A DNA stretch of 32,000 nt from Paraferrimonas sp. SM1919. GTDB lineage: Bacteria; Pseudomonadota; Gammaproteobacteria; Enterobacterales; Shewanellaceae. The notes below the pieces were generated by a model. The model searched no databases. It was not told the origin of the DNA and saw nothing but the letters and a program-made list of their open reading frames with translations. Positions within the stretch are counted from its first letter, which is position 1, and the number at the start of each line of letters is the position of its first letter. The translations under genes and the position numbers were made by a program. Location of the stretch: assembly GCF_010993985.1 (NCBI RefSeq), contig NZ_WINH01000005.1, positions 34,721 to 66,720 of the forward strand, given 5' to 3'. Of this stretch, positions 1 through 32,000 are shown in pieces.

Positions 1-3000
1 ATTTGAAAAGCCGATACTTTCGACTAATTGTGAAGCGGTATTACCTATTCCTGACATAAGTGAACTTTGTTGACCAAAAGAAAGTGCCGCTCCTGCTAAC
101 ATAGAGTTGTCAGATTTGTTGGCATTCAACCCTCGACCATTGACTATGTAGGATAATATTTCCGCTTGCTCCATGGCTGGATCACTGAAAAAGATGACAT
201 TTGGAGTTTGGGGAGTGCCACTTATCCTAACCCCAACAATAATATCGCTTTTGAGGATCTTTTTACTTGCTTCAATGTTAAGTGATGGTAGCTCTAAAGG
301 GCCTGAGAACTGGATTTCCCCTCGGGGGATATTAAGGGTTTGGCCTAATATTTGATAATTACCTTTTGCGACTCGTATGTCACCAAACAGTAAAGGTACA
401 TTAGATTGCTCTTGCCTGTATGTCAGCTTACCTAACAGTTCTCCGTTTAAACCAAAACCTTCGATTTTGATGTCAGGACCTACATTTATATTGACGTCGG
501 CAAATATTGGTATCATCAAATTAGCTTGGTCGACCTCAACATTATCGAGATAAATCACATCACCACTGACAGCAACGCCACCTTCAGGGAGACTGACTAG
601 TTGAATAATGCCTGTATGGGCATCAATGGTACCTGTTGCTGAAATGCCATTTTCCACTATGTCAAATCTGAGCTTAGGATCAATTTTAAAAGCAGCTATT
701 GGCGGGCTGGACACTTCTAGATTGTTGCCCTCTAGTTTTATGTAGCCATCAATCTTTTGATTAGGCCAGATAATCTCCCCAATAATATTGAGTTTGCCTT
801 CCCCCATATTGGCGCTACCTTTTAAGCCTGCTGCTTCTTCAATGAAGTTAAGATCTAAATTGATATTAGCCATTTGACTTGGGTTATCGAGCAGTGTTAA
901 CTCTCCATTTCTAAGGGTGATATTACCGGTGATTACTGGGTTATTAAGCGGCCCGCTAAATTGACTACTGGCATTAAGTGTCCCTTTTAAACTCTGCAAT
1001 TGACTGCTTAAGGCTAGCATTGGTTCAAGTTCAATATTTTCGGCATGGAAACTACCATTGATCTGCCTTTGTTGGTCATCCGAGACAGTGAATTTTGATG
1101 TAATTAATTGTTCCGCTTTTTTTATGGATAGCGCAGTGCTGATAACTTTGTGTCCATGGGCTACTAATTCTAATTGGTCAAAAGCTATCGATTTATCGAT
1201 GACGGTGTTTTTAATGCTGCCATCAAGGATGGTTAATTTCAGGTCGGTTTCTGGGGATTGGCCTTTTAACCATTGTGCCTTTAAATGGCCATTAACGTTA
1301 CCAGTGAGTTGATAAGGCTGATTAGGAAGGTTGTTGTTTAATTCCTCTATATCACCGTTAATACTGACAACCATGTTCCTCTGTTCAGCCCATTGCAGAG
1401 GTTGTTGTAAACACAATTGAATTTTTTCATGGTTCAGACAATTCTTATTGGCATAAAAATTATAATTTTTTAGATTAAATCGTGTCTCTAAGGGCGCTTG
1501 TAATTTGAAGGGCTTTTGGGCTGTGTTGATTGTCAGTTGATTAAACTGAGCATGGATCTCATCATTGTCATAACGTGTCTGGATGTTGGTGTCTAGGGTG
1601 ATTTGCCCACTGGTAGTGATACTGGAATGTTGTTGATTTAAATTACCGCGGCTGATCAAACCAAATTGCTGTTGTGATACTTCAAATAAGCGGTAATCAA
1701 CGGCATTTACATCCAGATAATAATCATTTTTATTTAGATCAAGTTTTGCAGTTAGAGATAGTTTGTTAATCAAAAGGTCGGGATAGCTGATGCCATTTAA
1801 ATCACCGTTAACGGTGACTAGGGGTAAGGGTTGTTCACCTAATAAAGAGGCGCTAATTTGACCTTGTCCGGCACTAAGTGGCAGGCCTAAAGGTCTTAAT
1901 GAATCCACATTTAACAATTGCGCATCAACCAGCAAGTCCCATTTATTGCGCTTTTCACCCACCACGCTTACAAGATTGCCACCGTAACTAAAATCAAATT
2001 GATTCACCTTGAACTGGGATAAATCATTATTAATATCGACACTGATTTGGCTTTGCCATGGCACTGAGCGATAGCTCGAATTTACAAACTGTGCATTGAA
2101 TGTTAGAGCGCCAGGGCTGGCTAATTGACTGATGTCGGCTTGGCCATTGATAACCTCAGGCAACCATGGCGCGAACTCCTGTAAATTAGCCTCTTTAAAA
2201 AGAACAGCGATGACCGCGCTGTTGTCTTTTAAACTGTAATTGCCACTAAAATCAAGCTTGCCCTGATCCAGCGTTAATTGTGCTTGCGATAAGCTAAGCA
2301 TGTCTTGATTGTGAGTGAGTATGCCACTGATTCTGATAGGCTTTGATTGTGTTTGGAACAAAACACTATCCCCGATAAACTGCACACTTTGGCTGTTCAG
2401 ATCGCCATTTATTGATAAATCAATCTCACTGAAGGTAATATCTTGTGGTTGTGATAGCGTTAATTTAGGTAAGGTGACTTTAGCATTAAAGGGAAGATCT
2501 GCAGTGATTAAACTGAGCGCACCAGTGGCCTTAGCTGTGATTTTACCGACAGAGTCAACATCGACAAAAAGTGTTGAAAAGTCACCTTTATTACTTATAT
2601 CGATACTTTCGAACCATTGGCCATAATTGGGGGAAGATAAAGAGAGTGTACCGACTAATGGATAGTCCCGATCAAATATCAAGCGCTGCTGTGCGGCTAT
2701 TTCAATGCCATTCCAGTTAAAATTGAGTTTATGAGCATCCAGTTGATAGCCCTGCCAATGGGCCATCAAATCAACATTACTGAAAGTTAACTTGTTATCG
2801 AGAATTAAATCAAATTGTTCAATACGGGCTTGTTCAACATCAAGGGCAAATTCTAGTTCAACCCCATTAAGAGCTATCGTTTGTTGTAATTGTTGCTCAA
2901 GGTTTGCATTGATCGTCTTTGGTGTTGGCGTTTGGGCAATTTGTAAGCTAAAGAATTGGCTGTGTAAATGTTTGACGATTAGCCCATCAGGAGTGATGTT

Positions 3001-3483
3001 AATCCCCCCTTGTAGCCCTTTAATATGGTATTGGTCTTGATAAATAGTCAGCTGCGCTTGTGCCAGTTGAATATATTCAGCAGTCAAATTAAAACCAAAA
3101 AATGCGTCATTGGCATGATTTGCATCAATGCTAGATTGCTCAGAGTTGATGTCCGCTTGGTTTTGGTTATCTTCTAAAGTAAGCAGCAATTGCTGAGCTT
3201 GAATTGAATTAACACAAATTTTGAATCGGTACAGGCAACTTAGTTGTAGGTCTAAATCAATATTATCAATGATGATGGCCAGTTCTTCATCAGCATAATG
3301 AAACCTAGTTAATTTTAAATCTTGATTGAGGGTACCAGATTGATATTCAATTGCGATCCCCAAGGGTAAGGCGTTGATGGTCTTTAGTAGTATTTGATTA
3401 CCGATATTGGTGTATATCAACAACGTGATTGCCACTAAGCTTGTGAACAGTAACAGTACAATTGCTTTGAGTAGTTTTATCAT
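1..3483 (-). CDS. tamB: TamB, translocation and assembly module inner-membrane subunit (partial; 3' end lies beyond the left window edge)
   Basis: Absent from the supplied track because it runs off the window edge. The minus-strand frame from ATG 3483..3481 stays open for 1161 codons down to nt 1. Spot translations: MIKLLKAIVLLLFTSLVAITLLIYTN at the 5' end, CLNHEKIQLCLQQPLQWAEQ at 1440..1381, and LMSGIGNTASQLVESIGFSN at 60..1. It has an N-terminal membrane anchor, a long beta-rich body and a DUF490-like distal part. The start overlaps the tamA stop (TAATG). Confidence 0.8.
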   Translation of the reverse strand, partial: MIKLLKAIVLLLFTSLVAITLLIYTNIGNQILLKTINALPLGIAIEYQSGTLNQDLKLTRFHYADEELAIIIDNIDLDLQLSCLYRFKICVNSIQAQQLLLTLEDNQNQADINSEQSSIDANHANDAFFGFNLTAEYIQLAQAQLTIYQDQYHIKGLQGGINITPDGLIVKHLHSQFFSLQIAQTPTPKTINANLEQQLQQTIALNGVELEFALDVEQARIEQFDLILDNKLTFSNVDLMAHWQGYQLDAHKLNFNWNGIEIAAQQRLIFDRDYPLVGTLSLSSPNYGQWFESIDISNKGDFSTLFVDVDSVGKITAKATGALSLITADLPFNAKVTLPKLTLSQPQDITFSEIDLSINGDLNSQSVQFIGDSVLFQTQSKPIRISGILTHNQDMLSLSQAQLTLDQGKLDFSGNYSLKDNSAVIAVLFKEANLQEFAPWLPEVINGQADISQLASPGALTFNAQFVNSSYRSVPWQSQISVDINNDLSQFKVNQFDFSYGGNLVSVVGEKRNKWDLLVDAQLLNVDSLRPLGLPLSAGQGQISASLLGEQPLPLVTVNGDLNGISYPDLLINKLSLTAKLDLNKNDYYLDVNAVDYRLFEVSQQQFGLISRGNLNQQHSSITTSGQITLDTNIQTRYDNDEIHAQFNQLTINTAQKPFKLQAPLETRFNLKNYNFYANKNCLNHEKIQLCLQQPLQWAEQRNMVVSINGDIEELNNNLPNQPYQLTGNVNGHLKAQWLKGQSPETDLKLTILDGSIKNTVIDKSIAFDQLELVAHGHKVISTALSIKKAEQLITSKFTVSDDQQRQINGSFHAENIELEPMLALSSQLQSLKGTLNASSQFSGPLNNPVITGNITLRNGELTLLDNPSQMANINLDLNFIEEAAGLKGSANMGEGKLNIIGEIIWPNQKIDGYIKLEGNNLEVSSPPIAAFKIDPKLRFDIVENGISATGTIDAHTGIIQLVSLPEGGVAVSGDVIYLDNVEVDQANLMIPIFADVNINVGPDIKIEGFGLNGELLGKLTYRQEQSNVPLLFGDIRVAKGNYQILGQTLNIPRGEIQFSGPLELPSLNIEASKKILKSDIIVGVRISGTPQTPNVIFFSDPAMEQAEILSYIVNGRGLNANKSDNSMLAGAALSFGQQSSLMSGIGNTASQLVESIGFSN

Positions 3484-5309
3484 TATAGTTCGGAACCAAT
3501 TACAAGATGGACGCGCCAAGGGCGTTGACTTCGTTCGCTTACCCCAACGACACCGACACCGAGATCTAATTTGATTGGGCCAATGGGGGAAATCCAGTGA
3601 ATACCACTGCCAACGGAAACAATAGGATCAAACTCATGGCTGTTAAAAGCATTACCACCATCAACAAACCCCGCTACTCGCCATTCAGAATTTAAATAGT
3701 ACTGGTATTCGGCACTTGCCACTAATTTATAACGGCCACCAATGATCTCCCGATAGACAGTGCCATCTGATGGGTCAATGCGGCCAATACTTGGTCCAAG
3801 TTCATTTCGCTCGAAGCCCCGAATGGAGTTATCGCCACCCGCATAAAATCGTAGCGAAGGGATCACTTGATTGACTTCTTGATCATTAACCAAATTAATT
3901 CCAGCTTCTCCTTTTAATACAACACGGTGCCTGCGATTAAAGGTGTTTATCCATTTGCCACTCACATCAAGTCTGATGAGCCTAGTTTTTGAGCCCCAAA
4001 AGGGATCCGCGTAATCAACACGGTAATGTTGTCGATAACCAGAGGCAGGATCGAGACTTGCATCGCCACGATATACCTTTGAAAAAGTTAATCCAGGATA
4101 AGCATAAAAAGGTGAATAATTGATATTGTCTTCTGTGTAATTCTCTTTTGCAGCCTCGATGTAATAGGAAAAAAGCCACTCATTATCTAATTGGTATTGC
4201 CTAGAACTGCCAATCTTGAATAGATCTGATTGACGGCGAGTGTTGCCATCAAATTCACCATTATCGTTAAGTGTCTGAATTAGGCCGTATTTATTATTTG
4301 TATAACTGGCATAAAAATTAAGTAGGTCATCATTGGCGTGTGTTAATGGAATAGTATAGATGCTCTGCACTTTAGGTCTTTGAGATAATTCTAAAGTCGT
4401 TTGTTGGCGGTGACCTTGCTCATTAATCGATGGTGTTCGCCAGGTCGTGGTAAAACGAGGACCGTCATCAGTTGAGGCACCGAGACCTAGCTCCAATGAA
4501 TGATCGGGCTTGTCCTGCAGATCTACTTTAATGGGTATACGACCTTGGTTTTGTTCATCTATAAGTGGTAACACTTTAATAGAGCTGAAGTAATTGGTTT
4601 TGACTAATGCTTGATTGAGTTTTGAAACGGCACGACTCGAATAGGGACTATCAAACTTGAAGGGGACAAGATTATTTAACAGCTGCTCATCCAAGCTACT
4701 CCCAAAGAAGCTTACTCGACCAATACGGGCCCGTTTGCCACTGTCGTAATGAAGGAGTATTTGTGCTTGTTGGGTCAAGCGATTCACTCTTAGTTGTTGT
4801 TCAATGAATTTACCATTGAAATATCCCTTGGTTAACCCTAGTGACTGTATTTTAGATTTCAGCGTTTCATAGCTGCCATGGTTAAGCCCCATTCCTGGTT
4901 TGATGTTGACTTTATCGAGTAATTTATCAAAATCCGGATCAGACTCAGCTTCACCTTCAATTGATATTTTAACCCACTCAATGGTGGTTCGAGGGCCTGT
5001 GGATATGATGATATGAAGTTTCCATAACTCATTACTTTGGTCTAACTCGGTTTTAAATTCTCCTTGATAATAACCGAGAGATTGGAATGCTTCTGGCATT
5101 TTTTTTTCAACAGAGAATATGAAATTGTTTCTTTGGTTTACATTAGTGGGTAGAGCGCCTAAATGGGCTTTGATGTTATTGGCGAGAGTTTGATCTGCAC
5201 CTGCTATCGTGAATTCTAAATTAGGTGCGGCAGTTTTGTTCTCGACTGTGAATCCAGCAAAGGCGTGAAGTAGCAACAAAACTGTCAAAGCAAGTCTAAA
5301 TTTCATCAC
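3483..5309 (-). CDS. tamA: TamA, Omp85-family outer-membrane protein assembly factor
   Basis: 608-aa ORF with signal peptide MMKFRLALTVLLLLHAFA. It has a POTRA-like N-terminal part and a surface-antigen beta-barrel C-terminal part. It lies directly upstream of tamB and is coupled to it. Confidence 0.85.
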   Translation of the reverse strand: MMKFRLALTVLLLLHAFAGFTVENKTAAPNLEFTIAGADQTLANNIKAHLGALPTNVNQRNNFIFSVEKKMPEAFQSLGYYQGEFKTELDQSNELWKLHIIISTGPRTTIEWVKISIEGEAESDPDFDKLLDKVNIKPGMGLNHGSYETLKSKIQSLGLTKGYFNGKFIEQQLRVNRLTQQAQILLHYDSGKRARIGRVSFFGSSLDEQLLNNLVPFKFDSPYSSRAVSKLNQALVKTNYFSSIKVLPLIDEQNQGRIPIKVDLQDKPDHSLELGLGASTDDGPRFTTTWRTPSINEQGHRQQTTLELSQRPKVQSIYTIPLTHANDDLLNFYASYTNNKYGLIQTLNDNGEFDGNTRRQSDLFKIGSSRQYQLDNEWLFSYYIEAAKENYTEDNINYSPFYAYPGLTFSKVYRGDASLDPASGYRQHYRVDYADPFWGSKTRLIRLDVSGKWINTFNRRHRVVLKGEAGINLVNDQEVNQVIPSLRFYAGGDNSIRGFERNELGPSIGRIDPSDGTVYREIIGGRYKLVASAEYQYYLNSEWRVAGFVDGGNAFNSHEFDPIVSVGSGIHWISPIGPIKLDLGVGVVGVSERSQRPWRVHLVIGSEL

Positions 5310-5387
5310 GGTCCAGAAAATTTATTTCGTAGATTTATAAATGAGTTAAGATAAATAGTAATCGATTATTTTCAAAAGTAACAGGAG

Positions 5388-6002
5388 TTGTCCTTGGCTA
5401 ATCGTGTTTTATTGCTGTTTGCTCATCCAAACCAGAAACATTCACGTCTTAACGTTAAAATGTTTCAGCATGCACAGGCTGTACAAGGGATAACCTGTGT
5501 CGATCTATACGCGTTATACCCTGATCACCGCATCGATGTAGATGCCCAACAAACACTGTTACTTGAACATGACATCGTGTTGCTTCAATTTCCTTTTTAC
5601 TGGTATTCCACTCCATCAATATTAAAAGAGTGGCAGGATCTGGTACTTGAATACGGTTTTGCCTATGGCCATGAGGGTAAAGCATTATTAGACAAAAAGT
5701 TTGTATGTGCTCTGACAGCTGGTGGTAAAGATTCTGCTTACATTGCTGATGGCATTAACCAACATCCGATAAGCGATTTTTTACTGCCATTAAAACAAAC
5801 CAGTAAACTGTGCTCTATGGTTTGGCTGCCACACTTTCAAATTACAAATGCCCGTAGCTTTGATGCAAAACACAAAGTAGCAGAGGTGATTGCTCAATGG
5901 CAGCAATTCTTAGAATATTTAGTCAATACAGAAGATTTTAGCCCGCTTGATAACAGTACCCCGATTAATGGGCAGATCATTAAGGAGCATAATAATGACT
6001 GA
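5388..6002 (+). CDS. kefG: Glutathione-regulated K+ efflux system ancillary quinone oxidoreductase (KefG/KefF family)
   Basis: 204-aa ORF with a TTG start preceded by AACAGGAG. It resembles the flavodoxin-like NAD(P)H dehydrogenase fold of E. coli KefG (VLLLFAHP, LLEHDIVLLQFPFYWYSTPSILKEW). The stop overlaps the start of the downstream Kef antiporter gene. Confidence 0.8.
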   Translation: MSLANRVLLLFAHPNQKHSRLNVKMFQHAQAVQGITCVDLYALYPDHRIDVDAQQTLLLEHDIVLLQFPFYWYSTPSILKEWQDLVLEYGFAYGHEGKALLDKKFVCALTAGGKDSAYIADGINQHPISDFLLPLKQTSKLCSMVWLPHFQITNARSFDAKHKVAEVIAQWQQFLEYLVNTEDFSPLDNSTPINGQIIKEHNND

Positions 6003-7911
6003 GTTGTTTTTAAATGTGCTGTTGTATATGGTCGCGGCAGTTATTGCCGTTCCCCTAGCTAATAGACTTGGTCTTGGCTCAGTTTTAGGTTACCTAATTG
6101 CAGGCTTGGCCATTGGCCCTATGATTGAAATGTTTGGTAATGACACCACCTCTATTCAACATTTCGCTGAATTTGGTGTGGTGATGATGCTGTTCTTAGT
6201 GGGATTAGAACTTGAGCCGCAAAAGTTGTGGCAAATGCGTGGTCGTTTATTCGGACTGGGTGGATTACAGTTAGGTTTATCAGCCGCGGTGATTACAGGA
6301 CTATGTGTAATTGTTGGTGTTGCCTGGCAAAGTGCAATAGCGGTTGGCTTATTACTGGCATTATCTTCCACCGCTATTGTCTTGCAATCTCTGGCGGAAA
6401 AAGGCCTGAATAAGGTGGAAGGTGGGCAAGGGGCCTTTAGTGTTTTGCTGTTCCAAGATATTGCTGTGATTCCCATGTTGGCGCTATTACCGTTGTTGGC
6501 CATCCCTGAATTAATGCAAGCGGGCAACAATCTTAAGGAGGCTGCCGAACACCATCAAAGTTTGTCGTTAGTCGCCCATTTACCTAGTTGGGGGCATGCA
6601 CTGGTGGTGATTGCCGCGATTGGGGGGGTGATTGTGGCCGGTCATTATTTATCTAGGCCACTATTTCGATTCATTGCTAACTGGGGCAGCCGTGAGATCT
6701 TCACTGCTGCCAGTTTAATGTTAGTGATTGGTATTGCGGCGTTAATGAACCTAGTTGGGTTGTCGGCTGCACTGGGGACTTTTTTAGCTGGGGTTGTATT
6801 AGCGAACTCAGAATTTCGCCATGAACTTGAAGCTAACCTAGAGCCGTTTAAGGGCTTATTGCTTGGTTTATTCTTTATTACCGTTGGTGCAGGTATTGCC
6901 ATTGATAGCCTGCTGGCTGACTTTGGCTTAATTATTGGGTTAACCCTTGGGTTGATGGCCATTAAGGGGCTGGTAATTTGGTTCCTAGCCCCCGTGTTTG
7001 CGATTAAGGGCAGCGATCGCTGGTTGATTTCACTGTGTTTGGCTCAAGCAGGTGAATTTGGTTTTGTGTTAATCAGTTATACCTTAACTAATTCAATTAT
7101 TAGTCATGAGCTTGGGCAGACCTTATCTTTGGTAGTGGCCATGTCTATGTTATTGACGCCGCTATTGTTTATTTTCTACCAGAAAGTCATCGTGCCTAGG
7201 TATGTGGCCAAAGAAGAAGCGCGAGAGGCGGATACCATTACTGAAAAAGGCACAGTGATCATCGCCGGTGTCGGTCGTTTTGGACAGATTGTCAATCGGT
7301 TATTGGTGGCTAATGAGGTGCCCTGTGTCGCGATTGATTCTCAGGTGAGTTTAATCGAACGGATGCGTACAGTGGGGATTCGCAGTTACTATGGCGATGC
7401 CACCGATCCTAATCTTTTACATACCGCGGGTATCGACCAAGCCGCGGCGATTGTGATTGCCCTTGATGATCCCCATAAAACGGTCGAATTGACTCAATAT
7501 GTCAAACGAACCCATCCTAAGGTTAAGGTGATTGCCCGAAGTTTTGATAGAGGTCACGGTTATCAATTAGAGCGCAGTGGCGCTGATACTATTATTTCCG
7601 AAACTTATTATTCAGCCTTGGAGGCTGGGAAACAAACTTTAGAACAAGTGGGATACCATCCTTACCATGCTTATACTCAAGCGTCTTTGTTTAAAGAAGT
7701 CGAAGCGGAGCATCACGATGAATTGTTTACATTATGGCTAGGGGATGGTGACGAACCACAATACGGTAATAATTATCGAGAACTGTTCGTACAACTTAAT
7801 AAAACCCTTGAAAAACATATGGGTAAGGGCAGGCACCACAGTCAATCGGGTATGGATCGCAATTGGAACCCACCGCCGATCGGGTACGCAGATACGATTG
7901 ATAAAGAATGA
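5995..7911 (+). CDS. kefB: Glutathione-regulated potassium-efflux system protein (KefB/KefC, CPA2 antiporter with C-terminal RCK/KTN domain)
   Basis: Multi-TM Na/H-exchanger-type N-terminal domain plus a Rossmann motif IIAGVGRFGQ. I chose ATG 5995 (MTELFLNVLL) rather than the longest-ORF start at 5947. It overlaps the kefG stop by 8 nt, and the 16 extra residues lie inside kefG. Confidence 0.85.
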   Translation: MTELFLNVLLYMVAAVIAVPLANRLGLGSVLGYLIAGLAIGPMIEMFGNDTTSIQHFAEFGVVMMLFLVGLELEPQKLWQMRGRLFGLGGLQLGLSAAVITGLCVIVGVAWQSAIAVGLLLALSSTAIVLQSLAEKGLNKVEGGQGAFSVLLFQDIAVIPMLALLPLLAIPELMQAGNNLKEAAEHHQSLSLVAHLPSWGHALVVIAAIGGVIVAGHYLSRPLFRFIANWGSREIFTAASLMLVIGIAALMNLVGLSAALGTFLAGVVLANSEFRHELEANLEPFKGLLLGLFFITVGAGIAIDSLLADFGLIIGLTLGLMAIKGLVIWFLAPVFAIKGSDRWLISLCLAQAGEFGFVLISYTLTNSIISHELGQTLSLVVAMSMLLTPLLFIFYQKVIVPRYVAKEEAREADTITEKGTVIIAGVGRFGQIVNRLLVANEVPCVAIDSQVSLIERMRTVGIRSYYGDATDPNLLHTAGIDQAAAIVIALDDPHKTVELTQYVKRTHPKVKVIARSFDRGHGYQLERSGADTIISETYYSALEAGKQTLEQVGYHPYHAYTQASLFKEVEAEHHDELFTLWLGDGDEPQYGNNYRELFVQLNKTLEKHMGKGRHHSQSGMDRNWNPPPIGYADTIDKE

Positions 7912-8019
7912 GTGAATTCGGTTAGATTTTATACCTTTGGTTTTTTCTACATATTTTAGGTAAAACTATCTTGGCCTAGCTACACTTAAAATGATTATCA
8001 TTTAGGGGGAAATACGTTT

Positions 8020-8436
8020 ATGGATTCAATTAAAGTAAGAGATCATATGAATCGTCATCCTTTATTGCTAAAGGCTGATACTCCTTTATCCGAAATTGTT
8101 GCAAAATTGGTCGAAGCTAAGCAAATGGGTGCTCCGGTAGTTAATCTCAATGGAGCACTTATTGGCTTTGTTTCAGAGCAGGATTGTTTAGCTAAAATGG
8201 TCAGTGCCACTTATCACTGTGAGGTGATTGCTAATGCCGAAGATATCATGCGTACTGATGTGTTAACGGTAGATATAGAAGATTCCATTTTGCAAGTAGC
8301 AAGTCTGATGCAAGAAGGCAAACCAAAGATTTACCCAGTACTTGAAAACGGCCAACTTGTTGGTGTCATCACTCGTAATCATGTGCTCAAAACCCTCTCT
8401 GAACATATCCATGAGTGTTACTCTAAAGCGGTGTAG
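8020..8436 (+). CDS. CBS domain pair protein
   Basis: 138-aa ORF with two CBS-like repeats (PLLLKADTPLSEIVAKL...GAPVVN...GFVSEQD and VLTVDIEDSILQVASLM...YPVLENGQLVGVITRNHVL). An AGGGGGA Shine-Dalgarno precedes the start. Confidence 0.75.
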   Translation: MDSIKVRDHMNRHPLLLKADTPLSEIVAKLVEAKQMGAPVVNLNGALIGFVSEQDCLAKMVSATYHCEVIANAEDIMRTDVLTVDIEDSILQVASLMQEGKPKIYPVLENGQLVGVITRNHVLKTLSEHIHECYSKAV

Positions 8437-8455
8437 TCATCGAACTACTTATCCT

Positions 8456-8479
8456 GCCGCCCATTTGGGCGGCTTTTTT
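8456..8479 (+). terminator. Rho-independent terminator after the CBS gene
   Basis: GCCGCCC-ATTT-GGGCGGC stem-loop followed by TTTTTT. Confidence 0.75.
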
Positions 8480-8608
8480 GTGGCTAACGTCGGCTATGGT
8501 GCTGGTTTTTTACTCGAATAGTCGGTATCCATAGGCACTTTATATTCAACAGGAGTGAGCAGTGGTATTATTAGTACTAAGTTTTAGGTTTTACATTGGG
8601 TTAGGGCA

Positions 8609-11600
8609 TTGAAGCCATTTTCTAAAGGATCACTTGCTGCATGTACTTTAAGTGATGCCAGCGCCATTCGTCGCCGCTTTTCTGGTTTAAAGAAGATTAA
8701 AGACGAAACCAAAGCACAAAAGATTTATCAGCAACTGCAGAAACTGCAGCAAAGCTCAAGCATTAAGGTGGCTAATAAGGCTGGCCGTAGTTTGAGCATT
8801 GATTATCCCGCGGCGCTGCCCGTAAGCCAAAAGAAGCAAGCTATCCTCGAAGCCATTAGGGATAACCAAGTGACCATTGTGGCGGGTGAAACCGGCTCAG
8901 GTAAAACCACCCAGCTGCCTAAAATTTGTTTAGAGCTTGGCCTTGGGGTTAGGGGCTTTATTGGTCATACTCAGCCAAGACGACTGGCTGCCCGCTCGGT
9001 GGCAGACCGTATTGCTAAGGAGCTTAACACCCCGTTAGGCGATTTAGTTGGTTATAAGGTGCGTTTTAACGATCAGCTTTCTGATAAGTCATCGGTCAAA
9101 TTGATGACCGATGGTATTTTGTTGGCTGAATTAGCCTCAGACAAAATGCTGTGGCAATACGACACCATCATTATTGATGAGGCCCATGAGCGTTCGTTAA
9201 ACATTGATTTTATCTTAGGTTACCTAAAACAACTCTTACCTAAGCGCCCTGATCTCAAGGTGATCATTACTTCTGCCACCATTGATGTAAATCGTTTCTC
9301 AAAACACTTTAATGACGCACCAGTGATTGAAGTGTCTGGCCGTACTTTTCCGGTTGAAACCCGCTATCGCCCGCTTATCCAAGAGGACGGTCCCGACTTA
9401 GACATGATTGATGGCATTTGTGAAGCGGTAAAAGAGCTTTACTCAGAGCCCATGGGTGACATCTTAGTGTTCCTAAGCGGTGAGCGTGAAATTAGGGATG
9501 TGGCTGATGCGCTGTCTAAGCTGAAACTGCGCGATACTGAAGTGTTGCCCCTTTATGCAAGGTTATCTTATTCTGAGCAGTCGCGGATTTTTGCCAGTCA
9601 TACCGGCAGACGCATTGTACTGTCGACCAATGTGGCAGAAACCTCGTTAACTGTGCCAGGCATTCGCTATGTGGTTGATCCAGGTTTAGCCCGTATCAGC
9701 CGTTACAGTTACCGCACCAAAGTACAACGCCTACCAATTGAGCCGATTTCACAGGCCAGTGCTAACCAAAGACAAGGCCGTTGTGGTCGTGTCGCTGAAG
9801 GTATCTGTATTCGTTTATACAGCGAAGATGATTTTGAATCGCGCCCAGAATTTACCGATCCTGAAATTCTGCGTACCAACCTCGCATCTGTGATTTTGCA
9901 GATGTTGTCTATTGGCTTAGGTGCCATTGAAGACTTCCCATTTGTGCAAAGCCCAGATAACCGCCACATTCGAGACGGTATGTTGTTACTGGAAGAGTTA
10001 CAGGCGATTGAACTTCACAACCGTCTTCCCAAAATGACTAAACTAGGACGTAGTTTAAGCCGTTTACCGATAGACCCTCGCTTAGCCCGAATGGTGTTGC
10101 AATCCCAAGCCCATGGGGTAGTAAAAGAAGTGATGATCATTGCCGCGGGTTTATCGATTCAAGATCCCCGCGAGCGTCCTGCAGATAAACAAGCACAAGC
10201 GGATCAGGCCCATGCCAGATTTAAAGATAAATCTTCCGACTTTTTAAGCTTTGTCAATCTGTGGAATTATATTGAAGAGTTGCGGGAAGTGTCATCGAAC
10301 CATGTGCGTAAAACCTGTAAATCTGAATATCTGGCGTTCCTGCGTATTCGCGAGTGGCAAGATTTATATAACCAATTAAAAGGGGCTGCTGAAGAGGTAG
10401 GCATCGAAGTCACCTCAAACAGTGAAGATGCCGACAGTATTCACAAGTCGATTGCAGCGGGTATGCTGAGCCATATTGGTTTTAAGGACAAAGATAACCA
10501 ATATCTAGGGGCTCGCAACCGTAAGTTCTTTGTCTTCCCAGGGTCTTCTTTAGCCAAAAAAGGCCCTAAGTGGTTGATGGCAGCGGAGCTGGTGGAAACC
10601 TCTCGATTATTTGGCCGCATGTGTGGTCAGATTAAGCCTGAATGGTTAGAACCATTAGCCAGCCACTTGGTGAAACGCAATTATGCCGAACCCTACTTTG
10701 ATAAAAAGTCGGCGCAGGTGATGGCCTTTGAAACTCAAACCCTTTACGGTTTGGCGATTGTTAACCGTCGTCGGGTGGGCTATGCCCAAGTTGATCCTAA
10801 AACCTCACGTGAGATATTTATTAGACAAGGATTAGTCGAGGGTCACTGGCGCAATAACGAAAGTTTTTACCAGGCTAACCGTCAGCTATTAACCGAAGTA
10901 GAAAACCTTGAGCATAAGAGCCGTCGCCGCGATATTGTTGCCGATGAAGATGCTTTGTTTGCTTTCTATGATGAGCGATTGCCTGCCAATATTTATAGCG
11001 GTGCAAACTTACAAAGCTGGTGGAAAAAGCATAAGAAAACTGAGCCAAAACTGCTGCACATTAGCCGCGAAGAGCTAATGAAGCACGATGCGGCCAACGT
11101 TACCGAGCACAATTACCCCAATCATTTTGTGCAAGAGGGCTTGGCGCTGCCATTATCCTATCAATTTGAACCTGGGCATGACGATGACGGCGTGTCTTTA
11201 ATGATCCCATTGGGTTTATTAAACCAAATTACCGATTCAGGTACGGATTGGCTGGTACCAGGCTTACTTGAAGACAAGTTGATTGCACTGATTAAATCTC
11301 TGCCTAAAACTTTGCGTCGTAACTTTGTACCGGCGCCAAACTATGCCCAATATGCGCTGGATAATATGGAGTTTGGTGAAGGTAAATTACTGGAATCCCT
11401 GTGTAAGCAGTTATTGCGCAAAAGTGGCGTAAGAATTACCCCAGATGATTTTGATATCAGCCAACTGCCTGCTCACCTTAATATGAACTTTAAGGTTATG
11501 GGGGATAAAAATAAGTTGCTGGCCCAATCTAGGCAGATTGAACCCTTAAAAGAGCAACTTAAAGATAAAGTCGCTGCTGCTATGACCAATCTGGCAGAGG

Positions 11601-12475
11601 ATGATATTGAGCAGCAAAACTTAACTGAGTGGACTTTTGGTACGCTAAAAAGCGAATACGAACGTAAGCAGGGTGGTTTTAATTTGAAAGCTTTCCCAGC
11701 CCTTGCGCCTCAAAAGGATAGTGTTGAAATTAAGTTGTTTGATGATGCTAAGCTAGCGGCACAAAGCCATCAGGCAGGTTTACGTAAGTTATTGTTATTA
11801 AATATTCCATCACCAATTAAGCACCTGCAGCAAAACTTGCCAAATAAGGCGAAATTGGCCTTGTATTTTAACCCATTTGGTAAAGTACAACTGCTGATTG
11901 ACGATATTATTGATGCGGCGATAGATCAATTACTGGCCGAACACGGCAAAGATGTGCGAGATCCGCAGGCGTTTGAATCTATGAAAGATATTGTACGCAG
12001 TGACTTAAACGATTACGCTGAAAAAATTGCCCTTAACGTTGAGCAGGTGCTGACCATCAGTAATCAGGTGAAAAAGAAACTCAAAGGGAAAATCTCTTTC
12101 GAGTTGGCGTTTGCGATGTCAGACATCGGCGGTCACCATGATGCCTTGGTTTATCCTGGCTTTGTCAGTAAAACCGGTGCCGAGCGCTTACCTGATTTAA
12201 TCCGTTATATGAATGCCATGATTAAGCGATTAGAAAAACTGGCGGTTGATCCTAACCGCGACCGTCTGCATATGCTAAAGATACAGGCGGTTGAAAAAGA
12301 CTACCAAGCATTAAAAAATAAGCTAGGTAATAAAGCGGAGCAGGATTTAAATGAAATTGTATGGATGCTGGAAGAATTAAAAGTATCGAGCTTTGCGCAA
12401 ACCCTAGGGACTAAGTACCCCATTTCAGATAAGCGTATCAAGCAAGCGATGAATGACATTAAGGCGAAATATTAA
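8609..12475 (+). CDS. hrpA: ATP-dependent RNA helicase HrpA (DEAH-box)
   Basis: 1288-aa ORF with a TTG start. Helicase motifs [34 protein letters not shown] and QRQGRCGR are present, and it appears collinear with E. coli HrpA as I recall that sequence. Confidence 0.95.
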
Positions 12476-13116
12476 TGAGCGATATTAAAGACTTACGCAG
12501 AGAGTACAAACAAGGTGGTTTGCGCTCGAAAGACTTACCAGAAAACCCTCTTAAACTGTTCGAACTCTGGTTAGAGCAAGCACAAAATGCGGGTTTGATG
12601 GACCCAACCGCAATGGTGGTGGCCACTGTTGACGAACGCGGCATGCCATTTCAACGTACGGTACTTCTGAAAAAGTTTGATGAACAAGGCTTTGTGTTCT
12701 TTACCAATACCGGTTCACGCAAGGCGAGCCATATTAAACAGAATAATAAGGTAAGTTTATTGTTTCCATGGACAGATTTAGACCGCCAAGTGGCGATTTG
12801 TGGTATCGCTAAACCATTACCCACAGCCGATGTCATGCGTTACTTTGCTTCGCGCCCGAAAGATAGCCAAATTGGTGCTTGGGTATCTGAGCAGTCGTCA
12901 CGCATTAGTGCCCGTGGAGTACTTGAAGCCAAGTTTTTAGAAATGAAAAACAAATTCTCAAAGGGTGAAGTACCATTACCCACATTTTGGGGCGGTTATG
13001 TGATTGAACCTGAAAGCATAGAATTCTGGCAAGGGGGCGATCGCCGTTTACATGACCGATTTATTTTCGACAAAGATGATAATGGTCATTGGCAAAACGA
13101 ACGTTTAGCGCCATAA
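12475..13116 (+). CDS. pdxH: Pyridoxamine 5'-phosphate oxidase
   Basis: 213 aa with typical PdxH signatures ([22 protein letters not shown], [15 protein letters not shown]-terminal ERLAP). The ATG overlaps the hrpA stop (TAATG). Confidence 0.93.
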
Positions 13117-13205
13117 CTAAGCAAAATTAACCCGTTCGTTCATAAATATGGATATTTTACTCACGGGCTTTTTAGGATCACATAATAATACTAGGTTAAG
13201 GATTT

Positions 13206-14270
13206 TTGATGTTAAACATTTATGCAGGCGAGGGAGCCCTTAAACAAATACAACAGCAGGGCATACAGCAACAAATGTTTCGTCACTTTTTGGGTGCCAG
13301 TGGCGGCCCTAAGTGGTTTACCTTATTTGGCTTAGATAAATATCTATTCGGTGAGTTTTTTAAAGACAGAACCGAAACCTTAAACCTAATTGGCTCAAGC
13401 GCCGGTGCGTTCCGTTCCGCCTGCTTTGCTCAAAATGATCCTGTGCTAGCCATTTCTACTTTGGCTGAACACTACCATAAAACCGTTTATGAAGGCCGAC
13501 CAAGCCCTGCTGAAATTACCCAAAGCGCAGTCGATATGCTGGAGCCTATGTTTGGTGAAACCGGCGTTAGGCAAATTTTAGATAATAAAATCTTTAAAGC
13601 GCACTTTATCGTGGCCAAGTGCAATGGCTTTGTGGCGAGTGAAAACCGCCTAGTTCAGGGGTTAGGTATTGCTAAAAGTTTATTATTAAACAAACATGCA
13701 CGCTCAAACTTAAACAATCAATATCAGCGCTTTATTTTCAGCGCCCCGGGTAGTGATCTAACCATCAGCGATCACGCCAATATTCATACTCAAAAGGTAA
13801 CGCTAACCCACGACAACTTGAGACAAGCACTAGTGGCTTCGGGCTCGATACCTTTGGTAATGAGCGGCATTGAAAATATTTTAGGCGCGCCAACGGGCAT
13901 GTACCGTGATGGTGGCATTATTGATTACCACTTTGATTTTGAAATTGAACAACCGGGTTTAACCCTATACCCACACTTTAGTGAAACCATTAAACCAGGC
14001 TGGTTTGATAAAAACTCCAACCGCAGCTTCTTACCAGAAAACTATCACAATACCGTAGTGGTTTGCCCTTCGGAAGAATTTGTGGCTTCTTTGCCGTATC
14101 AGAAAATTCCTGATCGTAAAGACTTTGAAACCATGACCCCAGAGCAGCGTATTCCTTATTGGTCACTGGTACTGAAAGAAACCGAACGGTTAGCGGCAAG
14201 CTTTGATGAATTAGTACAGAAACAACAGCTCGATAGAGTCAAACCAATACAGAGTATTGCCGTGGTTTAA
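13206..14270 (+). CDS. Patatin-like phospholipase family protein
   Basis: Shows a Gly-rich oxyanion region GASGGPKW, the nucleophile elbow GSSAG (GxSxG) and the catalytic-dyad motif DGG in YRDGGIIDY. The start is TTG 13206 or the adjacent ATG 13209. Confidence 0.75.
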   Translation: MMLNIYAGEGALKQIQQQGIQQQMFRHFLGASGGPKWFTLFGLDKYLFGEFFKDRTETLNLIGSSAGAFRSACFAQNDPVLAISTLAEHYHKTVYEGRPSPAEITQSAVDMLEPMFGETGVRQILDNKIFKAHFIVAKCNGFVASENRLVQGLGIAKSLLLNKHARSNLNNQYQRFIFSAPGSDLTISDHANIHTQKVTLTHDNLRQALVASGSIPLVMSGIENILGAPTGMYRDGGIIDYHFDFEIEQPGLTLYPHFSETIKPGWFDKNSNRSFLPENYHNTVVVCPSEEFVASLPYQKIPDRKDFETMTPEQRIPYWSLVLKETERLAASFDELVQKQQLDRVKPIQSIAVV

Positions 14271-14387
14271 TTAGCTGTGCTTTAGTATCATTCAAGTAAG
14301 TAAAATGCTGAGGTTGATAGTGGCACAATGACTTGCCTTATATCCGCGCTAGATTGGTTTGGAACTGGCTTAATAGTGTTAAATGGG

Positions 14388-14417
14388 CTGCTGTTTTATG
14401 GGTACAGCAGACCTTTT
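14388..14417 (+). terminator. Possible terminator hairpin downstream of the patatin-like gene
   Basis: CTGCTGT-9 nt-ACAGCAG followed by ACCTTTT. The stem is short and the U-tract weak. Confidence 0.4.
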
Positions 14418-14449
14418 ACGAAATAGCATGAGCTTGTGGTTTATAGTTT

Positions 14450-14479
14450 GCTGCTTCACGACTTTCAGCGTGAAGCAGC
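14450..14479. terminator. Strong hairpin between convergent genes, 3 nt past the stop of the minus-strand MscS-like gene
   Basis: Perfect 11-bp stem GCTGCTTCACG / CGTGAAGCAGC with an 8-nt loop. There is no clear U-tract on either strand, so its terminator function is inferred from position only. Confidence 0.45.
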
Positions 14480-14482
14480 ACT

Positions 14483-14971
14483 TTAGTCAAGTTTTTTAGT
14501 TGGGTTTTTAATCACACCTTTTTGTAGGATTAAAATATTGGGATAGGTTATCACTTCTTCGCCTCTTTTTATGAGGACATGGAATAAGGTAATTTCTTCA
14601 ATAACACCCGAAATATCATCATCTTTATCAAGCACTTTAATTTTATCCCCCACACGGTAAGGAAAACCAAAGAAAATAATTAAACTGGCGGTTATGTTGC
14701 TAAGAATGGACCACTGTGCAAATAGGGCCACGCCAATCACCGCGAAAACAGATGATAAGAATATCGAAATTTGTGAATATTCCACTCCTGAAATGTTTGC
14801 CATCAAAATTAGAAAAAAAGCCAGAATGGCAAATGTTATCGTCTTTGAGATATATTTAATCCGATACGGGCTTACGCCTTTACCTTGTCCATACTTATTA
14901 ATTGCGATACGAGAAAATCGCACGCAAAAATACATTATTACTAAAGTTAAGATAACTAAGGACATCTTCAT
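14483..14971 (-). CDS. Small mechanosensitive-channel (MscS-like) family membrane protein
   Basis: 162 aa with three predicted TM helices followed by an MscS-type beta-domain signature (FPYRVGDKIKV...ISGVIEEITLFHVLIKRGEEVITYPN). It is much shorter than canonical MscS. Confidence 0.65.
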   Translation of the reverse strand: MKMSLVILTLVIMYFCVRFSRIAINKYGQGKGVSPYRIKYISKTITFAILAFFLILMANISGVEYSQISIFLSSVFAVIGVALFAQWSILSNITASLIIFFGFPYRVGDKIKVLDKDDDISGVIEEITLFHVLIKRGEEVITYPNILILQKGVIKNPTKKLD

Positions 14972-15456
14972 TGTTTATTGAGCTCTTTTTTTAGTTCATC
15001 AAATTTGTCATGTAACCTCATTAACTCAAGCTCTAACTTTAAATTTACTTCAAAGGTTGCTTTTTGTTCTAATCTGTCTTTGGCAACTTGACGGTTTTGC
15101 GACATCATTATGATAGGAGCCTGAAATGCCGCCAGACTGGAAAGGCCTAAATTTAGTAAAATAAATGGGTAGGGATCAAATGCCGCGTCGCCAATTAACC
15201 ATAGGGTATTGACCACCATCCAACATACAATGAAGGTAAAAAATATCCCTATGAATGCCCATGAACCACCAAATGCAGCTATTTTGTCTGCCACTAATTG
15301 ACCAAATGTGAGTGTTTCATGGAAGCTTTCATTGATATTTTTAGTTAGCGTTTTGTTTTCAGCAATACTGTCAATTACGTTCTTTTCGCCACTACTGAGA
15401 CTGCCATAGGGTTGACCTAGCAAGGCTTTGGCTAAATTTTCAAAATACTTTTTCAT
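14968..15456 (-). CDS. DUF1003 family membrane protein
   Basis: 162 aa with two TM helices and the characteristic DPYPFILLNLGLSSLAAFQAPIIMMSQNRQ..KDR motif, followed by a C-terminal coiled coil. The stop overlaps the downstream MscS-like start by 4 nt (ATGA). Confidence 0.7.
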   Translation of the reverse strand: MKKYFENLAKALLGQPYGSLSSGEKNVIDSIAENKTLTKNINESFHETLTFGQLVADKIAAFGGSWAFIGIFFTFIVCWMVVNTLWLIGDAAFDPYPFILLNLGLSSLAAFQAPIIMMSQNRQVAKDRLEQKATFEVNLKLELELMRLHDKFDELKKELNKQ

Positions 15457-15729
15457 TTTTAAAACCTTAAGAATTATCTAGGATTAACTTTTAACATAAA
15501 AAGCACCGCATTATGATCTTTAGTTTACTTTTGATCAATAATTTAGCAGCACTTTGCAAAAGGACATCACCTCAAGTGATACCTTGTAAGTTTAGTTTCT
15601 TATTAGGTTAATTATTGTAAACCCACTTATATGCTAATTAGTCGCAGTGCCAACATAAGTGAGCGATTCAAACCTAATTAATACAGCACCGCAAAATCAG
15701 TAAGCATGGCAGTTGCTGATCGGGTTGTT

Positions 15730-16683
15730 TTAGCGTTTCTTATGCTGGTACATTTTCTCATCGGTGATCTTAAGCAGTTCATCTAATGTTTGTGGGTTAT
15801 CTAAATCAAATTCGGTCATGCCAAAAGAAAACTCTATGTCATAACCTTTGCCAGCTTGTTGGTTGTGGGCTGCAACCGTATTGGCAAATCGTTTAATGAA
15901 GTCATTGGCTGAGTTTTCATTGGTGTTCATTAGCAGTACTACAAATTCATCCCCACCTATTCGAGCAACAATGTCAGATTCACGTAAGTTAGTCTTAATA
16001 TCATTGGCAAAAGTTTTTAGAACATAATCACCTTCATCATGACCATGGGTATCATTAATGGGTTTGAATTTGTCTAGGTCTAAATACACCAGCGTAGCAG
16101 CTAGTTGCTCTCTTAAACAAAAGTTTAGCGCTTGTGGTGCAATGGCGTTCAGTCCACGACGGTTGTGGATCTGAGTTAATTCATCCATTATCGCTAGCTC
16201 TATCGCTGCTAACTCATTTTCAGCTGTTTGTCCTAATGCTTTTAGATCCTGAATATCTTCATCAGTTAGGGTACGAGGTTGATAATCCACCAGACATAAT
16301 GAACCCAAGGCGCTGCCATCAATACATCTGATAGGGCAGCCAGCATAGAAGCGGATATAAGGTTCCCCTTCGACAAATGGGTTGTCTACAAAGCGCTCAT
16401 CTTTAAATGTATCTGCAACCATTAGAATCTCAGGCTGTAAAATGGTGTGGCCACAAAATGAAATATCACGGGGGACTTCTGCACGTTCTAGTCCATCGGC
16501 AGACTTCATCCATTGACGGTCACTATCAATGATACTAAAAACGGCAACAGGGACGTTAAACATCCTTTTGGCCATTCGAGTAATACGATCAAATCGTTCT
16601 TCACTAGGCGTATCTAGGATATTCAAGGCCGCGACGGCTGCTAGGCGTGCTTCTTCATTTTTGGGTATAGCTGCTGCGATCAT
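15730..16683 (-). CDS. GAF domain-containing diguanylate cyclase (GGDEF)
   Basis: 317 aa with an N-terminal GAF-like region. The C-terminal GGDEF domain has an intact active site (RIGGDEF) and an RxxD I-site (RESD) five residues upstream. Confidence 0.85.
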   Translation of the reverse strand: MIAAAIPKNEEARLAAVAALNILDTPSEERFDRITRMAKRMFNVPVAVFSIIDSDRQWMKSADGLERAEVPRDISFCGHTILQPEILMVADTFKDERFVDNPFVEGEPYIRFYAGCPIRCIDGSALGSLCLVDYQPRTLTDEDIQDLKALGQTAENELAAIELAIMDELTQIHNRRGLNAIAPQALNFCLREQLAATLVYLDLDKFKPINDTHGHDEGDYVLKTFANDIKTNLRESDIVARIGGDEFVVLLMNTNENSANDFIKRFANTVAAHNQQAGKGYDIEFSFGMTEFDLDNPQTLDELLKITDEKMYQHKKR

Positions 16684-16727
16684 ATTATTAATCCTAGTTA
16701 TTGGTTATAAGTTAATAATAGCCATAA

Positions 16728-17603
16728 TTAACTTGGGTCGAGATGAATTATTACTTCAGCCTTAGGAAGTAAAGTTAGAACCCTTAATCGGGCTTGCTCA
16801 CCAATTTCATGGGCATCAATGAGTGGCGTTGTAGCCTCTATCACTAAATGAACTTGGATAAATTGAATATCCGCACTTTGTCTGGTTTTAAGGTCGTGTA
16901 TTTCAATAATTTTGGCGTCTTGGCGAATTAATTTGGTCACTTGCTTAAGCAATGTTGCATCAAGTTGAGTATCCATGAGTTCTGCAATGGCTTGCTTGAT
17001 TAATTGCTGCGATTGTATCGCTAGCCAAATGCCAATAGCTATCGCAAAAAAACCATCTAGCCAATAACCTAAATATTGGCTACTGACTAAGGTCATAATC
17101 ACGCCTAAATTAAGCAGTAAATCAGAACGATAATGTAGACTGTCAGCCTTGATGATGATACTCGCTGTTTTGTTAATGGCGATTCTCTGGACAAGCAATA
17201 AAGCAAGGGTCAAGATGATCGCGACAATACTCACCGTTATAGCCATAGTACTGCTTTGAATTATTTGTGGATCAACAATTTGTCTACCACCATTGACTAA
17301 CAAAATAATGGCGGAACCCGCGAAAAATAGCGCTTGTAATAAAATCGCTAGGGAACCGGCTTTGCCATGACCGAAAGGATGGCCATCATCAGCAGGAGTC
17401 AATATGTAGCGAATAGCAGCAAAGTTAACAATAGCGATTAAGGCATCAACACTTGAGTCCATTAATGAAGCGAGCATCGCAGAGGAATCGGATATTAGCC
17501 AAGCAATCAATTTTATTACCACCAAAGTTAAGGCGGTAAGCACACTAAATATTGAGGCAAATTTTAGCCAAAATTGCTGTGATTGTTGTTTGTTGTAGGA
17601 CAT
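16728..17603 (-). CDS. fieF: Cation diffusion facilitator family metal efflux transporter (FieF/YiiP-like)
   Basis: 291 aa, collinear with E. coli FieF (ADDGHPFGHGKAGSLA, LHYRSDLLLN, HDLKTRQSADIQFIQVHL, EVIIHLDP). Confidence 0.85.
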   Translation of the reverse strand: MSYNKQQSQQFWLKFASIFSVLTALTLVVIKLIAWLISDSSAMLASLMDSSVDALIAIVNFAAIRYILTPADDGHPFGHGKAGSLAILLQALFFAGSAIILLVNGGRQIVDPQIIQSSTMAITVSIVAIILTLALLLVQRIAINKTASIIIKADSLHYRSDLLLNLGVIMTLVSSQYLGYWLDGFFAIAIGIWLAIQSQQLIKQAIAELMDTQLDATLLKQVTKLIRQDAKIIEIHDLKTRQSADIQFIQVHLVIEATTPLIDAHEIGEQARLRVLTLLPKAEVIIHLDPS

Positions 17604-17659
17604 ACATTAGCTTTGTAATGGTTAACTTAATTAACTTACCATCTTTCAATAATTGTTCA

Positions 17660-18523
17660 CTAATTTTTAATCATTTCTATATTAACACCGTGATAATTCC
17701 CCAACACTGCATTATGACTTTGATCACTTCGAGCCTGTCTAGTTATGGGTTTTAATTGGTTTAATGGATAAATCTGGCAGTGCTGATCACTTATGATCAC
17801 CATGGGTAAGGCCGCAGTTTTGGTTAAACGACTTTTATCTGCAAACCAAATATTACTCACCGGCTGGATACTGACAGGGCGGCGATATCTTAATTTTGAT
17901 TCTTTAACGGATACAACCTTGTTGAGCAATTGCTTTATATAAAGTTGCTCTGAAGTTTGTGCCTCTGCGTTTAGTTTTGCAACTAATTGCTGTTTATTGA
18001 CTTTTTGTAAATTGGCTTTATTTACCCAATGGAATCTAACTTTCTGTACATCTTTTTCAATTAAGTGTATTTGTCGATATAGGTGCAAAGTCATTACCCC
18101 GGGAAGGGCATCATGGAGGGCGTCAAAACGAGTGAATCTGTCATGATAATTATCGGTAACAAACACTTTTATTTGATTTTTAACAGCATTGATTCCCTCG
18201 ACTAATGCGTCAAGTTGATATTTTCTTGCTTGTTGATGTGAAAATCTAATGCAACCAGGATATCTTCTGGCGTACTTACCTGATAGCCCATCAATCAATG
18301 TTAAATCTTGATAAGCCTGACTGATTTTTTTATCTGCACCTTGGTCGAGATAACTTTGTTTTATGGCGGTTTGTGACTCTATATTTGTGATTAGGTCATT
18401 TTCCTTATGTTTAAAAAACAGCTCCGTAAACTGACTCTGATGGGGTTGAGCCTGTTCAATGATATCGCCAAATTGCTTGAGATCAGAAGTTAATTGATTG
18501 ATTAATTTGACGAGTTTAGTCAT
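17660..18523 (-). CDS. tus: DNA replication terminus site-binding protein Tus
   Basis: 287 aa from ATG 18523. By-eye alignment to E. coli Tus gives: RFDALHDALPGVMTLHLYRQI...VRFHWVNK vs [21 protein letters not shown]...LRFGWANK. It also gives KLRYRRPVSIQPVSNIWF vs KLKIKRPVKVQPIARVWY. The size is similar (E. coli Tus is 309 aa). I preferred the internal start because it overlaps the upstream gene stop (ATGACTAA) and matches the Tus N-terminus better than the 16-residue extension. Confidence 0.8.
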   Translation of the reverse strand: MTKLVKLINQLTSDLKQFGDIIEQAQPHQSQFTELFFKHKENDLITNIESQTAIKQSYLDQGADKKISQAYQDLTLIDGLSGKYARRYPGCIRFSHQQARKYQLDALVEGINAVKNQIKVFVTDNYHDRFTRFDALHDALPGVMTLHLYRQIHLIEKDVQKVRFHWVNKANLQKVNKQQLVAKLNAEAQTSEQLYIKQLLNKVVSVKESKLRYRRPVSIQPVSNIWFADKSRLTKTAALPMVIISDQHCQIYPLNQLKPITRQARSDQSHNAVLGNYHGVNIEMIKN

Positions 18524-19502
18524 TTTTCTTACCTTGAATGAACTGCTGTATAAGTTGTTGGTTTTGTTCATTTTGTTGACTTAGGCTGGTAATCAATAAT
18601 TGTTGGGCCTGGTTTTCATTTTTGAGTGATGATATTTGTTGGTTTTCGATACGAAGTGATGCATCAGCTTGTTTAAGTTGCTGCGTAAGGTCTTGTAATT
18701 TCTCATTAGCTATTGAATGGTTTAGCGTTAAGTCTTGGATGACTTGCTGTTGTTGAGTTAATTGTTCTTCGAGCTGGTTAACTTTGTCATTAAGATTGTC
18801 ATTGGTTAATTGCAGTTGATGATTATTTTGGTTACTTAAGGATTGTTGCTGTTGCATTTGTTCTATCTTCTGCGATGCCAGATTCAGTTGTTGCAAGTGG
18901 TTTTGTTGTTGCTGTTCAGCATAAGCTTGCAATTGTTGCCTTTCCCGTAAACTTTGCTCGCTAAGGTGTTGCAATTGCCCTTGCATTTGTACGTTGTCTT
19001 GCTGCAATTGTTTATTATGTTGCTGCTGTTGTTGTTGCTTGTCTTGGTGATGCTCCAATTTCAGTTGGAGCTCTTTCAGTTGTGTCTTTAAGTGTTGATT
19101 CTGTTCATTTAAATCTTCAACTTTGGCAGTGGTATGTTCCAAAGCAATCCTTTTCTGTTCGAGTTCAAGTTCACACCCTGCGAGTTTAGCGGTTGTTTTT
19201 GTCACTTCGTCTTGTAAATGCAGTTGTAACTGATGGGCCTCTTGCTCTAATCGTTGCCATTTGAACTGTGCATCTTTTTGTAATTGTTGGTACAAAGATT
19301 CAATCACTTGAATTAGCCCATGGGGTAGGCTAGTGGGTTGTTCATGTTGGTGACGCCACTGCTTAAGCATTGGCGCGATAGTGCTTTTGCTGCCACCGCC
19401 CAACGCATCTCTAACCTTATCTACTGTAGGATTTTCTCCCTTAGCAGCCAGTTCTTCAGCAGCCTGTTTTACCTGTTCGTAAACAATCCCTATTCTTGCC
19501 AT
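18516..19502 (-). CDS. KfrA_N-type DNA-binding protein with a long glutamine-rich coiled coil
   Basis: 328 aa. The N-terminal 50 residues (VKQAAEELAAKGENPTVDKVRDALGGGSKSTIAPMLKQWR) match the plasmid KfrA N-terminal DNA-binding domain pattern (GExPT..KVR..LGGGS..TI...L..WR). The remainder is heptad-like and rich in Q, L, E and N, including a QQQQQQ run. Confidence 0.7.
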   Translation of the reverse strand: MARIGIVYEQVKQAAEELAAKGENPTVDKVRDALGGGSKSTIAPMLKQWRHQHEQPTSLPHGLIQVIESLYQQLQKDAQFKWQRLEQEAHQLQLHLQDEVTKTTAKLAGCELELEQKRIALEHTTAKVEDLNEQNQHLKTQLKELQLKLEHHQDKQQQQQQHNKQLQQDNVQMQGQLQHLSEQSLRERQQLQAYAEQQQQNHLQQLNLASQKIEQMQQQQSLSNQNNHQLQLTNDNLNDKVNQLEEQLTQQQQVIQDLTLNHSIANEKLQDLTQQLKQADASLRIENQQISSLKNENQAQQLLITSLSQQNEQNQQLIQQFIQGKKND

Positions 19503-19588
19503 GGTAATTAACTCACTATTTGTAACGTATTATGTAATATGTAATTATTTTAATTTAAGTGGTCTAATTATACAAATATTTATCATTT

Positions 19589-19622
19589 ATTAGTTTCGAT
19601 AATGTATATTATCGAAATTTAA
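19589..19622. other. Candidate tyrosine-recombinase core site (lox/dif-like, 13-8-13)
   Basis: Sequence is ATTAGTTTCGATA-ATGTATAT-TATCGAAATTTAA. A perfect inverted repeat TTTCGATAAT / ATTATCGAAA lies at 19594-19603 and 19608-19617. The 14 nt ATAATGTATATTAT (19599-19612) are identical to the centre of E. coli dif. The spacer matches 6 of 8 positions of the loxP spacer ATGTATGC. The site lies about 40-70 bp upstream of the Cre-like recombinase gene. Confidence 0.55.
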
Positions 19623-19662
19623 TGAGTTAAAATATGCCGATATAGCTGTACTGTTCGGTACA

Positions 19663-20697
19663 GTGACGAATAGGGATTTTGGCACTCAAATGGCGAAACA
19701 ATCACAACCAGCAATCATGTCTGTTTTTACACAATCACAGCAGCAACTGCCGCAAGCCAGCGCTGTATATCCTGAAGAGCAACAATTGTCAGTAGCCGCA
19801 AAGGAATTGATGAGTCATGGAACTTCTGCAAACACTCGTAAGAGTTACCAAAGTGCTATTAAGCAATTTATTGCTTGGGGTGGCCGTTTACCCAGCAACA
19901 AAATCCAAATTCTTAATTACATTTCAGAGCAATCTCAAAGTTTGAATACTCGCAGTTTAGATCTCCATCTAACGGCTATCAGTCAGTGGCATTATTTGCA
20001 GGAATTCTCCGACCCTGTCCGTTCACCTGAAGTAAAAAAAATAATGCAAGGACTCAGACGGGTTCACGGTAAGCCAAAGCAACAAGCTAAAGCCCTTAGC
20101 GTGGCCGAATTAAAATTGATCTGTGGTTCCTTAGATAATGAAAATTTATCTGCGATCAGAGATAGGGCGATGATTTTAGTTGGCTTCGTTGGCGCGTTTA
20201 GACGAAGTGAGTTAACCGCTATTGATTTTAACGATCTGACGTTCACTGAAGAAGGTTTGCTGATCAAAATCAAAAGAAGCAAAACCGATCAATTTTCCCA
20301 AGGAAGCACTAAAGCTATCCCATATTCTCCTTTTGAGGATTTATGCCCTGTTCGAGCTATGCAAGGGTGGCTAGAGCACGGGAATATTGTCAGTGGAGCG
20401 GTGTTTAGAGGGATAAACCGTTGGCAGCAGCTTTCTGCCAATGCCATCTCAGACACGAGCGTTAACCAAATCTTAAAAAATCGTGCCAAAGCGGCTGGCA
20501 TAAAAGATCATCAATTGCTCAGTGGTCATAGCCTACGTCGTGGCATGGCTACAGAATCTTCAAAAGTCGGAGTGGAATTCAATTTAATTAAGAAGCAGGG
20601 TGGTTGGCGTAGTGATCAGACCCTGTGGCAATACATTGATGAGGGTAAAGCCTTTACTGATAATGCTGCTCACTTGCTATATCAAGCATTTAAGTAA
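19663..20697 (+). CDS. Tyrosine site-specific recombinase, Cre-like
   Basis: 344 aa from GTG 19663; ATG 19690 is an alternative start. Catalytic signature: Arg in GAFRRSEL, Lys in KRSKTDQ, HxxR in GHSLRRG, Trp in GGW and the Tyr nucleophile in WQYI. The C-terminal pattern GHS.R.G.A...G.....I...GGW.......YI parallels Cre (GHSARVGAARDMARAGVSIPEIMQAGGWTNVNIVMNYI). Confidence 0.85.
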   Translation: MTNRDFGTQMAKQSQPAIMSVFTQSQQQLPQASAVYPEEQQLSVAAKELMSHGTSANTRKSYQSAIKQFIAWGGRLPSNKIQILNYISEQSQSLNTRSLDLHLTAISQWHYLQEFSDPVRSPEVKKIMQGLRRVHGKPKQQAKALSVAELKLICGSLDNENLSAIRDRAMILVGFVGAFRRSELTAIDFNDLTFTEEGLLIKIKRSKTDQFSQGSTKAIPYSPFEDLCPVRAMQGWLEHGNIVSGAVFRGINRWQQLSANAISDTSVNQILKNRAKAAGIKDHQLLSGHSLRRGMATESSKVGVEFNLIKKQGGWRSDQTLWQYIDEGKAFTDNAAHLLYQAFK

Positions 20698-20803
20698 AGT
20701 CAGTGCGATTAATCATGCTGTTTTAGGTATCTAGCGCCGGGACATTTGTTGTTAATAATCGTAAACGTTTGCTGGTGAAGTGGTTATTCAGTTATTTGGG
20801 GCA

Positions 20804-20841
20804 TAAAAAAAGCATCGATACTGGTGTAATCGATGCTTTTT
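20804..20841. terminator. Bidirectional rho-independent terminator between the recombinase gene and ilvH
   Basis: AAAAAAA-AGCATCGAT-(9 nt loop)-ATCGATGCT-TTTT. The A-tract and T-tract flank a perfect 9-bp stem, so it can serve both convergent genes. Confidence 0.75.
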
Positions 20842-20858
20842 AACTGCAAAGCTTAGGG

Positions 20859-21356
20859 CTAAGCCTTCATGGCGCGCTCACCACGGGCAATGCCAACGAT
20901 GCCAGTACTGGCAGTCTCGATAATTTCGGCACTATCGTCAATCGTTTTAACAAAAGCATCGACTTTATCTGAATCACCAACCACTTGGATGGTGTAATGC
21001 TTCGCGGTCATATCAACGATTTGGCCACGGAAAATATCAGCAATCCGTTTCAATTCGTCTTTAAGCTGTGGGGTGGTTGCTTTTACCTTAACTAATACCA
21101 CTTCACGCTCAATATGCTCACACTCGGTAATGTTCATCACTTTTAGAACATCAATCAATTTATGCAATTGCTTTTCAATTTGCTCAAGGCTTTTCTCATC
21201 AACACTGGTGGTAATGTTCAGACGGGACAAGGTTGGGTCATCCGTCGGCGATACCGTTAATGATTCAATGTTGTAACCACGCTGTGAAAACAAACCCACC
21301 ACACGAGATAGGGCACCTGGTTGGTTTTCTAGTAATAATGATAAGATCCTTTTCAT
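20859..21356 (-). CDS. ilvH: Acetolactate synthase (AHAS III) small regulatory subunit
   Basis: 165 aa with an ACT-domain N-terminus, [35 protein letters not shown], typical of IlvH. The start overlaps the ilvI stop (TAATG). Confidence 0.93.
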   Translation of the reverse strand: MKRILSLLLENQPGALSRVVGLFSQRGYNIESLTVSPTDDPTLSRLNITTSVDEKSLEQIEKQLHKLIDVLKVMNITECEHIEREVVLVKVKATTPQLKDELKRIADIFRGQIVDMTAKHYTIQVVGDSDKVDAFVKTIDDSAEIIETASTGIVGIARGERAMKA

Positions 21357-23068
21357 TATGTACGCTCCGTCTTACTTAGGTACATTTCACTCATATCACC
21401 GCCACGAACTTGCATTGGGTAAACGTGCTCAGTTTCATCTACGCTAACATCAACAAAGACTAACTTGTCCTTAATGCTGAATGCTTTTCTGAGGCCTTCA
21501 TCCAATTCATCCGGGTGGTTAATGTTAATACCAACATGACCATAAGCTTCTGCAATTTTAACGAAATTAGGGACTGAATCCATATAAGAATGAGAATGGC
21601 GTCCTGAGTAGATCATGTCTTGCCACTGCTTAACCATACCTAAGAAACGGTTATTCAAGTTTACAATCACCACCGGTGTATCGTATTGCAGTGCTGTCGA
21701 TAACTCTTGAATATTCATTTGAATTGAACCATCACCGGTAATACAAACCACGGTGTCATTAGGGAAGGCCATTTTAACACCCATAGCAGCTGGTAAACCA
21801 AAGCCCATGGTGCCAAGACCGCCAGAGTTAATCCAACGACGTGGTTTATCAAATGGGTAATACAGCGCGGCAAACATTTGGTGCTGGCCTACGTCAGAAG
21901 TCACATAAGCATCGCCATTGGTAATCTCATATACTTTTTCAATAACCGCCTGAGGTTTAATTCGATCGCCAGAGGTGTCGTATTTTAAACATTGTTTAGC
22001 ACGCCATGCACCGACATCATCCCACCATGCGCTTAAATCATTGCCGGTTAACTTTTCTTTAGCAATCATATGCAACATACGTTCGAGAACTTTATCCGCA
22101 CTACCAACAATTGGAATATCCGCATTCACTGTTTTTGAAATAGACGATGGATCGACATCGATATGCAAAATCGTCGCGTTGGGGCAGTATTTCTCCAGAT
22201 TATTGGTGGTACGATCATCAAAACGGACACCAATACCAAAAATCAAATCACTATTATGCATTGCCATGTTGGCTTCGTAAGTACCATGCATACCTAGCAT
22301 CCCTAAACTTTGCTCATGAGTCGCTGGGAAAGCACCCAGTCCCATTAGGGTACTAACCACTGGGATATTCAACGTTTCAGCGAGTTTAATCAGATGTTCA
22401 GAACACTCTGCCATAACCGCACCACCGCCGACATAAAGCACAGGCTTTTTAGCCTGAAGCAGAGCCGTTAACCCTTTTTGAATTTGGCCTTTATGCCCTT
22501 GAGTGGTCGGGCTATAAGAACGCATTTTAATTTTTTCTGGATACAAATAGTCATGCAGTAATGCAGGATTTAATACATCTTTCGGAATATCAATGACCAC
22601 AGGGCCAGGACGACCACTTGCAGCTAGATAAAATGCTTTTTTAATAATAGTTGGAATTTCAATGGCTTCTTTTACTAAGAAACTGTGTTTTACAACAGGG
22701 CGAGAAATACCCACCATGTCACACTCTTGGAAAGCATCGTTACCAATAAGATTACTTGGTACCTGACCAGATAAAACCACTAACGGTATAGAGTCCATAT
22801 ACGCCGTTGCAATACCCGTAATTGCATTGGTGGCACCTGGACCTGAAGTCACTAATACAACCCCGACCTCGCCGGTTGCGCGGGCATAGCCATCAGCCAT
22901 ATGCACAGCGGCTTGCTCATGGCGAACAAGAATATGCTCAACGCCACCTTGCTGATGCAGTGAATCATAAATATCTAAGACAGAGCCACCCGGATAACCG
23001 AATATCGTCTTAACCCCCTCATCAATCAGTGAACGAACAATCATGTCCGCACCCGATAACCTTTCCAT
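21356..23068 (-). CDS. ilvI: Acetolactate synthase (AHAS III) large catalytic subunit
   Basis: 570 aa ThDP enzyme ([14 protein letters not shown], the ThDP-binding motif [14 protein letters not shown]...[12 protein letters not shown]). It is paired with ilvH. Confidence 0.93.
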
Positions 23069-23534
23069 ATGCTACCTCTTTATTCTTTACAGTAGACCAA
23101 TATAGGCTTTTGCTGTTATTGATTCATTAACACCATAATAGAACTTTAACAAACAAATTGTTATTTAAAATTTTTGAAATAGGCTTAAATTTGGTAGCAA
23201 TTATTGCAATTTTGACTTCAGCAAAATGCAATCAACACAATAACATAAGGTAATAACGGCAAATTCCAGTCAATTTAACTTGAACCTTTGTTCCTGACTT
23301 ACTTTTCTTTCTGTTTGTTCAAAGTTCATCCACCCACTAACTAAGGTCAATTAACCTCAAACATTATGTATAAAAATTAGCCTAGCTATAATCGCTTTTT
23401 CATTTAAAGCATTGCTCAGCCCAGCGCTAATACTTCTTTATCTATAGCATCCTTGCTGTACGCTTTTTTGCGTATAAGTTTTGGTGATAATTCGTTATTC
23501 GCCATCTGTTCGCTCTGTATGACACTTACTAGTA

Positions 23535-24782
23535 TTAGCAATTAATTTTGGGAAGCTGTTGCCAGGAACTTAAATAGCTAGGTGATAAAAAATGACGCTG
23601 CATTTGCCAAGGTCGTTCTCCTACCATGCGGCTAGGGGTAATGGTGTGACGACCGTATTTAGCATTAATTTCATCTACGCAATTCATTAATTGTGGGCAA
23701 TTAGGGTACTGGTTAAACATGTCTTTTTGATAATACTGACTGCTCTCTAATAGGGTTGCTCCTACACCACATTTGTAAAACGGTATGCCTGCTTGATAGA
23801 GATATTTTGCACAGGCTGCAATACTCTGACTGATAACTCGGTCATCATCGAAACCATAGGGGAATTCAATTATTTTACTGCGCCTAACATAATTTTCCTT
23901 ATGGGGTGAGCTATGGGCAAAAAGCAGCATTTTTTTAATTAATAATCTTTGCTTGCGTGCTTTTGTGCATACTTCGACCCCATGACTGACCAATGCTTGG
24001 GTCAGTTCATCAATATTGCTGACGCCCTGACCAAAAGTGCGCGTTGCAAAAATTTGCTGATTTTCCGCTGGCAATTGATCCCATTTTAATACCGCTTGAC
24101 CTTTTAGCTCTAACACGGTGCGAGCTAAAGGCCTACCAAAAGCTCGTCTGATACGCTGAGGTGATTGCTCAGCTAATTGCCAAGCACTATGGATATCCAT
24201 CAGTGCCAATTTCTTAGCCAGTCTACGACCTACGCCCCATACTTGCTCGACTTTCATCTGCTTTAAAATCTGACTACGGCTGATTTCGCCATCAATTACC
24301 GCGACACCACTAAAACCTGATAGCTTTTTAGCCGCATGATTTGCGGCTTTCGCCAAAGTTAAAGTTGGGCCAAACCCAACACCTACCGGTAGCTTCAACT
24401 GTTGCCATATCTGTTTACGTATAGTTAATCCTAATTTGGCAAAACTATGTTGGTATCCTTGATAGTGCTGAAAGCACTCATCAATAGAATACACATACTG
24501 GTTATCACAAAAACTTTGGCAAATGTTCATCATGCGCCGGCTAAGCTCCCCATAAAGGGCATAGTTACTGGAGCGGATCACTACGTTATGACTGGCTAAG
24601 AGCTCCCTGAGCTTAAAGTAGGGCTCAAATTTAGGAATATTAAACTTTCTTGCCAGCGGACAAACCGCACAAATGCAGCCATCGTTATTGGTTAATACCA
24701 CAACAGGTTGGCTGCGTAAGCTAGGATCGAGGCTTTTCTCACAGGAGGCATAAAAACTAATGCCATCAATTAAGGCATACAC
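23535..24782 (-). CDS. umuC: DNA polymerase V catalytic subunit UmuC (Y-family)
   Basis: 415 aa. The N-terminus MYALIDGISFYASCE parallels E. coli UmuC MFALCDVNAFYASCE, and the SIDECF motif is present. It overlaps the umuD end by 13 nt. Confidence 0.92.
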   Translation of the reverse strand: MYALIDGISFYASCEKSLDPSLRSQPVVVLTNNDGCICAVCPLARKFNIPKFEPYFKLRELLASHNVVIRSSNYALYGELSRRMMNICQSFCDNQYVYSIDECFQHYQGYQHSFAKLGLTIRKQIWQQLKLPVGVGFGPTLTLAKAANHAAKKLSGFSGVAVIDGEISRSQILKQMKVEQVWGVGRRLAKKLALMDIHSAWQLAEQSPQRIRRAFGRPLARTVLELKGQAVLKWDQLPAENQQIFATRTFGQGVSNIDELTQALVSHGVEVCTKARKQRLLIKKMLLFAHSSPHKENYVRRSKIIEFPYGFDDDRVISQSIAACAKYLYQAGIPFYKCGVGATLLESSQYYQKDMFNQYPNCPQLMNCVDEINAKYGRHTITPSRMVGERPWQMQRHFLSPSYLSSWQQLPKINC

Positions 24783-25192
24783 GCTTGGATCACCTCTGTT
24801 AATCGTTGCCCAGCATGTATTCTGATTGACGTGCTAATGACACCTTCAATTTGAAATTCATCCCATTCATTGATAGCAACAGGGCCATACTTAGGGTGCG
24901 CAGAACATAATTGCCGTCGTTGTTTATCCAATAGCTTACACACAAAGCTGCCATTATAGTTAGCAACAATAATATCCATATGGACAGCGGTAATGGCTCT
25001 ATCGACTAATAATAAATCACCAGAATAAATGCCAACCCCTTGCATGCTGTCACCATTGGCAATACCAATAAAGGTAGCATTAGGGTGTTCAATTAACAGT
25101 TTATCAAGGGATAAACCGAGTTCTAAATATTGCGCCGCTGGAGATTCAAATCCCGTGATCCCAGCTTCAGCATATAGGGGAATAACCTGCAT
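24770..25192 (-). CDS. umuD: DNA polymerase V subunit UmuD (LexA-like S24 peptidase)
   Basis: 140 aa. It has GFESPAAQY (E. coli GFPSPAADY), the catalytic Ser in GDSM and a Lys in FVCKLL. An SOS box lies upstream. Confidence 0.9.
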   Translation of the reverse strand: MQVIPLYAEAGITGFESPAAQYLELGLSLDKLLIEHPNATFIGIANGDSMQGVGIYSGDLLLVDRAITAVHMDIIVANYNGSFVCKLLDKQRRQLCSAHPKYGPVAINEWDEFQIEGVISTSIRIHAGQRLTEVIQACMP

Positions 25193-25214
25193 ATATTATA
25201 CACACCAAAAAAAG

Positions 25215-25234
25215 AACTGTTTATTTATACAGTA
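25215..25234 (-). promoter_or_regulatory. LexA (SOS) box of umuDC
   Basis: On the gene strand it reads TACTGTATAAATAAACAGTT, against the consensus TACTGTATATATATACAGTA (CTGT-N8-ACAG). It sits about 25 nt upstream of the umuD ATG. Confidence 0.85.
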
Positions 25235-25251
25235 TATGGTTGATGTGGCAA
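25224..25251 (-). promoter_or_regulatory. Putative sigma70 promoter of umuDC overlapped by the SOS box
   Basis: On the gene strand: TTGCCA (-35, 25251..25246), a 16-nt spacer, then TATAAA (-10, 25229..25224). The -10 element lies inside the LexA box. Confidence 0.4.
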
Positions 25252-25304
25252 TAGATCCAGATTAAATAAAACGGAGCGCTCAAATTGTGAACTGAGACAT
25301 TCCA

Positions 25305-25655
25305 TTAATAGTGATCTAAATGGGCGACATAGGCGGTCATAATAAAGAACGCTTTACTGATAGGTTGATGCTGTAACTCGTCTTGGGTGCACAGGGCGGT
25401 GAGGCCTTTTAGGAGTGGGCTTTCAGGCATTTCAACCAAAGGCTGTACATACTCAATAATATTGGTTAGCTTATCGATATAGTCTAGGGATTCGGCATCG
25501 TTTACTGTCGGCCCCGCGGCTTGGCGAGCGTATTTTATTAATAGGGATAGGGTGAAATAACGACCATGACAGAAGCCGAGAATATAACTGCGTTTCTGCT
25601 CTTCGCTGAAGTCTATAAACTCAGCACAGCTAATGTCATTTATATAGTTAGACAA
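25305..25655 (-). CDS. Hypothetical small cytoplasmic protein (116 aa), no recognisable motif
   Basis: The only ORF of this size in the interval. It has a TTG start, a weak Shine-Dalgarno and no signal peptide or TM segment. It is the last gene of the orphan cluster. Confidence 0.45.
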   Translation of the reverse strand: MSNYINDISCAEFIDFSEEQKRSYILGFCHGRYFTLSLLIKYARQAAGPTVNDAESLDYIDKLTNIIEYVQPLVEMPESPLLKGLTALCTQDELQHQPISKAFFIMTAYVAHLDHY

Positions 25656-25717
25656 ATTTATAGTCCCAATAACTTATTCCCTATAAGTATGGATAAAAAT
25701 TTAAATTCAACAAGTTA

Positions 25718-32000: not shown

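Follow-up and report, generated by a model that had tools for sequence, protein, structure and literature searches.

A probable TnpT-type accessory gene overlapping tus in Paraferrimonas sp. SM1919

A gene for the replication fork-arrest protein Tus in Paraferrimonas sp. SM1919 begins inside the end of an open reading frame (ORF) that encodes a protein with a KfrA-like N-terminus, which raises the question of what this protein is and whether it works together with Tus. The original prediction took it for a plasmid-type KfrA protein, co-translated with Tus in an arrangement not previously described, and suggested that it might act as a partner or regulator of Tus or as an organiser of the terminus. 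We have analysed the locus within a stretch of 32,000 nucleotides (hereafter the window, position 1 being its first letter) and consider it likely that the ORF instead encodes a TnpT-type accessory protein, belonging to the kind of TnpS/TnpT/rst module that serves Tn3 transposons of the Tn4651 family as a heteromeric resolvase. This assignment is based on homology to both TnpS and TnpT, on shared spacer elements, on conservation of the locus and on a recombinase that matches Cre with its catalytic residues aligned. The features of the locus are as follows.

17660 to 18523, minus strand: tus, 287 amino acids, divergent replication terminus site-binding protein (Pfam Ter, E 3.3e-37)
18516 to 18523, minus strand: 8-nt overlap ATGACTAA, with the tus start codon inside the last codons and stop of tnpT (from the sequence)
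18516 to 19502, minus strand: tnpT-like gene, 328 amino acids, KfrA_N head and Q/L-rich helical tail (ATG start, PF11740 match, TnpT homology)
19170 to 19481, minus strand: KfrA_N-encoding region, residues 8-111 (Pfam envelope; signature GGGSKSTIAPMLKQW common to TnpT proteins)
18519 to 19319, minus strand: predicted coiled-coil tail region, residues 62-328 (composition, periodicity, weak coiled-coil matches)
19503 to 19689, no strand: rst-like resolution site with the divergent promoter region, 187 nt up to an assumed tnpS start at ATG 19690 (three-element layout)
19522 to 19545, no strand: repeats ATTACAT-ATTACAT-AATACGTTAC in the minus-strand reading, predicted TnpT accessory site or operator (20-43 nt upstream of the tnpT ATG)
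19594 to 19617, no strand: perfect palindrome TTTCGATAAT-GTAT-ATTATCGAAA, that is GATAA-N6-TTATC, predicted TnpS core (crossover) site (conservation)
19646 to 19663, no strand: CTGTAC-N6-GTACAG element that includes the conserved motif TGTACCG (some 28 nt ahead of the tnpS ATG)
19690 to 20697, plus strand: tnpS-like gene for a Cre-type tyrosine recombinase, 335 amino acids from ATG 19690 (Phage_integrase, E 9e-15)

The tnpT-like protein and its KfrA_N relatives

Profile searches confirmed the KfrA N-terminal DNA-binding signature seen in the original prediction, with PF11740 (KfrA_N) matching residues 8-111 of the 328 amino acid protein at E 3.3e-24 (86 bits, cut-off 26 bits). The Q/L/E/N-rich coiled-coil tail was also borne out. 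Specifically, the 267 residues from 62 to 328 comprise 27% Q, 16% L, 8% E and 8% N with no proline, their hydrophobic periodicity peaks at 3.5 residues (equalled in 45 of 2000 shuffles), and profile searches gave weak matches to the coiled-coil segments of tropomyosin, SMC and Rad50. A coiled-coil tail is therefore well supported by sequence statistics; among solved structures, the protein had no match at E values up to 1.

The plasmid-type identity proposed for the protein did not hold. In N-terminal BLAST comparisons its scores are 70-91 bits with TnpT proteins, compared with 35-55 bits for plasmid KfrAs linked to tus, and its signature, GSKSTIAPxLKxW, is that of TnpT and not GSY[ST]TI. By these scores and this signature it groups with the TnpT clade, apart from the clade of tus-linked plasmid KfrAs. 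Its identity to TnpT-type proteins is 40-57% over the N-terminal 75-115 amino acids, and 39% over 84 amino acids to the TnpT of Tn4651 (pWW0). Seven TnpT-type proteins could be aligned with it over the full length, including a mid-protein histidine within a FEHYQ motif. A tblastn search of pADP-1, which we take to be an IncP-1 plasmid, returned a single match, a TnpT-type gene beside a site-specific integrase.

TnpT has been described as having no homologues (PMC7157771, PMC4337579); contrary to this description, TnpT belongs to the Pfam family KfrA_N. The protein XACb0010, named as the TnpT of TnXax1 (PMC4337579), is likewise a KfrA_N protein (E 2.4e-27). It is because TnpT proteins fall inside this family that a KfrA signature was recognised in the original prediction. 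The KfrA proteins of IncP-1 RK2/R751 and IncU RA3 share with the window protein the KfrA_N domain and a build of head plus coiled coil (PMC7821693, PMC7783346), and both types probably autoregulate through repeats in their own promoters. However, characterised KfrAs are encoded together with kfrB/kfrC in operons for plasmid stability and have interactions with partition proteins (PMC7783346), whereas the partner in the window is a recombinase and the context is chromosomal, the RK2 and RA3 proteins being compared here by description. Taking those plasmids as a reference (PMC7783346, PMC7821693), no kfrA-kfrB/kfrC, korAB/incC or partition-gene context was found around the tnpT-like gene. In its neighbourhood are tnpS and tus, together with a fieF-type efflux gene and genes for acetolactate synthase (ilvIH-type).

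The divergent recombinase and the rst-like spacer

The gene transcribed divergently from tnpT encodes a recombinase that is 33% identical over 298 amino acids to the TnpS of Tn4651 from pWW0 (E 5e-53) and 43-47% identical to recombinases paired with TnpT/KfrA_N proteins in Tn3-type mercury transposons and other genomes. Its mechanical ORF begins at GTG 19663; its 335 amino acids are counted from ATG 19690. Among PDB entries it matches Cre best, and the catalytic residues R, K, H-x-x-R, W and Y align.

The spacer between the two genes has a layout of three elements that is common to seven TnpS/TnpT loci, including TnXax1, and to Tn4651. At about 187 nt, with a core palindrome and helper-site repeats, it resembles known rst sites, whose published spacers are 188 and 193 bp (PMC4337579). 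Of 77 other loci, 63 have an exact GATAA-N6-TTATC core upstream of tnpT, the spacer being 6 nt long in every case, and two Undibacterium loci share the core 16-mer of the window. The repeat AATACGTTAC or its variants occupy the equivalent position in the TnXax1, ANA-3, Te101 and pND6-1 elements, in loci L001 and L002, and in 31 of the 77 genome loci, while TGTACCG or a near variant is found at the equivalent position in L001, pND6-1, ANA-3 and Te101.

By homology, TnpS would cut and rejoin DNA at the GATAA-N6-TTATC palindrome (19594-19617) in a Cre-like manner. The head of TnpT would bind the ATTACAT/AATACGTTAC repeats that closely precede the start of its own gene, the coiled-coil tail would allow TnpT to dimerise or oligomerise, and the protein would thus assist synapsis and resolution and probably repress the divergent promoters; in the published model, TnpT binds the IRa/IRb palindrome (PMC4337579, PMC4619425). 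What was established here is the homology of both proteins, the conservation of the site architecture, the intact catalytic residues and the gene overlap; recombination activity, TnpT binding and co-transcription are predictions, as would be any functional dependence between TnpT and Tus.

Partners of TnpT genes and of tus genes

A genome-wide scan gave at least 536 matches, of which the best 80 loci from other genomes were surveyed. The divergent TnpS is kept in 69 of the 72 surveyed loci that have enough upstream sequence, and none of the 80 has tus. Judged by this conservation, the partner of the tnpT-like gene is the divergent tnpS with its rst-like site and not tus, which the original prediction had treated as the notable partner while leaving the gene at 19690-20697 unmentioned. 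Since TnpS and rst lie directly upstream of the TnpT helper, only the attachment of tus is unusual, and the fusion of tnpT with tus is so far unique to Paraferrimonas sp. SM1919. We count against the module reading itself that so tight an overlap with tus occurs at no other TnpT locus surveyed.

In other respects the comparison with the described TnpS/TnpT systems (PMC7157771, PMC4337579, PMC4619425, PMC3606827) is close. Tn4651 (pWW0), TnXax1 and the Tn5041-type mercury transposons have a divergent recombinase and helper pair, as in the window, and the helper is of 332-351 amino acids against 328 here, with a KfrA_N head and helical tail in both. The window differs in its chromosomal location, in the unusually glutamine-rich tail and in having no visible Tn3-family transposase or terminal repeats in its 32 kb; no convincing inverted or direct repeats flank the region from 17.6 to 20.9 kb. 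However, tnpA is absent within 6 kb in 76 of the 80 related TnpT loci, and because the tnpA of Tn4651 lies about 48 kb from tnpS/tnpT in pWW0, the missing transposase is weak evidence. The module is not demonstrably within a transposon. Genes elsewhere in the window are also of chromosomal type, and the module sits among housekeeping genes. For the neighbouring FieF no other protein reached more than 47% identity, the species having no close relatives in the collections searched, and an exact look-up of this FieF returned no record. The gene context of fieF in Ferrimonas differs from that of the window, which makes synteny uninformative.

On the minus strand, tnpT ends with TAA at 18516-18518 and tus starts with ATG at 18523, giving a product that begins MTKLVKL and is 100% identical to the 287-aa 'DNA replication terminus site-binding protein' annotated in Paraferrimonas sp. 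SM1919. The sequence AAGG lies 8 nt upstream of the tus ATG, and no terminator-like site was found between the two genes. From this geometry we infer a tnpT-tus operon with translational coupling. On the overlap with tus the original prediction was correct. Overlapping genes more often encode functionally linked products.

A KfrA_N gene beside tus has been seen before. Maps of IncC plasmids show 'int, yacC, ter and kfrA' (PMC8169936). In our analysis a KfrA_N gene follows tus in pSX2_LC6, in L157 and L159 and, among metagenomic tus loci, in 16 of 42. The claim of an undescribed arrangement was therefore overstated for a KfrA_N gene beside tus. In the ter(tus)-kfrA block of IncC (IncA/C2) and related MOBH/MPF_F plasmids the two genes are adjacent on the same strand with a tyrosine recombinase nearby, as in the window. 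However, the order in that block is tus then kfrA, with a gap of 88-250 nt and no overlap, whereas in the window it is tnpT then tus, overlapping. The IncC-type KfrA is of a different clade with the signature GSY[ST]TI, the recombinases are 21-25% identical to that of the window (21% only for the IncC int), the Tus proteins are 33-35% identical, and an inverted pair of TTGCATGATGGTCTAA stands beside tus in the IncC-type loci and not in the window. Adjacency of the two genes, whose lack of conservation was to refute the original prediction, is thus conserved at the level of the Pfam families, but in the opposite gene order, with another KfrA_N clade and at none of the 80 TnpT loci. With tus-kfrA in IncC-type plasmids and tnpT-tus here, the linkage has arisen at least twice at family level.

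This recurrence (PMC8169936), the 8-nt overlap and the combination of a KfrA_N domain with a long helical tail favour a plasmid-type KfrA, cytoskeletal or DNA-bridging in nature, that is co-translated with Tus as its partner, regulator or terminus organiser. We consider this reading unlikely, as the protein falls in the TnpT clade, its conserved partner is TnpS with rst, tus is missing from all 80 of the best TnpT loci, and the locus has none of the kfrB/kfrC or partition genes of characterised KfrAs. Nor does the window contain an E. coli-type or plasmid-type Ter-like motif or a change of sign in GC3 skew, and a role for the protein as Tus partner or terminus organiser thus found no support there. 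Our working view is that tus is a passenger, and not a component, of the recombination module. It may have been captured at the 3' end of tnpT, losing the own-promoter arrangement with candidate Ter-like repeats that is typical of most plasmid-type tus genes, and because of its position there its expression would probably depend on the rst promoter and its translation be coupled to that of tnpT. Since the other KfrA_N clade is recurrently linked to tus, a connection between TnpT and Tus is nevertheless conceivable. In its fullest form, KfrA_N/coiled-coil proteins would be working partners of plasmid-type Tus, and in Paraferrimonas the TnpT-like protein would link fork arrest by Tus with the recombination that TnpS performs at rst, for instance by holding the fork at, or recruiting Tus to, a dimer-resolution site; this is a speculation to which we give little weight.

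Tus, Ter sites and the standing of the locus

The tus product is a divergent member of its family. Pfam Ter matches it at 128.6 bits (cut-off 22 bits), while two NCBIfam equivalogs score below their cut-offs (NF002810, 211 bits against 323; the other, 77 against 178). Aligned with residues 85-262 of E. coli Tus (1ECR), it conserves the RFxxxHxxLPG segment and the lock-pocket residues. The two proteins share a fold family, with the F140, H144 and G149 segment aligning as RFDALHDALPG, but identity is low (E 6e-13, over residues 79-244 only). At 50% identity the protein is a singleton among 1.84 billion representatives, its best relatives being 35-40% identical, and a genome scan with the window Tus alone as query found no relative. 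The metagenome scan for Tus used a reduced alignment as query, the 38-sequence Tus alignment being too diverse.

E. coli tus is monocistronic, with rstB and fumC on its two sides and TerB in its promoter, whereas the tus of the window rides on tnpT with no such site. Matches to E. coli-type Ter in the window are no more frequent than expected by chance, and the extended consensus is absent. Most plasmid-type tus genes adjoin an inverted pair of the conserved motif TTGCATGATGGTCTAA, a candidate Ter-like site; this motif does not occur in the window, even with one mismatch allowed. The sequence TTTGTAAC at about 19520 was considered as Ter-like and rejected, as it belongs to the conserved TnpT-site motif AATACGTTAC. 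Cumulative GC skew and a switch of gene orientation near 14.4 kb had suggested a terminus at the locus, but this too was rejected: the GC3 skew does not reverse across the locus, the plus strand being G-rich to either side of it, and so gives no sign of a terminus.

These results bear on a further reading, in which the locus is a plasmid-derived terminus cassette that combines fork arrest by Tus with dimer or multimer resolution by TnpS/TnpT/rst and acts on the host replicon, as Tus/Ter and XerCD/dif do in E. coli. All three genes are intact, tyrosine recombinase genes lie 1-6 kb from tus in IncC, an Aeromonas plasmid, IncHI1, L096 and several metagenomic loci, and the rst core shares with E. 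coli dif the 14-mer ATAATGTATATTAT, which includes the 6-nt centre. However, rst spacers vary freely between loci and a dif-like spacer recurs in just 2 of 63 others, so the resemblance to dif may be due to chance. Together with the missing Ter-like site, which sets this tus apart from most plasmid-type tus genes, and the featureless skew, this makes the cassette very unlikely in our estimation.

Under the preferred assignment to a TnpS/TnpT/rst module, genes now carried as a "KfrA-like DNA-binding protein" and a generic "integrase" are re-annotated as parts of one recombination module, and in the tnpT-tus fusion a recombination site would control a fork-arrest protein. If the fusion is functional, replication termination would be linked to site-specific recombination outside the XerCD/dif model, and the locus would be a starting point for studying an uncharacterised clade of plasmid Tus proteins; if tus is only a passenger, the locus is a mobile-element remnant of the ordinary kind in which just the cargo gene is unusual.

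It is also conceivable that a Tn4651-family transposon or plasmid has decayed here to an inert fragment that abuts tus by chance, leaving a tnpT-like gene of no current function. The window has no transposase, the closest relatives of Tus occur in plasmid-like contexts, and the GC content of tus, at 0.365, is the lowest among the local genes (0.413 for the window). The composition of tus, tnpT and tnpS nonetheless lies within the spread of the neighbouring genes and is therefore not diagnostic of recent transfer. Against decay, we note three full-length ORFs with conserved catalytic and lock-pocket residues and a perfect rst palindrome. We thus regard an inert relic as improbable, and the precise 8-nt coding overlap ATGACTAA fits maintained co-expression better than decay.

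The tnpT-like ORF and its probable recombination module

The ORF preceding tus had been described in the original prediction as KfrA-like, and its position, its KfrA_N signature (PF11740) and its long Q/L-rich tail are confirmed. The coordinates are the same, residues 8-111 match KfrA_N (Pfam E 3.3e-24), and the tail (residues 62-328), which is 27% Gln and 16% Leu and is free of proline, has its top hydrophobic periodicity at 3.5 residues, a value equalled in 45 of 2000 shuffles. Coiled-coil segments of tropomyosin, SMC and Rad50 matched the tail only weakly. It contains QQQQQQ-type runs (18519-19319), whereas aligned TnpT homologues look by eye Ala/Glu/Arg/Gln-rich; a mid-protein histidine conserved among TnpTs (H179) is kept in the alignment.

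Features of the proposed module, in window coordinates
18516-19502, minus: tnpT-like ORF, 328 aa
19522-19545: counterpart of the ATTACGT...AATACGTTAC repeats that the seven loci carry 20-45 nt before tnpT begins
19594-19617: core palindrome CGATAA-N6-TTATCG, a perfect 10+4+10 palindrome
19646-19663: TGTACCG element, near tnpS, conserved among seven loci
19663/19690-20697, divergent from the ORF: tyrosine recombinase, tnpS-like (Phage_integrase E 9e-15)

We conclude that the ORF most probably encodes the TnpT-type helper of a TnpS/TnpT/rst module that is complete and apparently intact, and itself of an already known kind. Such divergent recombinase/helper pairs form the heteromeric resolvase of Tn4651-type transposons, made up of a Cre-like tyrosine recombinase (TnpS) and a helper expressed divergently (TnpT); rst lies within the spacer of ~190 bp and contains two palindromes, the core site and the TnpT site (PMC7157771, PMC4337579, PMC4619425, PMC3606827). 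On annotated plasmids the top matches of the ORF and of the recombinase adjoin each other, both within mercury transposons of the Tn3 family (in Shewanella ANA-3 and Alteromonas Te101) and on pND6-1 and pADP-1. The TnXax1 protein that was given the name TnpT (PMC4337579) itself falls in KfrA_N (E 2.4e-27), and the pWW0 TnpT is 39% identical to the first 84 aa of the ORF. Among solved structures the window recombinase matches Cre best, the catalytic residues (R, K, H-x-x-R, W and Y) lining up between the two, and it is 33% identical over 298 aa to TnpS of pWW0 (Tn4651; E 5e-53), compared with only 21% for the IncC plasmid integrase. In a large protein collection, each of the few ORF homologues is preceded by a divergent recombinase of ~340 aa, 43-47% identical to that of the window over its full length, and none of them is followed by tus.

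The three spacer elements are common to seven same-oriented tnpS-tnpT spacers, which the Tn4651 spacer resembles, and the spacing of TGTACCG places the tnpS start at ATG 19690, giving a spacer of 187 nt. A 14-mer, ATAATGTATATTAT (19597-19610), is shared between the rst core and E. coli dif (GGTGCGCATAATGTATATTATGTTAAAT; 5758-5771 of the dif locus, L160); it includes the 6-nt central region. The two sites diverge in their outer arms, and that of the window is perfectly palindromic. The same 16-nt core is found in two Undibacterium loci (L035, L091), and since other loci carry unrelated spacers the likeness to dif may be chance.

Breadth of tnpS-tnpT pairs

Divergent tnpS-tnpT pairs with an rst core are very common among gamma- and betaproteobacteria: scanning a TnpT alignment against one genome per species gave at least 536 confirmed hits. 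Among the best 80 loci (L014-L093), TnpT lengths concentrate at 340-360 aa, a divergent TnpS is present in 69 of the 72 with enough upstream sequence, and exact GATAA-N6-TTATC lies within 330 nt upstream in 63/77, always with a 6-nt spacer (chance expectation ~3e-4 per locus). The gene 3' of tnpT is variable, and no Tus homologue occurs at any of the 80. This conservation of TnpS and core, with no Tus, marks TnpS/rst as the conserved partner and tus as a lineage-specific addition. A Tn3 transposase lies no more than 6 kb away at only 4 of the 80, the other 76 showing no substantial match; pairs of this kind may be recombination modules that have been orphaned or domesticated, or pieces of very large transposons. 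In pWW0, tnpS/tnpT lie ~48 kb from tnpA.

The tus gene and its KfrA_N neighbours

Directly downstream lies the gene for a Tus homologue (Pfam Ter, E 3.3e-37) that is identical to the annotated 287-aa protein of Paraferrimonas sp. SM1919. With the annotated start, tus begins (ATG, 18523-18521) before tnpT ends (TAA, 18518-18516), the overlap reading ATGACTAA; AAGG lies 8 nt upstream of the start, and no terminator-like site was found between the genes. The proposed operon with tus holds as an overlap of the two genes, which, judging by this geometry, are probably co-transcribed and translationally coupled.

The Tus family is small, with 205 clusters at 50% identity in a set of 1.84 billion representatives. 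Within it the window protein is a singleton whose best matches reach 35-40% identity; it retains the segment holding F140, H144 and G149 in E. coli Tus. The genes for its nearest relatives have plasmid-like neighbours (Rep3 or RPA initiators, ParAB/KorB, toxin-antitoxin and tra genes), and about 2,800 sequenced plasmids, mainly conjugative IncC-type, carry a homologue.

The original prediction took a filament- or bridge-forming DNA-binding protein co-translated with a fork-arrest protein to be an arrangement that is not known to have been described. In IncC, however, a KfrA_N coiled-coil gene begins 149 nt beyond tus, mapped as "int, yacC, ter and kfrA" (PMC8169936), and a same-strand KfrA_N gene lies downstream, usually 88-250 nt away, in 16 of 42 metagenomic tus loci with enough downstream sequence, spanning several lineages (Tus 51-67%, KfrA 28-54% identity). 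E. coli tus lacks such a neighbour. These KfrAs form a different clade with the signature GSY[ST]TI, whereas the window protein carries GSKSTIAPxLKxW, the signature of TnpTs; against TnpTs it scores 70-91 bits, against tus-linked KfrAs 35-55 bits. The window arrangement is therefore not entirely without precedent, yet it differs from the described one, and this Pfam family has become tied to tus in two independent ways. The tnpT-tus fusion is new in our survey, a single case absent from the 80 TnpT loci and about 70 tus loci: a divergent tus became fused to a TnpS/TnpT/rst module. We consider a genuine functional connection between TnpT and Tus improbable.

Plasmid replication initiator genes (RPA, Rep3) lie 0-5 kb from tus in three loci whose Tus is among those most closely related to that of the window (L094 1-352, L157 420-851, L159 2092-2991), two of which (L157, L159) have the order tus ... 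kfrA ... traF (traH), matching IncC. This suggests an old common backbone block where Tus works near the origin. In pP99-018 (IncC, L010 4517-5558) the kfrA 3' of tus is split by an apparent frameshift into two overlapping ORFs missing from the gene table, so tus-linked kfrA is not always intact.

Terminus signals and surrounding genes

For the suggestion that the protein organises the terminus, the window offers no support. Matches to E. coli-type Ter in the window are at chance level, and third-position GC skew leaves the plus strand G-rich on both sides. Plasmid-type tus genes have, immediately upstream in 13/18 lineages, an inverted pair of a strictly conserved motif of ~16 nt, TTGCATGATGGTCTAA, in oppositely oriented copies ~200 bp apart; that search recovered E. 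coli TerB as positive control, and the window has no copy of the motif.

Copies of TTGCATGATGGTCTAA upstream of tus in comparison loci (own coordinates), among others
L004: 7627/7895
L005 (pSX2_LC6, IncC): 7701/7900
L011: 3228/3435
L096: 4649/4779/4939/5944
L110: 903/1085
L119: 3555/3757
L126: 3735/3933
L130: 1483/1677

The Tus proteins of these lineages are mutually only about 30-60% identical, and the motif loosely resembles E. coli Ter (ATGTTGTAACTAA vs ATGATGGTCTAA). The plasmid-type Tus clade may have here its Ter site, or a small fork trap.

Neither a transposase nor terminal repeats were found in the window, and the base composition of the locus is not diagnostic. The umuD-umuC genes (error-prone polymerase V; 23535-25192, minus) lie 3 kb from the module, past acetolactate synthase genes; pSX2_LC6 also has umuDC just upstream of tus (L005 5695-7370), which is probably coincidence. 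Where window gene orientation turns from plus to minus lie two overlapping tandem ORFs of 162 aa each (14483-14971 and 14968-15456, minus), with GC 0.35-0.37.

Follow-up and report, generated by a model that had tools for sequence, protein, structure and literature searches.

The segment of the Paraferrimonas sp. SM1919 chromosome that carries a tus gene, a gene for a KfrA-like protein and a gene for a Cre-like recombinase is probably a mosaic of two mobile-element modules: a resolution module of the TnpT/TnpS/rst type and a captured tus of plasmid type. It was analysed within a 32-kb stretch of DNA, hereafter called the window. As judged by sequence comparison, the KfrA-like protein, the recombinase and a palindrome between their genes are homologous to TnpT, TnpS and rst of the Tn4651-type transposons of the Tn3 family. 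In these transposons, the Cre-like TnpS and its divergently encoded helper TnpT are separated by rst, where both promoters lie together with two inverted repeats, a core one for TnpS and an accessory one for TnpT (PMC7157771, PMC4337579, PMC4619425).

A preliminary description of this DNA had proposed a self-contained terminus module of domesticated plasmid ancestry, in a combination of genes not known as a described system. A plasmid or mobile-element origin fits our results. The KfrA-like gene, the recombinase gene and the site between them correspond to TnpT/TnpS/rst and do not form a new combination of partition and resolution; a tus gene coupled to the helper gene was seen in no relative. 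The designation as a terminus module is unsupported, because TnpT/TnpS/rst is a known module, its association with tus is limited to one genome and no recognisable Ter lies nearby.

Organization and borders of the segment

The tus and kfrA-like genes on the minus strand and the recombinase gene on the plus strand diverge from an AT-rich spacer (Table 1). This layout had been described correctly, together with a recombination-site-like palindrome in the spacer. The spacer length had been given as 160 bp; with ATG 19690 as the most probable recombinase start, it is 187 bp. The start of tus is the ATG at 18523, as annotated and as in homologues, and not 18571. The stop of the tnpT-like gene and the start of tus thus share the 8-nt overlap ATGACTAA (18516-18523, minus strand), immediately upstream of which lies an AAGG ribosome-binding site. 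This arrangement suggests that tus is translationally coupled to the tnpT-like gene.

Table 1. Features of the segment, with positions counted from the first nucleotide of the window.
Feature	Position	Strand	Description
tus	17660-18523	-	287 aa, plasmid/'mobile' type
tnpT-like KfrA_N coiled-coil gene	18516-19502	-	328 aa, Q-rich coiled coil
Spacer between the divergent genes	19503-19689		187 bp, AT-rich
GTAAC/ATGTAAT repeats	19522-19545		Adjoining the tnpT-like start; putative promoter region and accessory site (TnpT/KfrA operator)
TGGTCTAAT	19560-19568	+	Matches the mobile Ter-like motif in its right half over 9 nt; weak, possibly chance
rst-like core	19590-19621		TTAGTTTCGATAA-tgtata-TTATCGAAATTTA; predicted recombinase crossover site
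Small palindrome CTGTAC-N6-GTACAG	19646-19663		Just upstream of the recombinase start
TnpS-like, Cre-like tyrosine recombinase gene	19690-20697	+	335 aa
Bidirectional intrinsic terminator	20807-20841		Between the recombinase gene and ilvH; right border of the module

The terminator that had been placed on the ilv side is confirmed: it consists of AAAAAGCATCGAT-N9-ATCGATGCTTTTT, a perfect 13-bp stem (13/13 complementary) with an A run on one side and a T run on the other. The other neighbour had been named fieF, a name that needs correction: its product is a FieF-like CDF transporter that scores 337 bits against an NCBIfam FieF cut-off of 420, and the gene stands without cpxP/cpxRA, which adjoin fieF in Ferrimonas and Shewanella. 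The segment is located at a synteny breakpoint of the chromosome, with the cpxP side of fieF replaced; this comparison is at family level (Ferrimonas, Shewanella), the best CDF relative being 47-48% identical and closer genomes not being sequenced. A CDF gene in the flank of a mercury transposon was rejected as a relative of that of the window (27% identity, E 2e-4).

As had been stated before, no transposase, tRNA or flanking repeats accompany the segment. No flanking direct or inverted repeats and no attachment-site repeats were found around it, and the 32-kb window yielded no tRNA, no Tn3 transposase remnant (tblastn against tnpA, E > 1), no sequence resembling a Tn3-type end beyond what shuffling gives, no genes for plasmid replication or partition and no match to the PADLOC defence models. 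The GC3 of the segment genes is 0.32-0.38, compared with 0.33-0.47 in their neighbours, and their codon usage is host-like.

With regard to total GC content, values of 0.35-0.40 are observed across 14-20 kb, compared with 0.42-0.46 in the flanks. The recombinase gene lies at the edge of this low-GC stretch and its product matches PHROG integrase families, as would be expected of the integrase of a genomic island of approximately 14.4-20.8 kb comprising the MscS-like, DUF1003, GAF-GGDEF, CDF, tus and kfrA-like genes. Such an island is nevertheless highly improbable, given the lack of attachment-site direct repeats and of a tRNA, the host-like GC3, and the fact that a fieF gene followed by a GGDEF gene is also found in Shewanella, so that these look like resident genes. 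Furthermore, the recombinase belongs to a resolvase-type family, and its site is located between divergent genes and not at the ends of an element.

The KfrA-like protein and the recombinase resemble TnpT and TnpS

The three proteins match the Pfam families PF05472 (Tus, E 3.3e-37), PF11740 (KfrA-like protein, E 3.3e-24, with a long coiled coil) and PF00589 (recombinase, E 8.9e-15). The best solved-structure match of the recombinase is Cre, with its R, K, H-x-x-R, W and Y residues aligning with R173, K201, H289, R292, W315 and Y324 of Cre. The identities assigned in the preliminary description are borne out by these matches.

The recombinase shares 33% identity over 298 aa with TnpS of Tn4651 from pWW0 (E 4e-53), and it falls far below the NCBIfam Xer cut-offs (60 against 220, 48.6 against 329.6 and 40.7 against 335). 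More than 1500 homologues are found at 45-49% identity. A divergent KfrA_N partner stands beside the homologue in 13/13 loci inspected, which came from five looked-up proteins, a plasmid and pWW0. A Xanthomonas plasmid match (H33) was rejected as a TnpS/TnpT pair, being an HTH protein with a 425-aa integrase of another Tn3-associated type.

With the KfrA_N partners of the homologous recombinases, the KfrA-like protein shares 33% identity over about 215 aa (E ~1e-28), and with TnpT of Tn4651 it shares 39% over 84 aa (E 7e-12), whereas its match to KfrA of IncC is weaker (24% identity, E 7e-17); it groups with the TnpT-like helpers and not with IncC KfrA. TnpT of Tn4651 itself matches KfrA_N (E 2.6e-26), and its membership in this family is a by-product of the analysis. 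KfrA of IncP-1 and IncU plasmids, a KfrA_N head with a coiled-coil tail, is encoded in a plasmid maintenance region and autoregulates through an operator at its promoter. The window protein has this domain architecture, and repeats lie at the promoter of its gene; no plasmid backbone context was found in the window.

The Tn4651 subgroup (Tn4651, Tn5041, TnXax1 and TnXocp1) resembles the segment in three respects: a Cre-like recombinase of about 320-340 aa, a divergent helper of about 330-350 aa, in which a KfrA_N head is followed by a coiled-coil tail, and about 180-200 bp between the two genes, where a core inverted repeat is accompanied by a second group of repeats adjoining the helper gene. 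In contrast, the window lacks tnpA and terminal inverted repeats, and its helper gene is coupled to tus. The same divergent pair is present in a mercury transposon of the Tn3 family, met with six different flanks, five of which were aligned at the transposon end, whose sequence is defined. Solo KfrA_N/TnpS-like pairs occur in the chromosomes of marine Gammaproteobacteria (Microbulbifer, Thalassolituus). Together with the mercury-transposon pair, these comprise the closest recombinase relatives (45-49% identity) and have the same layout, but no tus or other gene is coupled downstream of their helper. If the plain reading is right, the pairs seen as 'KfrA-like + integrase' in many marine gammaproteobacterial chromosomes would be TnpT/TnpS/rst modules, which would clarify their annotation.

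The intergenic region contains a predicted rst site

The core is a 13-6-13 palindrome with arms that are complementary at 11/13 positions and a 6-bp spacer, TGTATA. Its central motif, TCGATAA-N6-TTATCGA, occurs once in the window, compared with 0.12 copies expected. The core lies 87 nt from the ATG of the tnpT-like gene and 68 nt from that of the recombinase gene; in a Microbulbifer locus (L010), a 14-6-14 core lies at 90 and 68 nt, and two further loci (L043, L044) are similar. The motif CGATAA-N6-TTATCG and its distances to both starts are common to the window and to the Microbulbifer, Thalassolituus and mercury-transposon pairs, which differ in having 14-15-bp arms, the consensus AACC(T/A)(T/G)CGATAA and other spacers. 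The whole intergenic region can be aligned with those of four relatives, in which the core palindrome occupies the same position. Alignment of the core is restricted to the marine-gammaproteobacterial clade and does not extend to rst of Tn4651.

The GTAAC/ATGTAAT block adjoining the tnpT-like start is also kept in these four relatives, which lack tus. By analogy with Tn4651 and TnXax1 (PMC4337579, PMC4619425) and with KfrA operators (PMC7821693), the TnpT-like protein is predicted to bind these repeats, and the core with its accessory repeats would constitute a resolution site of the rst type. A GTAC(A) motif recurs in relatives at the position of the small palindrome upstream of the recombinase start, which was rejected as a LexA box because of its wrong spacing.

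The inner arms and spacer of the core coincide with 14 nt of E. coli dif (ATAATGTATATTAT); the site agrees with 19/28 positions of dif, and the outer arms differ. Cre/loxP of phage P1 and XerCD/dif are of the same mechanistic class, in which dimers are resolved by tyrosine recombination at a palindrome whose spacer measures 6-8 bp. The window differs from both in the presence of a helper protein. With respect to Cre/loxP, the site is 13-6-13 and not 13-8-13, and the match to Cre reaches only E 6e-8; with respect to XerCD/dif, the recombinase is not of the Xer family by the NCBIfam cut-offs.

The tus gene is of plasmid type

The Tus protein of the window is identical (100%) to the annotated Tus of Paraferrimonas sp. 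SM1919, its next-best relatives being 34-37% identical, and it scores under the equivalog cut-offs of the NCBIfam Tus models. It aligns with E. coli Tus (1ECR) at E 6e-13, and the equivalents of K89, R93, F140, H144, G149 and K175 are aligned and conserved; in this alignment, I79 lies beyond the aligned stretch and the region of R198 falls in a gap. From Tus-Ter structures, we take these residues to make DNA contacts or to form the C(6) lock pocket.

The nearest tus relatives are found on plasmids or have an erratic distribution, and metagenomes scanned with the window Tus contained no close relative. Galli et al. 2019 (PMC6549158) described a 'mobile tus' class, which this distribution fits. 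On the plain reading, the chromosomal tus described here would be another scattered mobile copy, outside the three known 'resident' clades. Conservation of DNA-contact and lock-pocket residues is shared with the plasmid tus cassettes (IncC) and with E. coli Tus-TerB, and tus adjoins a KfrA_N gene in IncC-like loci also. The gene order differs, however: in the window, the kfrA-like gene precedes tus and overlaps it, whereas in IncC tus precedes kfrA, with a gap between them. Moreover, tus in the plasmid cassettes is served by a promoter of its own that bears a Ter-like motif, and the window copy has no such motif.

The preliminary description had listed a lack of co-conservation of the three genes among the outcomes that would refute it, and this is the outcome obtained. 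Among about 29 related tus loci, none includes a recombinase of the window type, tus is found in 0/13 loci with the recombinase/KfrA_N pair, and the trio of tus with TnpT- and TnpS-like genes occurs in one genome only. This absence is weaker evidence than it appears, because SM1919 has no close sequenced relatives (CDF matches of at most 48%). A 346-aa integrase near tus of Aliagarivorans was rejected as a homologue of the recombinase (21% identity, different family).

Ter sites and position of the terminus

Mobile tus genes were found in this analysis to carry a conserved upstream Ter-like motif, TG[CT]ATGATGGT[CT]TAA, often as an inverted pair. In the 32 kb, the corresponding matrix scores 12.3 at best, whereas real sites reach 22.6 or more and the maximum in shuffled sequence averages 13.2. 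With the E. coli Ter matrix, for which 34.5 bits would be a full score, no position of the 32 kb exceeded 12 bits, and the E. coli Ter core consensus has 11 matches there compared with 16.5 expected. As no Ter of either type is present in 32 kb, the claim that the segment is self-contained for termination is unsupported. A cognate Ter within the 32 kb searched could have been missed, because the divergent window Tus may recognise another sequence. Ter sites outside Enterobacterales have been reported as unidentified (PMC7858055).

Three further sequences were considered. The 9-nt match TGGTCTAAT has a chance probability of approximately 0.03 by a post hoc estimate, its full-motif matrix score is low, and it lacks the left half of the mobile motif, to which the equivalent of G-C(6) belongs. 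The sequence TTGTAAC near the kfrA-like start was rejected as a Ter core because the same block is kept in relatives without tus. The enrichment of TGGTYTAA (9 copies compared with 4 expected in the window) was attributed to composition, the copies having no common extended motif.

Nothing places the locus at the terminus, where it had been assumed to lie. No canonical dif was found in the window with up to three mismatches allowed, the GC skew shows no clear switch within the 32 kb, and three KOPS-like GGGNAGGG motifs, all on the plus strand, are no more than expected by chance.

The proposed domesticated cassette is quite improbable. In it, Tus would arrest forks near the locus, dimers of the chromosome or of a chromid would be resolved at the palindrome by the recombinase and its KfrA-like partner, and termination would thereby be joined to dimer resolution in one place. 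It would accommodate the intact, compositionally host-adapted genes, the translational coupling of tus to the helper gene, the conserved C(6) lock-pocket residues, the 14 nt shared with dif and the half match to the mobile Ter motif within the spacer. Leslie and Sherratt reportedly found in 1995 that Cre/loxP at the dif position partly replaces XerCD/dif in E. coli, which makes such a cassette physically plausible. Against it stand the lack of Ter, dif and a skew switch in the window, the occurrence of the trio in no other genome and the low Xer scores of the recombinase. In addition, the palindrome is the ordinary rst core of the family, with spacers that differ in relatives, and the recombinase/KfrA_N pair lies at non-terminus positions in complete chromosomes (4.37/5.22 Mb and 1.50/4.16 Mb, conventional numbering assumed).

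Proposed origin and function of the segment

According to the mosaic reading, the TnpS-like recombinase would cut and rejoin DNA at the 13-6-13 palindrome, and the TnpT-like protein, bound to the GTAAC/ATGTAAT repeats by its own start, would act as an architectural helper and autoregulator. Where two copies of the site occur as direct repeats, for instance in a cointegrate or a replicon dimer, the two proteins together would delete the intervening DNA. In Tn4651-type transposons, passenger genes are located beyond tnpT (PMC4619425), and a YnfA-family gene lies beyond the tnpT-like gene in loci L004-L012. A plasmid-type tus was probably captured at this usual passenger position; it would have lost the Ter-bearing promoter region that its plasmid relatives keep and would now be translated through coupling from the tnpT-like message.

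The segment is thus most likely a remnant of a Tn4651/Tn5041-like transposon or of a plasmid backbone, old and adapted in composition, and not a dedicated chromosomal terminus device. It is read as an old remnant because transposase and terminal repeats are absent. We infer its transposon or plasmid ancestry from homology alone, as the window contains no tnpA, Tn3-type ends or plasmid replication and partition genes.

A functionless, hitch-hiking remnant of a decayed transposon or plasmid integration, intact only for lack of time, is unlikely. The single rst copy, the absence of tnpA, terminal repeats and Ter, the occurrence of the arrangement in a single genome and its location at a synteny breakpoint are all consistent with such a remnant. 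However, three full-length open reading frames with their catalytic and DNA-contact residues are kept, the host-like codon usage indicates long residence without decay, and similar solo pairs are kept in several Microbulbifer species.

The intactness of the three genes, the conservation of these residues and the host-like codon usage also count against the mosaic reading. The tight 8-nt overlap, too, speaks for selection that continues, and it may point to a functional link of Tus with the TnpT-like protein, a link that the mosaic reading does not need. It is very unlikely that the tnpT-like/tus operon represents such a functional coupling, with Tus under rst control and acting at or near the resolution site. 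In that case, Tus might act through the TGGTCTAAT half-site or through Ter sites elsewhere in the genome, and fork arrest and Cre-like dimer resolution would be co-localised in a portable 'termination plus resolution' unit. Polar fork arrest would then be linked to site-specific resolution in one operon, and this would be a fourth independent domestication of a plasmid tus, beyond those of Enterobacterales, Aeromonadales and the second chromosome of Pseudoalteromonas.

Two by-products, the candidate Ter consensus for plasmid-type Tus, often an inverted pair upstream of tus, and the assignment of TnpT to the KfrA_N family, may outweigh the finding itself in usefulness.

Two known modules combined in a new way

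The segment of about 3 kb comprising tus, the gene for a KfrA_N coiled-coil protein (the helper) and the gene for a Cre-like tyrosine recombinase joins two known modules in a new way, and this arrangement was seen in a single genome. The features listed in the preliminary description were all confirmed, namely Tus, the KfrA-like protein, the recombinase, the palindrome, the terminator, and an AT-rich spacer with tus and the KfrA_N gene on one side and the divergent recombinase gene on the other. Neither tRNA genes nor flanking repeats were found in the window, nor were Tn3-type ends or remnants of a transposase. The Tus, recombinase and CDF transporter proteins are 100% identical to annotated proteins of Paraferrimonas sp. 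SM1919 (192-kb contig). With regard to the interpretation initially given, these data are consistent with a mobile or plasmid origin but not with a terminus device: the window contains no recognisable Ter site, and nothing in its 32 kb locates the replication terminus.

Main features of the window and of the homologous loci
Feature	Locus	Position	Strand	Remark
Tus	window	17660-18523	minus	Pfam PF05472, E 3.3e-37
KfrA_N coiled-coil protein	window	18516-19502	minus	PF11740, E 3.3e-24
Palindrome TTAGTTTCGATAA-tgtata-TTATCGAAATTTA	window	19590-19621		single copy in window
Tyrosine recombinase	window	19690-20697	plus	PF00589, E 8.9e-15
Bidirectional terminator	window	20807-20841		recombinase/ilvH interval
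umuDC operon	window	23535-25192		2.8 kb right of module
Inverted motif pair	L001	5625-5635 / 5897-5907	- / +	mobile tus locus
Inverted motif pair	L002	5734-5744 / 5935-5945	- / +	IncC plasmid
Solo KfrA_N/TnpS-like pair	L010	4750-7011		
Solo KfrA_N/TnpS-like pair	L043	4761-7017		
Solo KfrA_N/TnpS-like pair	L044	4559-7101		

The recombinase and helper correspond to TnpS and TnpT

The closest solved structure to the recombinase is Cre (E 6e-8), of which the catalytic residues R173, K201, H289, R292, W315, and Y324 are all aligned in the window protein. More than 1500 homologues were found at 45-49% identity, mostly in marine Gammaproteobacteria, and all 13 inspected loci exhibit a divergent KfrA_N partner of ~350 aa across a spacer of ~185-390 bp. 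This is the architecture of Tn4651-type transposons, in which the Cre-like tyrosine recombinase TnpS is accompanied by a helper, TnpT, that is expressed divergently from it, and the intervening rst comprises both promoters, a core inverted repeat for TnpS recombination and an accessory one for TnpT (PMC7157771, PMC4337579, PMC4619425). In a direct comparison with Tn4651 of plasmid pWW0, the window recombinase shows 33% identity to TnpS over 298 aa (E 4e-53), and the helper shows 39% identity to TnpT over its N-terminal 84 aa (E 7e-12). The recombinase, helper and palindrome, whose combination with tus had not been recognised as a described system, match TnpS/TnpT/rst.

TnpT of Tn4651 (pWW0 locus, 9463-10461) itself matches Pfam KfrA_N (E 2.6e-26); judging from their sequences, TnpT helpers and plasmid KfrA proteins are one family. 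The window helper is nearer to recombinase-paired helpers (E ~1e-28) than to the KfrA of IncC plasmids (24% identity), and its N-terminal domain clusters with the former. Its coiled-coil tail is unusually rich in glutamine, including runs like QQQQQQ, which gives a strong local GC and AT skew of the plus strand at 18-19.5 kb that could mimic a replication-related skew.

One recombinase homologue, P0041, belongs to a pair that forms one end of a Tn3-family transposon for mercury resistance, which has a DDE_Tnp_Tn3 transposase. As P0041 is present on 269 contigs, this element is evidently active and widespread. The transposon end (GAGGTCCGGCCGG... / GAGGTCCGGCCGGTAAAAGCGTTGGATTTAGC) abuts five different flanks in five aligned loci. 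The end GAGGTCCGGCCGGTAAAAGCGTTGGATTTAGC (about 4215 onward in L005, L006, L008, and L009; also in L012) lies ~450 bp beyond the tnpT-like gene, from which a YnfA-family gene separates it. The solo pairs of Microbulbifer and Thalassolituus are located among ordinary chromosomal genes, and their core palindrome, perfect or nearly so, is of the form 14-6-14 or 15-6-15; neither a transposase nor flanking inverted repeats were found at L010, L043, and L044. Some right-hand neighbours are common to both Microbulbifer loci (MscS-type channel, flavodoxin-like gene), which hints at stable residence.

The palindrome corresponds to the rst core

The window spacer can be aligned with those of four relatives (L004, L010, L043, and L044). 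The core CGATAA-N6-TTATCG is 87 nt from the helper ATG and 68 nt from the recombinase ATG, the corresponding distances being 90 and 68 nt in Microbulbifer L010, and the GTAAC/ATTACGTAAT repeat block adjoining the helper start is also conserved in the aligned relatives. Based on this spacer homology, core position and repeat block, we assign the palindrome, which had been described as a lox/dif-like site, to the rst core of this recombinase family. The core (19596-19615) shares 14 consecutive nucleotides with the centre of E. coli dif (ATAATGTATATTAT), including the TGTATA spacer. As the N6 spacer is different in every relative and the outer arms differ as well, we treat this identity as the sum of shared ATAA/TTAT inner arms and a variable spacer, and as partly due to chance. 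A dif site was rejected at this position, with 19 of 28 positions matching, no match at three or fewer mismatches, and outer arms unlike those of dif. Membership of the Xer family was likewise rejected for the recombinase, which scores far below the cut-offs of that family.

Tus is of the mobile type and the three genes are not co-conserved

The window Tus matches E. coli Tus (1ECR) with an E value of 6e-13, and the equivalents of K89, R93, F140, H144, G149, and K175, residues with known roles in Tus-Ter structures, are conserved. Its nearest relatives are only 34-37% identical and are either plasmid-borne (IncC-like, Aeromonas, Edwardsiella, and Xenorhabdus) or scattered among unrelated genomes. 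This matches the "mobile tus" class of a survey in which resident tus was confined to Enterobacterales, Aeromonadales and the second chromosome of Pseudoalteromonas (Galli et al. 2019, PMC6549158). A metagenome scan for close relatives of the window Tus found none.

No TnpS-like recombinase was present beside tus in the 27 genomic loci with a mobile-type tus or in the 2 plasmid loci sampled, and tus was absent from the 13 recombinase/KfrA_N pair loci. Therefore, tus, helper and recombinase are not co-conserved, an outcome that the initial proposal had itself named as grounds for rejecting the terminus module. Among the tus loci, only three, all IncC-like, have an adjoining KfrA_N gene; there it follows tus and encodes a more distant KfrA. 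The lack of co-conservation carries less weight because the host is phylogenetically isolated in the databases, where even its CDF transporter has no match above 48% identity.

Candidate Ter sites of mobile Tus proteins

A 16-nt motif, TG[CT]ATGATGGT[CT]TAA, is strongly conserved 60-100 bp upstream of mobile tus and in the same orientation (L014-L039), and many mobile tus loci have a second, inverted copy 150-270 bp further upstream. E. coli TerB (GTATGTTGTAACTAA) is also located upstream of tus. Given its position and partial resemblance to TerB, the motif is very probably the Ter site of mobile Tus proteins, and the inverted pair resembles a minimal fork trap that has two sites and its own tus. 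This candidate consensus may be useful, since the Ter sites of Pseudoalteromonas could not be found with the E. coli consensus (PMC7858055).

With a matrix built from 22 motif sites, the best score in the window was 12.3, versus at least 22.6 for real sites and a mean shuffled maximum of 13.2; no E. coli-type Ter was found in the window either. This suggests that the Paraferrimonas tus no longer has the Ter-bearing promoter known from its plasmid relatives and depends on the helper message for its expression. As far as currently recognisable Ter types go, and contrary to the initial proposal, the module is not self-contained for termination. The sole trace of the motif is TGGTCTAAT (19560-19568) in the spacer, a 9-nt match to the right half of the mobile Ter motif (chance probability ~0.03, estimated post hoc); the left half is absent, and with it the counterpart of the locking G-C(6). 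The sequence TTGTAAC by the helper start was rejected as a Ter site because the same block occurs in tus-less relatives.

The tus start, ATG 18523 in the annotation and in all homologues, lies within an 8-nt overlap (ATGACTAA) with the stop of the upstream gene, and AAGG is found just 5' of it, which makes translational coupling to the helper gene likely.

Genomic context, probable history and mechanism

The remainder of the window comprises ordinary chromosomal genes, including tamA, kefFC, hrpA, pdxH, a patatin-like gene, ilvIH, and umuDC. The flanking gene first named fieF does encode a FieF-like CDF transporter, but it is below the NCBIfam equivalog cut-off and is devoid of the cpxP and cpxRA genes that precede fieF in Ferrimonas and Shewanella. 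As the tus-helper-recombinase segment is found on the cpxP/cpxRA side of the CDF gene, gene order places the module at a synteny breakpoint. In the interval 16728-17659, the CDF gene starts 56 bp past the tus stop, with no terminator between, and its transcription may now start at the tnpT-like promoter or at one within tus. The GC3 and codon usage of tus, helper and recombinase are host-like, which fits either a long stay in this genome or a compositionally similar donor.

Passenger genes of TnpS/TnpT transposons, such as the YnfA-family gene, are located downstream of tnpT. Since tus occupies this position, the simplest history would be that it was captured as a passenger and that the transposase side was lost later. 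Given the homology of the components and their site, the recombinase would exchange strands within the TGTATA spacer of the 13-6-13 core, while the helper would bind repeats at its own promoter, aid synapsis and repress both promoters; such binding, synapsis and repression have been described for the Tn4651 rst and KfrA operators (PMC4619425, PMC7821693). A single site per chromosome would limit the intramolecular substrates to dimers of the chromosome and to cointegrates formed with an incoming element bearing a compatible site. Tus would be co-translated with the helper. That fork arrest is functionally coupled to site-specific resolution, in what would be the fourth time that tus was domesticated, appears very improbable.

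On the Shewanella baltica IncC plasmid (L002, 7028-9866), the genes after tus are one for a KfrA_N protein, a small ORF and one for a UvrD-family helicase; a KfrA_N gene also adjoins tus in L026 and L027. TnXocp1-type TnpS/TnpT transposons reportedly carry a DNA helicase II gene (PMC4619425), and the KfrA_N-helicase association may be recurrent. A umuC fragment (DUF4113; L002 4853-4963) is located just upstream of the same plasmid tus, and its occurrence there and that of umuDC near the module are probably a coincidence.

Follow-up and report, generated by a model that had tools for sequence, protein, structure and literature searches.

The window (the whole 32-kb stretch of DNA that was analyzed) carries two divergent genes separated by a 187-bp gap (19503-19689). 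On the plus strand, a TnpS-like, Cre-related tyrosine recombinase of 335 aa is encoded (19690..20697, Pfam Phage_integrase). On the minus strand, the gap is bordered by the gene for a TnpT-like helper of 328 aa (18516..19502), in which a KfrA_N DNA-binding domain (Pfam 3e-24) is combined with a Q-rich coiled coil, and this gene is followed by tus, encoding a replication terminus-binding protein of 287 aa (17660..18523, minus strand, Pfam Ter 3e-37). These Pfam matches agree with the initial annotation, which had named a tyrosine recombinase, a KfrA_N protein and Tus as adjacent genes. Inside the gap, a 34-mer (ATTAGTTTCGATAATGTATATTATCGAAATTTAA) was read directly from the window sequence at 19589-19622, with the perfect 10-bp inverted repeat TTTCGATAAT/ATTATCGAAA inside it, both as first described. 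The module is abutted by the housekeeping genes ilvIH, hrpA and pdxH, and the window genes are ordinary chromosomal ones (tamA, kefC-like, hrpA, pdxH, a GGDEF gene, a CDF transporter, ilvIH and umuDC). No Tn3-family transposase was found in the 32-kb window using tblastn and Pfam, and no terminal inverted repeats, flanking direct repeats or target duplications were found around the module.

The recombinase open reading frame opens at GTG 19663, giving the 344-aa protein that had first been proposed, and contains an ATG at 19690 that gives 335 aa. The start is most probably ATG 19690, since M10 of the 344-aa frame does not vary across the aligned family and the database protein that matches at 100% identity, from Paraferrimonas sp. 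SM1919, has 335 aa; the tyrosine recombinase is where it had been placed, with a probable length shorter than first given. Compared using BLASTP, the protein was 33% identical to Tn4651 TnpS (323-aa integrase, pWW0, E 4e-53), and a TnpS homolog from the Shewanella ANA-3 plasmid shared 45% identity with it. The family search gave 1551 matches, headed by proteins of 45-49% identity from Microbulbifer, Cellvibrionales, Alteromonas, Shewanella and other groups, and no relative above 49% identity to the window proteins was found in the 5.8 billion proteins searched. The best PDB matches were Cre/Tre and engineered Cre variants (E about 1e-7, ~25% identity). All the catalytic residues (R, K, H-x-x-R, W and Y), which do not vary across the family, are present in the window recombinase, the conserved tyrosine being Y324 in the 344-aa numbering. 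Scores against the Xer equivalog models fell far below their cut-offs (XerC TIGR02224, 40.7 vs. 335 bits; XerD TIGR02225, 48.6 vs. 330; XerS NF003462, 27 vs. 267), and the XerA equivalog model was likewise failed by a wide margin. Judged by these scores and homologies, the recombinase is a TnpS-clade protein, not a Xer protein.

The N-terminal domain of the TnpT-like protein was 39% identical to that of Tn4651 TnpT (332 aa, E 7e-12). A KfrA_N domain and a coiled coil were also found in Tn4651 TnpT itself (pWW0, locus L083:29463-30461, Pfam KfrA_N E 3e-26) and in two other TnpT proteins. The neighboring gene had been called 'kfrA-like' as if it were incidental to the site; it is instead homologous to the TnpT helper of the same system. 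KfrA of the IncP plasmid RK2, which autoregulates via an operator in its own promoter, is alike in having an N-terminal KfrA_N domain and then a long coiled coil, whereas the window protein partners a recombinase in the manner of TnpT and lies outside any plasmid korA/incC/kfr partition-related region. TnpT has been portrayed in the literature as without similarity to known proteins, and the KfrA_N DNA-binding domain found here runs contrary to that description. Since Tn4651 TnpT carries both Pfam KfrA_N and a coiled coil, TnpT and the plasmid KfrA proteins can be placed in one fold family.

The 34-mer (19589..19622, unstranded) is organized as a core crossover site of the rst-like kind, in register with the family core nTAACCnnCGATAA-N6-TTATCGnnGGTTAn. 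A left arm of 14 bp (ATTAGTTTCGATAA, 19589-19602) and a right arm of 14 bp (TTATCGAAATTTAA, 19609-19622) enclose the asymmetric spacer TGTATA (19603-19608), a 14-6-14 layout that is equivalent to a Cre-style 13-8-13 layout, with a single arm type. The tyrosine-recombinase core layout that had been recognized from the letters alone therefore matches the anatomy of the family. The inner 6 bp of both arms coincide with the family-invariant positions, and 11 of the 14 arm positions are symmetric (family range, 9-14). No other family member has outer arms so divergent (18/28 positions match the consensus, vs. 19-27 elsewhere in the family), and the conserved CC/GG pairs of the family arms are missing. 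Given these diverged outer arms, the window core could be decaying. At one outer position, the same base-pair change is present in both arms, a pattern predicted for arms that co-evolve with their recombinase. In single-stranded form, the palindrome folded far better than shuffled sequences (z = -4.6).

The 24-nt palindrome occurred as a single copy in the window when up to 3 mismatches were allowed (0 matches in 100 shuffles), and no second credible copy of the degenerate family core CGATAA-N6-TTATCG was found in the 32-kb window, so the earlier statement that the site is single there held under both searches. The sequence CGATAATGTA at 17128 resembles a half-core, but a match of this quality is expected by chance. 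As the window holds no transposase, no element ends and no second site, the defining transposon context is missing and there is no obvious substrate for resolution. No Rfam match was found in the intergenic region, and the window-specific arm variant gave no matches in a metagenome scan.

Two further elements lie in the gap. Beside the tnpT-like gene, accessory repeats (19520..19548, unstranded) consist of GTAACGTATT followed by tandem ATGTAAT ATGTAAT and align with the conserved family block GTAACGTATTACGTAAnACGTAATAT. In the rst of related elements, the core inverted repeat is the recombination point (PMC7157771; PMC4337579; PMC4619425) and a second palindrome is the accessory site bound by TnpT (PMC4337579; PMC4619425); by analogy, the repeats at 19520-19548 are presumed to be the TnpT-binding accessory site. 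Beside tnpS, the inverted repeat CTGTAC-TGTTCG-GTACAG (19646..19663, unstranded) aligns with the conserved family block CTTGTAACGCCGGTACA, ~30 bp 5' of the recombinase start codon, and is possibly an operator or a further accessory site. The family form of this third conserved gap element is CTTGTAAC-GCC-GGTACA (alignment columns about 160-180), its GTACA occurs in Tn4651 too, and no mention of it was found in open-access papers on related rst regions. When whole intergenic regions were aligned across the homologous loci, a comparison that the initial annotation had proposed, all three conserved blocks (core, accessory repeats and tnpS-side repeat) were found to be kept in register in the window.

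Promoter sequences were also sought in the gap. A perfect TATAAT is present on the minus strand (19572..19567), and it had been taken to place the 34-mer over the -35 region of the kfrA-like/tus operon. The hexamer exists as described, but no acceptable -35 hexamer was found 16-18 bp upstream of it, and a promoter scan of the intergenic region found no sigma-70-like site, leaving the proposed overlap unsupported. Both divergent promoters are located within rst in a related system (PMC4619425). In the family alignment, the left arm of most members contains CGATAAT, a possible -10 box, with TTGAAT ~17 bp upstream.

The conservation of the site was examined in 80 homologous loci, obtained by an alignment-based scan of species-representative genomes. 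A divergent TnpT-like gene lay directly beside the recombinase in 69/80 loci, and CGATAA-N6-TTATCG (2 mismatches or fewer) was present upstream of the recombinase in 68/80, so that the core is conserved next to orthologous recombinases, as had been asked of a genuine site. The family core is usually flanked by TAACC and GGTTA, and its typical distance is ~93 bp to the start of the tnpT-like gene and 58 bp to that of the recombinase gene (87 and 68 bp in the window). In the 47 unique sites, little or no variation was seen at the six inner positions of either arm, and two variable arm positions were complementary more often than shuffling predicts; the 30 different spacers included none that was palindromic.

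Two of the homologous loci were interrupted at the core itself. Locus L013 (5823-5856) is the same as L011 (5823-5856) rightwards from the last 3 bases of the spacer, through the right arm and the recombinase gene. Left of the break in the spacer, L013 is unrelated to L011 and tnpT is absent. L076 (5819-5852) is similar to L013, with the recombinase-side half-core only, a breakpoint within the 6-bp spacer and no tnpT. The breakpoint between L013 and L011 fits the remnant that would be expected of a crossover at the core, and the half-cores of L013 and L076 look like scars of recombination with secondary sites. In several family contigs, the sequence stops no more than about 140 bp before the recombinase gene, which fits assembly breaks at a point of module exchange, and module reassortment at rst has been noted for related elements (PMC4337579).

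Most of the relatives have mer/czc cargo and Tn3 transposases as neighbors, and many are at contig ends or multicopy. A tnpA gene was found within 6 kb in just 8/80 loci; tnpA in Tn4651-type elements can lie tens of kb away. In Microbulbifer (loci L005, L030, L050, L067, L092, L093 and others), TnpS/TnpT pairs were observed in a partly syntenic chromosomal neighborhood (BCCT transporters, MscS, FMN reductase) with no transposase within 10 kb and with core palindromes that were perfect or near-perfect. These Microbulbifer solo modules suggest long-term vertical retention. Solo TnpS/TnpT modules thus recur, given that tnpA was near the pair in so few loci and that the syntenic Microbulbifer pairs are transposase-less.

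The tus gene does not share this conservation. It begins at ATG 18523, before the tnpT-like gene has ended, and the two share 8 nt (18516-18523) that take in the tnpT-like stop codon; because of this overlap tus is probably co-transcribed, and perhaps translationally coupled, with the tnpT-like gene from the rst promoters. The window Tus is 100% identical to the Paraferrimonas sp. SM1919 Tus entry, and its nearest relatives are 34-37% identical, including a plasmid-borne Edwardsiella copy. A tus gene was absent from all 80 homologous loci, no TnpS/TnpT neighbors were found beside the other Tus relatives examined, and the junction of tus with the module is accordingly unique among the loci and Tus relatives examined. 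In the window, tus is a neighbor that lies outside the conserved module. Two GTTGTAAC octamers (the E. coli Ter core) were seen near tus, at 19223-19230 in the tnpT-like gene and 21270-21277 in ilvH. Two such octamers are no more than chance would give, and the wider E. coli Ter consensus is matched by neither, so they were rejected and the divergent Tus was left with no assigned Ter site.

In Tn4651-type transposons of the Tn3 family, TnpS and TnpT form a two-protein cointegrate resolvase and rst lies between their genes (PMC7157771; PMC4337579). Tn4651, TnXax1, TnXocp1 and the pZM3H1 mer/czc transposon carry a homologous recombinase and helper as a divergent pair, as in the window. The pZM3H1 pair, a 43%-identical relative, was named tnpS/tnpT by its authors, who described a hairpin resolution site with it (PMC3606827). 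The intergenic length is also alike, at 187 bp in the window compared with 188 bp in Tn4651 and 193 bp in TnXax1 (PMC4337579), and the window gap and the rst of Tn4651-type systems both hold a recombinase core palindrome and a tnpT-side repeat block. Unlike these systems, the window is without tnpA, terminal inverted repeats or cargo in 32 kb, its tnpT-like gene is in an operon-like overlap with tus, its proteins are just 33-49% identical to any relative, and the outer arms of its core have diverged. Similarity between the window DNA and Tn4651's own rst is not evident by eye, and the site-level support is drawn from the closer sub-family instead of the Tn4651 site that was mapped by experiment.

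From these comparisons, the 34-mer most likely forms the crossover core within an rst-type resolution site belonging to a TnpS/TnpT module (Tn4651-type, Cre-related). The evidence comprises the homology of both proteins, the conservation, register and architecture of the site, and the crossover scar of a relative. The module in the window is very probably a divergent orphan TnpS/TnpT module, and not a new dif-like chromosome-dimer system. TnpS/TnpT/rst is a known kind of system; what is new is a divergent orphan member, with no surrounding transposon in the window and joined to tus.

By analogy with Cre/loxP and Tn4651, one TnpS monomer would bind each 14-bp arm, and two sites would synapse as a tetramer. 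Y324 would cleave at both edges of the 6-bp spacer, with strand exchange passing through a Holliday junction, and the asymmetric spacer would set the polarity of the site. TnpT, as in the related systems, would bind the ATGTAAT-type repeats on the tnpT side of the gap, about 70 bp distant, and assist the reaction. Occupancy of rst probably autoregulates both genes, and tus would be included here through the overlap; a regulatory role alongside recombination is likely. The orphan module itself may have persisted for a long time as what is left of a transposon or plasmid insertion, or it may have been kept and be active only when two copies of the site meet.

That site and proteins are by now non-functional, the decayed relic of an old transposon or plasmid insertion, is a real though minority possibility, and it bears on present activity alone, not on the identity of the element. 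It would account for outer arms that are the most divergent in the family, for the missing transposase and element ends, for closest relatives at 49% identity or less in 5.8 billion proteins, and for a site variant that was not found in the metagenome scan. Decay is opposed by the full length of both open reading frames and their complete catalytic residues, by the register in which the three intergenic sub-elements are kept, by an arm symmetry (11/14) within the family range of 9-14, and by the matching base-pair change in both arms, as co-evolution predicts. Conversely, solo TnpS/TnpT/rst modules might have been domesticated by chromosomes, with tus expression governed by site occupancy and with the single lox-like site, with its dif-type spacer, serving sister or dimeric chromosomes in Xer-independent resolution or in terminus-linked recombination. 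We regard this as improbable; if it were true, the transposase-less syntenic Microbulbifer pairs would be independent examples of retention.

The initial annotation had framed the site as dif-like, in the manner of XerS/difSL and XerH/difH. Such a dedicated single-recombinase chromosome-dimer system, lying in the terminus region beside tus, would be consistent with a module that is directly joined to tus, with a chromosomal, single site without transposase in the window, and with the solo syntenic Microbulbifer chromosomal pairs, which indicate that long-term retention occurs. It is also favored by the central 14 nt of the site (ATAATGTATATTAT), which are indeed identical to the center of E. 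coli dif, as first noted. Over the whole of dif (the dif and loxP reference sequences used are attested in papers), the window site matched at 19/28 positions (XerC arm 6/11, spacer 6/6, XerD arm 7/11), and the conserved XerD arm is absent, in line with the earlier reading. Eight of the 14 dif-identical bases (ATAA, TTAT) are family-invariant, and a spacer reading TGTATA is expected about 1 in 233 times given the spacer composition of the family, a tolerable coincidence after comparison with several reference sites. No canonical dif was found in the window at 3 mismatches or fewer.

XerCD/dif, XerS/difSL and XerH/difH are alike in pairing a tyrosine recombinase with a short site and a 6-bp spacer, and in the XerS and XerH systems the recombinase gene adjoins the site, as in the window. 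In contrast to dif, which is a 28-bp site (11-6-11) with distinct arms, the window site has 14-bp arms of a single type and no XerD arm. Unlike the Xer systems, the family is transposon-associated, its members being mostly found with mer/czc cargo and Tn3 transposases, many of them multicopy or at contig ends, and there is no sign of terminus placement. Local GC skew has no sign change at the site, and family modules were located at 36-84% of the length of nine complete chromosomes. A clustering at the terminus that was considered for the first six of these (36-64%) was dropped, as the next three were at 69%, 81% and 84%. No other Tus gene examined has a TnpS/TnpT neighbor. With a recombinase of the TnpS clade and not of Xer type, transposon-linked relatives and a dif-identical center that family-invariant bases and a spacer coincidence mostly account for, the dif/XerS/XerH-type framing was set aside, and a dedicated dimer-resolution system is very unlikely.

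The least probable reading is that the palindrome serves as a transcriptional operator alone, for a KfrA-like repressor or for the recombinase, with no recombination; the autoregulation known for RK2 KfrA would favor it. Although rst regions hold both promoters (PMC4619425) and CGATAAT could be a -10 box with TTGAAT ~17 bp upstream in most family members, invariant arms around a free but always asymmetric spacer are the signature of a tyrosine-recombinase core, the break of L013 inside the spacer calls for strand exchange, published work has TnpT at the other palindrome (PMC4337579; PMC4619425), and no recognizable promoter lies over the window site.

The recombination core was also compared with Cre/loxP of phage P1, whose engineered relatives include SCre/SloxP and VCre/VloxP. 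The window site has the 34-bp layout of that type (two 13-14-bp inverted arms and an asymmetric 6-8-bp spacer) and matched loxP at 22/34 positions; the arms of the family (ATAACCTTCGATAA) and of loxP (ATAACTTCGTATA) are similar, and the catalytic residues are the same. The single arm type suggests recognition by one homo-oligomeric recombinase. The earlier proposal of a Cre-like, dedicated recombinase with its own adjoining site of one arm type is borne out, as Cre is the closest solved structure and the conservation within the family agrees. The window recombinase differs from Cre-type proteins in being only ~25% identical to them and in a context that is not that of a phage or plasmid-prophage. 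Cre and SCre work without a helper, whereas the clade of the window recombinase is typically paired with TnpT, and this recurrent partner suggests that a helper is in use.

The experimentally validated SloxP shares the CGATAA-N6-TTATCG inner core (PMC3082901). SCre is inactive on loxP and Cre is inactive on SloxP (PMC3082901), and because these recombinases do not exchange sites, cross-reactivity of the window pair with lox sites is not to be assumed. SloxP shares its inner core with the TnpS-family sites although the recombinase clade differs, and the comparison with SloxP rests on site similarity, not on the assignment of the SCre gene. On plasmid 1 of Shewanella ANA-3, the natural SloxP (L085:5001-5034) is intergenic. 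A TnpS/TnpT pair with a family-type core of its own (L085:8459-8492) lies ~3.5 kb away, and a gene for a 371-aa Cre-like protein ~4.2 kb away. SCre was considered as a direct member of the family and not kept as one; the 371-aa protein, a candidate for SCre, shares only 25% identity with the window recombinase.

The site and both genes, for which automatic annotation gives 'site-specific integrase' and 'DNA-binding protein', are now assigned to one known unit, TnpS/TnpT/rst. The family core nTAACCnnCGATAA-N6-TTATCGnnGGTTAn at its fixed offset, together with the accessory repeats, could be used to annotate rst sites in the marine gammaproteobacterial sub-family. It could also help in the choice of orthogonal recombinase/site pairs, as Cre relatives such as SCre are already engineering tools; no pair of the set has arms more divergent than those of the window pair. 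The tus-linked orphan copy could inform on the mobility or regulation of tus, and as it stands is an oddity of context, not a new mechanism.

The base composition and the neighboring genes were also inspected. G+C was 0.35-0.40 at 14000-20000, which covers the DUF1003, GGDEF, CDF, tus and tnpT-like genes, and 0.41-0.46 in the flanks; the lower G+C hints at a horizontally acquired block larger than the recombination module. The CDF gene in the window is not of the CzcD cargo family found in related transposons. The umuD/umuC genes (translesion polymerase V) are at 23535-25192, 3 kb past the module, and an Agaribacterium Tn3/czc element with a family member (L094) is flanked by umuDC too, which may be a coincidence.
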